A stretch of DNA of 61,244 nt, taken from positions 1-61,244 of the forward strand of contig QHSA01000160.1 in NCBI GenBank assembly GCA_003220315.1. Direction: 5' to 3'. The notes under the pieces are model-generated. The model made no database searches and was not told where the DNA came from. It was given only the letters and a program-made list of their open reading frames with translations. Each line of letters starts with the position of its first letter. Position 1 is the first letter of the stretch. Shown here one piece after another: positions 1 through 61,244 of the stretch. Source of the stretch: Candidatus Rokuibacteriota bacterium (GTDB lineage: Bacteria; Methylomirabilota; Methylomirabilia; Rokubacteriales; CSP1-6). The position numbers and the translations under genes were made by a program.

Positions 1-335
1 TCTGGTACCCCTTGCGGCGCACGGGCGCGTTCGCACGCCTGAGCCCGAAGGAGCAGGGCGAGATCATCCGCGAGCACAGCGTGTTGGGTCGTGCGTACGG
101 TGATGCCGATCTCGCCCACGACATCCGCCTGGCGTGCCACGGGCTCGACGTGCACGACAACGACTTCGTCATCGGCCTGGTCGGCCGCGACCTCCATCCG
201 CTCTCCCACCTGGTCCAGGCGATGCGCAAGACTCTGCAGACCTCGCAGTACATCCAGACGCTCGGCCCGTTCTTCGTCGGCCACGCCCTCTGGCAGAGCC
301 CGCTCGGCGGACCCGGCGCCCGGGCCCAGCAGTAG
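1..335 (+). CDS. Chlorite dismutase/coproheme decarboxylase (HemQ)-family protein, C-terminal part (5' end outside window)
   Basis: Frame from nt 3: WYPLRR..F..L...EQ..I..EH..LG; GLD..D.DFVIG; LV..MR.T..TS.Y....GPFFVG, typical of the Cld/HemQ fold. Confidence 0.75.
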   Translation, partial: WYPLRRTGAFARLSPKEQGEIIREHSVLGRAYGDADLAHDIRLACHGLDVHDNDFVIGLVGRDLHPLSHLVQAMRKTLQTSQYIQTLGPFFVGHALWQSPLGGPGARAQQ

Positions 336-425
336 AGGGAAGGAGAACCAGGGACTCGTGTTCGCGTTGGCATAGACTGCGCTTCGCCGGCCGCACGGCG
401 CCTCAGAAGCCCGCAGAAAACTTGC

Positions 426-455
426 TTGACGGGCCTTTTGCCCGCGACGTATCTT
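426..455 (+). promoter_or_regulatory. sigma70-type promoter for satD
   Basis: TTGACG (426-431), 18-nt spacer, TATCTT (450-455). Confidence 0.55.
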
Positions 456-503
456 GCACCCTGATATGGGTGCACACGATCGATGCACCGCTAAACGGGT
501 GCA
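455..503. repeat. Tandem palindromic operator pair TGCACCC-N6-GGGTGCA (copies 1-2)
   Basis: 455-474 TGCACCC-TGATAT-GGGTGCA; 484-503 TGCACCG-CTAAAC-GGGTGCA; 29-bp period. Confidence 0.8.
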
Positions 504-509
504 GAGGGC

Positions 510-1223
510 ATGAAACGCGCACGTGCCCCAATCGCGGTTCTCACCGCGGATGTTGTCGGTTCGTCGCGCTACAGCTCGACCGATCGCCGGAAGCTCGACG
601 AAGTCATTCGTAAGGCGTTCGCCGAGGTCGAGCACCGATTTCCTGACGCCATCCACACCAGGCTGGCGTTCCGGATCACCGCCGGGGACGAGTTTCAGTG
701 TGTCATATCGGATACGCCGCGGGTGCTGGATATCCTCACGTACTTCCGTGCCGTGGTGGCCGCCAGCGGCTTGAGCCCGACGGTGCGCCTGCGGGCGTCT
801 GTGGGGATCGGGGATCTCACAACCCCGAGGCGCCAGAATCCCTACGAGGAAGACGGTCCCGCATTCGTCTATGCGCGGAACGGCCTCGAGGAGATCACGA
901 AGACCCGTAGCCCGCTCCGGGCCACGAAACTCATGACGGGGGTCCCGGAAGCCGACGCAGCGGCTGATGCCGTCCTCTGCCTGACGGATTTCATCCAGCA
1001 ATCGTGGACGGTCGCACAATGGGAAGCCATTCGATGGAGCCTGCTCGGACTGACTCGGGAGGCGATCGCGAGCAAGCTCAAGGTCGCCCATCAGAACGTG
1101 ACGAAGCGCCTTCTTGCCGCTGGCTGGCCTCACTTCGAGGTAGCGGCGGCTTTCCTCCACGAGCTGATCGAAAGGACCGCCCGCACCCCACGTAGGGTGC
1201 AGAAGGCCTCTGCACCCCGATGA
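510..1223 (+). CDS. satD: SatD-family protein (cyclase/GGDEF-like palm plus C-terminal HTH)
   Basis: TADVVGSS, AGDEFQ, LRASVGIG, DGPAF..AR motifs; C-terminal TREAIASKLKVAHQNVTKRL HTH. Confidence 0.8.
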   Translation: MKRARAPIAVLTADVVGSSRYSSTDRRKLDEVIRKAFAEVEHRFPDAIHTRLAFRITAGDEFQCVISDTPRVLDILTYFRAVVAASGLSPTVRLRASVGIGDLTTPRRQNPYEEDGPAFVYARNGLEEITKTRSPLRATKLMTGVPEADAAADAVLCLTDFIQQSWTVAQWEAIRWSLLGLTREAIASKLKVAHQNVTKRLLAAGWPHFEVAAAFLHELIERTARTPRRVQKASAPR

Positions 1224-1230
1224 GGGTGTA
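1182..1230. repeat. Second tandem palindromic operator pair (copies 3-4)
   Basis: 1182-1201 CGCACCC-CACGTA-GGGTGCA; 1211-1230 TGCACCC-CGATGA-GGGTGTA; 29-bp period. Confidence 0.8.
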
Positions 1231-1233
1231 ACA

Positions 1234-1965
1234 ATGCTCCTCTTCTTTCAGCTCTATCTCGCGCATCTTGTCGCCGACTTCCTGCTGCAGCCCGACTGGG
1301 TCGCCAGGAGGAAGACGGAGGTTCGGCCTCTCTCCGCCCACGCTGCGACCCATCTCCTGTGCGCGGCCGCCGCCGTGAATCTCGGGCTCGACCGTCGCGT
1401 CGCTGGGGCGATCGTCGCCGTCGCCCTCATCCACACCCTGCTCGACTATGCGAAGGCCAGGCTCTCAGGTGACGGCTGGATCGCGTTCACGGCGGATCAG
1501 GCGGCGCACCTCATGGTCGTCGCTCTGGCCTCGATCTGGCTCACGGCCTCGTGGCCCCGGATGATCGACGTCGTCCGCTCCATCGTCACCAACCCGCTTG
1601 TCTATCTGTACGCCTGTGCCTATGTCGCCGTGGTGTTCGGAGGGGGGTATCTGGTGCAGAAGGTCACTCAATCCTTTCTCGCCACGATGCAGAGCAGCTT
1701 GGCTCAGTTGAAGCCCGGTCTCCCGAGCGCAGGAAAATACATCGGATGGGTGGAGCGCATTCTGATTCTGACGTTCATCGTCGGCGGCTACGAGACTGCC
1801 GTGGGATTCCTGCTCGCGGCAAAGGCGCTCGTGCGATACCCCGAGATCAAGGAAGACACCCGGGGGCACTTCGCCGAGTACTTCCTCGTCGGGACGTTGA
1901 CGAGCGTCGGCCTCGCTCTCATTGCCGGCATGGCGGTGAACAAGCTGAGAAGTTTTCTCGGGTGA
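1234..1965 (+). CDS. DUF3307 (SatE-like) membrane protein
   Basis: LAHLVADFLLQ, HAATH, HTLLDYAK, DQAAH, GKYIGWVER, AKAL.R, EYFLVGTL; several TM helices. Confidence 0.8.
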   Translation: MLLFFQLYLAHLVADFLLQPDWVARRKTEVRPLSAHAATHLLCAAAAVNLGLDRRVAGAIVAVALIHTLLDYAKARLSGDGWIAFTADQAAHLMVVALASIWLTASWPRMIDVVRSIVTNPLVYLYACAYVAVVFGGGYLVQKVTQSFLATMQSSLAQLKPGLPSAGKYIGWVERILILTFIVGGYETAVGFLLAAKALVRYPEIKEDTRGHFAEYFLVGTLTSVGLALIAGMAVNKLRSFLG

Positions 1966-2004
1966 GGATGTGTCGGCCGTAAGATTCTAGTCGATGCCTG
2001 AGAC

Positions 2005-2739
2005 CTATCGTTCCGTCACCCCCGCGGGCTCCTCGAGCCACTCCAGGACGGCGGGAACCAGCGTCGCCAGGACCCGGCGGTTGAGCACGAGCCCCCAGTG
2101 GGAGGCGCCGTCGGCGACGAGATGCTTGGCGACGAGGGGGAGGTTCTGGTAACGCTCGCGTGGCCAGAACGTGTCCGCGGTCCCCGTAACGACCAGGAGC
2201 GGACAGGGAAGCGGTTCGACCACGATTCCGGCCGCGCGCTCGTCGCGCGCGAGCTGGGACTCCGAGCCGAGCGACGCGAGCGCGATTCGCCGCTCCTCCC
2301 GATCGAGGTCGGGCATCGTGGGCTGATATTCCAGATCGGACGACGTGATCCCGTACGCGTCGGGGCCGAACGTGCCGGTGCGCAGCGGGACGGCGCGATC
2401 GGTCGCGCGGGCCGGCGCGCTCGGCGCAAGTCCGACGCAGGCGACGGCCCCGCACACACCCGCGGCCATCATCGCCACGAGCCCTCCCATGGACCATCCG
2501 AGCAGCACGGGTGGCCGCGGAAGAGCCCGCGTCGCCGCGACGACGTCCTCGGCGTAATCCGCCATCCGCGTCGTGCCGAGGTCCGGCCCCGCACGCTCCC
2601 CGTGACCGCGAAGGTCGAGGGCGAGCGTGGGCCAGCCGCGCCGCTCGAGCGCCTCGCGCCAGAAGGTCCAGACGCGCGCGGAGTTCGCCGAGCCGTGAAC
2701 GAGGAGGAGAGGAGGACGGTCCCGCGAGGACGTCGTCAG
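2005..2739 (-). CDS. alpha/beta-fold hydrolase (probable CTG start overlapping gltD stop)
   Basis: LLLVHGSANS oxyanion motif and DLRGHG lie in frame upstream of the ORF-track start; nucleophile GWSMGG; G..D and SH near C-terminus. Confidence 0.75.
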   Translation of the reverse strand: MTTSSRDRPPLLLVHGSANSARVWTFWREALERRGWPTLALDLRGHGERAGPDLGTTRMADYAEDVVAATRALPRPPVLLGWSMGGLVAMMAAGVCGAVACVGLAPSAPARATDRAVPLRTGTFGPDAYGITSSDLEYQPTMPDLDREERRIALASLGSESQLARDERAAGIVVEPLPCPLLVVTGTADTFWPRERYQNLPLVAKHLVADGASHWGLVLNRRVLATLVPAVLEWLEEPAGVTER

Positions 2740-4184
2740 GGAAGCGGTGCCGGGAGGTCCGACTTGCCCATCAGGTAGCGATCGACCCCGCGCGCGGCGG
2801 AGCGGCCCTCGGCAATCGCCCAGACGATCAGCGACTGGCCCCGCTGCATATCGCCGCAGGTGAAAACGCCGGGGACGCTCGTCATCCAGTGGGCGTCACG
2901 CCAGACATTGCCGCGCTCGGTGAGCTTCACGCCGAGCTCGGCGAGCATCCCCGGCCGCTCGGCGCCGAGGAAGCCCATCGCGAGCAGGACGAGGTCGCAG
3001 GGCAGCGTGAACTCGGTGCCGGGGACCGGCGTGAAATCCACGCGCCCGCCCTCGCGGACCATCCGGACCTCGACGGCTTGGAGGGCCTGCACGTGCCCGC
3101 GCTCGTTCCCCAGGAAGCGCTGGGTGGACACCGCATAGACGCGCTCGCCGCCCTCCTCGTGAGCCCCGGAGACACGAAAGACGTTGGGCCACTGCGGCCA
3201 CGGGTTGTCGGGGGCCCGCCGGTCGGGCGGCCGCGGGAGGAGCTCGAACTGGTGGACCGAGCGCGCGCCCTGGCGGTGGACGGTGCCGAGGCAGTCGGCT
3301 CCGGTATCGCCGCCGCCGATGATGACGACGCGCTTGCCTTCGGCGGTGATGAAGTCGGCGTCGAGGATCGCGTCGCCTTCGCACCGCTTGTTCTGGAGGG
3401 TCAGGTACTCCATCGCGAAGTGGATGCCCACGAGCTCGCGCCCCGGCACCGGGAGATCCCGCGGGTGGCAGGCACCGCCGGCCAGGACGAGCGCGTCGAA
3501 GACGTCCCGGAGCTCCGCGACGGGGACGTTGACGCCGACATTGGCGTTGGTCGCAAAGCTCACGCCCTCCTTCTCCATGAGCGTGAGGCGCCGGTCGAGG
3601 AAGCGCTTCTCCATCTTGAACTCGGGGATGCCGTAACGCAGGAGTCCCCCGATCCGGTCGGCCCGCTCGAAGACCGTCACGGCATGGCCGGCGCGGTTAC
3701 ACTGCTGCGCGCACGCGAGCCCGGCCGGCCCAGAGCCGACGACGGCGACCCGCTTGCCGGTGCGGAGCACCGGCGGCTCCCGGCCGACCCAGCCCTCCTC
3801 GAAGGCGTGTTCGATGATCGAGAGCTCGATCGCCTTGATCGTGACGGGGTCGTCGTTGATCTCGAGCACGCACGAGCCCTCGCACGGCGCGGGGCAGAGC
3901 CGGCCCGTCCACTCGGGGAAGTTGTTCGTCGCGTGCAGGCGGTCGATCGCCTCGCGCCAGTGGTCCTTGTACACGAGGTCGTTCCAGTCGGGAATGATGT
4001 TCCCGAGCGGGCAGCCCTGGTGGCAGAACGGGATGCCGCAGTCCATACACCGCGCCGCCTGCTTCTTGAGCTCGTCCTGGGGGAAGGGGAGATAGACCTC
4101 CTTCCAGTCGCGGACCCGCTCCTCGACCGGGCGCGTCGGCCACTTCTTGCGCTTGATCTCGAGAAAGCCGGTGACCTTACCCAC
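2736..4184 (-). CDS. gltD: Glutamate synthase small subunit
   Basis: [10 protein letters not shown]...[40 protein letters not shown]. Confidence 0.97.
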
Positions 4185-7100
4185 TCGTGGCCCCGACGAG
4201 CTCGGCGAACGTCGGCTCGCGCCCCTCGGCCCGCGCCCGCGCCTCGGCGAGGAGGATGCGCCGGTAGTCCTTCGGCATCACCTTGACGAACCGGGGCTCC
4301 TGCCCGATCCAGTCGTCGAGGATGCGCGTGGCGTAGGTCGAGCCCGTCGCGGCGATGTGGCGTCGGATCAGGTCGCGCACGAGCTCGATGTCCTCGGCTC
4401 GGTCGAGCGGCTCGAGGTCCACCATGCCGAGGTTCGAGCGCCGCTTGAAGTCGCCGTCCACGTCGAGCACGTACGCGATACCACCCGACATGCCCGCGGC
4501 GAAGTTCCGGCCGGTGCGCCCGAGCACGACGACGCGCCCGCCCGTCATGTACTCGCAGCCGTGGTCGCCGATGCCTTCCACGACCGCGTGGACGCCGCTG
4601 TTCCTCACGCAGAACCGTTCACCGGCGACTCCTCGGACGTACGCCTCGCCGCTGGTGGCCCCGTAGAGGGCGACGTTGCCGATGACGATGTTCTCCTCGG
4701 CCACGAACGTGGCGCGGCGAGACGGGAAGACGATCAGCCTGCCGCCCGACAGCCCCTTGCCCCAGTAGTCGTTGGCGTCGCCCTCGAGCGTGAAGGTGAT
4801 CCCCCGTGGCACGAAGGCGCCGAAGCTCTGACCGGCGGAGCCCGTGAAGTGGATCTGGATCGTGTCGTCGGGCAGCCCCGCGCCGCCCCAGCGCTTGGTG
4901 ATGTGGTAGCCGAGCATCGTGCCCACGGTGCGGTGGACGTTATGGATGGGCAGGGCGAGCGCCACCGGCTTCGCGTGCTCGACGGCCTCCCGGCAGGCCG
5001 GGATGATCGTCGTGGAGTCGAGGGACTTCTCCAGGGCGTGATCCTGAGGGACCACACGGTGCCGCGCGACCTCGGGCGGCATGTCCGGCTGGTAGAGGAT
5101 CGTCGCGAGGTCGAGACCCCGCGCCTTCCAGTGCTCGAGCGCCGGCTTGACGTTGAGCTTGTCGACCCGGCCGATCATCTCGTCCATGGTCCTGAAGCCG
5201 AGCCGCGCCATGGTCTCCCGCACCTCCTGGGCCACGAATCTGAAGAAGTTCACGACGTACTCGGGCTTGCCGCTGAATCGCTTCCTGAGCTCGGGGTCCT
5301 GGGTGGCGACGCCCACGGGGCAGGTGTTGAGGTGACAGACGCGCATCATGATGCAGCCCAGCACGACGAGCGGCGCCGTCGAGAAGCCGTACTCCTCGGC
5401 GCCGAGCAGCGCCGCGATGACGACGTCTCGCCCGGTCTTCAGCTGGCCGTCCACCTGGACCACGATCCGGTCGCGCAGCTTGTTCAACACGAGCACCTGC
5501 TGGGTCTCGGCCACGCCGAGCTCCCACGGGATGCCGCCGTGCTTGATCGAGGTGAGCGGCGACGCGCCCGTGCCACCGTCGTGGCCGGAGATCAACACGA
5601 CGTCGGAGAAGGCCTTGGCCACGCCGGCCGCCACGGTGCCGACACCGATCTCGGCCACGAGCTTCACGTGCACCCGCGCCTCGGGGTTGGCGTTCTTCAG
5701 ATCGTGAATCAGCTGCTTGATGTCCTCGATCGAGTAGATGTCGTGATGCGGAGGCGGCGAGATGAGCTGCACGCCCGGCGTCGCGAAGCGAACCTTCGCG
5801 ATCCACGGGTAGACCTTGGTGCCCGGGAGCTGGCCGCCCTCGCCGGGCTTGGCGCCCTGGGCCATCTTGATCTGCAGATCGGTCGCGTTGACGAGATACT
5901 CGCTGGTCACCCCGAACCGTCCGGAGGCGACCTGCTTGACGGCGCTCCGGCGCCAGTCCCCGTTGGGATCCCGCCGGTACCGGGCCGGATCCTCGCCGCC
6001 CTCACCGGTGTTGGACCTGCCGCCGATCCGGTTCATCGCGATCGCGAGCGTCTCGTGGGCCTCCTGGCTGATCGAGCCGTAGGACATGGCGCCGGTCGCG
6101 AAGCGCTTGAGGATCGACTCGACCGGCTCGACCTCCTCGATCGGGATCGGCGTCCGAGCCTCCACGAGCTCCATGAGCCCGCGCAGGGTCGCCAGCCGGC
6201 GGTTCTGGTCGTCGCAGAGCCGAGAGTACTCCTTGAAGAGCGTGTAGCTCCCCGAGCGGGTCGAGTGCTGGAGCCGCGCGATCATGTCGGGATTGACCAT
6301 GTGGTGCTCGCCGTCGCGCCGCCACTGGTACTCGCCTCCCCAGTCCAAGTCCCGCCCGCCGACGGGCCGCTCGGGGAAGGCGCGCGCGTGCCGGCGGCTG
6401 GCCTCCTCGGCGATGACGTCGATACCGATGCCCGACACCCGGGACGCGGTCCCGGTGAAGTAGCGATCCACGAGGTCCCGGCAGAGACCGACGGCCTCGA
6501 AGATCTGCGCGCCGCAGTAGCTCTGCAGCGTCGAGATCCCCATCTTGGCCATGACCTTCAGGATCCCCTTGTTGAGCGCCTTGATGTAGCTCTTGACGGC
6601 CTTCGTGTGGTCGATCCCGGTGAGGATCCCCTGGCGGATCATGTCGTCCAGGGTCTCGAAGGCCACCCACGGGTTCACGGCGCCCGCGCCGTACCCGATG
6701 AGCAGACACATGTGGTGGACCTCGCGCGCGTCACCCGTCTCCACGACGAGGCCGCAGCGCGTGCGCTCGCCGCGCCGCACCAGGTGATGGTGCACGGCGG
6801 CCGTGGCCAGGAGGCTCGGGACCGCCGCCCGCTCACGGCTCTGCCCCCGATCGGACAGGATGAGGATGTTGGCCCCGTCGGCGATCGCCTGGCTCGCCTG
6901 CCTCTGGAGGCTCTCGAGCGCGCGCTCGAGCCCGGCGGCGCCCTCGGTGACCGGCCAGAGCATCGGCAGCGTGAACGATTTGAAGCCGCGCGCGCCGACG
7001 TGAGTGAGCTTGGCGAGCTCGGCGTTCGAGAGCACCGGATCCTTGAGCACGATTTGCCGACAGGACGCCGGCTCCGGGTCGAGGAGGTTCGCCTCCGGCC

Positions 7101-8772
7101 CGACCGTGGACTCCATTGCGGTGACCAGCTCCTCGCGGATCTGGTCGAGCGGCGGGTTGGTGACCTGAGCGAAGAGCTGCTTGAAGTAGTCGTAGAGCGG
7201 CCGGGGTCGGTCCGACAGGACCGCCAGCGCGGTGTCGGTCCCCATCGAGCCCACCGGCTCCTCGGCGTTCTTGGCCATCGGCAAGAGGAGAATGCGGAGG
7301 TCCTCGTGGGTGTAGCCGAAGGCGATCTGACGCTGGAGCACCGTCTCGTGGTCCGGCGCGGGAGCCGGGTGCTCGGGCAGCTCGTCCAGACTCACCGAGT
7401 TCTCCCGCAGCCAGGTTCCATAGGGCAACTCCCCCGCGAGCTCTCCCTTGATCTCCTCGTCGTCGACGATCCGTCCCTTCCCGGTGTCCACGAGGAAGAT
7501 GCGCCCGGGGTGCAGCCGCTCCTTGACGAGGATGCTCTCCGGCGGCACGTCGAGGACGCCGACCTCGGAGGCCATGATGACCAGGTCGTCCTTGGTGACG
7601 TAGTAGCGCGACGGGCGGAGCCCGTTCCTGTCCAGCACGGCGCCGATCACGGTGCCGTCGGTGAAGGCGATCGACGCGGGGCCGTCCCACGGCTCCATCA
7701 GCGAGGCGTGGTACTCGTAGAACGCCCGCCGCTCGGGGCTCATCGCCTCGTGGTTCTGCCACGGCTCCGGAATCATCATGAGAATCGCGTGCGGCAGCGA
7801 CCGGCCGTTCATCACGAGGAACTCGAGGACGTTGTCGAACGTGGCCGAGTCCGACAGCCCCTCGCGGGTCACGGGCAGCACCTTCCTGAGGTCGTTGCCG
7901 AGGAGGTCCGAGCGGCAGAGCGCCTCGCGGGCGCGCATCCAGTTGATGTTGCCGCGGAGCGTGTTGATCTCGCCGTTGTGGGCGATGTAGCGGTAGGGGT
8001 GCGCGAGCGGCCAGGAGGGGAACGTGTTGGTGCTGAATCGCTGGTGCACGAGCGCGAGCGCCGACTCGACGTCCGGGTCGGCGAGGTCCGGGTACATCGT
8101 CACGATCTGGTCCGCGCTGAGCATTCCCTTGTAGATGAGCGTGTTCGAGCTGAGGCTCGGGATGTAGGCGAACTTGTTCTCGGGGATGTCGAGCGCCGCC
8201 ACGGCCTTCTCGAAGAGCTTGCGGATCACGTAGAGTTTGCGCTCGAAGCCGGCGTGGTCGCGGAGCCCCGCGCCGCGGCCGATGAACACCTGCGTGATGC
8301 ACGGCTCGACCGAGCGCGCCGTGGCGCCGAGCAGCCGGTCGTCGGTCGGAACGTCGCGCCAGCCACAGAGCCGCTGCCCCTCCTCCTCGACGATCGAGTG
8401 CAGCAGCGCCCGTACCTTGTCGCGCTGCTCGGGATCGCGCGGGAGGAACACGAGGCCGCAGCCGTATTCCTTGGGTTGGGGCAGGGGGATCCCGAGCCGG
8501 TCGCACTCCCGGCGAAGGAACTTGTCCGGGGTCTGGAGCAGGATGCCGGCGCCGTCGCCCGTATTCGGCTCGCACCCGCACGCGCCCCGGTGGAGCAGGT
8601 TGATGAGGACCCCGAGCGCCTGGCGGACGATCGTGTGCGACTTCTTGCCCTTGATGTTGACGACGAATCCGACGCCACAGGCGTCGTGCTCGTCACGCGG
8701 ATCGTACAAGCCCTGGGCGGGCGGCTGGCCGGGCACCGTTGCCGGAGGCGTGCGGCGCTCTACTCCCCTCAT
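4177..8772 (-). CDS. gltB: Glutamate synthase large subunit
   Basis: EHDACGVGF Ntn-Cys, [40 protein letters not shown]; probable ATG at 8772. Confidence 0.97.
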
Positions 8773-8850
8773 CCTGCACCCCTTTGTGAACAGTTGCACG
8801 ATAGTACGCGTGCTCCCACTATTAGTCATCCCAAAAAGTTAGATGGTGGG

Positions 8851-8867
8851 TATCAGCTAGTCTTATA
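8851..8867. promoter_or_regulatory. Possible LysR box in the gltB/lysR divergent spacer
   Basis: TAT-N11-ATA dyad containing T-N11-A, adjacent to the lysR -10 (TAAAAT 8869-8874). Confidence 0.4.
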
Positions 8868-8880
8868 GTAAAATCCCCGC

Positions 8881-9855
8881 GTGCATCTGGAGACGCTCCG
8901 CCTCTACTGCGACGTGGTCCGGCTCCGCTCGTTCTCGCGAGGGGCCGAGCAAAACTTCGTGTCGCAGTCGGCCGCGAGCCAGGCGGTCCAGCAGCTCGAG
9001 ACCGAGCTCGGGGTGGCGCTGATCGATCGGACCAAGCGGCCCTTCGTCGTCACGCCCGAGGGCGAGGCCTTCTACGCGGCGTCCCGCGCCATCCTCGAGT
9101 CGTGGGAGAAGGCCAAGGGGGAGGTGGCGGCCGTGAAGGCGCGCGTCGACGGCACGGTGCGGGTCGCCGCGATCTACTCCGTCGGGCTCCACGACGTGAG
9201 CCGGCACATGCAGCGCTTCATGTCCCTGTACCCGGAGGCGCGGGTGCAGCTCGAGTGCCTGCACCCCCACAAGGTCGTCGAGGCGGTCCTCGGCGGCGAG
9301 GCGGACGTCGGGATCATGTCCTACCCGCCGACGAATCGCGCCCTCTCGATCGTCCCGCTCCGGGCCGAGCCCATGGCGTTCGTGTGCCACCCGAACCACC
9401 GGCTGGCGCGCCATCGTCTCGTGCGGCCCACGGACCTCAACGGCGAGACGTTTGTCGCGTTCGACTCTGGGCTGACGATCCGCAAGGCGATCGACCGCGC
9501 GCTCCGTGCGCACAACGTCAAGGTCACCACGGTCATGGAGTTCGACAATATCGAGACGATCAAGCAGGCGATCACGATCGCGGCGGGAGTGTCGATCCTG
9601 CCCCGGCACACCGTCCAGAAGGAAGTCGGGATCCGGACGCTCAGCGTCGTCCCGCTCGCGATTCCCGACCTGGTCCGGCCCGTGGGGATCATCCACCGCC
9701 GGCAGAAGCCGCTGACGCCGACCGTGAGCCGATTCATCGAGCTCCTGCGCGAGGCGAACGAAGAGCCCGCGCGCGCTAGGGCGGGACTCGCCGCGCGAAG
9801 GGGAGTAGGATTGGAGCGAGGCTCGTTCGGGAAAGAGGGGGAGAGCCATGGGTGA
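8881..9855 (+). CDS. LysR-family regulator divergent from gltBD (GltC-like role inferred)
   Basis: SFSRGAEQNFVSQSAASQAVQQLETELGVALIDR HTH plus substrate-binding domain. Confidence 0.92.
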   Translation: MHLETLRLYCDVVRLRSFSRGAEQNFVSQSAASQAVQQLETELGVALIDRTKRPFVVTPEGEAFYAASRAILESWEKAKGEVAAVKARVDGTVRVAAIYSVGLHDVSRHMQRFMSLYPEARVQLECLHPHKVVEAVLGGEADVGIMSYPPTNRALSIVPLRAEPMAFVCHPNHRLARHRLVRPTDLNGETFVAFDSGLTIRKAIDRALRAHNVKVTTVMEFDNIETIKQAITIAAGVSILPRHTVQKEVGIRTLSVVPLAIPDLVRPVGIIHRRQKPLTPTVSRFIELLREANEEPARARAGLAARRGVGLERGSFGKEGESHG

Positions 9856-10372
9856 GTTCGAGGACGAATACTCGGCAGCGCTCGAAGGCGAAGTCCGCGA
9901 GACCAGGGGGGCGCTCCTGAACGACACGATCAGCGTGCTCGGTCCGGCCGATCCGATCTGCCTGCCCGGGACCGCGACGGTCCACGAGGCGGTCGAAACG
10001 ATGCTCGCCCGCCGTCAGGCAGGGGTGCTGATCACGGACGCCGCGGGACGGCTGACGGGCATCTTCACGGAGCGCGACGTGCTCACGCGCGTGGTCGGCA
10101 AGGGCCTCGACGCGCGCCAAACGGTGCTCGACAAGGTGATGACCCGTAATCCCGAGGCGCTCACGGCGCGGGACCGCGTGGCCTACGCCGTCCACTCGAT
10201 GAGCGTCGCCGGGTACCGCACGGTGCCGCTCGTCGACGCCGAGCGGCGGCCGATCGGCGTGGTCACCGTGAACGACGTGATCCGCTGGCTGGCCAACCTG
10301 TTTCCGGAAGCCGTCCTGAACCTGCCGCCCGGCGACACGCTCAAGAGGCCCAGCGAGATCGACGCGGGGTAG
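9848..10372 (+). CDS. CBS-pair protein
   Basis: GIFTERDVL, VMTRNP, RTVPLVD..GVVTVNDV. Confidence 0.88.
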   Translation: MGEFEDEYSAALEGEVRETRGALLNDTISVLGPADPICLPGTATVHEAVETMLARRQAGVLITDAAGRLTGIFTERDVLTRVVGKGLDARQTVLDKVMTRNPEALTARDRVAYAVHSMSVAGYRTVPLVDAERRPIGVVTVNDVIRWLANLFPEAVLNLPPGDTLKRPSEIDAG

Positions 10373-10382
10373 GGTACAAACC

Positions 10383-10411
10383 TTGCCCGTAGGGAGAGCG
10401 TCCGATAAAAT
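10383..10411 (+). promoter_or_regulatory. sigma70-type promoter for korAB
   Basis: TTGCCC-N17-TAAAAT. Confidence 0.6.
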
Positions 10412-10417
10412 CATGAT

Positions 10418-10530
10418 GGTCTGCCCGACTTGGAGCGCACTGACCGCAGTCGGGCAGCCTCTGAAACGAAACCCGAGGCCCCGATGTCCGCGGTCTGCGC
10501 GTGCGCCTGAAACCGAGCGAGGAGACGAGC
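10418..10530 (+). ncRNA. Candidate structured 5' leader RNA of korAB (unassigned)
   Basis: 10-bp stem 10421-10430/10448-10457; loop complementary to 10490-10500; second stem GCCTC/GAGGC. Confidence 0.4.
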
Positions 10531-10534
10531 GTCG

Positions 10535-12396
10535 ATGAGTGAAACCGCGGCCCCCGCCAAGGGCAAGTCGCTGAAGGAGCTGGATCGTGCCGTCGTCCGC
10601 TTCGCCGGCGACTCCGGCGACGGCATGCAGCTGACCGGCGAGCAGTTCACGACCGAATCCGCGTGGGCCGGCAACGACATCGCGACCTTGCCAAACTTCC
10701 CCGCCGAGATCCGCGCCCCCGCGGGCACGTTGTTCGGCGTCTCCAGCTTCCAGCTCCAATTCGGGAGTCAGCGCGTCTACACGCCCGGCGACCGGCTCGA
10801 CTGCCTGGTGGCGATGAATCCGGCCGCGCTCAAGGTGCACCTGCGCGACCTCAAGCCCGGCGGGCTGCTCGTCGTCAACACCGCGGCCTTCGACAAGCGC
10901 AACCTCGACAAGGCGGGCTACGCCGCGAACCCCCTCGAGGAGTCGACGCTGGCCGAGCGCTACCGGCTCCACAAGGTGGACATGACGGCGCTGACCTACG
11001 AGGCGATCAAGGACCTGCCGCTCGGCGCGAAGGAGAAGGACCGAACCAAGAACTTCTTTGCGCTCGGCCTGGTCTCGTGGATCTACACCCGGCCGCTCGA
11101 GCCCACGCTCGAGTGGATCACGAAAAAGTTCGCGAAGAACGCGTCCATCGCCGAGGCCAACACGCGCGTGCTGAAGGCGGGCCACGCCTACGGCGAGACC
11201 GCCGAGATCTTCGCCGAGCACTACACGATCGAGCCGGCGGAGATGGCGCCGGGGCTCTACCGGGCGATGACCGGCAACCGGGCTCTCGCGTGGGGGATCC
11301 TGGCGGCCGCCCAGCGCTCGAAGATCCCCGTGGTGTACGGCGCCTACCCGATCACGCCGGCGAGCGACATTCTGCATGAGCTCGCGCTCCACAAACGGTT
11401 CCGCGTGCGCACGATCCAGGCCGAGGACGAGATCGCCGCGGTCACGGCGGCGATCGGCGCGGCCTTCGGGGGGGCCATCGGCGTCACCGGGTCGAGCGGC
11501 CCGGGCATCGCGCTCAAGGGCGAGGCGATCGGCCTCGCGGTCACGGCCGAGCTGCCGCTCGTGATCTTCGACATCCAGCGGGGCGGCCCGTCGACGGGAC
11601 TGCCCACGAAGACCGAGCAGGCGGATCTGATGCAGGCGCTGTACGGCCGCAACAGCGAGTCGCCCGTCGTCGTCCTGGCGCCCGCGACACCGGGGGACTG
11701 CTTCTACATCGCCTACGAGGCCGTGCGCGTCGCGACGAAGTACATGGTCCCGGTGATGGTGCTGAGCGACGGGTTCCTGGCGAACGGCTCGGAGCCGTGG
11801 CTCATCCCGGATCCCGAGACGCTGCCGCCGATCGAGATCGGCTTTCGGACGGAGAGCGCCGGGTTCTTCCCGTACCTGCGCGACCCCGCGACGCTCGCGC
11901 GTCCGTGGGTGCGCCCCGGGACGCCAGGGCTCGAGCACCGCATCGGCGGGATCGAAAAGCAGGACGTCACGGGCAACATCTCCTACGACCCCGAGAACCA
12001 CGACCACATGGTCCGGACGCGCGCGGAGAAGGTGCGGCGCGTGGCCCAGGAGATTCCCCCCACGACGATCAACGGCCCTGCGACCGGCGACCTCCTCGTC
12101 GTCGGCTGGGGCGGGACGTATGGCGCGATCACGGCGGCGGTCGAGCGCGCGCAGACGGAGGGCAGGACGGTCGCCTCGATCCACCTCCGCTACATGAACC
12201 CGCTGCCGCCCGACCTCGGCCAGATCCTGCGCGAGTACCGGAGGGTGCTCGTGCCGGAAATCAACAGCGGCCAGCTCGTCCGGGTGCTCCGCGCCGAATA
12301 CCTGGTGGACGCCGTCGGCTTCAACCGCATGCGCGGCCTGCCGCTCGCGAGCGAGGAGATCCTGGAAGCCATCAACCAGCTGGTGGGGAGCCCAAC

Positions 12397-12400
<4 letters not shown>
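10535..12400 (+). CDS. korA: 2-oxoacid:ferredoxin oxidoreductase alpha subunit
   Basis: FAGDSGDGMQLTG, YPITPAS, QAEDEIAA, QRGGPSTGLPTK. Confidence 0.93.
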
Positions 12401-13425
<1,025 letters not shown>

Positions 13426-13451
13426 GCGTCGCCTCCGACCGTGTGACCACA

Positions 13452-13490
13452 CTTGCCGGCGTCCCTCGGGGAGCCGGCAAGGTCGTTTTC
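13452..13490 (+). terminator. Hairpin after korB, possible terminator
   Basis: CTTGCCGGC (13452-13460)/GCCGGCAAG (13473-13481) followed by GTCGTTTTC. Confidence 0.45.
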
Positions 13491-13505
13491 GGGTAAGGTG
13501 ATGCC

Positions 13506-14951
13506 ATGCCGCTAGGTCCCGGTCTCCTCGACGAGCTCCGGCGGATCCTCGGCCCGGACGGCCTCGTCGCCTCCGCGGAAGGGCGACTCGTCTACGAATG
13601 CGACATGCACACCTTCTACAAGGGCGCGCCCGACGTCGTCGCCCTGCCCGAGAGCACCGCCGAGGTCGTGGCGATCGTGCGCCTCTGTCGCGGCGAGCGC
13701 GTGCCCATCGTCCCGCGCGGCTCGGGCACGGGCCTGATCGGCGGCGCCATGGCGCCCCTCGGCGGGGTGATGATCGGACTGAACCGGATGACCCGGATCG
13801 TCGAGATCGACCTCGCGAACCGCGCGGCGACGGTCCAGCCGGGGCTGATCAACCTCTGGCTCACGCGCGCGGTGCAGGAGCGGGGATGGTTCTTCGCGCC
13901 CGATCCCTCGAGCCAGATGGTCTCGTCCATCGGCGGCAACGTGTCGACCAACGCCGGCGGGCCGCACTGTCTCAAGTACGGCATCACCGCCAACCACGTC
14001 CTGGGGCTCGAGCTGGTCACGGGCGCGGGCGAGGTCGTGCGGCTCGGCGGGAAGGTCGCCGACCGCGCGGGCTACGACCTGACGGGCGTCGCCGTCGGCT
14101 CGGAGGGGACGTTCGGCCTCGTGACGGCGGTGACGGTCCGGCTCCTCCACACGGCCGAGGCGGTCCAGACGATCCTCGCCTCCTTTGGGTCCATCGAGGA
14201 GGCGTCCGAGGCGGTCTCGGCGATCATCGCCGCGGGCATCATCCCGGCGGCCCTGGAGATGCTCGACGAGCTGATGATCCGGGCGATCAACGAGGGGACG
14301 GGTGCCGGATATCCGAAGGACGCGGGCGCGGTGCTCCTCATCGAGCTGGACGGCCCGCGCGCCGAGGTCCTGGCGCAGGCGGAGCGCGTGGCGACGATCT
14401 GCCGCGAGCGCGGCGCTCTCGACGTCAGAGTCGCGCGCGACGAGAGCGAGCGCGCGCTCCTGTGGAAAGGACGCAAGGAGGCGGCGGGCGCGGTGGGGCG
14501 CCTCGCGCCGACGTACCTGCTTCAGGATTGCGTGGTGCCGCGCTCCAGGCTCCCCGAGATCATGCGCGCGCTCCGCGCGATCGCCGAGCGCCACCGCGTG
14601 CAGATCGCCAACGTCTTTCACGCGGGCGACGGCAACCTCCACCCGCTCATCCTCTACGACGACCGGAACCCCGAGGAGCTCGAGCGCGCGAAGGCGGCGA
14701 ACGAGGCGCTGCTCCACGCCTGTATCGCGATGGGCGGCACGATCACGGGCGAGCACGGCGTGGGTCTCGACAAGGCCAAGAATCTCCCGCTCCAGTACGG
14801 CGAGGCCGATCTGAACTTCATGGCCCGGCTGCGCCGCATCTTCGACCCCGACCGGATCATGAATCCCGGTAAGCTGCTCCCCTCGCATCCGGCCTGCGGC
14901 GAGGGGTTCCGCCCGGCGCGGCCCCGTGTGCCGGAGGGCGCGTGGATCTAG
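13506..14951 (+). CDS. glcD: Glycolate oxidase FAD subunit
   Basis: PRGSGTGL.GG, PDPSSQ..SSIGGN, AGGPHCLKYG, FHAGDGNLHP, GEHGVG, NPGK. Confidence 0.88.
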   Translation: MPLGPGLLDELRRILGPDGLVASAEGRLVYECDMHTFYKGAPDVVALPESTAEVVAIVRLCRGERVPIVPRGSGTGLIGGAMAPLGGVMIGLNRMTRIVEIDLANRAATVQPGLINLWLTRAVQERGWFFAPDPSSQMVSSIGGNVSTNAGGPHCLKYGITANHVLGLELVTGAGEVVRLGGKVADRAGYDLTGVAVGSEGTFGLVTAVTVRLLHTAEAVQTILASFGSIEEASEAVSAIIAAGIIPAALEMLDELMIRAINEGTGAGYPKDAGAVLLIELDGPRAEVLAQAERVATICRERGALDVRVARDESERALLWKGRKEAAGAVGRLAPTYLLQDCVVPRSRLPEIMRALRAIAERHRVQIANVFHAGDGNLHPLILYDDRNPEELERAKAANEALLHACIAMGGTITGEHGVGLDKAKNLPLQYGEADLNFMARLRRIFDPDRIMNPGKLLPSHPACGEGFRPARPRVPEGAWI

Positions 14952-15011
14952 CGCCGGGCACGCTGCGGTCGCCCGTGCGGAGTCGCCGAAGCTCGTTGGA
15001 GGCGCACTAGC

Positions 15012-16322
15012 GTGAGCATCCTCGCACGCCCGATCCAGGGCGCGCTCGCGGCGATCGTGGGTCGCGAGGCCTTGGTGGACGACACGGCGGCCCGCGTGAG
15101 CGCCGCCGTCGACGGCCTCGTGCCGCGCTGGATCGTCCGGCCGCGGTCACTCGAGCACGTGAGCCGCGTGCTCGCCCTCGCCTGGGACGCGGAGCTGGCC
15201 GTCGTGCCCCGGGGCGGCGGCAACGCCCTCGCGCTCGGTCACCCGCCGTCTCGCCTGGACCTGGTCCTCGACCTCCGACGGCTCGATCGCGTCGTCGAGT
15301 ACAACCCCGACGACCTCACGGTCACCGTGGAGGCGGGGACCACGATGGGCGCGCTCGCGGCGCGCGTCGGGGCGCGACGGCAGCTCCTTCCGCTCGATCC
15401 GGCCGGGGTGGAGCGCCGGACGCTGGGCGGGCTCGCGGCGACCGACGCGAGCGGCCCGCTGCGAGCCCGCTATGGCACCATGCGCGACCTGCTGCTCGGA
15501 GTGCGTTTCGTCCAGGCGGACGGAGTGATGACCTGGGGAGGGGCCAAGGTCGTGAAGTCCGTCAGCGGCTACGACGTCCCCAAGCTCATGGTGGGCGCCC
15601 TCGGGACCCTCGGTGTCCTCGGCGAGCTGACCCTCCGGCTCCACCCCGAGCCCGAGTTCGAGGCGACCTGGCTCGCGGTCTTCACGGACGTGGCCGCGGC
15701 GCAGGCCTTCGTCGCGCGCCTCGTGGACTCGACGGTGCAGCCGAGCCGGGTCGAGTTCCTGAACCGCGCGGGCCTCGCCGCCTGCGGCGCCGGCGACGGG
15801 CCAGCGGCCGTGGCGGTCTCGATCGGCACGGCGGAGGAGGCGGTTCGTGCCCAGGGCGAGACGGTCGCGCGCTTCGCCCGGGAAGCGGGCGCGTGGCTCC
15901 GGCCGCTCGGCGCAAGCTTCTGGGCGGCGCATGCGGAGGCCACGGCGCTGGACGGGGCGATCGTGCTCTCCGTGGGAACCCTCGTGACCCTGGTCGGCGA
16001 GACGGCCGCCGAGACCGAGCGCGCCGTCGCGGCGGCCGGGGTCGCGGCGACGCTCACGGGCGCGGCCACGCTCGGAAGCCTCCGTGCCGCGTTCCCCGCG
16101 GTGGAGCCTCGAGCCGTCGGGACGCTCGTCGAGCGCCTGCGTGCGTTCCTCGCGCCCGTCGGCGGCGGCGTGATCATCCAGCGCGCGCCGGCGGCGGTGC
16201 GCGCCGCCGTCGATCCGTGGGGGCCGGTCGAGCCCGGCGCCCTCTCGCTGATGCGCGGGCTCAAGGACGAGTTCGACGCCAAGCGAGTGCTCAACCCCGG
16301 ACGCTTCGTCGGCGGACTCTGA
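15012..16322 (+). CDS. glcE: Glycolate oxidase FAD-binding subunit
   Basis: GAKVVKSVSGYDVPKLMVGALGTLG, LNPGRF. Confidence 0.82.
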   Translation: MSILARPIQGALAAIVGREALVDDTAARVSAAVDGLVPRWIVRPRSLEHVSRVLALAWDAELAVVPRGGGNALALGHPPSRLDLVLDLRRLDRVVEYNPDDLTVTVEAGTTMGALAARVGARRQLLPLDPAGVERRTLGGLAATDASGPLRARYGTMRDLLLGVRFVQADGVMTWGGAKVVKSVSGYDVPKLMVGALGTLGVLGELTLRLHPEPEFEATWLAVFTDVAAAQAFVARLVDSTVQPSRVEFLNRAGLAACGAGDGPAAVAVSIGTAEEAVRAQGETVARFAREAGAWLRPLGASFWAAHAEATALDGAIVLSVGTLVTLVGETAAETERAVAAAGVAATLTGAATLGSLRAAFPAVEPRAVGTLVERLRAFLAPVGGGVIIQRAPAAVRAAVDPWGPVEPGALSLMRGLKDEFDAKRVLNPGRFVGGL

Positions 16323-17575
16323 TGGCGTTGTCGGCGTTCGCCCCGCCCGACGCTCCCGACCTCGAGGAGATCCGGAAGTGCGTCCACTGCGGCATCTGCC
16401 TGCCCCAGTGTCCAACGTACCGGGTGCTGGGCGAGGAGATGGACTCGCCGCGCGGCCGGATCTATCTGATGCGGGCCGCGGCGGAGGGACGTCTCACCCT
16501 GACCGAGACCTTCACCCGCCACATCGACCTCTGTCTTGGCTGCCGGGCGTGCGAGACTGCGTGTCCCTCGGGCGTCCGCTTCGGCTCACTCCTCGAGGCG
16601 ACGCGCGCCCAGCTCCGACGCCACGGTCCGCCGCCGAGACGGCGCTTCCTGGACCGATTCATCTATGCGGTGTTCCCGGAGCCGGACCGCCTGGGCGCGG
16701 CGCTCGGGCTCTTGCGTCTCTATCGGCGGTCGGGGCTCCAGCGCCTCGTGCGGTCGACGGGGGCGCTGAGGTTCTTCCCGCGGCTCGCCGCGATGGAGGG
16801 ACTGCTCGGCGACGTGCCGCGCGCCGAGCCGCTCCCGGAGCTCTACCCCGCGCGCGGGCGGCGGCGCGGCCGCGTCGGGCTCCTGACCGGGTGCGTGCAG
16901 CGCCACCTGTTCCCCCACGTCAACCGCGACACGGCACGCCTGCTGGCGCTCGCGGGGTGGGAGGTCGTGGTCCCGCGCGGCCAGGGGTGCTGCGGCGCCC
17001 TCGAGCTCCACGCGGGACGGACCGACGACTTCCGTGCGCGCGCGCGACGGCTCGTGGCGACGTTCCCCGACGACGTCGACTGGGTCGTGACCAACGCGGC
17101 GGGGTGCGGGTCGGCGATGAAGGAATACGGCCACTGGGTGCGGGAGGCGAGCGGACTCGCGGTGCGGACGCGCGACGTGACGGAGATGCTCGCGGACGCC
17201 GAGCTGCCGCTCGGCAGGCTCGAGCTGACCGTGACCTATCACGACGCCTGCCACCTCGCCCACGGCCAGCGCGTGCGTCAGGAGCCGCGGCAGCTCCTCC
17301 GGCGGATCCCCGGCCTCAGGCTCGTGGAGCTCGCGGAGAGCGACCTCTGCTGCGGAAGCGCGGGGGTGTACAGCATCCTCGAGCCCGGGATCGCGCGCGA
17401 GCTCCTGGAGCTCAAGATCACGCGGATCGCGGAGACGGGGGCCACGGTCGTGGCGACGGGGAATCCCGGCTGTCTCATGCAGATCGCTCAGGGCGCTCGT
17501 GCGCGCGGCCTGGACGTCACGGTCGTCCATCCCGTAGAGTTGCTGGTCAGATCCATCGAAGGGGAGGCGATATGA
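16322..17575 (+). CDS. glcF: Glycolate oxidase Fe-S subunit
   Basis: CVHCGICLPQCPTY, CLGCRACETACPSGV, two CCG domains; ATG overlaps glcE stop. Confidence 0.88.
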   Translation: MALSAFAPPDAPDLEEIRKCVHCGICLPQCPTYRVLGEEMDSPRGRIYLMRAAAEGRLTLTETFTRHIDLCLGCRACETACPSGVRFGSLLEATRAQLRRHGPPPRRRFLDRFIYAVFPEPDRLGAALGLLRLYRRSGLQRLVRSTGALRFFPRLAAMEGLLGDVPRAEPLPELYPARGRRRGRVGLLTGCVQRHLFPHVNRDTARLLALAGWEVVVPRGQGCCGALELHAGRTDDFRARARRLVATFPDDVDWVVTNAAGCGSAMKEYGHWVREASGLAVRTRDVTEMLADAELPLGRLELTVTYHDACHLAHGQRVRQEPRQLLRRIPGLRLVELAESDLCCGSAGVYSILEPGIARELLELKITRIAETGATVVATGNPGCLMQIAQGARARGLDVTVVHPVELLVRSIEGEAI

Positions 17576-17645
17576 GGAGCGGGGCCACGCCGCGCCTCGT
17601 CTCAGGCCACCCATCGAGTGTCGAGGGCTCGAGGCCCCCGGGACC

Positions 17646-18014
17646 ATGAAGATTCGCGTGAAGGACCACGTGAAGTTCCAGGCCGACAAGATGGCGAAGA
17701 TCGCGCTCGCCACGACGGCGCGCGCCCAGCTCGACCTCTACTGCGTCGCGCCGGGCCAGGCCCAGACGCCACACCGCCACGTGGATCAAGACAAGATCTA
17801 CTACGTGCTCGAGGGGCGCGGGCGCTTCCGCGTGGGCGCCGACGAGGAGACCGTCGAGGCGGGCGAGGCGGTGGTCGCCCGGGCGGGAGTCGAGCATGGC
17901 CTCGTCAACGACGGCCGGGTCCCTCTGGTCGCCCTCGTCGTCGTCACGCCCCCGCCAGCGCACCTGTCGCAGGCCACCCACGGTGGCGCCGGCCGCGCGG
18001 CACCCGAGACATGA
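17646..18014 (+). CDS. Cupin-domain protein
   Basis: PHRH...DKIYYVLEGRG, AGVEHG. Confidence 0.8.
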   Translation: MKIRVKDHVKFQADKMAKIALATTARAQLDLYCVAPGQAQTPHRHVDQDKIYYVLEGRGRFRVGADEETVEAGEAVVARAGVEHGLVNDGRVPLVALVVVTPPPAHLSQATHGGAGRAAPET

Positions 18015-18742
18015 CGGTGATGCGCGCCTCGCTGATGATCACGTGCCTCGGCGACATGTTCTTCCCCGAGGTGGGCGTGAGCATCGTTCGGCTCCTCCGG
18101 CGCCTCGGCGTGACCGTCGAGTTCCCGCAGGGCCAAACGTGTTGTGGGCTGCCCCTCTTCAACTCCGGCTACCACGCCGAGGCGCGCCGTGTGGCGGCAC
18201 GCACCGTCGCGCTCTTTCGCGACGCCGATCACGTCGTCGTGCCCTCGGGCTCGTGCGCGTGGATGGTCAGGCACGAGTACCCGGGGCTCGTGGGGGAGCC
18301 GGAGCTCGCCAGGGACGCGCTCCGTCTCGCGGCGCGGGTCTACGAGCTCTCGCAGTTCCTCGTCCGTGTGCTGGGCCGGTCCGAGTTTCACTCGACCGTG
18401 CGCGGACGCGTCACCTACCACGACTCGTGCCACCTCCTCCGAGGACTCCACGAAGCCGAGAGCCCGCGTGAGGTCCTCCGTCACCTCGCGGGCGTCGAGT
18501 TCGTCGAGCTGCCGGGCGCCGACGAGTGCTGCGGCTTCGGCGGGTCGTTCGCCGTGCGCCTGCCGGAGGTGTCCTCCCAGATCCTCGAGAAGAAGCTCAG
18601 GCACGTCGAGGCGACCGGCGCCGCGTGCCTGGTCGCGTGCGACGCGGGGTGCTTGATGCAGATGGGGGGCGGTCTCCGGCGCCGGGGCTCGCGCGTGCGC
18701 GCCCTGCACCTCGCGGAGCTCCTCGACGGGGGCCGGGCGTGA
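18011..18742 (+). CDS. lutA: Lactate utilization CCG-domain protein
   Basis: TCLGDMFFP, QTCCG.P..NSG, PSGSC, YHDSCH, ECCGFGG.F. Confidence 0.88.
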   Translation: MTVMRASLMITCLGDMFFPEVGVSIVRLLRRLGVTVEFPQGQTCCGLPLFNSGYHAEARRVAARTVALFRDADHVVVPSGSCAWMVRHEYPGLVGEPELARDALRLAARVYELSQFLVRVLGRSEFHSTVRGRVTYHDSCHLLRGLHEAESPREVLRHLAGVEFVELPGADECCGFGGSFAVRLPEVSSQILEKKLRHVEATGAACLVACDAGCLMQMGGGLRRRGSRVRALHLAELLDGGRA

Positions 18743-20157
18743 GCCAGGCCGACCTCTCGATCCCCTTCCGCCGGCGCGCCGGCCGCGCGATGGAAGACGC
18801 CTTCCTCCAGGAGGCGCTGACCATCGCGACGACGAAGTTCATCGGGCTCCGCCGCGAGGCGTTCGACGCCTTCCCCGAGGGTGAGGGCCTCCGTGACCGG
18901 GCGCGGGAGATCAAGGAAGCGACGCTGCAACACCTCGATCGCTACCTCGAGCAGCTGATCGGGAACGTCGAGCGCTTCGGGGGGCGGGTGCACTTCGCGA
19001 CGACGGCGGCGGAGGCGCGCGCCGTCATCCTCGAGATCGGCCGCCGGGCGGGCGCCCGGATGGCGGTGAAGTCGAAGTCCATGGCCACCGAGGAGATCCA
19101 TCTCAACGAGGCGCTCGAGGAGGCCGGGATCGTCCCGGTGGAGACGGATCTCGGCGAGTACATCATCCAGCTCGCCCACGAGCGGCCGTCGCACATCATC
19201 GCGCCCGCGATCCACAAGACGAAGGGCCAGATCGCCGACCTCTTCGGGAAGGAGCTCAAGCGCACGGTTCCCGCGGATCCCGAGGCGCTCACGCAGCTCG
19301 CGCGGGGCGAGCTGCGGGAGAAGTTCCTCCAGGCGGACCTCGGGATCACGGGGGCGAACTTCGCGGTCGCGGACACGGGCACCGTCGTCCTGGTCACCAA
19401 CGAGGGCAACGGCCGCATGGTGACCTCGCTTCCCCGTGTCCACGTCGCGGTGATGGGCGTCGAGAAGGTCGTGCCCTCGATGAGCGACCTCATGGTGTTC
19501 CTGGCGATCCTCGCGAAGAGCGCGACCGGCCAGAAGCTCTCCGTCTACACGACGCTCGTCCAGGGACCGCGGCGCGCGGGGGAGCTCGAGGGGCCGGAGG
19601 AGTTCCATCTGGTCCTCCTGGACAACGGCCGGGTCGATCAGCTCGCGGGGCCGCTCCGCGAGGCGCTCTACTGTCTGCGCTGCGGCGCGTGCCTCAACGT
19701 CTGCCCGGTCTACCGTCAGATCGGCGGCCACGCCTACGGCCACACGTACCCAGGGCCGATCGGAATATTGTTGACGGCGATGCTCAACGGCCCCGCCTCG
19801 GTGAAGGAGCTGGCGCACGCCTCCTCACTCTGCGGGGCGTGTGCCGACGCGTGCCCGGTGCGGATCGATATCCCGCGCATGCTCATCGAGCTCCGGCGCC
19901 AGGTGGACGAGAAGCGGATCGCGCCCTGGATCGAGCGGGTCGTGTTCGAGTCGTTCGGGTGGCTCCTGGCGCGCCCGCTCCTCTACGGGCTGGCGGGCCG
20001 CATCGCCCGCGTCCTGCAGCGTCCCTTCGTCCGTGACGGCGCGATCCGGAGCCTCCCGCTCTTCGGTGACTGGACGCGGACGCGCGATCTCCCCGCGGTG
20101 GCGAGCCGGACCTTCCGGGAGCGCTGGAACGAGCTGGAGAGGGAGACCCCGCGATGA
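18739..20157 (+). CDS. lutB: Lactate utilization Fe-S protein
   Basis: KSKSMATEEI, ETDLGEYIIQL, NEGNGR, CLRCGACLNVCPVY; GTGA overlap. Confidence 0.92.
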   Translation: MSQADLSIPFRRRAGRAMEDAFLQEALTIATTKFIGLRREAFDAFPEGEGLRDRAREIKEATLQHLDRYLEQLIGNVERFGGRVHFATTAAEARAVILEIGRRAGARMAVKSKSMATEEIHLNEALEEAGIVPVETDLGEYIIQLAHERPSHIIAPAIHKTKGQIADLFGKELKRTVPADPEALTQLARGELREKFLQADLGITGANFAVADTGTVVLVTNEGNGRMVTSLPRVHVAVMGVEKVVPSMSDLMVFLAILAKSATGQKLSVYTTLVQGPRRAGELEGPEEFHLVLLDNGRVDQLAGPLREALYCLRCGACLNVCPVYRQIGGHAYGHTYPGPIGILLTAMLNGPASVKELAHASSLCGACADACPVRIDIPRMLIELRRQVDEKRIAPWIERVVFESFGWLLARPLLYGLAGRIARVLQRPFVRDGAIRSLPLFGDWTRTRDLPAVASRTFRERWNELERETPR

Positions 20158-20897
20158 CCACGCGTGCGGAGTTCATGGCGCGGATCCGCGCCGAGCTCGG
20201 CAAGACGCGCGGCCTCCCTCCCGCGACGCCTGCCCGGCGGCCCGCGCGCCCGCGCGTGGAGGCGGAGGCCATCCGGGCTGAGCTCGCGGAGCGCTGGCCC
20301 GAGGCGCTCGAGCGCTTCCGCCACGAGCTCGAGAAGGTCGGCGGCGTCTTCTACCGCGTGGCGACCCTCGCGGAGGTGGTGCCGGTCGTCGCGGGAATCG
20401 CTCGCGAGCGCGCGGCGCGCCGGCTCGTGAGCTGGCACGCCGCCGAGCTCGGCGGCGATCTCGGGCCGGCACTCACCGCCCAGGGGCTCGAGCCGGTCGC
20501 GATGCCGCCGGGGGAGGTTGCGAGCGCGGCCGAGCGTCAGCGACTGCGCGAGCTCGTCGCGGCGGCCGAGCTCGGCCTGACGGGCGTGGATCTCGCGATC
20601 GCCGAGACGGGGACCCTCGTCCTCTCGAGCGGCGCCGGGCGCCCGCGCTCGACGTCGCTCTTGCCGCCCTACCACATCGCGCTCTTCGACCGGACGGCGC
20701 TCGTCGAGTCGCTCGCGCAGGCGGGCGTGTTCCTCGAGCTCTGGCACGCCGACGGTGCGCCGGGGCCCCGCGGAGCCGTCATCAGCTTCATCACCGGCCC
20801 GAGCCGAACGGCGGATATCGAGCTGACGCTCACGCGCGGCGTGCACGGGCCGAAGGAGGTGCACGCGATCTTCGTCGAGGCGCCGATCCGTGGCTGA
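20154..20897 (+). CDS. lutC: Lactate utilization LUD-domain protein
   Basis: AIAETGT, SLLPPYHIA, ITGPSRTADIE...GVHGP. Confidence 0.9.
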   Translation: MTTRAEFMARIRAELGKTRGLPPATPARRPARPRVEAEAIRAELAERWPEALERFRHELEKVGGVFYRVATLAEVVPVVAGIARERAARRLVSWHAAELGGDLGPALTAQGLEPVAMPPGEVASAAERQRLRELVAAAELGLTGVDLAIAETGTLVLSSGAGRPRSTSLLPPYHIALFDRTALVESLAQAGVFLELWHADGAPGPRGAVISFITGPSRTADIELTLTRGVHGPKEVHAIFVEAPIRG

Positions 20898-21291
20898 CCG
20901 CCACTTCACGCCGCGCGAGGTGGAGGCGCTGATCCCCGCGCTCACGCCGCTCATGCGCGAGGCGATGGCCGCTCATACGAAGGCCGCCGCGCTGCGCGAG
21001 CGGCTGCGGGCCGAGCAGGCGCGGATCGCGCTGGCCGGCGGTGGCGTCGTGGACCGGGCGCAGTGGCGCGCGGACTCCGGGCGGATCGAGCAGCTGACCG
21101 AACGGGTGCGCAAGACGCTCGAGAAGGTCGTGGAGCTCGGCGGCCGGCCGAAGGACCTCGGGCTCGGCCTGGTGGACTTCCCGCACCTGCGCGACGGTCG
21201 CGAGGTCAACCTCTGCTGGCAGTACGGTGAACGCGAGATCCGTCACTGGCACGGCCTCGACGAGGGGTACGCGGGGCGGAAGCCGCTCTGA
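20890..21291 (+). CDS. DUF2203-family protein
   Basis: FT..E....P, KD...GLVDFP, LCWQYGE..I.HWH..DEGYAGRKP. Confidence 0.85.
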   Translation: MADRHFTPREVEALIPALTPLMREAMAAHTKAAALRERLRAEQARIALAGGGVVDRAQWRADSGRIEQLTERVRKTLEKVVELGGRPKDLGLGLVDFPHLRDGREVNLCWQYGEREIRHWHGLDEGYAGRKPL

Positions 21292-22037
21292 TGACCTACA
21301 CCGCTGTCCTCTTCGACCTCTTCGACACGTTGGTCCGCTTCGATCGGGATCGCATGCCCGAGATCCAGGTGAACGGGCGGACGGTGCGCTCCACGGCGGG
21401 CCACCTCCACCAGGTCCTGAGATCGCACGCCCCCGAGATCTCCCTCGAGGCGTGCTACGAGGCGCTCGTCGAGAGCTGGCGCGAGGCCGAGCGGCTGCGC
21501 GCGATCGACTACCGTGAGGTCCCGGCCCCCGAGCGGTTCGACCACTTCTTCCGTCGCCTCGCGCTCGACCCGGCGAGGCTGCCACCCGGGCTCGGCCAGA
21601 CGCTGATCGATACCCACCGGTCCCAGCTCGGGAAGGCCGCCGAGTTTCCCCTCCATCACGGGCCGCTGCTCGAGCGCCTCGCGCGGCGGTACCGGTTGGC
21701 GGTCGTCTCGAACTTCGACTACACGCCGACCGCCGTGGACATCCTCGAGCGCGAGGGCGTCGCCCGCCGCTTCAGCGCGATCGTCGTCTCCGACGCCGTC
21801 GGCTGGCGGAAGCCCAAGCGCGAGATCTTCGACGAGGCGCTGCGCCGCCTGGACGTCGGGGTCGACGAGGCGCTCTTCGTCGGCGACCGCGCCGACATCG
21901 ACGTGCTCGGGGCCCAGCAGATCGGGATGGACGCCGCATGGATCAATCCGGAGGGCGCCCCGCTTCCGCCCGGGATCACGCCGCCCCGCTACGAGCTCCG
22001 AGACCTCGCGGACCTCGGCGCGATCCTCGGCGTGTGA
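21291..22037 (+). CDS. HAD-superfamily hydrolase
   Basis: FDLFDTL, VVSNF, RKP, FVGDRADIDV.GA. Confidence 0.88.
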   Translation: MTYTAVLFDLFDTLVRFDRDRMPEIQVNGRTVRSTAGHLHQVLRSHAPEISLEACYEALVESWREAERLRAIDYREVPAPERFDHFFRRLALDPARLPPGLGQTLIDTHRSQLGKAAEFPLHHGPLLERLARRYRLAVVSNFDYTPTAVDILEREGVARRFSAIVVSDAVGWRKPKREIFDEALRRLDVGVDEALFVGDRADIDVLGAQQIGMDAAWINPEGAPLPPGITPPRYELRDLADLGAILGV

Positions 22038-22084
22038 CGAGCATCGCCCGGAACCGGGAGCGCATCTAAAGACGGAGGAGAGTT

Positions 22085-23023
22085 ATGGGGACGACGCGCA
22101 AGGTCATCGTCATCGGCTCCGGGCCGGCGGGCTATACGGCGGCCATCTACGCGGCCCGCGCGAACCTCGCGCCGCTCATGCTCACGGGGGTGCAGCCGGG
22201 CGGCCAGCTCATGCTCACGACGCTGGTCGAGAACTACCCGGGATTCGTGGAGGGGATCCAGGGACCCGAGCTGATGGAGACGATGAAGCGGCAGGCGGAG
22301 CACTTCGGGACCGAGATGATCGCCGAGGATGTCACCGCCGTCGACTTCTCCCGCCGGCCCTTCGTCGTGCAGGCCGGCGACGCCACCTGGGAGGGCCACA
22401 CGATCATCATCGCCACCGGCGCGACGGCGAAGCTCCTGGGGCTCCCCGCCGAGACGAAGCTCATGGGGCGCGGCATCTCGACGTGCGCCACGTGCGACGG
22501 CTTCTTCTTCAAGGACCAGAACATCATGGTGGTCGGTGGCGGCGACTCGGCCATGGAGGAGGCGCTCTACCTCTCGCGGCTCGGCAAGAAGGTCGACGTG
22601 GTCCACCGCCGCGACACGCTGCGCGCCTCCAAGATCATGCAGGAGCGGGCGTTCAAGAACCCGAAGATCGAGTTCGTCTGGGACAGCGCCGTGGACGACG
22701 TCATGGACGTCGAGAAGGGCAAGGTCACCGCGGTGCGCCTGAGGCACCTGAAAACCGGACAGCTCTCTGAGCATCAGGTGGACGGCGTCTTTATAGCGAT
22801 CGGCCACGAGCCGAACACCCAGATCTTCCGCGGCCAGATCGAGCTCCTGCCGAACGGTTACATCAAGGTGAAGCCCGGGACGACCGGGACGAGCGTGCCG
22901 GGCGTCTTCGCGGCGGGCGACGTCCAGGACCACGTCTACCGCCAGGCGGTGACGGCCGCGGGGACGGGCTGCATGGCTGCGCTCGAGGCCGAGCGGTACC
23001 TCGAAGCGACCCAGCCGCACTAG
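22085..23023 (+). CDS. trxB: Thioredoxin reductase
   Basis: GSGPAG, CATCDG, GGGDSAMEEA, FAAGDV..YRQA. Confidence 0.96.
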   Translation: MGTTRKVIVIGSGPAGYTAAIYAARANLAPLMLTGVQPGGQLMLTTLVENYPGFVEGIQGPELMETMKRQAEHFGTEMIAEDVTAVDFSRRPFVVQAGDATWEGHTIIIATGATAKLLGLPAETKLMGRGISTCATCDGFFFKDQNIMVVGGGDSAMEEALYLSRLGKKVDVVHRRDTLRASKIMQERAFKNPKIEFVWDSAVDDVMDVEKGKVTAVRLRHLKTGQLSEHQVDGVFIAIGHEPNTQIFRGQIELLPNGYIKVKPGTTGTSVPGVFAAGDVQDHVYRQAVTAAGTGCMAALEAERYLEATQPH

Positions 23024-23039
23024 GGACTGATACTGCAGC

Positions 23040-23837
23040 CTAGGTACCGACGCGCAGAGACGCAGTCAGCTCGCGGAGGAGCGCGATCGTCGACATGTAA
23101 GAGAGCTTGCCGGTCCGCGGGTTCTCCGACGGGACGTTCTCGACCTCGATCGCGAGGCGGCCGAACTCCCCCACGACCGTGATCCGGTGCCGGTTCATCG
23201 TGAGCCCGGGCACCGCGTAGAGCTTGATGCGCGTCTTCTCGGGCCCGATGCCAGCGAGCGAGAGCGCGGCGAGCACGTTCACGTTGGCCGGGAACGCCCG
23301 GCAGGCCTCCGTCGCCGGGCCCTCGAAGATGAGCGTCTCCTCGGTGATCCGGTCGAGGTCGATCCTCTGCGCCTCGATCCACGGCGCGCCGCTGAGCCCG
23401 CGCGGGGGCTTCCGCGTCTCCATCGTCACCGACGAGATCGTGCCCACCTGCGCGCCCTTGACGCCGTCGAGCCCGGCGATCGCCGCGGAGGGAACGAGGA
23501 TGCGACAGCGGTTGGCCTGGGCGAGCTTCACCCAGTCCTGACGGCCGAGCAGCCCCCCGCACGAGAGGACGACCAGGTCCCGGCCGGCCTTGAGGGTCTT
23601 GGGCGCGATCTCCTCGAGGTGCGCCTGGGTGGACGCCTCGACGACGAGGCCGGAGGCGTCGATCAGGTCGTCGAGCGAGAGGAACGGGGCGGGGGAGCGG
23701 AGCCCTTTGAGGAACCGCTCGGCCTTCTCCCGGTCGCGCGCCGTCGCCCCGGAGAGCCTGAGACCCGGAATGCCCTCGTCGAGAGCGCGGCAAACCGCAC
23801 GCCCGATCGCGCCGAGGCCGACGACACCGACGTTCAT
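23040..23837 (-). CDS. nadX: L-aspartate dehydrogenase-family protein
   Basis: GLGAIG, AIAGLD, FEGPA.EA...FPANVNV, ENPRT. Confidence 0.82.
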   Translation of the reverse strand: MNVGVVGLGAIGRAVCRALDEGIPGLRLSGATARDREKAERFLKGLRSPAPFLSLDDLIDASGLVVEASTQAHLEEIAPKTLKAGRDLVVLSCGGLLGRQDWVKLAQANRCRILVPSAAIAGLDGVKGAQVGTISSVTMETRKPPRGLSGAPWIEAQRIDLDRITEETLIFEGPATEACRAFPANVNVLAALSLAGIGPEKTRIKLYAVPGLTMNRHRITVVGEFGRLAIEVENVPSENPRTGKLSYMSTIALLRELTASLRVGT

Positions 23838-23873
23838 GGGTGAGGGCATGGTATCATGCCCGCAGGCGGCGGA

Positions 23874-24749
23874 ATGACGTCAGCGCGCACGCTCAGGGAG
23901 CCGCTCGAGCACTTCTATCGCGAGTTCGACTACACCGCGCGGGTCGAATTCGACGCCATCCGGTTTCCTCTCCGCTACCCCGATCCGCGCGATCGCGAGC
24001 TCGTCGGGCTCCTCGCCGCGTGTCTCGCGTACGGCCGCGTGGATCTCTTCGGGCGCCAGCTCGACGGAGTCCTCGCGGTGATGGGCCCGTCGCCCGCCGC
24101 GTTTGTCGTGGGCTTCGATCCGCGGCGTGACGCACGGGCGTTCGAGAGCTTCTGGTACCGCTTCAACCGGCCGCGGGACCTCGTCGCATTCTGCGTGGCG
24201 GCGCGCGACCAGCTCGGGCGCTACGGCACACTCGAAAAGTTGTTCCTCGCGGGAGATCCCGACCCCGCCGGGCCGATCGGGCCGGCGCTCGAGCGCTTCG
24301 CCCGGAGCTTCCTCGAGGCCGATCTGCGCGAGGTCTTTCCGCGTGGGCGCCGCTCGCGCGGGTACCGGCACCTGTTCCCGCTGCCCTCGGCGGGCGGCCC
24401 GTGCAAGCGCCTGCACCTGTTCCTGCGCTGGATGGTCCGCCGCGAGCCGCCCGACTTCGGCCTGTGGACGGCGGTCGCGCCGGCGCGGCTCTTGATCCCG
24501 GTGGACACCCACGTCGAGAACATCGCGCGGTCCATCGGCCTCACGCGGCGGAAGTCGCGCACCTGGCGCATGGCCGAGGAGATCACGCGCCGGCTCGCCG
24601 CGATCGACCCCGAGGACCCCGTGAAGTACGACTTCGCGCTCTGCCACAAGCGGATGTCGGGCGACTGCCGTGATCGTCGCGACGCGGTCGTCTGCGCGCC
24701 CTGCGGCTTCAAGCCCATCTGCCGCCACTGGAAAGGCCGGAGGGCGTGA
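23874..24749 (+). CDS. TIGR02757 (DUF2400) family protein
   Basis: LAYG, CKRLHLFLRWMVR..PPDFGLW, PVDTHV, DPEDPVKYDFAL. Confidence 0.88.
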   Translation: MTSARTLREPLEHFYREFDYTARVEFDAIRFPLRYPDPRDRELVGLLAACLAYGRVDLFGRQLDGVLAVMGPSPAAFVVGFDPRRDARAFESFWYRFNRPRDLVAFCVAARDQLGRYGTLEKLFLAGDPDPAGPIGPALERFARSFLEADLREVFPRGRRSRGYRHLFPLPSAGGPCKRLHLFLRWMVRREPPDFGLWTAVAPARLLIPVDTHVENIARSIGLTRRKSRTWRMAEEITRRLAAIDPEDPVKYDFALCHKRMSGDCRDRRDAVVCAPCGFKPICRHWKGRRA

Positions 24750-25861
24750 CCGAGGCCCTGGCCGCCGTCGCCGGGGCGCTTCTCGTCGCCCTCGTCTTCG
24801 TGGCGTGGATGCTGCTCCGCCAGATCGAGGGCGCGAGAAGCCAGGCGCACGAAGGACAGGAGTCCGTGAGGAAGGAGGTCGGCGACCTCGCGCGTCGCGT
24901 GAAGGACGAGGTGGGTGGCCTCCAGCAGCGCGTGGCGACCGAGCTCAAGGGCGTCAGCGCGGAAGTGAGCCGCCAGCTCCAGGAGGGCATGAGGCTGATC
25001 CAGTCGGCGCAGGCGACCATGGGCGACCGCCTCGACAGCGCCGCGAGGGTCGTGGGGGAGGTGCAGGGGAGCCTCGGGAAGCTCGGCGAGGCGACCCAGC
25101 GGGTCGTCGAGGTCGGCAAGGAGATCCAGGGCCTCGAGCAGATTCTCAAATCGCCGAAGGTCAGGGGTGGACTGGGCGAGACGCTGCTGGGCGAGCTCCT
25201 GGCGCAGATGCTCCCGCGCGAGCACTACGAGCTGCAGTGCTTGTTCAAGAGCGGCGAGAAGGTGGACGCCGCGATCCGCCTCGCCGGGCGGCTGGTGCCC
25301 GTGGATGCCAAGTTCCCGCTCGAGAACTTCCGCCGGATGCTCGCCGAGCCCGAGGAGGAGCGGCACCGGCTTCTGCGGAAGCAGTTCGCCCGGGACGTGA
25401 AGACACGGATCGACGAGATCGCGAAGAAGTACATCCTGCCGGACGAGGGCACCTTCGACTTCGCGCTCATGTACGTCCCGGCGGAGAACGTCTATTACGA
25501 GATCATCATCAAGGATGAGGCGGACGCGGACGACGAGGCCATCGCCACCTACGCGCTGTCCCGCCGCGTCGTGCCCGTGTCCCCGAACAGCTTTTACGCC
25601 TATCTTCAAGTGATCATCCTGGGCCTGAGCGGGCTCAGGATCGAGGCGCACGCGCGGGAGATCCAGAACGATCTCGCCCGGCTCTCCGGCGATCTGGACA
25701 AGGTGCGCGAGCCGATCCGGACGCTCGGCAAGCACCTCGGCAACGCGCAGAGTCAGTTCACCGACGCCGAGCGGGCGCTCGAACGATTCGGCGCCAAGCT
25801 CGAGGCGATCGAGCGGAAGGGGGAGCAGGCGGCGCTCCCCGAGGGAGGCGACGCGCCATGA
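24746..25861 (+). CDS. rmuC: DNA recombination protein RmuC
   Basis: N-terminal TM plus coiled coil, RGGLGE, VDAKFPLE, KYI.P..GTFDFALMYVPAE. Confidence 0.9.
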   Translation: MTEALAAVAGALLVALVFVAWMLLRQIEGARSQAHEGQESVRKEVGDLARRVKDEVGGLQQRVATELKGVSAEVSRQLQEGMRLIQSAQATMGDRLDSAARVVGEVQGSLGKLGEATQRVVEVGKEIQGLEQILKSPKVRGGLGETLLGELLAQMLPREHYELQCLFKSGEKVDAAIRLAGRLVPVDAKFPLENFRRMLAEPEEERHRLLRKQFARDVKTRIDEIAKKYILPDEGTFDFALMYVPAENVYYEIIIKDEADADDEAIATYALSRRVVPVSPNSFYAYLQVIILGLSGLRIEAHAREIQNDLARLSGDLDKVREPIRTLGKHLGNAQSQFTDAERALERFGAKLEAIERKGEQAALPEGGDAP

Positions 25862-27600
25862 CCCTCACCGCGGTCGACTGGACGGTCATCGTGCTCTACT
25901 TCGTCCTGTCCGTCGCGATCGCGCTCCTCTACTCGCGGCGCGCCGGCGCCTCGGCCGACGAGTACTTCCTCTCGGGCCGCGCGGTCCCCTGGTGGCTCGC
26001 GGGGACCTCGATGGTCGCGACTACGTTCGCCGCCGACACGCCACTCGCCGTGACGGGGCTCACCGTCAAGTACGGGATCGCGGGGAACTGGCTCTGGTGG
26101 TGCATGGTGATGAGCGGCATGCTCACCGTCGTGTTCTACGCGCGCCTCTGGCGCCGCGCGGGGGTGATGACCGACGCGGAGTTCGCCGAGATCCGCTACT
26201 CGGGCCGACCCGCGGCGTTCCTGCGCGGCTTCCGGGCCTGTTACCTCGCGCTCGCGATCAACTCGATCATCATCGGCTGGGTCACCGCCGCCATGGCGAA
26301 GATCGTCGGAATGACCCTCGGCGTCGGGAAGTGGCAGGCGACGCTCGGCCTCTTCGTCCTCACCGCGCTCTACTCGACGCTCTCCGGGCTCTGGGGTGTC
26401 CTCGTCACCGACTTCTTCCAGTTCGTCCTGGCCATGCTGGGCTGCATCGCGCTCGCCGTCTTCGCCCTCGGCGCCGTGGGCGGGATGGCGGGGCTCCTCG
26501 ATGCGCTCCAGACGCGCTTCCCCGACGGCGCACCGCTCCGCGTGATCCCGGCGCTCGACTCGGCGTGGATGCCGGCGCTCACGTTCTTCGTCTACCTCGC
26601 GGTCAACTGGTGGGCCTCCTGGTACCCGGGCGCCGAGCCGGGGGGCGGCGGGTATGTCGCCCAGCGGATCCTCTCGACGAAGAACGAGCGCCACGCGCTC
26701 CTCGCGGCGCTCTGGTTCAACATCGCGCACTACGCGCTCCGGCCGTGGCCCTGGATCGTCGTCGCCCTCGTCTCGATGGTGCTCTATCCGGGGCTCGCCG
26801 ATCCCGAGTCGGGCTACGTGAAGGTCATGGTGGACCTGCTCCCGCCGTTCTGGCGCGGCTTCCTGATCGCCGCGTTCTTCGCCGCGTACATGTCCACGAT
26901 CTCGACGCAATTGAACTGGGGAGCGTCGTACCTCGTCAACGACGTCTATCGCCGCTTTTGGGCCGTGGGCCGGAGCGAGCGCCACTACGCCGCGGCGGGA
27001 CGCGTGGCGACACTCGTCATGATGGTGATCTCCGGCGTCGTCACGCTCAACATCAGCACCGTGGAGGGGGCGTGGAAGTTCCTCCTGGCGATCGGCGCCG
27101 GCACGGGGCTCGTCTACCTCTTGCGCTGGTATTGGTGGCGGGTGAACGCGTGGTCGGAGGTGAGCGCGATGGCGGCGGCGCTCGTCTTCTCGCTCGTCGC
27201 CCAGTGGGGCTTCGGCCTCTCCCCCGACGACCCGCGCGGCTTCGCGCAGCTGCTCCTCGTGACGACGGCGCTCACGACGATCGTCTGGCTGGCGGTCACG
27301 TACCTGACGCCCGCCGAGCGGCCCGACCACTTGCGCGCGTTCCACCGACGCGTCCGTGCGGGCGGGCCGGGCTGGCGCGCCGTCGCCCCCGACACCGCCG
27401 GCGAGACCGCGCTCGGCGCCGGGCTCGTCCAGTGGCTCCTCGGCTGTGCCGTCGTCTACCTCGCGCTCTTCGGGATCGGCGGCCTCGTGCTCGGGCAGCG
27501 CGGGAAGGGCGCGATGGCCGTCATCGCGTCGGCGATCCTCACGTGGTACCTCGTCAGTGCCACGCGCCCCGCGGTCCGGACGGAAACGAGCGTGGTATAG
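25858..27600 (+). CDS. Sodium:solute symporter
   Basis: EYFLSGR, SMVATTFAADTP, QRILS.K, AAYMST; many TM helices. Confidence 0.9.
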   Translation: MTLTAVDWTVIVLYFVLSVAIALLYSRRAGASADEYFLSGRAVPWWLAGTSMVATTFAADTPLAVTGLTVKYGIAGNWLWWCMVMSGMLTVVFYARLWRRAGVMTDAEFAEIRYSGRPAAFLRGFRACYLALAINSIIIGWVTAAMAKIVGMTLGVGKWQATLGLFVLTALYSTLSGLWGVLVTDFFQFVLAMLGCIALAVFALGAVGGMAGLLDALQTRFPDGAPLRVIPALDSAWMPALTFFVYLAVNWWASWYPGAEPGGGGYVAQRILSTKNERHALLAALWFNIAHYALRPWPWIVVALVSMVLYPGLADPESGYVKVMVDLLPPFWRGFLIAAFFAAYMSTISTQLNWGASYLVNDVYRRFWAVGRSERHYAAAGRVATLVMMVISGVVTLNISTVEGAWKFLLAIGAGTGLVYLLRWYWWRVNAWSEVSAMAAALVFSLVAQWGFGLSPDDPRGFAQLLLVTTALTTIVWLAVTYLTPAERPDHLRAFHRRVRAGGPGWRAVAPDTAGETALGAGLVQWLLGCAVVYLALFGIGGLVLGQRGKGAMAVIASAILTWYLVSATRPAVRTETSVV

Positions 27601-27607
27601 TGAGCCG

Positions 27608-27910
27608 ATGACGCCCATCCCCATCCAGGTCTACGGCATCAATCTCCTGGTGAAGCTCATGTCCGAAGGGCCCGCGGACGTCCGCATCCACTGCCCCAAG
27701 GGGTCGCCGATTCGCTACGGAGAGGTCGTCGCCCGCGGGGACGGCTTCGACGAGGGCGCGAATGCCTTCCGGGAAATGCCCGATCTCAAGGCGGTCGTGG
27801 CCTTCGAGGAGTCGGCCGAAGAAGTCGAGGGCCACTACTTCTACATCGCGGGTGAAGAGTACCGCGTCATCCGGCTGGACTCGGTCATCCTCTCGTACCC
27901 GCACGAGTAG
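27608..27910 (+). CDS. Divergent GroES/Cpn10-like small protein
   Basis: G..LLVK, GEVVARGDG, GEEYRVIRLDSVI echo the GroES pattern; 100 aa; extended -10 TGgTATAGT just upstream. Confidence 0.55.
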   Translation: MTPIPIQVYGINLLVKLMSEGPADVRIHCPKGSPIRYGEVVARGDGFDEGANAFREMPDLKAVVAFEESAEEVEGHYFYIAGEEYRVIRLDSVILSYPHE

Positions 27911-27916
27911 CCCTCC

Positions 27917-29152
27917 GTGGCCCGGCGCCGCGCCGCGGCGATCGATGCCGCGCTCTCCTCGATCGATGACGCTGAGCTGATCGCCCTCACGCGCGACCTC
28001 GTGCGGATCCCGAGCGTGTTCCGGCCGGGGGATTCGACTGCGACCGAGGCCGAGGTGGCGCGCTACATCGAGCGCTGGCTCGGAAAGCAGGGGTTCAGCG
28101 TCGAGGTCCACGAGGTCGCGCCCGGACGGCCCAACGTGGTCGCCTGGCTCGGCGACCGCGACGGGGGCCCAAGCCTCCTGCTCGAGGGCCACACCGACGT
28201 CGTCACCGAGGGCGATCCGCGCGAGTGGACGCACCCGCCGTTCGGCGCCGAGCTGGTCGACGGTAGGATCTACGGGCGCGGGGCCGCCGACATGAAGAGC
28301 GGCCTCGCCGCCGCGATGATCGCCGGGGCGGCGATCAAGCGAAGCGGCGCGGAGCTCCACGGACGTCTCGTCGTCGGCGCGCTCGCCGACGAGGAGGGCG
28401 ACATGCTCGGGGCGCGCCACCTCTGCACGACGCCGCTCGGGCGCGAGCTTTCCGCGGCGATCATCTGCGAGCCGGAGCAGAACGAGGTTTGCCTCGAGCA
28501 GCGCGGTGTCGTCTGGGCGCGCGTCCTGGTCCGCGGGCGGATGGCCCACGGCGCGATGCCCGAGGCGGGGGCGAACCCGATCTCCGCCATCGGCGCGCTC
28601 CTCGCCGAGGTTCCGGCGCTCGAGAAGCGCCTCCGGCGCCTCTCGGAGAAGAGCCGGTACCTCAAGCCGCCGACCGTGACTCCGACGATCGTGCAATCTC
28701 CGGCGCAGGGGATCGGGCAGTCGAACGTGATCCCGTCGAGCGCTCGGTTGACGCTCGACGTGCGCCTGACGCCCGGGCCCGACGGGAGCGCCGTCGCCCG
28801 TGAGATCGACGCCGCCTGCCAGCGCGCGATGGCGCGCCGCCCCGGGGTGACGATCGAGTGGGCGCCCGTCAACGGCTTCAGACTCGCGACGCGGGTCGAG
28901 CGGGGCGAGCCGCTCGTGCGGGCGGTCGTGTCCGCCGTGCGCCGGGTCACGGGCCGGCCGGCACGCTTCAGCGGAGTGCCGGGCTCGACCGACGGCACCA
29001 TCCTCCGGACGACGCTCGGCATTCCGATCGTCACCCTTGGTCCCGGCAACCGGCTGATCCCCCACCAGGTCGACGAGCACGTCGAGGTGTCGGAACTCAC
29101 CGAGGCGGCGCGGATTTACACCGCCGCGGCTCTCAATTTCCTCCAACCGTGA
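27917..29152 (+). CDS. M20-family metallopeptidase/deacylase (ArgE/DapE-like)
   Basis: EGHTDVV, GRGAADMK, DEE, CEP, AHGAMP, PHQVDE. Confidence 0.9.
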   Translation: MARRRAAAIDAALSSIDDAELIALTRDLVRIPSVFRPGDSTATEAEVARYIERWLGKQGFSVEVHEVAPGRPNVVAWLGDRDGGPSLLLEGHTDVVTEGDPREWTHPPFGAELVDGRIYGRGAADMKSGLAAAMIAGAAIKRSGAELHGRLVVGALADEEGDMLGARHLCTTPLGRELSAAIICEPEQNEVCLEQRGVVWARVLVRGRMAHGAMPEAGANPISAIGALLAEVPALEKRLRRLSEKSRYLKPPTVTPTIVQSPAQGIGQSNVIPSSARLTLDVRLTPGPDGSAVAREIDAACQRAMARRPGVTIEWAPVNGFRLATRVERGEPLVRAVVSAVRRVTGRPARFSGVPGSTDGTILRTTLGIPIVTLGPGNRLIPHQVDEHVEVSELTEAARIYTAAALNFLQP

Positions 29153-30384
29153 CCGATTTCGCTCCGCGTCTCCGTCCGCTCGAGGCCTTTCCCGTCCAGC
29201 ACGAGGGCCGCCGGGTCCTCGCCCTCCGCGATCCCGCCGGATACACCGACGCGATCGTGCTACTGCCGCGAGTCCTTCTTGAGATCGTGTCGCTCTTCGA
29301 CGGCGAGCACTCGATCGCCGACATTCAGGCTGCGATCATGCGGCAGCACGGGGAGCTCGTCTCGCGCGAGCGGATCACCGAGATCGCCGACGCCCTCGAC
29401 GAGCAGGGCTTCCTCGACAGTCCGCATTTCGCGGAGCGCCGGGCCGCGATCGATCACGCGTTCCTCGAGGCCCCGACGCGCCCGGCCGCCCACGGCGGCG
29501 GCGCCTATCCGCTGGATCCCTCCGAGATCCACGCGTTCTTCGACGGCTTCTTCGCGCCGCCCGAGGGTCCCGGACCCGTCGACGGCAGCGGGGCCGGCCG
29601 GCCCCGTGTCGCCGGGATCATCGCGCCGCACATCGACTTCCACCGCGGGCGGTCCGCCTACGCCTGGGCGTACCGCGACCTCGCCGAGCGGAGCGACGCC
29701 GACCTGTTCGTCATCTTCGGCACCAGCCATACCGGCATGGCGCATCCGTTCGCGTTGACGCTGAAGGCCTACGAAAGCCCCCTCGGGCAGGTTCCCGTCG
29801 ATCGCGAGTTCACGAACGCGCTCGCGAAGCGGGCGCGACAGGACTGCTTCGGCTCGGAGGGGGCCCACCGGAAAGAGCACTCCATCGAGTTCCAGGCGGT
29901 CTTCCTGCGCTACCTCTTCGCCGGCCGGCGAGAGATCGCGATCGTCCCGATCCTCGCGAGCTTCGCCCACGAGGCGCTCGTCGGCGGCCGACGGGTGGAC
30001 GATGACCCGAGGATCCCGCGTCTCCTCGAGGCGCTCGGCGAGACGATCGCGGCGAGCGGGCGCCGGGTGGCCCTGATCGCCGGCGCCGACCTCGCTCACG
30101 TCGGCCCGCGCTTCGGCGATCCCGAGCCGGTGTCGCCGGCCGAGCTGGCCAGGCTCGGCGGGGAGGACCGGGCGATGCTCGAGGCGGTCGAGGCGGGCGA
30201 CGCCGAGGCCTTCTTCGACCGGGTCGCCCGCGACGGCGACCGCCGCCGGATCTGCGGGCTCTCGCCGATCTACGCGCTGCTCCGCGCGCTCGGGGGCACC
30301 CGGGGCACGCTCCGGCGATACGCGCAGTGGCCGGATCCAGAGGGCGTCGTGACCTTCGCCAGCGTCGTCTTCGACGCGACGTGA
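29149..30384 (+). CDS. MEMO1-family protein (AmmeMemoRadiSam B) with N-terminal winged-helix extension
   Basis: RPAAHGG.YP, IAPHID, GTSH, EHSIEFQ, ADLAHVG, ICG..P; GTG start at 29149. Confidence 0.88.
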   Translation: MTDFAPRLRPLEAFPVQHEGRRVLALRDPAGYTDAIVLLPRVLLEIVSLFDGEHSIADIQAAIMRQHGELVSRERITEIADALDEQGFLDSPHFAERRAAIDHAFLEAPTRPAAHGGGAYPLDPSEIHAFFDGFFAPPEGPGPVDGSGAGRPRVAGIIAPHIDFHRGRSAYAWAYRDLAERSDADLFVIFGTSHTGMAHPFALTLKAYESPLGQVPVDREFTNALAKRARQDCFGSEGAHRKEHSIEFQAVFLRYLFAGRREIAIVPILASFAHEALVGGRRVDDDPRIPRLLEALGETIAASGRRVALIAGADLAHVGPRFGDPEPVSPAELARLGGEDRAMLEAVEAGDAEAFFDRVARDGDRRRICGLSPIYALLRALGGTRGTLRRYAQWPDPEGVVTFASVVFDAT

Positions 30385-30399
30385 ACGCCGGGTCGTGTG

Positions 30400-30846
30400 A
30401 TGGCGGTCCAGTGGGAATTACCCAAGCTCAGGGTCGACGTGAACGGCGACTGGTTCGATGACGACGTGGAAGTCACGCACCCGGGGATCCTCCTCAACCT
30501 GCGCGGGAACCTCCGGCGCGACGCGCAGGGCTACTTCATCCAGACGCGCGTCAGGATCCCTGTCGAGGTCGCGGACGTGCCCTTCGTCGTGATTCGCTTC
30601 GAGCGCGGCGCGGGCGGGTTCATCGCCTCGCTGAACGACGGGGCGCAGGAGCACGTGGAGCCGGCGACGCTCAGGATCGGGCCGGGCGACGTCCCGTACT
30701 GCGCCGTCAAGGGCGGGACGTTCGAGGCGCGCTTCAGCCGCGCCGCCGCGTTCCAGCTCCTCGGGATGGCGGACTACGACGAGCGGACGGGGCGCGGGGC
30801 GCTGCGCGACGGCGCCCGGAGCTACGAGCTCAGGAGGAGCGCGTGA
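30400..30846 (+). CDS. DUF1285-like hypothetical protein
   Basis: L.VD.NGDWF....V.H, VEVADVPFVV, EARFSRAA. Confidence 0.6.
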   Translation: MAVQWELPKLRVDVNGDWFDDDVEVTHPGILLNLRGNLRRDAQGYFIQTRVRIPVEVADVPFVVIRFERGAGGFIASLNDGAQEHVEPATLRIGPGDVPYCAVKGGTFEARFSRAAAFQLLGMADYDERTGRGALRDGARSYELRRSA

Positions 30847-31261
30847 GGCGCACGGTCGGCGGGCTCGGCGCGGCGCTGCTCCTCGGGGCGGGCGGGGTCG
30901 CGTGGTGGCTGACGGCGGGCGCCCAGCCCGCCACCGTGGACGAGATCGGCGATCAGGTTCAGACGCTCCCGCGCGGCCGGCTGCCGGTGTTCGGCGTGAC
31001 GGAGGAGGTCGCACGGCTCCGTGCACTTGCGGCTGCGCGAGTTTGGGTCACACCTCGAACCGTGCCTGCTACATCAAGGCGGAGTCGGAGGGACGGATCA
31101 CCTTCACCAGTCACGCCGCGACGTGAACCCTCTGTATGGACATCACGCGTGACGTGATGCGCCAGCGGGCCGAGGGCAAGTCGCTCTCGGAGATCCGCGC
31201 CGGCATCGACGCGGCGTACCTCCGGTTCGGGCCGCCGACACCGACTCCGCGGCCGAAATGA
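30843..31261 (+). pseudogene. PCYCGC-motif exported protein; frameshift near 31018 and in-frame UGA at 31124 (probable Sec)
   Basis: Signal/TM segment in one frame, then PCTCGC..GH.SN..CY...FTSHAAT[UGA]TLCMDI...GKSLSEIRAGIDAAY...GPPTPTP in another. Confidence 0.75.
31127..31170 (+). promoter_or_regulatory. Bacterial SECIS-like hairpin
   Basis: Stem CATCACG (31141-31147)/CGTGATG (31153-31159), loop CGTGA with G at position 2, 21 nt after the UGA. Confidence 0.55.
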
Positions 31262-31309
31262 CACGCGCTCCGGCCCAACGGCGTCGCCGTCCGTAGTATC
31301 CTCGGGCGC

Positions 31310-32977
31310 ATGAACGTCGCGGCCGTGCTGATGGAGATCCTCCGAGCGGCCGGCGTCCGCTATCTCTTCGGCAACCCGGGGACGACGGAGCTGCCGTTCC
31401 TCGACGCGCTCCCGGACTCGGGGCTCGAGTACGTGCTGGGGCTCCAGGAAGCCACAGCGGTCGCCGCGGCCGACGGCTACGCCCAGGCCGCCGGGAGGGT
31501 CGGCGTCGTCAACGTCCACGTGGCGCCGGGCCTCGCCAACGGCCTCTCGATCCTCCACAACGCCGCGCGGGCGAAGACGCCGCTTGTCGTCACCGCGGGC
31601 CAACAAGATACCCGTTTCCTGATGGACGCGCCGATCCTCGCCGCCGATCTCGTCCGGATGGCGGAGCCCTTCACGAAGTGGTCCTACGAGCTGCGGCGCG
31701 CGGACGAGGCGCCCGCGGCACTCCGCCGCGCGCTCAAGGTCGCGCTGACGCCGCCGACGGGGCCGGTCTTCCTTGCGCTCCCGATGGACCTGCTCCGCGG
31801 CGTCGTCGAGGACGCGGGCGGGGGGCCGCCAGAGATCGCGACACGCTCACGCCCCGAGCCGGCCGCGGTCGCGCGCGCGGCCGAGCTGCTGGCACGAGCC
31901 CGCGCGCCGCTCGTGATCGCGGGGGACGGAGTCGCCCGCTCGGGCGCCCTCGCCCCCCTGGTGGCCCTCGCCGAGCTCCTCGGCGCGCGGGTCCACGGCG
32001 AGCCCGTGTACCGCCGCACCAACTTCCCGGGTGATCATCCACTCTGGCGGGGCGGGCTGTTCCCGTCGCCGGCCGCCGTGGGCAAGGCGCTCGGCGAGAG
32101 CGACAGCGTCCTGATCGTCGGCGCGAACGTCTTCACCTGGTTCCTCCACACCGAGGGGGCGCCGTTCCGGCGCGAGCTCAGCGTCGTGCAGGTGGACGAC
32201 GACCCGTGGGAGATCGGGCGGAGCTATCCGGTCTCGCTCGGCATCGTCGCCGATCCGCGCGAGACGCTCGTCGAGCTCACCAAGGCGCTCGCCACGACGC
32301 TGACGGACGCGGCGCGGACGGCGGCACGGGCGCGGGCGGAAACGATCGGCCGGGGGCGCGCGGAGATCGTCGCACGCATGCGCGCGGCGGCGGAGGCGGA
32401 GTCTCAACGGACGCCGATCGGGCAGGCGTATCTCATGCACGCGCTGGCGTCGCTCCTGCCGCGCGACGCCGTCGTCGTGGACGAGTCGGCGACGTCGCTG
32501 CCCTTCGTGCTGCGGTCCATGCCGTTTGCGACGCCGGCGTCGTTCTTTGGCTCGAAGACCGGCACGCTCGGCTGGGGTATGGGGGCGGCGATCGGCGTCC
32601 AGCTCGCCCTCCCGGGTCGGAAAGTCGTCGCGACGATTGGCGACGGCTCCGTGATGTATGCCCCTCAGGCGCTCTGGACCGCGGCCCGGTACCGGCTGCC
32701 GATCACCTACATCGTGCCGAACAACACCTCCTACGCCATCTTGAAGTCGGGGATGCTGAGCCTCGACCTTCCCTCGGCGAAGCGCGGGATCTTCCCCGGG
32801 ATGGACCTGATCGATCCCGAGATCGACTATGTGGGCCTGGCGAAGGCGCTCGGCGTGCGCGCCGAGCGCGTCGAGAAGCCGGGCGAGCTCCGCGAGGTGC
32901 TCGCCGAGTGCCTCGCGTCCGCGGGCCCGTCGCTCGTGGACGTCGCGATCGACCGCGGCTTCAAGGCGATGCTGTGA
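31310..32977 (+). CDS. ThDP enzyme, benzoylformate decarboxylase-like
   Basis: FGNPGTTELPF, LQEATAVAAADGYAQ, GDGSVMY..QALWTAA...NN. Confidence 0.85.
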   Translation: MNVAAVLMEILRAAGVRYLFGNPGTTELPFLDALPDSGLEYVLGLQEATAVAAADGYAQAAGRVGVVNVHVAPGLANGLSILHNAARAKTPLVVTAGQQDTRFLMDAPILAADLVRMAEPFTKWSYELRRADEAPAALRRALKVALTPPTGPVFLALPMDLLRGVVEDAGGGPPEIATRSRPEPAAVARAAELLARARAPLVIAGDGVARSGALAPLVALAELLGARVHGEPVYRRTNFPGDHPLWRGGLFPSPAAVGKALGESDSVLIVGANVFTWFLHTEGAPFRRELSVVQVDDDPWEIGRSYPVSLGIVADPRETLVELTKALATTLTDAARTAARARAETIGRGRAEIVARMRAAAEAESQRTPIGQAYLMHALASLLPRDAVVVDESATSLPFVLRSMPFATPASFFGSKTGTLGWGMGAAIGVQLALPGRKVVATIGDGSVMYAPQALWTAARYRLPITYIVPNNTSYAILKSGMLSLDLPSAKRGIFPGMDLIDPEIDYVGLAKALGVRAERVEKPGELREVLAECLASAGPSLVDVAIDRGFKAML

Positions 32978-34587
32978 TCAAGACGGGCGGCGAGTGGGTG
33001 GTCGAGGCGCTCCAGGCCGAAGGCGTCCGCCACGTCTTCGGCATCCCCGGCGTCCACAATCTGGCGATCTACGACGCGCTCCTGCGGCAGTCGGCGATCA
33101 CCCACGTCCTGGCGCGCCACGAGGCGGGCGCCGGGTTCATGGCGGACGGCTACGCGCGCGCGTCGGGCGAGGTCGGCGTGATCGTGGCGACGACGGGGCC
33201 CGGCGCGACGAACGCCCTCACCCCCCTCGTGGAGTCGTACGCGGGGTCGATGCCGGTCGTGCTCGTCATGTCGGACGTCGCCTCCGACCTCGTCGGCCGT
33301 GACGTGGGCGCGCTCCACGCCGTCCCCAATCAGATCGAGTGCTTTCGCCCGGTCACGCGCTGGGCCGAGGCGGTCACCGAGGCGGGCGCGATCGCGCGAA
33401 CACTGAGCGGCGGGTTCGATCTGCTGAGAACCGGCCGCCCCGGGCCGATCGCCGTCTCGATTCCGAACGACTTTCTCTTCGCGCGGGTCGAGGGAGAGCG
33501 GCCAGCGGGCGGGTACGGCCGGCGGCCCCCCTGCCACGTGGCCGACATCGCCGAGGCCGCACGGCTTCTCCGCGCGGCCAAGCGACCCCTGGTCCTCGCG
33601 GGCGGGGGAGTGATCGCCGCCGGCGCCGAAACCGAGCTTCGCGCACTCGCGCGCCGCCTGGATGCCCCCGTCCTGACGACGGTGATGGGACGAGGCGCCA
33701 TCAGCGAGCGCGACGCGCTCTGGCACGCCGTGCTGCCCAACCGCCGCGCCAGCGAGCCGGTGCTGAAGGCCGCCGACGTCGTGGTCGCGATCGGCTGTCG
33801 ATTCGCTCACCGGTCGACGCAGGGCCTCTTGCTGAACCTCGCGTTCGGTCCCGGGCAGACGCTGATCCACCTCGATCTCGATCCGACCGTGATCGGCGCG
33901 CTCTTCAAGCCGCAGCTCTCGATCGTGGGCGACGCGAAAGACGGGCTTGCGCGACTCCTCGCCGAGCTCGGGGCCGACAACGCCGGCGGTAGCTGGGATC
34001 ACGGTTGGCGCAGCGGGCTCAGCGCGGCGGCGAGCCCGCGGTACACCGTCGAGACCGCGCGGCTGATCGAGACGCTTCGCTCGGCGCTCCCGGACGACGC
34101 GATCGTGGTGAACGACCAGACGGGGATCAACTATTGGATGGAGTGGCGCTTCCCCGTGCTCGCCCCGCGGACCTTCCTCTATCCGGTCGGCTCGGCCACG
34201 CTCGGTTACGCGGTGCCGGCGGCGATCGGCGCCAAGATCGCCAGGCCCGAGCGTCCGGTGCTCGCCGTGGCGGGCGACGGGGGTTTCATGTACTCGGTGA
34301 ACGAGCTGGCGACGGCGGTGAAGTACCGGCTGCCGGTCGTCTTCCTCGTGATGAACGACGAGCGCTACGGCGCGATCAAGTGGCTCCAGGAGCGGATGTT
34401 CGAGGGGCGGTGGGGAGAGGCGGACCTCGCGAATCCCGACTTCCGCGCGCTCGCCCGAGCGTTCGGCGCCCGGGGCGAGCGTGTGACCGTGGACACGCTG
34501 CCGCGGGCGCTCGCGGAGGCGTTCGCCGCCGACCTCCCGACGGTGCTCGAGCTGCCGATGGCCGTCGAGCCGCCCTGGGAACTCTAG
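32974..34587 (+). CDS. ThDP enzyme, acetolactate synthase-like
   Basis: FGIPGVHNL, RHEAGAGFMADGYAR, TTGPGATN, GDGGFMY...N; GTG start overlapping upstream stop. Confidence 0.87.
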   Translation: MIKTGGEWVVEALQAEGVRHVFGIPGVHNLAIYDALLRQSAITHVLARHEAGAGFMADGYARASGEVGVIVATTGPGATNALTPLVESYAGSMPVVLVMSDVASDLVGRDVGALHAVPNQIECFRPVTRWAEAVTEAGAIARTLSGGFDLLRTGRPGPIAVSIPNDFLFARVEGERPAGGYGRRPPCHVADIAEAARLLRAAKRPLVLAGGGVIAAGAETELRALARRLDAPVLTTVMGRGAISERDALWHAVLPNRRASEPVLKAADVVVAIGCRFAHRSTQGLLLNLAFGPGQTLIHLDLDPTVIGALFKPQLSIVGDAKDGLARLLAELGADNAGGSWDHGWRSGLSAAASPRYTVETARLIETLRSALPDDAIVVNDQTGINYWMEWRFPVLAPRTFLYPVGSATLGYAVPAAIGAKIARPERPVLAVAGDGGFMYSVNELATAVKYRLPVVFLVMNDERYGAIKWLQERMFEGRWGEADLANPDFRALARAFGARGERVTVDTLPRALAEAFAADLPTVLELPMAVEPPWEL

Positions 34588-34649
34588 CGAGCGACGCTCC
34601 GACGACGAGCCGTCGGCGCGGGCGTGGTCCCACCTTTGGAGAGGACACG

Positions 34650-35636
34650 ATGCGGGCAGCGATTACGGCGACGGGCCACTACGTGCCGCCAGAGACCTAT
34701 CCCAACGCGTACTTCGAGCGGCGACTGGAGACGACCGACGCGTGGATTCGCTCCCGCACCGGGATCGCCGAGCGCCGCTTCATGTCGGTGGGCGGCACGT
34801 CCGACCTGATCGTGCCCGCGGCTCGCCGCTGCCTCGACGTCCGTGGCATCTCACCGACGGCCGTCGACTGCATCATCGTCGCGACGATGACGCCGGACCG
34901 GCTGTGCCCGTCAACCGCCGCGGTGGTGCAGCGGAAGCTCGGAGCCGTCCACGCCTGGGGCTTCGATCTCGCCGGGGCCTGCTCGGGTTTCGTCTACGGC
35001 CTCGTCGTGGCCACGAAGCTCGTGGAGTCGGGCGCGGCACGCCGGGTGCTGCTGTCCGGGGCGGATCGGATGAGCAGTGTCGTCGATCCCCAGGATCGCG
35101 CAACGGCCGTGCTGTTCGGTGATGGCGCCGGGACGGTCCTGGTCGAACCCGTCGAGGACGAGTCGGTCGGGATTCTCGACCACGTCTGTCGCATGAACGG
35201 TGAGGGGGAAGCGGCGCTCTACATCCCGGCCGGAGGAAGCGTCGAGCCCGCGAGCGTCGATTCGGTCGCCAAGCGACGGCATTTCGTCGTGCAGGACGGC
35301 CCGGCCGTGTTCAAGGCTGCCGTCACGGGCATGGCCGAGGTGACCGAGGAAGTCCTGAAGCGCAACGACGTGACGGTCGCTGACCTCACCTGGCTCGTCC
35401 CGCATCAGGCCAACCGGCGCATCATCGAGGCGGTCGCCAAGCGCCTCGGTCTTGGTCTCGACCGCGTCATCCTCAACCTCGATCGCTACGGGAACACGGT
35501 CGGCGCGACCATCCCGATCGCTCTGTCGGAGTGGAACGAGCAAGGCCGCCTCGCGCCCGGCGACCGCCTCGTGTTGTCGGCCTTCGGGGCCGGGTTCACT
35601 GCCGGCAGCATCTACCTGCGGTGGGCGATCGCCTAG
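34650..35636 (+). CDS. fabH: Beta-ketoacyl-ACP synthase III
   Basis: WIRSRTGI.ERR, ACSGF, FGDGAG, PHQAN, YGNT catalytic C-H-N triad. Confidence 0.9.
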   Translation: MRAAITATGHYVPPETYPNAYFERRLETTDAWIRSRTGIAERRFMSVGGTSDLIVPAARRCLDVRGISPTAVDCIIVATMTPDRLCPSTAAVVQRKLGAVHAWGFDLAGACSGFVYGLVVATKLVESGAARRVLLSGADRMSSVVDPQDRATAVLFGDGAGTVLVEPVEDESVGILDHVCRMNGEGEAALYIPAGGSVEPASVDSVAKRRHFVVQDGPAVFKAAVTGMAEVTEEVLKRNDVTVADLTWLVPHQANRRIIEAVAKRLGLGLDRVILNLDRYGNTVGATIPIALSEWNEQGRLAPGDRLVLSAFGAGFTAGSIYLRWAIA

Positions 35637-35686
35637 CGAGCTTGCAAGCCGTCAGCTTGGATCGGCGCGTCTTCACCTGTCACTGG

Positions 35687-36415
35687 TCAGTGCAAGTGCA
35701 GCGCGTCGTGCACTCGCTCTGGCGGCGAGAGGCCCGGGCGGAGCGCCGCCTTTGCGCGGTGCCATCCATCGCGGAGGCCGATCTCGGCCGCGATCAACGT
35801 CATGGCCCTGAGCGTCAGGGGATGACTCACGATCTGCACCTGATGCTTGCGAATCGCCGATAGAACACAGGCCACGGTCGGCTCGCTCTGGACAAGGGAG
35901 TAGGTCGTTCCGAACTGCCGCGCGAGATGGCTGCCGGAGGTTCCCAGGAGCGGCAGGCCCACCTCCCGGGCGAGCGCGGCCGCCTTTCGGTTGAAGTCGA
36001 CCTTGGGGGTGTAAAAGTGGCTCCACTCGATGGCGTCGAAGACGTCGATCTCGTCGAGTAACCGTTTCCCGAGGGAGGACGGGGCGGGAAAGAACGGGTG
36101 CGGAGCAACGACCAGCCAGTCCGGTCCCTTGAATCGTCTGAGACGAGCGAAGGTTTGGATCGCGGAGACGTGAACGTCGAAGTTGTACAGGAGGACATGG
36201 CGCCCCTCGATCGTCGCCTCGGCGCCGGGGATCAGCACGATCCCACGCTCCCTCGCGTAGTCCGAAAGGCGCTCGTCGGAGGTGAGGGGGTCGTGGTCCG
36301 TGATGCTGAGGACCTGGTAGCCGTCGTGTGCCGCGCGAGCGATGAGCGTGCGCGCGTCGTACGCGATCCAGGGCTCCCCCTCGCGGGTGTGAAGGTGGAG
36401 GTCGGCTTTCAGCAG
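35687..36415 (-). pseudogene. PHP-domain phosphoesterase, probably degenerate or 5'-damaged
   Basis: KADLHLHT and ITDHD in frame upstream of the ORF-track start with no ATG/GTG/TTG; APHPF; C-terminal DxH motif reads GTSGSH. Confidence 0.6.
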
Positions 36416-36425
36416 AGAGAGGAGC

Positions 36426-37112
36426 CTAGACGACGTCGTCTCGGATGGGGTGGACCAATCGCTTCCTGAGAAGCGCGGCCAGACCGACGAGACCTGAGCC
36501 CAAAAGGGCCAGAGTGCCCGGCTCGGGTACCACCGTGAGGGACTCGCTCAGCGGAGTCTGCACTCCACTGCCGGCGCCGGTCTCCACCCAGGCGACCAGA
36601 ACCGTTCCGGTGGGAAGGGAACCAGCTGACAGCCCGCTGATTCCGGCGGCGCCCCCTCCAGGGCTGTCGTACGCGCCGAGATTGAACTCGTATGCCGTAA
36701 ACGAACTCGCCGTCACTCCCGCTTGTGCGCTCGCGCTGGCAAGCGAGCTGAGTGTGTAGTCGCTGAAGAATGGCTCGTTGAGATTGCCAACGTCACCCAA
36801 TGCCCCACTCGTGAAGGCAATGCTCTCCAGGAACGTACCGCCCGTCACTGTGAAGCTTGCGGTCGCGTCGGGCCCCAGCACGCTCGGCACCAGCACTCCA
36901 AGAAATCCGGTCCCGCGCAGGCCACCGGTGTCCATGCTGATGATGTCGAACGTCGGAGTGGTGTTGCTGGTCGCCAGTGTGACCGACGCGCCGGTGCAGA
37001 CTGTCGAGCTCGTGCAAGCGATGTGTAGCGGATCCGCCGACGCCGGGATCGCCACCAGACCGAGCCCCATGATGATCCCGCCCCCGAGCAGTACAATTGC
37101 GATCCTGTTCAT
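36426..37112 (-). CDS. PEP-CTERM sorting-domain exported protein
   Basis: Signal peptide ...PASAD; Ser/Thr/Gly-rich; VPEPGTLALLGSGLVGLAALLRKR. Confidence 0.92.
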   Translation of the reverse strand: MNRIAIVLLGGGIIMGLGLVAIPASADPLHIACTSSTVCTGASVTLATSNTTPTFDIISMDTGGLRGTGFLGVLVPSVLGPDATASFTVTGGTFLESIAFTSGALGDVGNLNEPFFSDYTLSSLASASAQAGVTASSFTAYEFNLGAYDSPGGGAAGISGLSAGSLPTGTVLVAWVETGAGSGVQTPLSESLTVVPEPGTLALLGSGLVGLAALLRKRLVHPIRDDVV

Positions 37113-37167
37113 CTCCCGTCTCCCCCTCAGTGTGCGAGCTTGGCTGCTCTCTCCTGAGATGGGTAAC

Positions 37168-37182
37168 GCAGGACTCGTGCCA
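37168..37182 (-). promoter_or_regulatory. sigma54 promoter (PEP-CTERM gene)
   Basis: TGGCACGAGTCCTGC, GG-N10-GC. Confidence 0.75.
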
Positions 37183-37408
37183 CAGGTCGCAGCGCCGTGG
37201 GTCATGAAGAAATCGGCGAAGTTGTGGCCTTCCAGAGCACGGAAGGCTGAGCGCGATTCCGGAAAGCGTGAAGACGGTTGCAGGAGACATGCAGAATCCT
37301 ACGTGAGGTGCGCATTCATTCGGCGAGGCCGGCGCGCGTCGCGGGGTCGGGATTACAGGGCGGAGGCGGGACGTCGAGCCGCCCCGCGCGGCTAGGGGAT
37401 CGGAACGC

Positions 37409-38452
<1,044 letters not shown>

Positions 38453-38630
38453 TGGCGCCTCCCCCGGGGAGATCCCGGCGTCTCCGCCCTTTCCGGAAAA
38501 GCTTGAAAACGCAGGCACCTTTCGTTCTGGTGAGGCGGCAGTATGCCATTCGCGCGATCCGCTGTCACTAGAAAATTTACGCGGCCCCGACAGTGATAGG
38601 ATCGCTCTTGGAGGCCATAGGAGGGGTCCA

Positions 38631-39008
38631 ATGAAGCTCCTCTTGATCGAGGACGACAAGCTCGTTGCCAGGGTTCTCGCGGAGGCGTTCGAGGCTGACG
38701 GCCATGAGACCACCGTCATGCATTCCGGGGAAGAGGGCCTGGCCTATCTCACACGCGAGCGCCCGGACGCTGTCGTGCTCGACGTCCGGTTGCCAGCCTT
38801 GAATGGCGTCGCCGTCCTACGGAAGATCAGATCGACCGATCCTGAGCTACCGGTCATCATCATGACAGGTCTCGCGACGCTCGGCGAAATCGCCGAAGCT
38901 CGTCGTCTCGGAGTCACCGAGATCATCGAGAAGCCCGAGGTCCTGAAGCACTTCAGCGAGGCGCTCGCACGCGTCCAGAGTCGCGGTCGACGTCAGGACC
39001 CGACGTAG
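38631..39008 (+). CDS. Stand-alone response-regulator receiver
   Basis: IEDD, VLDVRLP, IMTG, EKP. Confidence 0.9.
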
Positions 39009-39457
39009 AGCCTGTGACCGCCATCCTCGCGGGCTCGGATCATCGTGTCGACAGCTTGACGCAACATGTCATCGGCCCGGGTCGCGGTCTTCGGGTAGCA
39101 GGAGCCACCTGCACTCCAGGGGATGGGCCCAAGGAGCGCCGTCAGCCGGCTGAGGATCGGCGGTAGGTGAGTTGTTTCGGCGTCAACGAGGAGCATGGCC
39201 AGGGAGGCCGGCGCCCACGGTGTGACAACGTCGGTGGTGCGAATGTAGCGAGTAGCAATTTCGGCGAAGGAGGGTCGAGACGGTTCCCGTGTCTCGGGAG
39301 AGATACCGTCAAACGCGAGGCACACAATCGAAAAGCAATAGCGCAGTCGCTGAGCTTTCTGAACTTCGAGGTCGACGAGGAATCGAAACAGCAGGTCGTC
39401 GACCACTCTCGCGCCGACGTCGGAGGGGGGTGGCCCCAAACCACGCCATTCACTCAT
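38993..39457 (-). CDS. Degenerate GGDEF-like protein
   Basis: LEVQKAQR..Y.FSIV, IRTTDVV, GGSCYP....D.ML.QA...M..A; no GGDEF motif; start 39457 or 39472. Confidence 0.6.
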   Translation of the reverse strand: MSEWRGLGPPPSDVGARVVDDLLFRFLVDLEVQKAQRLRYCFSIVCLAFDGISPETREPSRPSFAEIATRYIRTTDVVTPWAPASLAMLLVDAETTHLPPILSRLTALLGPIPWSAGGSCYPKTATRADDMLRQAVDTMIRAREDGGHRLYVGS

Positions 39458-39499
39458 GCTGAGGCCTTGCATGCTCGCAGGGGCACGGCTTCATGAGCA

Positions 39500-39514
39500 G
39501 CAACTGTTGCGCCA
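39500..39514 (-). promoter_or_regulatory. sigma54 promoter
   Basis: TGGCGCAACAGTTGC. Confidence 0.7.
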
Positions 39515-39813
39515 CTCATGGGCAAACGGAAAAGGATTCCGGAATTTGGGGGCTTAGCACTGAGAGAGACGTCCATTCGTGCCTCCGAGCGATGAAAACC
39601 CTGAAAACCTTTGCTCAGACTGTGCACCGTCTGTGAGAACGTACTGACCTTCCACCAGCGTATCGCGGGCTTGGATGGCATGCGCCAGGAGCGCTGGAAG
39701 GGTGATTCTCAGGCGTGAGCCAGTTTGGCAGTTTTGGCAGTGATGTCTTTCCATATTTGACTGAGCACCCAAGCAAACGGCCCCAATGACCTGACTTTAA
39801 AGGATTTTTGTCT

Positions 39814-39828
39814 TGGCACCCAGCGTGC
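39814..39828 (+). promoter_or_regulatory. sigma54 promoter
   Basis: TGGCACCCAGCGTGC. Confidence 0.7.
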
Positions 39829-39859
39829 ACAAATCAATCGCTCAGGGAAGACCCCCTCT

Positions 39860-39940
39860 CGAGAAGGGCAAACCCGCCGCGAGGCGGCGACGCAAAACCA
39901 CGGGTCAGGCGACGAGCCTGACAGCCGGGTTGCCGAAGGA
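39860..39940 (+). ncRNA. c-di-GMP-I (GEMM) riboswitch
   Basis: GGGCAAACC-GCC-GCGA-GGC..GACGCAAA-ACC..GGTC...GACAGCC.GGTTGCCGAA fits the GEMM consensus with GNRA tetraloop. Confidence 0.9.
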
Positions 39941-39996
39941 GGGGTGCTCGACACCCCCGGGAACATTGGTGGTCTCCCCGAAAGGACGAGATCAAC

Positions 39997-41280
39997 ATGC
40001 TCTCGAAGGGTCGGGCCGCCGTCAATCGCATCGGACTCGGCCTCATCCTCGGCGGAGTCCTCCTGACAGCGACACCGGCTGGCGCCGGGATCCTCGACGC
40101 CTCCTGGACTGCCCCAACGACGAATTCCGACGGAAGCCCATTGACAGACCTGGCGTCCTACCGCCTCTATTACGGAACCTCCGCCACCCCTTGTCCGGGA
40201 GCCTCGTTCTCTCAGTTCGCATCCCCGACACCAAGTCCTCCCGCCAACCAGAGCGTGACCGCCAGGCTCACCGGACTCTCCGCGGGCACGCTCTACAACG
40301 TTTCGGTGACCGCGGTGGACGCGAGCGGAAGTGAGAGTGCCTGTGCGACCCCTTTGGCGAGTGCCGTCGCCCGAATAGATTTTGCCGCGAGCCCCACGGG
40401 CACCGTGAGCTTCGGGAGTGTGAGCGTCGGGAGCTTTGCGGATCGAGTCTTCACCGTATCAAACACGGGCGGTGGAACCGTGTCTGGAAACGTGTCGGCC
40501 TCCGCCCCCTTCCGCATCGTCTCCGGGAGTCCGTTTAGCCTCGCTGGGCTGGGGGCGACTCAGGCAGTGACCGTGCGCTTCACCCCGACCACATCGGCGA
40601 CAGCGACGACGAATGTCGGCTTCGTGGCGGACGGAGACACCCTTTCCCGGGTCCTGACCGGCACCGGGACGGATACGACGGCGCCCACGGTGACCATCAC
40701 GGCGCCGACCTCCGGCCCGACGTACATCACGAGCACCACCCCCCTGACGCTGGGGGGGACGGCGTCTGACAACGTCGGGGTAACCCAAGTGACGTGGACG
40801 AACAGTCAGGGGGCGAGCGGGACGGCGACCGGGACAACGAGCTGGACGGCGAGCGGGATCGCCCTCCTGGTCGGAACCAACGGGCTGACGGTCACGGCGC
40901 GGGACGCTGCCGGCAATACCAAAACGGTCAGCCTGACGGTCACGTTGTCGGGCACGGCGGCGTTCACCGATGACCCGGTCGTGGCCCAGAGCACGCCCGT
41001 CAAGGCGGTGCACCTCATAGAGGCCCGGGCGGCGATCGACAGCGTCCGCGCGGTACACGGGCTGCCGACCGTTGGCTGGACTGATCCCGCGCTCACGCAG
41101 GGGATCACTCCGGTCAAAGCGGTCCACTTGACTGAGCTCCGGACAGCGCTGAACCAAGCCTATCAGGCGGCGAGCCGGGCACTTCCCACGTACACGGATG
41201 CCACCGTCGTGACGAGGGTCACCGTCATCACGGCGGTTCAGCTGAACGAGCTCCGTACCGCTGTCCACGCGCTCCAGTAA
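39997..41280 (+). CDS. Exported FN3/ASH/Ig-like protein, paralog 1
   Basis: Signal peptide; WTAPTTNSDGSPLTDLASY...VTAVDASGSESAC; FGSV...FTVSNTGGG...VRFTP; DTTAPTV...ARDAAGN; triple C-terminal repeat. Confidence 0.82.
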   Translation: MLSKGRAAVNRIGLGLILGGVLLTATPAGAGILDASWTAPTTNSDGSPLTDLASYRLYYGTSATPCPGASFSQFASPTPSPPANQSVTARLTGLSAGTLYNVSVTAVDASGSESACATPLASAVARIDFAASPTGTVSFGSVSVGSFADRVFTVSNTGGGTVSGNVSASAPFRIVSGSPFSLAGLGATQAVTVRFTPTTSATATTNVGFVADGDTLSRVLTGTGTDTTAPTVTITAPTSGPTYITSTTPLTLGGTASDNVGVTQVTWTNSQGASGTATGTTSWTASGIALLVGTNGLTVTARDAAGNTKTVSLTVTLSGTAAFTDDPVVAQSTPVKAVHLIEARAAIDSVRAVHGLPTVGWTDPALTQGITPVKAVHLTELRTALNQAYQAASRALPTYTDATVVTRVTVITAVQLNELRTAVHALQ

Positions 41281-41403
41281 GAACGGAGTAGGGGAGGGTC
41301 CGGCGCAGCCTGTGTCAATTTCAATGGGCGTGTGTCAATGCCTTGATCATCCACGCTGATCGACGAGTACACCTAAGTACCTGAAGTGATATGAGATTTC
41401 GAC

Positions 41404-41418
41404 TGGCACATCGGTTGC
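41404..41418 (+). promoter_or_regulatory. sigma54 promoter with upstream TGTGTCAAT repeats (41311, 41331)
   Basis: TGGCACATCGGTTGC, consensus match. Confidence 0.85.
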
Positions 41419-41460
41419 TGCAAATCTTTGCACAACCGTTCGAGCTTCCGTACCCGAGGG

Positions 41461-42744
41461 GTGCGCCTCCTGATTCGTCGGCCCCAGTGGCTTGTAGGCC
41501 TCGGTCTGGCGTTAGGTGGAGTCTCCCTCGTCGCAGCCCCAGGTGGAGCGGGTGTCCTCGACGCCTCCTGGACCGCGCCTACCGCGAATTCCGACGGAAG
41601 CCTTTTGACGGATCTGGCGTCCTATCGTGTCTACTCTGGGACGTCTAGCGTTCCCTGTCCGGGGTCCTCCTTTTTGCCGGTGCCGTCCTCGACGCCGAGC
41701 CCACCTCCCAACCAAACCGTCACCTTCAGGCTCACGGGGCTCTCCACGGGCAGTCTCTACAACGTTTCGGTCACCGCGGTGGACACGAGCGGCAATGAGA
41801 GCGCCTGTTCGGCCCCTGCGAGTGCCACCGCGCGAATCGGTTTTGCCGTGAGTCCGACCGGCACCGTGAATTTCGGGACGGTGAACTTGGGTGCCCTGGC
41901 GGACCAAGTTCTCACCGTGTCAAACACGAGCGGTGGAACCGTGTCTGGGACCGTGTCGAGCTCCGCCCCCTTCAGCGTCGTTTCCGGGAGTCCGTTCAGC
42001 CTCGTGGGCTTGGGGGCGACCCAGGCGGTGACGGTGCGCTTCACCCCGATCACATCGGCGACGGCTACGGCGAATCTCACCGCCAGCGCGGACGGAGACA
42101 CCGTCTCACGGATCCTGACCGGCACCGGCATCGTGCCGGATACGATCCCGCCGACCGTCGCGATCACCTCGCCGACCTCCGGCTCGACCTACAGCACGAG
42201 CAACCCCCTCCTGACTCTTGGGGGCACAGCGTCTGACAGCATCGGAGTGACCCAGGTGACGTGGAGGAATGGTCGTGGCGGCAGCGGGACGGCGTCTGGG
42301 ACGACGAGCTGGACGGCCAGCGGCATCGTGGTCCAGGTCGGGACGAATGAGCTCACGGTTACGGCGCGCGACGCCGCCGGCAACATCGCCACGACCGGTT
42401 TGACGGTCACGCTGGCGCCCTTTACGTTCACCGATGATCCGCTCACGGTTCAGAGCACGCCTATCCAGGCGGTGCATATCGTGGAGCTCCGCGCGGCGAT
42501 TGATATCGTCCGCATGGTCCGGGGGCTGGCGACCTTTGACTGGACTGATCCCGCGCTCACAGCGAGGACCACTCCGGTCAGCGTGATGCACCTGGTCGAG
42601 CTCCGGACCGCCCTCAACGAGGCCTATCAGGCGGCGGGTCGGACTCTCCCCACATACACTGATCTCACCCTCGTGGCTGGCGTCACCGTCATCAAGGCTC
42701 TCCACCTGAACGAGCTCCGTACCGCCGTCCGCGCCCTCGAGTGA
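41461..42744 (+). CDS. Exported FN3/ASH/Ig-like protein, paralog 2
   Basis: Colinear with paralog 1; GTG at 41461 follows GAGGG and lies downstream of the sigma54 promoter. Confidence 0.82.
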   Translation: MRLLIRRPQWLVGLGLALGGVSLVAAPGGAGVLDASWTAPTANSDGSLLTDLASYRVYSGTSSVPCPGSSFLPVPSSTPSPPPNQTVTFRLTGLSTGSLYNVSVTAVDTSGNESACSAPASATARIGFAVSPTGTVNFGTVNLGALADQVLTVSNTSGGTVSGTVSSSAPFSVVSGSPFSLVGLGATQAVTVRFTPITSATATANLTASADGDTVSRILTGTGIVPDTIPPTVAITSPTSGSTYSTSNPLLTLGGTASDSIGVTQVTWRNGRGGSGTASGTTSWTASGIVVQVGTNELTVTARDAAGNIATTGLTVTLAPFTFTDDPLTVQSTPIQAVHIVELRAAIDIVRMVRGLATFDWTDPALTARTTPVSVMHLVELRTALNEAYQAAGRTLPTYTDLTLVAGVTVIKALHLNELRTAVRALE

Positions 42745-42769
42745 AGAGCCGTAGAAGTGCTGTGGCTGG

Positions 42770-44851
42770 CTACTTCAGTTGGGCCAGGGCTTCTTGGGCC
42801 TCCGCTTTGCCGACAAAGGTCGTTCGAGCCGCAGCCGCTACGGCCAGGCTCTTTTTCGCAGCCTCCTTGTCCCCAGCTTTCAGCGAGGCCATCCCGACGT
42901 GGTACTGGACCTCCGGGCTCTCAGGAAGCTTCGCGGCGCTCTCCTTCAGGAGCGTGAGTGCCCGCTGGTAGACACCTCGGTGGTACAGGATCCATCCCAA
43001 GGTATCTGAGACATGTGGATCGTCGGGAGCCACTTCCTTGGCCGTCTGGGCCAACTGGAGGGCCCTTTGTTTGTCACCGCCATGCGCAGCGAGGAGGTAG
43101 GCGAGGTTGTTGGCGGCGGGGGCGAAGCGTGGATGGACGGCCAAGACCTTCTCGTACGCCGCCCGAGCGTTTGAGAGGTCGCCCCTTCTTTCGAAGATCA
43201 CCGCGGAAAGCATGAGCGCTGGCAGGCTTCGTGGATTCACCCGTATGGCACTCTCGAGTTTGGCGAGCGCCTGCTCGTCGTCGCCCCTTCGAATGTATAG
43301 CTCCCCCAGTTTGAGATAGGGGCCGACGAGGCGAGGCTGGAGTTCGAGCGCCTCTAGATAGGCTGCCTCGGCGCCTGTCAGGTCGCCCCGCACCCGGTGA
43401 GTCTCGCCAAGAAGAAGCCGGAGCTCGCCAGAGCTCGGCACGCGCGTGATCTGCCTCTGGACCCGCTCGAGCGCCACGTCAGGCTTCTCTTCAGCCAGCG
43501 CAACCGACACGAGTCGCGCCAGCGGTTCAGCGTAGGCTGGCGCCAGGGCGAGTGACGCCTCGAACTCCCTCTGCGCCTCGGTGCGCTTCCCCTGCGCCAG
43601 CAGACCTATCCCCACGAGATATGGCCCTCGCGGGTCCTTCGGGGCAAGTTCCACAATCTTTCGGTACGCCTCCGTCGCTTTCGCAGATTCGCGTCTGGAC
43701 AAGTACGCCGCTCCGAGGAGGAGATAGGCGCGGACCTCGCTGGGGCGGTTGGCAATCGTCTTCTGGAGGGCCTCGATCGCCGGTGCGACGGCCCCCGTTC
43801 GGATGTCGAGCTCTGCCCCCAAGAGGCCAGCTTCCGTCAGGTTCGGGTCGGTGTTCGTTGCCTCGTAGAGCTCCGCTCTCGCCTGCTGCGTGTTCCCGTC
43901 TCGAAGATGGGCTGACGCGAGGTGATAGTGCGCTGCCGCCAGCCGGGGTTCCAGCTTGAGGACCTGCTGAAAGTCCTGGATCGCCGGGGCGGTCTCGCCC
44001 TTGGCGAGGTTCATCCTCCCTCGGAGGAGGAGGCCGTTCAGGTTGGCGGGGTTCTTCTTGAGGATCACGTGAAGGGCCTTGGCAGACTCGTCATACTGGC
44101 CCTCGGCGAGGGAGACCTCGGCGACCCGGTGCCACGCCGGAAGAAACTCGGGAGCCTTCTGAGTGATTTCTCCCAAGAGCTGCTTCCCTTCGGCAGACCT
44201 ACCCGTCTGAAGATAAAAATTGGCGAGGATGAGTTGAGCGAGATGAGCCTCGACCGACTTCGGCTCGTTCGTGACCGCTTCCCTGAAGGCGCTCTCGGCC
44301 GCCACGAGATCCTGCTGGCGGAGGTAGAGGCTCCCGAGTGCGAGATGGAGCTTTGTTCGGTCCGTGACGTCGCGTCGCGCCTCTTCCAGGCGCCGGATCG
44401 CTGCCGTGATCTCCTGCGGGGTGCGCGCGACCCCCCCCAAAACGGCCAAGGCCTCGACGTTTCTTGGGTCCTGTTCGAGGATGAGCGCCGCTTCACGCTG
44501 GGCCTCTGCTGGCCGGCCTCCCAAGAGGTAGATCGCTGCCAGCTTCTGTCGCACCTCGACGTTCGTGGGGTCGAGCCCGTGAGACTTCTCTAGATAGTCG
44601 AACGCCGATCCCGCCTCTCCGAGCTGGTAATGAGCCAGCCCCAGCTGGCGAATGACCCGGACGTTGGCGGGCTCAACGCGGAGGACGTTGCGGTATTCGA
44701 TGATGGCTTCCCGGTATTGTCCCCGCGCAAAGTACTTGTCGCCGCGGTCGAGATGACGGGCCTTCTGAGCCTCCGGCGACCGCGCGCACCCGGCCACCGC
44801 GACCAGGACGGCCAAGACACACACGACCCAGCCGCGGGATGTTCGAGACAT
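42770..44851 (-). CDS. TPR-repeat lipoprotein (PrsT-like)
   Basis: Lipobox VAGC; many TPRs; AANNLAYL, DTLGWILY..G, YHVGMA. Confidence 0.85.
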   Translation of the reverse strand: MSRTSRGWVVCVLAVLVAVAGCARSPEAQKARHLDRGDKYFARGQYREAIIEYRNVLRVEPANVRVIRQLGLAHYQLGEAGSAFDYLEKSHGLDPTNVEVRQKLAAIYLLGGRPAEAQREAALILEQDPRNVEALAVLGGVARTPQEITAAIRRLEEARRDVTDRTKLHLALGSLYLRQQDLVAAESAFREAVTNEPKSVEAHLAQLILANFYLQTGRSAEGKQLLGEITQKAPEFLPAWHRVAEVSLAEGQYDESAKALHVILKKNPANLNGLLLRGRMNLAKGETAPAIQDFQQVLKLEPRLAAAHYHLASAHLRDGNTQQARAELYEATNTDPNLTEAGLLGAELDIRTGAVAPAIEALQKTIANRPSEVRAYLLLGAAYLSRRESAKATEAYRKIVELAPKDPRGPYLVGIGLLAQGKRTEAQREFEASLALAPAYAEPLARLVSVALAEEKPDVALERVQRQITRVPSSGELRLLLGETHRVRGDLTGAEAAYLEALELQPRLVGPYLKLGELYIRRGDDEQALAKLESAIRVNPRSLPALMLSAVIFERRGDLSNARAAYEKVLAVHPRFAPAANNLAYLLAAHGGDKQRALQLAQTAKEVAPDDPHVSDTLGWILYHRGVYQRALTLLKESAAKLPESPEVQYHVGMASLKAGDKEAAKKSLAVAAAARTTFVGKAEAQEALAQLK

Positions 44852-44870
44852 TCCAATCTCCATACGCCGG

Positions 44871-45920
44871 TCAGGAGGCTCGGCGAGCCGCTGCTGCACT
44901 CTGCCTCGCCTTCAGCCGTTGGTCCTTTTGCGCGCACATGTACAAGAGCCAATTCCGATACACGCGGACCGCTGCCGAACGCCACGGACTCGTCACTCGT
45001 TCCCCCGCCAGGGCAGTCGGGAACTGCGCGAGCAGCTCCTCACGCCGATCCAACAGCGCTCGCTCTCGCACGGCGGTCAATGCGTCGACGGTCTCTTCGT
45101 CGAAGTAGCCCTGCGGCATCGGCGGGTAGGTTTCTCGCTCGCACCTGAGGAAGCGCCCGATATCTCGGCGATATTCGAGCAACAATGTATTCGCTTCGTA
45201 TTCCGGGTGGCCCTGGAAAAAGACGAACAAGCTCTTTGTCTGCTTCACGAACGCGTCGACGCCCGCATGCTCCGACCGCGTGAGCACCCGATAGCCGCTC
45301 GAGGTCAGGGCGTCCTCCGGTAGGTCGTTCCACCTGGAATGAGGCATCGGCAGTCGAGCCGGCGCGGCGGCCATCAACGGGTGATCCGAGACCCGCGCGT
45401 ACTCGAAGACGCCGAAGCGCTTGTCGCTGAGCTTACGTCGGTCGATGCCATCCATGTGGAGCAGGGCGGCGTGCGCGGCTAAGCAGGACCAGACGGTCGA
45501 ATGGGTGTTGTGCTCGGCCCACTCCAGGACCCGTATCAGGCTCTCCCAGTATGGCTCGTCCTTCAGGTTCGGCGCCTTCGGCTCTGTTCCGGTCACGATG
45601 AGGCCGTCGAGATGGCTGTCCCACAGATCGTCGACGCCGGAATAGGCGCCCCTCACATGGCGTCGGCCCGCATCCGTTCGCGGCACATCCGGCAACGTAT
45701 AGAACGTCAGGCGGACCACCATGCCGTCGGCCGCCGCATCGAGGAGGGTGAGAAACTGCCGTTCGGTCGCCTTCAATGCCGCGTCGGGCATGTTGTTGAT
45801 GAGGCCGATATCGATGCAGTTCGCGTCGGATTCACGGAACTCGACCGGCGGGTTCCCGCGCAGGCATTCCGCTCCCGCCACCGTCATCAGGCCGAAAGAT
45901 GGCTGACGGTCTTCGGTCAT
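44871..45920 (-). CDS. Homoserine O-acyltransferase (MetA/HTS-like), divergent
   Basis: GLINNMPD....TERQF, DGLIVTG, PYW, SCLAAHA, PHSRWN, QGHPEY, W. Confidence 0.85.
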   Translation of the reverse strand: MTEDRQPSFGLMTVAGAECLRGNPPVEFRESDANCIDIGLINNMPDAALKATERQFLTLLDAAADGMVVRLTFYTLPDVPRTDAGRRHVRGAYSGVDDLWDSHLDGLIVTGTEPKAPNLKDEPYWESLIRVLEWAEHNTHSTVWSCLAAHAALLHMDGIDRRKLSDKRFGVFEYARVSDHPLMAAAPARLPMPHSRWNDLPEDALTSSGYRVLTRSEHAGVDAFVKQTKSLFVFFQGHPEYEANTLLLEYRRDIGRFLRCERETYPPMPQGYFDEETVDALTAVRERALLDRREELLAQFPTALAGERVTSPWRSAAVRVYRNWLLYMCAQKDQRLKARQSAAAARRAS

Positions 45921-46108
45921 AGGCCTGCTCCTTGGGAGCTGGAGCCTCCCGCCCAACACGCTACGCATAAACACCACCGGGGAGAAGTGACGCACATCTC
46001 GTGCCGAGCTCCGAAATGACGGGAAGTTCGAGGCCTAGACGCTCTTGGGTGCGATCAGGACTGCGGGAGTGTGAAAAGTTCTGTCAGAACAGTGTGAAGC
46101 CGGTTTCC
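45915..46108 (-). repeat. Duplicated sigma54 promoter plus leader module, copy A
   Basis: CGGCACGAGATGTGC at 46006-45992; alignable along its length with 56654-56847. Confidence 0.85.
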
Positions 46109-47388
46109 TAATCTGATTCCATCGCCTCGAGCGCCTGATCGAGGTCACCGATGATGTCCTCGACGTGTTCGATGCCGACGTTGAGCCGAATCATCTCGGG
46201 CCTCACCCCGGCCTGGCGTTGTTGGTCCACCGACATCTGCCGATGGGTCGTCGAGGCCGGATGGCAGGCCAGCGATTTGGCGTCGCCCATATTGACGAGC
46301 CGCTTGATCAGCTTGAGCGCGTCGTAGAACTTCTTGCTGGCCTCGAAGCCGCCCTTGATCCCGAAGGTCAGCAGCGAGCAGGCCCGCCCGCCGAGATATT
46401 TCTGCGCGAGCGCGTGATAGGGGCTGTCCGGGAAGCCCGGATAGTTGACCCACTCGACGCGGCGATCACGACGTAGAAATTCGGCGACGCGTCGGCCGTT
46501 CTCCACGTGGCGCTCGACCCGCAGCGCCACTGTCTCGATGCCCTGCAGCAGTAGGAACGCGCTCAGCGGCGACAACACCGCGCCGGTCGTCCGCAGGTAG
46601 ACGCTGCGGCAACGCGCGATGAACGCGGCCGCCTTGAAATGGTCGACGTAGACCAGCTCGTGATACGAGGGGTCCGGCCGGCTGAACATCGGAAACTTGT
46701 CCGCGCGCTCCCGCCAGGGGAACGTGCCGCTGTCGACGATGATACCGCCCAGCGTCGTGCCGTGCCCGCCCATGAACTTCGTCAGCGAATGCACCACGAT
46801 GTCGGCGCCGTATTCGATGGGCCGCAGCAAGATGGGGGTCGCGACCGTATTGTCGACGATCAGCGGGACGCCGTGGCGATGGGCCACGCGCGCCAGCCCC
46901 TCGAGGTCGCAAATGTTGCCGGCCGGGTTCCCGACACTCTCACAGAAGACCGCCCGCGTCTGGTCATCGATCAGCTTCTCGATGGCGTCGGGCTGATCCG
47001 ACTCGGCAAAGCGGACCGTGACGCCCTGACGGGGCAGCAGGTGCGCGAACAGGGTGTGCGTGGTGCCGTACAGCTGCGGCACCGAGACGAGGTTGCTGCC
47101 GAGCTCGGTCAGGTTGAGCACCGCATACGTGAGCGCCGCTTGCCCGCTGCTCACGCAGAGCGCTTCCAGCCCGCCCTCGAGGGCGGCCACGCGCCGCTCC
47201 AGCACCGCGTTGGTCGGGTTGCCGATCCGCGTGTAGCGAAACCCCTCGACCTCGAGATTGAACAGGGCCGCCCCATGGTCGGCGCTGTCGAAGGCATACG
47301 CGACGGTCTGATAGATCGGGACGGCCACGGCCTTCGTCGTCGGGTCGACGTCGTAGCCGCTGTGAATGGCCATCGTCTCGCGTCTCAT
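46108..47388 (-). CDS. O-acylhomoserine sulfhydrylase (MetY-like)
   Basis: VPIYQT, YTRIGNPT, ESVGNP, VDNT, HSLTKFMGGHG (PLP Lys), HPASTTHRQ. Confidence 0.9.
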   Translation of the reverse strand: MRRETMAIHSGYDVDPTTKAVAVPIYQTVAYAFDSADHGAALFNLEVEGFRYTRIGNPTNAVLERRVAALEGGLEALCVSSGQAALTYAVLNLTELGSNLVSVPQLYGTTHTLFAHLLPRQGVTVRFAESDQPDAIEKLIDDQTRAVFCESVGNPAGNICDLEGLARVAHRHGVPLIVDNTVATPILLRPIEYGADIVVHSLTKFMGGHGTTLGGIIVDSGTFPWRERADKFPMFSRPDPSYHELVYVDHFKAAAFIARCRSVYLRTTGAVLSPLSAFLLLQGIETVALRVERHVENGRRVAEFLRRDRRVEWVNYPGFPDSPYHALAQKYLGGRACSLLTFGIKGGFEASKKFYDALKLIKRLVNMGDAKSLACHPASTTHRQMSVDQQRQAGVRPEMIRLNVGIEHVEDIIGDLDQALEAMESD

Positions 47389-47402
47389 GTGTGGTTTCCC
47401 CC

Positions 47403-48761
47403 CTACGTGAGCCGGCCCATCTCGCGCACCACCCACTCGATGTCCGACTCGGTCGTCCGGAAACTGGTGATGCACGCCCGCACGACCGGGGCGCCCGCGC
47501 CGAGCCGGACCTGCGACATCCACGCGATCTGGCGCTCATAGAGGGCCGCCACGAACGTGGCGGGGTCGAGGCCCTCCCGGGTGAAGCACACCACCGGCAG
47601 CGGCGTCGTGTTGACGACCCGCCACCCTGCGCGCCGGAGCGCCGCTCGCAGCACGTCGCCCATCCGCGCCTGGTGCTCGATCATCTCCACGTACCCCGCT
47701 TCGCCCCGCTCCGCGAGCGCCAGGAAGAGCTTGAGGCCGATAAACCGCCGGGACCACTGTACGGACGTCGTGTACGGATCCACCACCGGCCCGACCGTCT
47801 TCCCCGGCATGTACGAGGTCTCCGCGCGGAAGGCCGCGCCGACGGCCTCGGGATGCCGGCAGAAGAACATCCCCGCGGCCATCGGCACCGAAAACCATTT
47901 GTGCGCGTCGCACGTGATCGAATCCGCGGCCTCGATCCCCGCCAGATGGCCCCGCAGGCGCGGCGAGAGGATGGCGGCCCCGCCCCACGCCGCATCGACG
48001 TGCAACCACAGCCCCTCCGCCCGGCAGAACCGCGCCAGCTCCGGCAAGGGATCGATCACCCCGGCGCCCGTGGTCCCCACCGTCCCGACCACCATGAAGG
48101 GCGCCAACCCCTCGTGACGATCCTCGGCGACTCGTCGGGCGAGATCACCAAGATCCATCTGCAGCTGGCCGTCCGTCCCGACCGTGCGGACCGCCCGGCG
48201 CCCGAGCCCCGCCATGTGCGCGACCTTGTTGAACGAGTGATGGGCCTCCCCCGTCAGGTAGATCGTCGGCGCAGCCCCGAGCCGCCCCAGCCCGTGTTCG
48301 CCGTACTCCGGGAAGGCCCGGGTCAACGCCACGATGACCGCCGAGAGATTCGCCTCCGCCCCGCCGCTCGTGAAGCTCGCGCTCGCCCCGGCGGGCAGGC
48401 CGAACTTCCCCCCGAGCCACGCCAGGGTGTGGCGTTCGATCTCGTTCGCCGCGGGCGAGGTCCGCCAGGTCGCGAGCTGCGGGTTGTACATCGCGACCAG
48501 CGTGTCCCCGATGATCGACGCCAGTGTCACGCTCGGGTTGAACAAGCCGAAGTAGCGCGGATGGGTGACCTGCACCTGCCACGTGCGTAACATCCCTTCG
48601 ACATCGGCGGCGACCTCGTCGAGCGCCAGCGGCGTCGTGAAGTCATAGCGCGAGGCGAGATAGCCCCGAATCTCCTGCGGCGTCACCGTCGGGACGATCG
48701 GCCCGCTCGCGATGGCGGATTCGAGTTTGGCCACAGCACTCCGGAGCTCATCGAACATCAT
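47403..48761 (-). CDS. PLP-dependent group II amino-acid decarboxylase
   Basis: HPRYFG, FTSGGAEAN, AHHS..K, GTT..G..DP, HVDAAWGG, DAHKW, QWSRR. Confidence 0.9.
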   Translation of the reverse strand: MMFDELRSAVAKLESAIASGPIVPTVTPQEIRGYLASRYDFTTPLALDEVAADVEGMLRTWQVQVTHPRYFGLFNPSVTLASIIGDTLVAMYNPQLATWRTSPAANEIERHTLAWLGGKFGLPAGASASFTSGGAEANLSAVIVALTRAFPEYGEHGLGRLGAAPTIYLTGEAHHSFNKVAHMAGLGRRAVRTVGTDGQLQMDLGDLARRVAEDRHEGLAPFMVVGTVGTTGAGVIDPLPELARFCRAEGLWLHVDAAWGGAAILSPRLRGHLAGIEAADSITCDAHKWFSVPMAAGMFFCRHPEAVGAAFRAETSYMPGKTVGPVVDPYTTSVQWSRRFIGLKLFLALAERGEAGYVEMIEHQARMGDVLRAALRRAGWRVVNTTPLPVVCFTREGLDPATFVAALYERQIAWMSQVRLGAGAPVVRACITSFRTTESDIEWVVREMGRLT

Positions 48762-48833
48762 GTCCCGGTCCCTTCACACCGCACATCGGAAATGCGGGGT
48801 CGATCGTTGAGATAATGGTATAAAACATCAGCG

Positions 48834-50612
48834 ATGAGCGATCGTTCCGCCGCCCAGGCGTGGTTGCGCGCGCTCGAGCTCACGGCGCGGATCCCCAAGC
48901 ATCCTCATCGCATCTTATCGACAGTGATCGAGGAACTCGCCGAAAAATTCGGCGAGGCGCCCGCCCTTCTCTCCGACCGTGAGTGCCTGACCTATCGCGC
49001 GCTCGCGGAGCGGTCGAACCGATATGCGCGCTGGGCGCTCGAGCAGGGTCTCGCCAAGGGCGACGCCGTCTGTCTCTTCATGCCGAACCGGCCCGAGTAC
49101 ATGGCAATCTGGCTCGGCATCACCCGCGTCGGCGGTATCGTCTCGCTCCTCAATACCAATCTCGCCGGTCCCTCGCTCGCGCACTGCATCAATACCGTCG
49201 GGCCCACGCACGTCATCGCGGCTGCGGAGCTCGTCGATCCGTTGACCACCGCGCTGTCGGACCTTGCGGGTGCCCCGTCGATCTGGGCCCACGGCGCCGG
49301 CCGCCACGAATTCCCGCGGATCGATCGCGACGTCGAACGACACGCGGGCGAGGCGCTGCGCGAGGCCGAGCGCCGGCCACTGACCATCGAGGATCGGGCG
49401 CTCTACATTTATACCTCGGGCACAACCGGGCTGCCCAAGGCCGCCAACGTCAGCCATGCCCGGCTGATGCAATGGAGCCACTGGTTCGCCGGCATGATGG
49501 ACATCCAGTCGAGCGACCGGATGTACAACTGCCTGCCGATGTATCACAGCGTCGGCGGCGTGCTCGCCACCGGCGCGGTGCTGGTCGGTGGCGGCTCGGT
49601 GGTGATCCGCGAAAAGTTTTCCGCACGCCAAGCCTGGAACGATGTCATCCGCTGGGACTGCACCCTGTTCCAGTATATCGGCGAGCTGTGTCGCTACCTG
49701 CTGCACAGCGAGCGCCAGCCGCACGAGACGGAGCACCGGATCAGGATGTGCTGTGGCAACGGGCTGCGGCCCGACGTGTGGGACGAGTTCAAGCGGCGCT
49801 TCCGCATTCCACAGATTCTGGAGTTCTACGCCGCGACCGAGGGTAACGTCTCGATGTTCAACATCGAAGGCAAACCCGGCGCCATCGGCCGCATTCCACC
49901 GTTTCTCGCGCATCGATTTCCGGCCGCGCTCGTGAAATTCGACGTCGAAAGAGGGGAGCCGGTCCGCACCGAGCAGGGCCTGTGCATCCGCTGCGGTCCC
50001 ACCGAGATCGGAGAAGCGATCGGCAAGATTCTCAACAACCCCTCGAGCGTCGGCAGCCGGTTCGAGGGCTACACCAGCCCGGAGGCGTCCGAGCGGAAGA
50101 TCCTTCGTAACGTGTTCGAACCGGGAGACGCTTGGTTTCGCACCGGCGACCTGATGCGAAAGGACGAGCATGGCTATTTCTATTTCGTCGACCGTATCGG
50201 CGACACCTTTCGCTGGAAGGGTGAGAATGTCGCGACCTCCGAGGTGTCAGAGGCGATCTGCGCGTTTCCCGGCGTCACGGCGGCCAACGTCTACGGCGTG
50301 GCCATCCCGGGCACCGACGGCCGGGCGGGTATGGCCGCGCTCGTCACCGACGGTGAGCTCGATCTCGCAGCACTCCGGATCCACTTGATCGACCGCCTGC
50401 CCGGCTACGCGCGTCCGTTGTTCCTGCGCATCCGGAGCGAGATGGAGGTGACCACCACCTTCAAGCACACGAAGGATGCCTTTGTGCGTCAAGGCTACGA
50501 TCCGACCGCCACCACCGACGTCATCTATGCTGACGACCGCGAACGCGACTCATTCGTCCGACTCGACAAGGCCCTCTACGACCGCATCCAAAGCGGTCAG
50601 ATCCGTTTCTGA
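48834..50612 (+). CDS. Long-chain acyl-CoA synthetase (FATP/FadD6-like)
   Basis: YIYTSGTTGLPKAA, YIGELCRYL, FYAATEGN, WFRTGD, DRIGDTFRWKGENV. Confidence 0.92.
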   Translation: MSDRSAAQAWLRALELTARIPKHPHRILSTVIEELAEKFGEAPALLSDRECLTYRALAERSNRYARWALEQGLAKGDAVCLFMPNRPEYMAIWLGITRVGGIVSLLNTNLAGPSLAHCINTVGPTHVIAAAELVDPLTTALSDLAGAPSIWAHGAGRHEFPRIDRDVERHAGEALREAERRPLTIEDRALYIYTSGTTGLPKAANVSHARLMQWSHWFAGMMDIQSSDRMYNCLPMYHSVGGVLATGAVLVGGGSVVIREKFSARQAWNDVIRWDCTLFQYIGELCRYLLHSERQPHETEHRIRMCCGNGLRPDVWDEFKRRFRIPQILEFYAATEGNVSMFNIEGKPGAIGRIPPFLAHRFPAALVKFDVERGEPVRTEQGLCIRCGPTEIGEAIGKILNNPSSVGSRFEGYTSPEASERKILRNVFEPGDAWFRTGDLMRKDEHGYFYFVDRIGDTFRWKGENVATSEVSEAICAFPGVTAANVYGVAIPGTDGRAGMAALVTDGELDLAALRIHLIDRLPGYARPLFLRIRSEMEVTTTFKHTKDAFVRQGYDPTATTDVIYADDRERDSFVRLDKALYDRIQSGQIRF

Positions 50613-50636
50613 TCGGCATCCGACGGTCCGGCGGCC

Positions 50637-51371
50637 TCAGGCGGTGCTGCCGGCGTCGACCGTCAGGACGGTCCCTGTGATGCTTTTCGCCTTCTCGCCG
50701 AGGAGGAACTCGACGGCGCTGGCCACGTCGTCGATGTCGGGAAGACGCCGAAGCGCACTGCGACGCGCGATCTGCTCCCGTTGCTCGCCGTCGAGCCCCT
50801 GAGTCATCTCGGTGTCCATAAAGCCGGGCGCGACCGAATTCACGTTGACGCCCATGCGCCCGACCTCTCGCGCAAGCGATCGAGTGAAGCCGATCATCGA
50901 CGCCTTGGTCGCACCGTACACCGAAAGTCCACTGTATCCCGTGAACCCGATGATCGATGACACATTCACGACGCGCCCGCCGCCATCGGCCATCATATGG
51001 CGAACGACATATTTGGTCAGGATGATCGGCGAGAGCGTGTTCACGCGAATCAGGCGCTCGATCTGAGAGTTGTGCATGATCGCCAGCGCGCCGTCGAAAC
51101 CCAGGGCCGCATTGTTGACCAAGCCGTAGATCGGCCCAAAGTCGTTGCGCAGCCTTTTGACCAACGCGGGCAGGTCTTGAATGTCGCCGAGATCGAAGGG
51201 GATGAAGTGGAGCGACCCCGGACGGGACTGTTCCACCTGCTCCATCGTGGCCGCGAGCTGGTCGCTCATCTTGCGTGCCACGGCGACCGCGCGGTACCCC
51301 TCGGCCGTGAGCCTACGGACGATGCCCAGGCCCAGTCCTCGGCTTCCACCCGTCACGATGACGTTATGCAT
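50637..51371 (-). CDS. SDR, FabG-like ketoreductase
   Basis: TGGSRGLG, NNAA, YGATK, VAPGFMDTEM. Confidence 0.9.
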   Translation of the reverse strand: MHNVIVTGGSRGLGLGIVRRLTAEGYRAVAVARKMSDQLAATMEQVEQSRPGSLHFIPFDLGDIQDLPALVKRLRNDFGPIYGLVNNAALGFDGALAIMHNSQIERLIRVNTLSPIILTKYVVRHMMADGGGRVVNVSSIIGFTGYSGLSVYGATKASMIGFTRSLAREVGRMGVNVNSVAPGFMDTEMTQGLDGEQREQIARRSALRRLPDIDDVASAVEFLLGEKAKSITGTVLTVDAGSTA

Positions 51372-52758
51372 GATGGCGAGCGAGTTTCCCTGCCGCGGCA
51401 ACCTCGAGCGCGGGGACGAAGCGGATCGTCGCAGGAATCTTGTGGGCCGCGAGGCCCGCGTGACAGATTTGCAGGATCTCGCGCTTGAAGTCCTCGATCT
51501 GACTGCCCGCGCCGCTCGGAGTGGGGTCTCTCTTCAGAACCACATCGGCGGCGACGAGCGAGCCCGTAATGGGACTTCTCCTTGACCGAACGTAGGACAT
51601 GCGGACCGCCGGATGGCGGTTGATCACCGCCTCAACCTCCTCGGGGTAGACCTTCAGCCCGCCGACATTGATGACTCCGCTCCTGCGACCGAGGAAGTAG
51701 TAGCGGTCCTCGCGTCGTTCCACGATGTCGCCGGTGTCGACGAAGCCCTCATGGTCCATGAGCGCCGTGCCGTCCTCGTCGACATAGCGGAGGGCGGTGC
51801 GGGCGGAACGAATCCGCAGCGACCCGTCTTCGATTTTCATCTCCACCTCGCCGCGCGCGCCGATCAGTCTCGCCGGAAAGCCCTCGAGACCGTCGGTGAC
51901 TTCGAATCCAACGCCAGCTTCCGTCGACGCGTACGCGTGGCCGATATCGGCCTGCGGGTAGAATGCCTTGAGCGCATTGAGGATCGCCTGGTCCGCGATC
52001 TCCCCCGACAACCGGACATAGCGTGGTGCGATCGCGCGGGCGGACGGGCTCATCAGCGCCCGGCGCCAATGCGACGGGGTCCCGGAGATGTGCGTCGCCG
52101 CCTGCGCGCCGAGCCGCAAGAGATACTCCCCCGGTGGTTCGCCGGCGCTGGACAGGACGAATGACCCACGACCGAGGAGGGCACGTAGGAAGATCTGGAG
52201 GCCGCCGTACCGACGGATGTCATAAAAGGTACCCCAGACGACATCGGTGCCCTGATGCTGACTGCTCTTGATCGGCGCCGTCAGGCCCGCCAGGGTATGA
52301 ACGAGCAGCTTCGGCGCGCCGGTGGTGCCGGATGTGAGGAGCACCCAGTCGGTCGCGTGGCGATCGCGCTGCACGCCGTCCGCCGGCGTCACGGGCACAC
52401 GGCAGATCACGCGTACGGGAACGTCACGAGCGTGCAGATCGTGGTCGGACACGATCGCGTCCACGCCGGCCCTCGCGATCACCGAAGGAAGGTGGTCGGA
52501 TGACAAGTCAGGCGGGCAAATGACGACCCGACGCGCCACCCCGTCCAGCTCGACGAGCGCCAATCCCGCCGCGAGCTGATCCTGGGTTGCGATGAGAACC
52601 GACCGACCCGAGAGCTCCGGGAGACGACCGCCGAGAGTCGTGCCGCGCAGGAGATCGCTCAGGGAAACGCCGGCGCCGACGCCCCACAGACAGCGGCCCA
52701 CGCAGTCCGAAGCGTTACCGAGCTTGTCTCGAATCGACGTCGCGTGATTGGGCAGCAT
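51364..52758 (-). CDS. AMP-dependent adenylation enzyme (acyl-ACP/CoA ligase-like)
   Basis: LTSGTTGAPK, YASTEAG, DTGD, GRRSGVINVGGLKVYPEEVE, GKL. Confidence 0.85.
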   Translation of the reverse strand: MLPNHATSIRDKLGNASDCVGRCLWGVGAGVSLSDLLRGTTLGGRLPELSGRSVLIATQDQLAAGLALVELDGVARRVVICPPDLSSDHLPSVIARAGVDAIVSDHDLHARDVPVRVICRVPVTPADGVQRDRHATDWVLLTSGTTGAPKLLVHTLAGLTAPIKSSQHQGTDVVWGTFYDIRRYGGLQIFLRALLGRGSFVLSSAGEPPGEYLLRLGAQAATHISGTPSHWRRALMSPSARAIAPRYVRLSGEIADQAILNALKAFYPQADIGHAYASTEAGVGFEVTDGLEGFPARLIGARGEVEMKIEDGSLRIRSARTALRYVDEDGTALMDHEGFVDTGDIVERREDRYYFLGRRSGVINVGGLKVYPEEVEAVINRHPAVRMSYVRSRRSPITGSLVAADVVLKRDPTPSGAGSQIEDFKREILQICHAGLAAHKIPATIRFVPALEVAAAGKLARHHA

Positions 52759-52990
52759 TCTCATAGAACCTGATGAAGTCGCCAAGCGTCACCGGATAGA
52801 ACGCGTCGTCCGATTCGGTGAACGGATCGAGTCCCAGTGTCTCCTCGAGGCGGGCCACGAGAATCGCGATCGCGAGAGAGTCGAGCCCCAAATCCAGTAA
52901 GACCAGGTCGTCCGTCAGAGGGGGAAGATTCTTCTTTTCGTTCTCGGCAATCTGCTGGAGCTGCGAAATGACGGTGATCTTGATTGACAT
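52715..52990 (-). CDS. Acyl carrier protein
   Basis: Small acidic protein, LGLDSL phosphopantetheine site. Confidence 0.88.
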   Translation of the reverse strand: MSIKITVISQLQQIAENEKKNLPPLTDDLVLLDLGLDSLAIAILVARLEETLGLDPFTESDDAFYPVTLGDFIRFYENAAQSRDVDSRQAR

Positions 52991-53010
52991 GCGCTCCTCA
53001 CATATTTGGA

Positions 53011-54285
53011 TTAGCGTGGCAAGCTCTCGTCAAGCTTGGGGCCCGGGGCCCTTCCTCTCGCGTGAGTCCAGTTCGCCGTTCCCGCAAGGTTCCTGGCGTG
53101 AGCAAGAATCTTCGTGGTGAAGGCGTGAGCGCGGATGGGGACATCGAGTACACCGGGCCACGGATCGTCTGCGGCGGACAGCGCGAACTCCAGCGGGCCA
53201 CGGAAGGAGCGTACATAGTCAGCGACACGCAGGCGGCCCCGCACGAGTTCTTGGAACGCCGCCGGGACGTCTGCGAGCATTCGCACCCAGCGAACTCCGG
53301 CACGCCCACGGATCTCCGGCACGCGGTTTCCCAGCATCATGCGCCAGAGCAAATAGGGATAGTCGACTCCGGCACGGCAACACAACGACGACCACGTCCA
53401 GATCCGAGCATTGAAGTCGAGGAGTTTGTATCTGCGGTCACGACGATCATACTTGAACTCCAGTTCGACGAGCCCCGTGTAATGGATCGCGGCCAGCAGA
53501 CGGTGGGCCGGTGCCTCGATTTCCGGTACCTCGACGGTCTCGACGAAGCTGCTCCCGCGGCCGAAGTCTATCGGGTACTGGCGCGTCCGCCTGGCGGTGA
53601 GGGAGGCAATCGGCCTCCCCTCCGAGCACAACGCGGTGAAAGAGAACTGCGCTTCTCCTCCACCGGGGATCATGTCCTGCACCAGGATCAGCTCCGGCGG
53701 GACCAGGGCCCGGGCCTCTCGGTAGCGCGCAAGGAGACGATCCCGGTTTTCCGCGGGCCAGGCCTTGTCGGCAGTGAACTGGTTGGAATCCGCCTTGACG
53801 GCCGGCTTCAAGATCACCGGGAACCGACCGTCGACGGCCTCCAGGTCCGCTTCGCTGGCGGGACACAGCGTCCACGGGTGGTCGATCGATTCTTGCGCTG
53901 CGAGCTGGTAGGTGAGGCGCTTGTCGTATGCCCAGCGCAGCACGTCCCAGTCGGGAGTCGTGACACGGAATCTCGTGGCCAGCTCGCGCCGGAATCTCGA
54001 CAGCAACGCTGCGGACCGGTCCACGGTCGGAAACAACGCCCATCCATCGAGGTGGTGGTCTCGCGCCTGGCGGAGCAGGTATCCGACCTGCTCTTCCGGG
54101 CTTCCCGTGATCCAGGGAAGGGTCCGTCGCGTGTACCGGGAGAGCGTTGCAAGCCGATCGCCGCGGGCCGCTGTCACCCAGACCGGGACGCCGTGGCGCC
54201 CAAGGCTCCTCGCGATGGACAACCCACGGATACTGCCGCCAATGACGAGTGCTCCGAGGCGGTTCGCCCCACCGGCTATCTTCAT
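53011..54285 (-). CDS. ATP-grasp carboxylate-amine ligase (D-aspartate ligase-like)
   Basis: DKRLTY, FPVILKP, VQDMIPG, RQYP..FG, ELEFKYD....KLLDFNAR. Confidence 0.85.
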   Translation of the reverse strand: MKIAGGANRLGALVIGGSIRGLSIARSLGRHGVPVWVTAARGDRLATLSRYTRRTLPWITGSPEEQVGYLLRQARDHHLDGWALFPTVDRSAALLSRFRRELATRFRVTTPDWDVLRWAYDKRLTYQLAAQESIDHPWTLCPASEADLEAVDGRFPVILKPAVKADSNQFTADKAWPAENRDRLLARYREARALVPPELILVQDMIPGGGEAQFSFTALCSEGRPIASLTARRTRQYPIDFGRGSSFVETVEVPEIEAPAHRLLAAIHYTGLVELEFKYDRRDRRYKLLDFNARIWTWSSLCCRAGVDYPYLLWRMMLGNRVPEIRGRAGVRWVRMLADVPAAFQELVRGRLRVADYVRSFRGPLEFALSAADDPWPGVLDVPIRAHAFTTKILAHARNLAGTANWTHARGRAPGPKLDESLPR

Positions 54286-54408
54286 GGCGATCGGCGGGTT
54301 CTGTTTTTAGCGACTCGCTTCAAGAATTCTCCACCTTTCTGGCAGGTCACGGTGTTAGATAATATCAGCCGTGCGTGGGACTGCGCGGCGAAGCTCGCAG
54401 GAGTTTGT

Positions 54409-54852
54409 ATGGCGGCCCCGTTAGCGTCCAGGATGCGTGAGGCGTTGCGTAACGTCGTGGTGGCGATCCGTCGCCACTACCTGATTCGCGTCTGGAAAAT
54501 GGACATCGGCGAAGGAACCGTGATCTCTCTGAGTGCCAAGCTCGATAAGACCAATCCGCAGGGAATCCACATCGGGAAGTACACGGTTGTCACGTTTGGT
54601 GCCGCGATCCTGACGCACGATTATGTCAACAATCGAGATGGCGACGTGCGCATCGGCGACAATTGTTTCGTCGGCGCACATTCCATCATCTTGCCCGGAG
54701 TGACGATCGGGGACAGTTGCATCGTTGCGGCGGCGAGCGTCGTCGCACGTGATGTGCCTGCGGGATCACTCGTCACTGGTAACCCGGCGCGCGTCGTCGA
54801 AGCCAATGTGAAGACCACCCACTACGGTGTTCGCAGTTCGCGAGCGACGTGA
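54409..54852 (+). CDS. Hexapeptide-repeat O-acetyltransferase
   Basis: ILTHD, IGDNCFVGAHSIILPGVTIGD, GNPAR; GGAG RBS before ATG 54409. Confidence 0.88.
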   Translation: MAAPLASRMREALRNVVVAIRRHYLIRVWKMDIGEGTVISLSAKLDKTNPQGIHIGKYTVVTFGAAILTHDYVNNRDGDVRIGDNCFVGAHSIILPGVTIGDSCIVAAASVVARDVPAGSLVTGNPARVVEANVKTTHYGVRSSRAT

Positions 54853-55913
54853 CGACCGAGAAGGTTTCGTCCGAGTCCCGGCGTCGACTCGAAGAATCGC
54901 TTCAGGCTCAGGAATGGCCTCTCCAGGAGATTCCAGGATAGCGCCGCCATCGCGTAGCCTGCGAGGAGCATGATCGGCAGGGCCAGCAGGGGATGCCCGT
55001 CCGCGTGAAACGTTTGCGCCGCATCGAACGGGATCTTGTGGAGCAAATAGAGGCCATAACTGATCGTCCCCGTGGACACCAGGAAGCGGTTCGTCAACGC
55101 CAGCCGGAGCCAGACGTGCGTAGAAGACAGCGACAGATACACTAATGAGGCCGAGGCCACCGCGGTCAGAGAGAAAACGATCCATCTTGCATCCAGGGCC
55201 TGGGTGACAAATGCGAGCGGCGCCGCGATCATCAGGAAACCCCAGGCTCGTTTGACAGACTTGGGCGAGCCGAAATTCTCCGAGCGGACGATAAGCGCGA
55301 GGAGCGCTCCCATCATCAGGCTGTCGGCACGACAGAATATGTTTGAGTAGATATTCACGTGGTGCGATGACAAATAAAGGCGCAACGCCGGAGCGAGGCA
55401 AATCGCGGCGATCGCGATGCGCCGTACCTGAGCGGCAGAGCGGTATCGCACGACCAAGGGCCACACCAGGTAAAACTGTTCCTCGATGGCCAGCGACCAC
55501 GTGGCGCCAAGCGGGCCCGTGGCCATGGTCGGCGTCGGAATCAGGAAGTTCTGGAGGAACAACGGAAAGGCCCACCAAGGCGACGACCTTTCAAAGACGG
55601 TGTGGGCTTCCGACGGGCGCAGGAAGGGAACGACCACGAACATCAAGAAGAGCAGGGAATAATAGAGCGGCCAGATCCTGAGACAGCGCCTCATGTAGAA
55701 GTTCTTGAAATAGTCGTCCGACTGCTTTGTGTCGACAAGAATCCCAGTGATCAGGAACCCGGACAGAACGAAGAACAGATCAACTCCCATCCACCCGTTG
55801 CCGAACAGGTACTGTAAGTGGAGCGAGGGGTATTTATCGCTGACGTGAACCATGATCACGAGCAGGATGGCCACGCCGCGAATGCCGTCGAGTTGAGGGA
55901 TCCTTGGTTGCAT
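54822..55913 (-). CDS. Acyltransferase-3 (OafA-like) membrane protein
   Basis: LDGIRGVA..V..H, GVDLFFVLSGFLI, RR..RIWP, WSLAIEEQFY, SYGLYLLH, ERPF. Confidence 0.92.
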   Translation of the reverse strand: MQPRIPQLDGIRGVAILLVIMVHVSDKYPSLHLQYLFGNGWMGVDLFFVLSGFLITGILVDTKQSDDYFKNFYMRRCLRIWPLYYSLLFLMFVVVPFLRPSEAHTVFERSSPWWAFPLFLQNFLIPTPTMATGPLGATWSLAIEEQFYLVWPLVVRYRSAAQVRRIAIAAICLAPALRLYLSSHHVNIYSNIFCRADSLMMGALLALIVRSENFGSPKSVKRAWGFLMIAAPLAFVTQALDARWIVFSLTAVASASLVYLSLSSTHVWLRLALTNRFLVSTGTISYGLYLLHKIPFDAAQTFHADGHPLLALPIMLLAGYAMAALSWNLLERPFLSLKRFFESTPGLGRNLLGRHVARELRTP

Positions 55914-55972
55914 TGTTCTGTGTGAGGCGGAAGAGAAGGAGCTGGTCGAGGCGCTTGCCGGCGTCCTGTGGC

Positions 55973-56659
55973 TTACGGCGCGAGAGCTGGACCCGCGGCG
56001 CGCAAATGAAGGATGGTCTGGATCAGGCTCCGAAGGAGCCCAACCCCCTCGAGGAGCTCCGTCGGAGGTGGAAGAGGATCGTGGGAGAGCCTCATCTCGG
56101 CTTCCAGCGCCCGGAAGAGCTCTTGCGTGTGGACGACATCGACGACGCCGTGCACGTCCGTATACTCTTGCTCCGCCGACCCCTGTCGCTTGGCGAGCCC
56201 CTCTAGATAGGGCATGAAGCGCGTGATCCAGCCCTCGAAAAAGGCCATCATCAAGACGATCTTCACCCCGGAGAGTCGTCCCACGAACAGGCGGACATTC
56301 TCCAGATTCCGATAGACCGCCAGCGCGTCCGAGTCGGTCGGAACGGCGTGCGCTGCGATCGCGAACTTCCGGAGCATCCCCGGATGGTTGTCGCGCACTT
56401 CTTCGCGGAGATTCTCCTGGATGATCGAGTGGGCTTGCTGTGACACGACGGAGAGATAGGCGGCGGTCATCCAGTAAATAAAATTCCCTTCCAGCACCGC
56501 GGTGTAGCGAGCGATGATCCCGCGCTGTTCGTCGGGGGAAAGCTGTTCAGCGTTTGGGCACGACGCTATGAGGTCATGGATTGCTCGGTCTATGTGTTCT
56601 TGGAGCGGCGCCGTGTGCGACCGCTCGGGAGTCATAAGACCGAAAGATTCTGAGGTCAT
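55973..56659 (-). CDS. Heme-oxygenase-like diiron oxidase (HDO) family protein
   Basis: ENLREE....H, FFE, VHGVVDVVH (HxxxDxxH) ligand pattern. Confidence 0.7.
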   Translation of the reverse strand: MTSESFGLMTPERSHTAPLQEHIDRAIHDLIASCPNAEQLSPDEQRGIIARYTAVLEGNFIYWMTAAYLSVVSQQAHSIIQENLREEVRDNHPGMLRKFAIAAHAVPTDSDALAVYRNLENVRLFVGRLSGVKIVLMMAFFEGWITRFMPYLEGLAKRQGSAEQEYTDVHGVVDVVHTQELFRALEAEMRLSHDPLPPPTELLEGVGLLRSLIQTILHLRAAGPALAP

Positions 56660-56847
56660 CGCTCGCTCCTTGGGAGGTGGTGTACTCCCGCCAGACACGT
56701 ACCGCACAGAACACGCCGGGGACTGACAGAGCACATCTCGTGCCGATTTCCGGACTGCCGCGAAATTCGAGGCCTAGCGCATCCGGGATGCGATTGGAAT
56801 TGCAGGAATGTGAAAAGTCTTGGTAACACAGTGTGAACCGGGATTCC
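56654..56847 (-). repeat. Duplicated sigma54 promoter plus leader module, copy B
   Basis: CGGCACGAGATGTGC at 56745-56731; same 72-nt offset to ATG as copy A. Confidence 0.85.
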
Positions 56848-56878
56848 GTATGGACCGATCGCCGCTCCTCTGGCGTGG

Positions 56879-57919
56879 CTACCCGGCGTGCCGATAAAAC
56901 ATGTTCCCGGCGGCGATCAAGACATTATCGGGCAACCGGCCGCAGAGCTGCTTCGCAATGGCCATCGTCCAGCCCGTGCCGGCGCTCGGGGCCGGCGAGA
57001 CAGAGCATCGCAAGTAGTTCAGCACGGAGCGCGTGGCGCCCCACCGGTCCTTGAACGTCGCCAGACCCGGCGTCTGCAAGTCCGATCGACCCAGGTCAAA
57101 TTCGTGGAGTCCGCTGCGCTTGGCCTCCTGGATGGCGTGCCAAAGCAAGAAATGCATGCCGCCAAGGCTGTTGAATCTCGCATCGGAGGAACCGTACTTG
57201 TACACCAGAGAATGCTTGAAACTCAGCGTGAGGATGCTCGCGACGGGGCGACCCTCCTTGGAGGCGACACGGATCGTGAGGCTGTCACCCGCGGAGTCGA
57301 TCAAGTGACGAAACCACTTGAGCGGTTGGGGAGGCAATTGCCTCCGGCGACACGTCAATAACAGCAACTGGTAGAACTTGCGCAGGAGCGCCTCCGATCT
57401 TCCGCCTTCATAGGTCAAGACCTCTCGCTCGGCACGTCGAATCTTCCGTTGGGTGCAGTTCTTATGAAGGCCGCGGAAGAGCACCTCGAGCGACGGACGA
57501 AGATCCATCCGGTGAAAATAGAACGCGCGGCTTTTGTGAAAGGCGGGCGACTGTCCCGGCGAGCTGCGCAAGGGTCTGAGCTCGATGTATTTCCAGTTCT
57601 CCCTCCGCAGATCTCGCTCCAGGAAGCCGAGAACGTATTGCAGCTCCTCCTCGGTATCGGTCAACGGCTCGCTATGGTCGGAAAGAGGCAACGATACCAA
57701 TCGGCGCCCGGTGAGCCAGCTGTCGACGCGGCAGAACACCAGGCCATTGGACAGCTCGGCTCTCGGAGGAGCAGTCGTGTACGCGATTGGTTCATACCCA
57801 TACGTTTGGCGCAGGGGAGCCAGCCAAGCCCGGGTGTGGAATATGCTGGCGCTGGGGTGCCGCTCCACGAACTCGGGCCAACGAGGATCCCGCAAGGGAT
57901 CAAGGGTGTAGATGGCCAC
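56879..57919 (-). CDS. GNAT/FemAB-like protein of EPS loci
   Basis: W..FV..HP.ASIFH...W, LVSLP.SD, RKIRRAERE, LLW.AI..A...G...FDLGRS...GL..FK..WG. Confidence 0.82.
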   Translation of the reverse strand: MAIYTLDPLRDPRWPEFVERHPSASIFHTRAWLAPLRQTYGYEPIAYTTAPPRAELSNGLVFCRVDSWLTGRRLVSLPLSDHSEPLTDTEEELQYVLGFLERDLRRENWKYIELRPLRSSPGQSPAFHKSRAFYFHRMDLRPSLEVLFRGLHKNCTQRKIRRAEREVLTYEGGRSEALLRKFYQLLLLTCRRRQLPPQPLKWFRHLIDSAGDSLTIRVASKEGRPVASILTLSFKHSLVYKYGSSDARFNSLGGMHFLLWHAIQEAKRSGLHEFDLGRSDLQTPGLATFKDRWGATRSVLNYLRCSVSPAPSAGTGWTMAIAKQLCGRLPDNVLIAAGNMFYRHAG

Positions 57920-59319
57920 TATCGGCGCCGCCCGGACGCAAGGCTGGCTGGCCTCCGCGCCTTCAGCGTGTCCTGCCCCTCAATGGTGAACTCGAGCTTG
58001 CCGTCAACGAGAGTCGCAAAAGCCAATCGGGCGCGCTCCTTGCCTTGGCCCTCGATGCGCCACCCGTTGCCCTCGGGTACGACACTCATCTGCCTTCGTT
58101 CCCGCCACCACCGATCGACGTCCCTCGGCAGCGCGATCCAGAGTATGCCGTCCGCCCGCAGCTGGGCGAGATGGGCCAGCAACGCCTGGTACGTGTTTCT
58201 GGCTCGCTTCTGGATCACGTAGTCGGGATGGACGATGAAACTGGCGAGACCATGGTTCTCGGTAATGAGGGCGATCTGCCGCTTCCAGAGATCGATCGAA
58301 TAGTCGTTCAAGATATGGAAGAGCGTGTAGTCTTGCGTCGCGGTCAGCGGCAGCTCGAGGACACGGCCGATGAAGAAAGGCAGGACGGTACAGCAGCCGC
58401 CCCGCTGGGGATCGAGATGGGCCACAGAGGGAAGGGACATATCGTACGCGAAGTCCAGCGCCCCAAACCACTCTGGATTCCGGTACAGGGAACCCGCGCG
58501 GAACCCCCTCGCCGCGAACTCCTTTCCGTAAGCGTTGATCCTTTCGACCCGCCGTAAAAACACTTCGCGGTTGGAGAAGAGATGGCCGTCGTGATTCAGA
58601 TCGTGGATGTTGATTTCAAACCCGCGATCGCGAAGGCTGCTGAGAAAGCTTGCCGGAACCGCGTAACGCCGCTCGGGCACGATCTGGAACGATGATTTTA
58701 TCCCGACCGAGTCGTCCAGATCCATGAGGCGCGAACAGAAGTTCCTTCCGGGCAGGGTCTCCACGTCGTGAGTGAGGATGGCGCAGCTTGGCGCGCCCTC
58801 GGGCCAGAACCAGATGAAAGGAATTCGGTCGACTGCGTGGGCCTTCAGCGTCAGAGCCAATAGCGTTTCGAGTAGGTTGTCGACGGTTCGATCAATCGGC
58901 CAGTGCGGAAACGACAGCTTCTCCCAACCTCGGAGATACAGTCGGTGGAGATGCTTCCGGACGGCGACCGGCAGGGCCGGCCGCACGAAGCGATAGGCAG
59001 TCGAAAGCGCCCCTTCGAGGGAGGTCGTCTTGCGATCGCCGTGCGGGTCCGAGAGATACCGCTCACGGCGCAGGTTCTCGGTGACTTCGACGGGATCGAA
59101 AGGCAATAGGAGTGATGGCCCGTCGATCGCAACGTCTGCCAGCGCGTCATACAGGTTAGGACCAACCTCCGGGGCAGGGAAGCCGGGCGAGATCGAGCCG
59201 TAACACACGGCGTTCTCTCCGAAGCGAAAAAACCCAGGGTTCGAGGAGGGCTCTCCGATGAGAGTGAAGTTCGCAAAACTCTCGGGGCACCGATAGTAAT
59301 CGATGAAGGTCCGGTTCAC
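57919..59319 (-). CDS. Polysaccharide deacetylase-like protein
   Basis: WP....C..LTHDVE, HDLNHDG, GFRAG, YDMS, ELPLT..QD, HPDY; GTGA overlap with exosortase stop. Confidence 0.7.
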   Translation of the reverse strand: MNRTFIDYYRCPESFANFTLIGEPSSNPGFFRFGENAVCYGSISPGFPAPEVGPNLYDALADVAIDGPSLLLPFDPVEVTENLRRERYLSDPHGDRKTTSLEGALSTAYRFVRPALPVAVRKHLHRLYLRGWEKLSFPHWPIDRTVDNLLETLLALTLKAHAVDRIPFIWFWPEGAPSCAILTHDVETLPGRNFCSRLMDLDDSVGIKSSFQIVPERRYAVPASFLSSLRDRGFEINIHDLNHDGHLFSNREVFLRRVERINAYGKEFAARGFRAGSLYRNPEWFGALDFAYDMSLPSVAHLDPQRGGCCTVLPFFIGRVLELPLTATQDYTLFHILNDYSIDLWKRQIALITENHGLASFIVHPDYVIQKRARNTYQALLAHLAQLRADGILWIALPRDVDRWWRERRQMSVVPEGNGWRIEGQGKERARLAFATLVDGKLEFTIEGQDTLKARRPASLASGRRR

Positions 59320-60245
59320 GGCCGTGACATCCTCGTGTGGCCTTCCGGCTTCTGCAGCAACCACAGCAGAGATGCCAGGAGCACCAGAGCCAGGAGGAAA
59401 AAGACGACCCCACCCTGGTGATGGAGACGGCCGGTGAGAAAGCCTGGATCGACATACATCGAGAGGAGAGACAATGTCACGATCCGAATTCCGTTCTTGA
59501 CGATGAGCAACGGAAGAGTGGCCAGAATCAGGACCGTCTTCGCCCAGACGGATCTGAGGCAGAGGTGTGCGGCCAGCAGGCTCGTGATCAGCAGCGCCAG
59601 GCTCGAGCGAATCCCGCTGCACTCTTCGGCGATCTCGATGGTGAAGCCGGGCAACGAAAACGTGAACCCGCTCCGAAAGACGGGCACACCGACGAGGTCG
59701 AACGTCGCGTGGGAGACTTCCGCCGACCCCGTCTGGAGCCAGACGATCGCGTGGTTCAGGACGAAGTCCGGTATGGGAACCATGAGAAAGAGGAAGAGCA
59801 GAGGAAAGAGACCCATTCGGAGAGCGCGGAAGCCGTAGCACAGAACGAAGCCGCCGACCCAGAGAATCACCAGGGCAGACATCGCGATGGAGAGCTGGTC
59901 ATTCTCGCTTGCCGAGGCGGAGTGCCGTTGTCCCAACGAGTAGAAGAGCGCGCCGGCAGCGAGCAGCCCCAGTCCCGCGCGCCATTGCGTCTCGGCATGG
60001 GAGAGGATCCGCTTTCGTTCCAGAAAGAAGAGAAATGCGCTGACCAGGGGTACGAGGATGATGTGGGAATAGTGCGCCTGCTGGAAGGAGAAGCGAATCA
60101 GCCTGCTCAGAGGCGCCCAAAAGACTGGCAAAGTTAAACCGATAAGGATAGCGAACCGAGCGCCACTCACAGCCCTTCCTAGCGAGATCTCTTTGAGCTT
60201 CACGCGGTACACGGATTTCAAAAGCATTCCCTGTGAGTCACTCAT
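59316..60245 (-). CDS. Exosortase
   Basis: YSH..LVP, IAEECSGIRS, NGIRI, LHHQGG (Cys-Arg-His triad), multi-TM; start uncertain (60245 or 60170). Confidence 0.9.
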   Translation of the reverse strand: MSDSQGMLLKSVYRVKLKEISLGRAVSGARFAILIGLTLPVFWAPLSRLIRFSFQQAHYSHIILVPLVSAFLFFLERKRILSHAETQWRAGLGLLAAGALFYSLGQRHSASASENDQLSIAMSALVILWVGGFVLCYGFRALRMGLFPLLFLFLMVPIPDFVLNHAIVWLQTGSAEVSHATFDLVGVPVFRSGFTFSLPGFTIEIAEECSGIRSSLALLITSLLAAHLCLRSVWAKTVLILATLPLLIVKNGIRIVTLSLLSMYVDPGFLTGRLHHQGGVVFFLLALVLLASLLWLLQKPEGHTRMSRP

Positions 60246-60687
60246 GCTCTCCGATGGCGGGCGAGCGCTGCGCCAACTCAGGTCGCCAAAGCCAGGCAGG
60301 TGCACTCCCTGCCGACTTCCGTTTGGCCTCGCTCAAGCCGCCACAATCTGCCGAACGCCTGAGAGACGAGGGCGCGTTCGGTCGTTGGTCGTTGGCGCTC
60401 GTTCCCACTCATCTGATGTAGTCGGAACGAACAATGAAGCTGATAAGGCTGGGGCTTCTCTGGAATCGTCAACTTGGCGCGACCACAAGTCGGTCGAGAA
60501 GGCGGACAGATTCGCCGTCGGCTGCCATCAGTCGGAGGGGGTAATCACGCGTGGGCCTCCCAATCGGTGTCAAATGGACACTGACCCGTCAGGAATGCGA
60601 CTTCGGCGAAAAACCTTTCAGTGAACTCATGTGGCGTAAGCGACCAATACAGTTTATCTCTTTGACTCAGTGTCGACCTCGATCTCA

Positions 60688-60702
60688 TGGCATCATGGTT
60701 GC
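60688..60702 (+). promoter_or_regulatory. sigma54 promoter
   Basis: TGGCATCATGGTTGC. Confidence 0.8.
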
Positions 60703-60729
60703 ACTATTTACGCTCTCAAACGGAGCCAG

Positions 60730-61244
60730 ATGCAAATGATTCGGACTCAAGCGGTAATCTCGCTGGTCTTCGCTCTCCTGCTCATCGCCACTCCCTTGGT
60801 TGCCCATGCGCAGCTCCTCTGGTCCGGCATTCTCGACCCTTCTCGAGCCATCGATTGGTCGAGGACGAACCCGGGCGTTGAGGGCGGAATTCCGAACCGG
60901 ACGTTCATCTGCGCGACACTCAATCCGGGCACCACGTCAGCCCAGATCAACAATGCCATTGCCTCGTGCTCCGGCAACGCGGCGGCGCTCGCTGCGGGCG
61001 GTGGAGTCGTTTTCCTTAATGCCGGCACGTACACCCTAGCGGCGGGCGTCGACTTCAGTGGGCACAGTAATGTCACACTGCGGGGCGCCGGACCTGATCA
61101 GACCATTCTCATCTTCACGGGAGCTGCCTCGTGTTCGGGGCTGGGCGCGGATGTCTGCGTCTGGGATGGGGTCGGGAGCAACCCGGGAGGCAATCTCCCG
61201 AACACCGCCACCTGCACCGCTGGCTGTATTCCGGGTAGCACTGT
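60730..61244 (+). CDS. Secreted beta-helix (pectate-lyase/GH55-like) protein, 3'-truncated by window end
   Basis: Signal peptide ...VAHAQ; DWS..PGVEGGIP, QINNAIASC, VVFLNAGTY, NVTLRGAGPDQT; absent from the ORF track because no stop is reached. Confidence 0.78.
   Translation, partial: MQMIRTQAVISLVFALLLIATPLVAHAQLLWSGILDPSRAIDWSRTNPGVEGGIPNRTFICATLNPGTTSAQINNAIASCSGNAAALAAGGGVVFLNAGTYTLAAGVDFSGHSNVTLRGAGPDQTILIFTGAASCSGLGADVCVWDGVGSNPGGNLPNTATCTAGCIPGST

What the first reader, a model, noticed from the sequence alone, without database searches (positions are those of the whole stretch)
455..1230. Two identically spaced pairs of a 20-bp palindrome bracket satD
Seen: four copies of TGCACCC-N6-GGGTGCA at 455, 484, 1182 and 1211. 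Both pairs have an exact 29-bp period, the N6 spacers all differ, and each pair ends just before a start codon (6 nt before satD, 3 nt before DUF3307). Pair 1 abuts the -10 element. Pair 2 is superimposed on the satD C-terminal codons and stop. Inference: cooperative operators for the SatD HTH, with the two pairs (727 bp apart) allowing looping or a roadblock that keeps the membrane gene off. Alternatives are RNA hairpins gating translation or recombination sites. I know of no described SatD operator.
Basis: partly seen in the sequence, partly recalled or inferred. Interest (0 to 1): 0.8.

Follow-up and report, generated by a model that had tools for sequence, protein, structure and literature searches.

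The report
SatD repressor's paired operator sites
Four matching mirror-image DNA sites bracket a small regulator gene and are most likely where that regulator binds to keep itself and the neighbouring membrane-protein gene switched off, a layout shared by relatives in several bacterial phyla.

Summary
In detail: four copies of TGCACCC-N6-GGGTGCA sit at 455, 484, 1182 and 1211 (0, 1, 1 and 1 mismatches), with a 29-bp period in both pairs. The motif is not a genome-wide repeat. Among 132 unique homologous loci, both pairs are present in 64 of 71 evaluable loci with SatD at 38% identity or more, with a period of 29 or 28 bp. Pair 1 overlaps the predicted -10/+1 of the only promoter-like site; pair 2 has none. 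Half-sites inside the satD tail are conserved at four-fold degenerate positions. Mismatches show no wobble bias, which argues against RNA hairpins. The outer half-site base tracks residues 194 and 198 of the SatD recognition helix, but this rests on only about 3 independent changes. SatD is a cyclase-fold domain plus an HTH and is predicted to form a symmetric dimer. Best reading: these are SatD operators. Pair 1 gives autorepression; pair 2 is an operator inside the operon that guards DUF3307. Binding has not been shown. I found no paper describing this. Earlier agents of this scan reported the same layout on other genomes.

The parts
410..1975 (+). Extent of the conserved cassette: promoter, operators, satD, operators, DUF3307
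   Evidence: homology to relatives begins at window 409-414 (L006, L078, L086) and ends at 1948-1980. The flanks differ or carry insertions or deletions between loci.
426..431 (+). -35-like hexamer TTGACG
   Evidence: consensus scan. TTG is conserved at -29 from box 1 in loci with 45-100% identity.
450..455 (+). -10-like hexamer TATCTT; its last base is the first base of box 1
   Evidence: in 21 of 26 loci with a promoter-like match, the -10 ends within -2 to +1 of the box 1 start.
455..474 (.). Box 1, perfect palindrome TGCACCC-TGATAT-GGGTGCA; covers the predicted -10 end and +1 region
484..503 (.). Box 2 (1 mismatch), 29 bp after box 1; ends 6 nt before the satD ATG
510..1223 (+). satD: cyclase-fold palm domain (about residues 8-145) plus C-terminal HTH (helices 183-190 and 194-203) and a low-confidence tail
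1182..1201 (.). Box 3 (1 mismatch), inside the last 14 codons of satD
1211..1230 (.). Box 4 (1 mismatch), 29 bp after box 3; its spacer holds the satD stop codon, and its right half GAGGGTG is Shine-Dalgarno-like and ends 3 nt before the DUF3307 ATG
1234..1965 (+). DUF3307 gene: all-helical membrane-type protein with a conserved His/Asp cluster

Best explanation
The four 20-bp palindromes are DNA operators of SatD, the product of the gene they bracket. SatD consists of a nucleotide-cyclase-fold (palm) domain and a C-terminal helix-turn-helix. It most likely binds each palindrome as a two-fold symmetric dimer, and two dimers occupy each pair at a fixed 29-bp spacing. Pair 1 overlaps the -10/+1 region of the cassette's only recognisable promoter, so occupancy there shuts off satD and DUF3307 together (negative autoregulation). 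Pair 2 has no promoter of its own. It lies inside the operon, over the last satD codons and the DUF3307 ribosome-binding region. There it most likely acts as a roadblock to polymerases that escape pair 1, as a looping partner of pair 1, or both, giving the membrane-protein gene a second lock. The palm domain is presumably the signal input (a nucleotide-like ligand) that releases repression. What is shown here: the sites exist, they are specific to this locus, they are conserved at both positions across phyla, selection on them acts at the nucleotide level, and they sit on the promoter. What is inferred: that SatD binds them, that it binds as a dimer, that binding represses, the role of pair 2, and the ligand.
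For: The sites are specific to this locus; the genome has 11 sites with up to 2 mismatches against 24 for the control, and 4 of the 6 sites with up to 1 mismatch are here; of 13 genome-wide pairs at 28-30 bp, only the two here have 0-1 core mismatches; the other 11 have 2+2, and the control pattern gives 6 pairs.

The layout is conserved., 132 unique loci: both pairs are present in 15/15 loci (75% identity or more), 18/21 (55-75%), 15/17 (45-55%) and 16/18 (38-45%). There are 185 pairs in about 80.5 kb of the two zones against 7 in about 470 kb elsewhere; the period is 29 bp in 150 pairs and 28 bp in 26; the closest relative, G001, keeps all four boxes while the spacers and inter-box DNA have diverged.

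The cassette travels as a unit with different flanks.

Selection acts on DNA; the six four-fold degenerate third positions inside half-sites are 0.88-1.0 conserved. The satD background mean is 0.59, and 0 of 115 background sites reach 0.9.

Pair 1 sits on a promoter and pair 2 does not; 26 of 88 box-1 segments have a sigma-70-like match, 21 of them with the -10 ending at -2 to +1. Only 2 of 76 box-3 segments do, against 6/86 and 1/84 in controls.

The HTH tracks the site. His194 goes with G at half-site position 2 in 52/52 loci, Gln198 with A in 18/18, and Glu/His/Ala198 or Phe194 with T. Residues 194 and 198 lie one helical turn apart at the start of helix 194-203.

A dimer is predicted; score 0.84 against a best control of 0.00. 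The runs agree in at least 94% of contacts and the partner pLDDT is at least 87. That mark was reached by 20 of 30 proteins solved as pairs of one chain and by 1 of 23 solved as single chains. The interface is symmetric, on residues 134-135, 150-162 and 205-219, next to the HTH.

Literature. PMC11323703 (passages read): satD of S. pyogenes is an accessory gene (178 of 249 genomes) yet scores as essential in all strains tested. A repressor of a harmful partner would be expected to behave this way.
Against: There is no binding or expression experiment.

The helix-operator correlation rests on few events. On a 92-row tree the operator class changes 3 times, His194 twice and Gln198 four times. The independent pairs go the same way (1-2 for His/G, 2 of 4 for Gln/A with 2 unchanged, 2 of 2 for the T class) and none goes the opposite way, but the sign test cannot reach significance. 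The helix columns were not left out of that tree.

29 bp is about 2.76 helical turns at 10.5 bp per turn, so neighbouring dimers would not sit on one face of the DNA.

The pair-1 to pair-2 distance varies (294-1010 bp, median 723) with no preferred helical phase.

The promoter is predicted from consensus only, and only 26 of 88 loci pass the strict scan.

The pair-2 region folds strongly as RNA (-33.4 kcal/mol, z -4.08), so an added RNA-level effect on DUF3307 translation cannot be excluded.

Below 38% identity my core motif finds both pairs in only 6/32 and 0/12 loci. This may reflect motif drift rather than absence.

Many loci are close kin, so the counts overstate independent support.
Confidence: 0.75

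Rival explanations
1. Pair 2 is the operator of a separate, non-consensus promoter that drives DUF3307 independently. SatD would then repress two promoters rather than one promoter plus an internal roadblock or loop anchor.
For: Pair 2 has the same geometry before the DUF3307 start as pair 1 has before satD: box 4 ends 0-19 nt before the start in most loci. In some distant loci (L017, L034, L041) the array is fully intergenic, 64 to about 140 nt before my estimated DUF3307 start.
Against:: a sigma-70-like match was found near box 3 in only 2 of 76 unique segments, against 26 of 88 at box 1 and 6/86 and 1/84 at satD-internal controls. In the window the 45 nt upstream of box 3 hold no -35/-10-like hexamers at the offsets used at pair 1. 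In 56 of 92 loci box 3 lies wholly inside satD.
Confidence: 0.12
2. The palindromes act in the mRNA as hairpins that hide the ribosome-binding sites of satD and DUF3307 (translational gating), not as protein-binding DNA.
For: Boxes 2 and 4 end 6 and 3 nt before the start codons, and the right half-site GGGTG is Shine-Dalgarno-like. The pair-2 region folds at -33.4 kcal/mol, z -4.08, and 0 of 200 shuffles fold as well.
Against:: the non-Watson-Crick positions show no wobble preference. Within boxes the counts are G-U 113, A-C 116 and other 143. For the nested pair-2 pairing the inner counts are G-U 21, A-C 12, other 43, and the outer counts are G-U 27, A-C 59, other 53. The stem sequence itself, not just the pairing, is conserved across phyla, and the 29/28-bp period is fixed. 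Box 1 overlaps the predicted -10/+1 and cannot be fully transcribed. The leader from about 462 folds no better than shuffles (z -1.39). No Rfam family matches (the only hit is 18.6 bits against a gathering score of 80).
Confidence: 0.05
3. The boxes are operators, but they are bound by another DNA-binding protein encoded elsewhere, not by SatD.
For: Binding by SatD is untested, and the helix-operator correlation has few independent events.
Against: The boxes travel with the two-gene cassette into unrelated flanks and phyla. SatD is the only DNA-binding protein in the cassette. In this genome well-matched pairs occur nowhere else. The outer half-site base follows the SatD recognition helix without exception in 92 loci.
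Confidence: 0.06
4. The two pairs are recombination or inversion sites that flip or excise satD.
For: Identical inverted-repeat sites flank a gene.
Against: The cassette encodes no recombinase. Among 119 evaluable unique loci, DUF3307 lies directly downstream on the same strand in 105, on the same strand elsewhere in 2, is not found in 12, and is on the opposite strand in 0. No convincing terminal repeats were found at the cassette borders.
Confidence: 0.01

Closest known systems
Pfam SatD (PF16264) / DUF3307 (PF11750) gene pair, named after satD-satE of the Streptococcus mutans sat operon
   Same: Both proteins pass the curated cut-offs. The pair is adjacent and co-directional here and in 105 of 119 evaluable loci.
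   Different: I found no function, DNA site or regulator role for the family in print. The papers seen only mention an acid-tolerance association (PMC13492114, passages) and Tn-seq essentiality (PMC11323703, passages). The original 2001 paper was not held.
Auxiliary operators inside operons and looping or roadblock repression (lac O1/O2, gal OE/OI, deo operators; recalled, not tested here)
   Same: A primary operator sits on the promoter and a second operator lies hundreds of bp downstream inside or after the first gene. Here the distance is 727 bp.
   Different: Here each operator is a pair of palindromes at a fixed 29-bp period. The second pair is written into the regulator's own last codons and the next gene's ribosome-binding region. 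The regulator gene itself is what is bracketed.
Cooperative tandem operators of phage lambda CI (OR1-OR2) and the four hipBA operators bound by HipB (recalled; the HipB comparison comes from earlier scan notes e1-5205800 and e1-4864102)
   Same: Several palindromic sites at a fixed spacing over an autoregulated promoter, occupied by dimers.
   Different: The spacing is 29 bp, about 2.76 turns. The regulator has a cyclase-fold domain instead of a CI- or Xre-type architecture. Cooperativity is not shown.
Class III nucleotidyl cyclases and GGDEF diguanylate cyclases
   Same: The SatD N-terminal ~145 residues match their catalytic palm fold; 3et6 at E 2.2e-5, 4wp8 at TM 0.58 normalised to the target, 49 hits at E <= 0.001. 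Asp14 and Asp60 (in the motif A-G-D-E-F) are nearly invariant.
   Different: There is no Pfam cyclase or GGDEF match. The predicted dimer interface lies outside the palm domain. The domain is fused to an HTH. Enzymatic activity is unknown.
NrdR boxes (tandem palindromes at a fixed spacing bound by a nucleotide-sensing repressor; recalled, not tested here)
   Same: A nucleotide-binding-type sensor domain on a repressor that reads two phased palindromes at a promoter.
   Different: Unrelated protein folds, a global nrd regulon rather than a single self-contained cassette, and a different spacing.

Membership tests
Pfam SatD (PF16264) | HMM score above the gathering cut-off | tested here: met
   53.6 bits against a cut-off of 29, E 3.1e-14, residues 13-205.
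Pfam DUF3307 (PF11750) partner | Adjacent gene scoring above the gathering cut-off | tested here: met
   61 bits against a cut-off of 23; downstream on the same strand in 105 of 119 evaluable loci.
Autoregulatory repressor with operators on its own promoter | Palindromic sites overlapping the core promoter or +1 | tested here: met
   The promoter is predicted from consensus only.
Autoregulatory repressor with operators on its own promoter | The regulator binds the sites and represses transcription | not testable with these tools
   Needs EMSA or footprinting and reporter assays.
Class III nucleotidyl cyclase / GGDEF | Palm (cyclase-homology) fold | tested here: met
   Foldseek E 2.2e-5 to 1e-3 against many cyclases and GGDEF domains; TM 0.46-0.58 normalised to the target.
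Class III nucleotidyl cyclase / GGDEF | Sequence-family membership (Pfam Guanylate_cyc or GGDEF) | tested here: not met
   SatD was the only Pfam family at E <= 0.01.
Class III nucleotidyl cyclase / GGDEF | Two metal-binding acidic residues and a catalytic dimer of palm domains | tested here: inconclusive
   Asp14 and Asp60 are nearly invariant, but no residue-level superposition was made. The predicted dimer contacts lie outside the palm domain.
REP/BIME-like dispersed palindromic repeats | Many copies spread over the genome | tested here: not met
   11 sites against 24 for the control; no other well-matched pair in 4.26 Mb.
Cis-regulatory RNA hairpin | Pairing kept through compensatory and wobble changes rather than sequence | tested here: not met
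   G-U 113, A-C 116, other 143; no Rfam match.
Invertible or excisable segment | Recombinase gene and alternative orientations | tested here: not met
   0 of 119 loci have DUF3307 on the opposite strand.
Known anti-phage defence systems (PADLOC) | Match to a PADLOC model | tested here: not met
   no family for either protein at E <= 0.01.

The most novel reading that the evidence does not exclude
SatD-DUF3307 is a self-contained, horizontally moving 'double-locked' cassette of the addiction or defence type. A nucleotide-sensing repressor with a cyclase fold keeps a harmful membrane protein silent through a promoter operator pair plus an internal operator pair. The strictly kept 29-bp period exists because the palm domains of neighbouring DNA-bound dimers pair across it to form the nucleotide site, so the ligand controls cooperativity and release. 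The evidence does not exclude this reading. The cassette is sporadic and sits in different flanks. satD is an accessory gene that scores essential in S. pyogenes. The predicted dimer leaves the palm domains unpaired.
Probability: 0.2. Interest if true: 0.8.

Novelty: new variant of a known kind. Interest (0 to 1): 0.55.

Why it matters
SatD and DUF3307 (SatE) are catalogued families with no assigned function. One Tn-seq meta-analysis flags satD as the single accessory gene that scores essential in Streptococcus pyogenes (PMC11323703, passages). A defined operator gives direct handles for experiments: a predicted base-contacting pair of residues (194 and 198), a two-array layout conserved across phyla, and a cyclase-fold input domain. 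These allow footprinting, specificity swaps, ligand screens, and a test of whether the membrane protein is harmful when derepressed. The locus is also a clear example of an operator written into the regulator's own coding tail, where nucleotide-level selection dictates the protein's last residues.

Tried and rejected
A genome-wide repeat was rejected.

RNA hairpins were rejected as the main function.

Recombination sites were rejected.

An apparent in-frame satD-DUF3307 fusion in L096, L099, L105 and others was an artefact of my script, which looked for the stop only beyond the tblastn match. These loci have a normal stop after box 3. The tallies were recomputed with the first in-frame stop, which changed the stop in 10 of 132 loci.

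RNA evidence: four soil metatranscriptome runs from one study hold short contigs (151-241 nt) over window 306-625 and 654-1037 only. Nothing covers 1038-2100, so they say nothing about co-transcription, transcript starts or the junction. One contig lies upstream of the predicted promoter, and DNA carry-over cannot be excluded.

Sequence relatives with solved structures: none (best E 0.3). The C-terminal 89 residues alone give only sub-threshold hints: KorA/TrfB repressor HTH at 13.5 bits against a cut-off of 26.7, and nothing significant in PDB sequences.

DUF3307 fold: the AF2 model has pLDDT 91.7 but no informative match. Foldseek's best E is 0.26. VIA-align's best Z is 8.8 on half of the model, below the tool's stated noise level for helical bundles.

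NCBIfam and PADLOC: no hits.

Plasmids and phages: only 4 distant plasmid or megaplasmid hits (24-28% identity) and no phage hit, so mobility on such elements is not shown by this query.

Co-occurrence test for obligatory coupling, in 151 genomes of the class of G061: DUF3307 is in 4 and SatD in 2, and only G061 has both. Three genomes have short DUF3307-only ORFs (138-186 aa). One has SatD without a Pfam-level DUF3307 hit. The control genome Synechococcus elongatus has DUF3307 but no SatD. The test has low power and does not support strict coupling of the domain.

The Kremer et al. 2001 sat operon paper was not held.
Full report
OBSERVATION. The window holds exactly four matches to TGCACCC-N6-GGGTGCA at up to 2 mismatches: 455 (0), 484 (1), 1182 (1) and 1211 (1). 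Shuffles give a mean of 0.26, and 0 of 100 reach four. Both pairs have a 29-bp period and they lie 727 bp apart. The four spacers differ. Box 2 ends 6 nt before the satD ATG (510) and box 4 ends 3 nt before the DUF3307 ATG (1234). The satD stop (1221-1223) sits in the spacer of box 4. ORF 510-1223 is Pfam SatD and ORF 1234-1965 is DUF3307. The only promoter-like site in 300-2100 is TTGACG-18-TATCTT at 426-455, and its last base is the first base of box 1. The one refinement is that only box 1 is a perfect palindrome.

NOT A DISPERSED REPEAT. The window is contig C291 of a 4.26-Mb, 301-contig genome. That genome has 11 sites at up to 2 mismatches, fewer than the 24 of a reversed-pattern control. 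Four of the six sites at up to 1 mismatch are the boxes here. I then scanned with a looser core (CACCC-N6-GGGTG, up to 2 mismatches) and required a partner at 28-30 bp. This gave 13 pairs genome-wide. Only the two at this locus have 0-1 core mismatches; the other 11 are 2+2, and the control pattern gives 6 pairs. SatD therefore looks like a purely local regulator.

CONSERVATION. SatD was found in 1 of 60 relatives searched (G001, same genus, 89% identity). There all four boxes are kept at the same places and period, while the spacers and the 9-bp inter-box DNA have diverged. A protein search gave 157 homologues, of which 120 were listed. With an alignment of 37 of them, I fetched 64 loci from genome contigs and 80 from metagenome contigs. 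The titled records name Rokubacteria, Polarisedimenticolia, Pyrinomonadaceae, Blastocatellia, Thermodesulfobacteriota, Eisenbacteria, Bacillota and others.

After tblastn placement, 143 loci had an assignable satD start and 132 were unique. I dropped three duplicates of the window's own contig, exact duplicates, and loci without a start. With the first in-frame stop, a pair at 28-30 bp is present both upstream of satD and at the satD/DUF3307 junction in:
- 15/15 evaluable loci at 75% identity or more
- 18/21 at 55-75%
- 15/17 at 45-55%
- 16/18 at 38-45%
- 6/32 at 30-38%
- 0/12 below 30%

The two zones hold 185 pairs in about 80.5 kb against 7 in about 470 kb elsewhere. The period is 29 bp in 150 pairs and 28 bp in 26. 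Box 3 lies wholly inside satD in 56 loci, overlaps the stop in 31 and lies downstream in 5, so pair 2 is not a by-product of the coding sequence. Many loci are close kin, so these counts overstate independent support. My start-codon assignments are heuristic.

A CASSETTE. Homology between the window and its relatives starts at 409-414, about 16 nt before the -35, and ends at 1948-1980, about 10 nt after the DUF3307 stop. The flanks differ. L086 shares nothing outside. L006 has about 1.1 kb extra upstream. The alpha/beta-hydrolase gene at 2005-2565 is missing from L006, L073, L080 and L078. DUF3307 follows satD on the same strand in 105 of 119 evaluable loci and is never on the opposite strand. 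No terminal repeats mark the borders.

DNA OR RNA? Three tests bear on this.
- Mismatch classes. Across unique boxes, the positions that break the palindrome are G-U type 113, A-C type 116 and other 143. For the nested pairing that the RNA fold prefers in pair 2, the inner arms give G-U 21, A-C 12, other 43, and the outer arms give G-U 27, A-C 59, other 53. A selected hairpin should strongly favour wobble pairs, and these do not.
- Coding tail. In 25 loci where boxes 3 and 4 share the window's reading frame, the six four-fold degenerate third positions inside half-sites are 0.88-1.0 conserved. The satD background mean is 0.59, with 0 of 115 sites at 0.9 or more. Tail positions outside half-sites score 0.92, 0.56, 0.54 and 0.38. 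The last residues of SatD (low pLDDT) are thus dictated by the operator.
- Transcription. Box 1 overlaps the -10/+1 region, so it cannot be fully transcribed.

The pair-2 region does fold strongly as RNA (z -4.08), while the pair-1 leader does not (z -1.39). This is an expected side effect of two like palindromes in tandem, but a secondary effect on DUF3307 translation cannot be excluded. No Rfam family matches.

PROMOTER GEOMETRY. With a strict sigma-70 scan, 26 of 88 unique box-1 segments have a promoter-like match, and in 21 of them the -10 ends at -2 to +1 of the box 1 start. At box 3 only 2 of 76 do, comparable to controls inside satD (6/86 and 1/84). In the delta-proteobacterial group, TTGACA sits at -14 to -9, so box 1 lies between -35 and -10. 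Box 4 ends 0-19 nt before the DUF3307 start in most loci. Pair 1 is therefore a promoter operator, and pair 2 is an operator within the operon, placed directly on the entry to the second gene.

WHO BINDS? SatD is the only DNA-binding candidate in the cassette. The AF2 model (pLDDT 91.3, pTM 0.89; 81-row alignment) shows a palm domain followed by helices 146-164, 168-178, 183-190, 194-203 and 206-225. Foldseek matches the N-terminal ~145 residues to class III cyclases and GGDEF domains (best E 2.2e-5; 49 hits at E <= 0.001). I read helices 183-190 and 194-203 as the HTH from the model and the conserved motif. The isolated C-terminal segment gives only a sub-threshold KorA-type HTH hint.

The outer half-site base follows the first turn of helix 194-203:
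- HQNVTKR-type helices go with TGCACCC (His194 with G in 52/52 loci, including a 29%-identical Cloacimonadota locus).
- Y/W/RQNVQKR helices go with TACACCC (Gln198 with A in 18/18).
- FQSVSKR, xQNVEKR, xQNVHKR and xQNVAKR helices go with xTCACCC.

On a tree of the 92 proteins, the operator class changes only 3 times. The independent pairs all go the expected way or show no change, and none goes the opposite way, but the sign test cannot be significant with so few events. I treat this as suggestive. I did not drop the helix columns from that tree.

A homodimer prediction passes: score 0.84 against a best control of 0.00, runs agreeing in at least 94% of contacts, and partner pLDDT at least 87. 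That mark was reached by 20 of 30 proteins solved as pairs of one chain and by 1 of 23 solved as single chains. The interface is symmetric, on residues 134-135, 150-162 and 205-219, beside the HTH and outside the palm domain. This supports a two-fold dimer reading a palindrome but does not show it.

MECHANISM. I think it most likely (0.75) that SatD dimers occupy all four boxes. Pair 1 then blocks RNA polymerase at the single promoter (autorepression). Pair 2 adds a second lock on DUF3307 by roadblock, by looping to pair 1, or both. The variable pair-to-pair distance, without helical phasing, is compatible with a long loop but does not argue for one. The strictly kept 29/28-bp period suggests contact between neighbouring dimers, although 29 bp is not a whole number of helical turns. 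I have no explanation for that. The palm domain keeps Asp14 and Asp60 and is the natural input for a nucleotide-like signal. Whether it is an enzyme is open.

THE GUARDED GENE. The DUF3307 model is a confident all-helical protein (pLDDT 91.7). Nearly invariant residues are His11, Asp15, His36, His67, Asp71, Asp88, Gln89 and His92. Invariant residues include Glu174, Arg175, Lys197 and Arg201. No structural search gave an informative match, and neither did PADLOC or NCBIfam.

LITERATURE. I ran four full-text searches. None found a paper on a SatD operator or a SatD regulatory role. DUF3307 occurs in one phage annotation paper (listing only). In PMC11323703 (passages read), satD is the single accessory gene that scores essential in S. 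pyogenes Tn-seq studies (present in 178 of 249 genomes), and its function is described as unstudied outside S. mutans. PMC13492114 (passages) lists SatE among vesicle cargo. The original sat operon paper was not held, and supplements were closed. An accessory gene that is essential when present is what one expects of a repressor or antitoxin of a harmful partner. That reading is my inference and not the paper's claim.

EARLIER NOTES OF THIS SCAN. Eight notes on other genomes describe SatD operator arrays at a 29-bp period and a cyclase-like fold. I used them as leads only. The layout, the fold and the locus specificity were tested independently here. The HipB comparison is taken from those notes.

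VERDICT. The system is a classical kind (a self-repressing HTH regulator with palindromic operators) in an undescribed form: a cyclase-fold regulator, two phased operator pairs bracketing its own gene, and the second pair written into its coding tail.

Noticed in passing
window 1968-2711 (ORF 2005-2565, minus strand): The alpha/beta-hydrolase gene just downstream of the cassette (Pfam Abhydrolase_6) is absent from close relatives L073, L080, L078 and L006, where the flanking sequences join directly. It is a recent insertion or deletion next to the cassette.
   Followed up: partly
L006 280-1400 versus window 340-409: The same-genus relative G001 carries about 1.1 kb of extra DNA between the chlorite-dismutase-like gene and the cassette border. 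Its content was not examined.
   Followed up: no
L034 and L041 (Bacillota MAGs), satD-DUF3307 intergenic region: L034 has three boxes in a row at a 29-bp period in the satD-DUF3307 intergenic region; in L041 only two were listed there. In both the array lies fully between the genes, about 140 nt before my estimated DUF3307 start.
   Followed up: partly
L108 and L109; L017: Some SatD homologues carry insertions inside the HTH region: 17 Arg/Ser-rich residues between helix 2 and the recognition helix in L108 and L109, and 11 residues in L017. In L017 both box pairs are also displaced, to -206/-177 from my assigned start and +81/+110 after the stop.
   Followed up: no
window 497-507 and 1207-1217: An 11-nt perfect complement (GGGTGCAGAGG / CCTCTGCACCC) links the right half of box 2 plus 4 flanking bases to the left half of box 4 plus 4 flanking bases. 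This could be an extended half-site or chance.
   Followed up: no
window 460 and 464 (box 1): One soil RNA-library contig (run X3) differs from the window at two positions inside box 1, C>T at 460 in the left half-site and A>G at 464 in the spacer. It is probably a strain variant.
   Followed up: no
window 1234-1965 (DUF3307 protein): The N-terminal half carries a nearly invariant His/Asp/Gln cluster (H11, D15, H36, H67, D71, D88, Q89, H92). The C-terminal half has invariant G171, E174, R175, K197, R201, Y216, S224 and A228. This pattern would suit a metal or catalytic centre in the membrane.
   Followed up: partly
G104, G188, G212 (class of G061) and the control genome Synechococcus elongatus: Short DUF3307-domain ORFs (138-186 aa) occur without any SatD match, so the domain also exists outside the SatD cassette.
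   Followed up: partly
window 3-335: The window starts inside a chlorite-dismutase-family ORF (Pfam Chlor_dismutase, E 7.2e-10) that is cut by the contig end.
   Followed up: no
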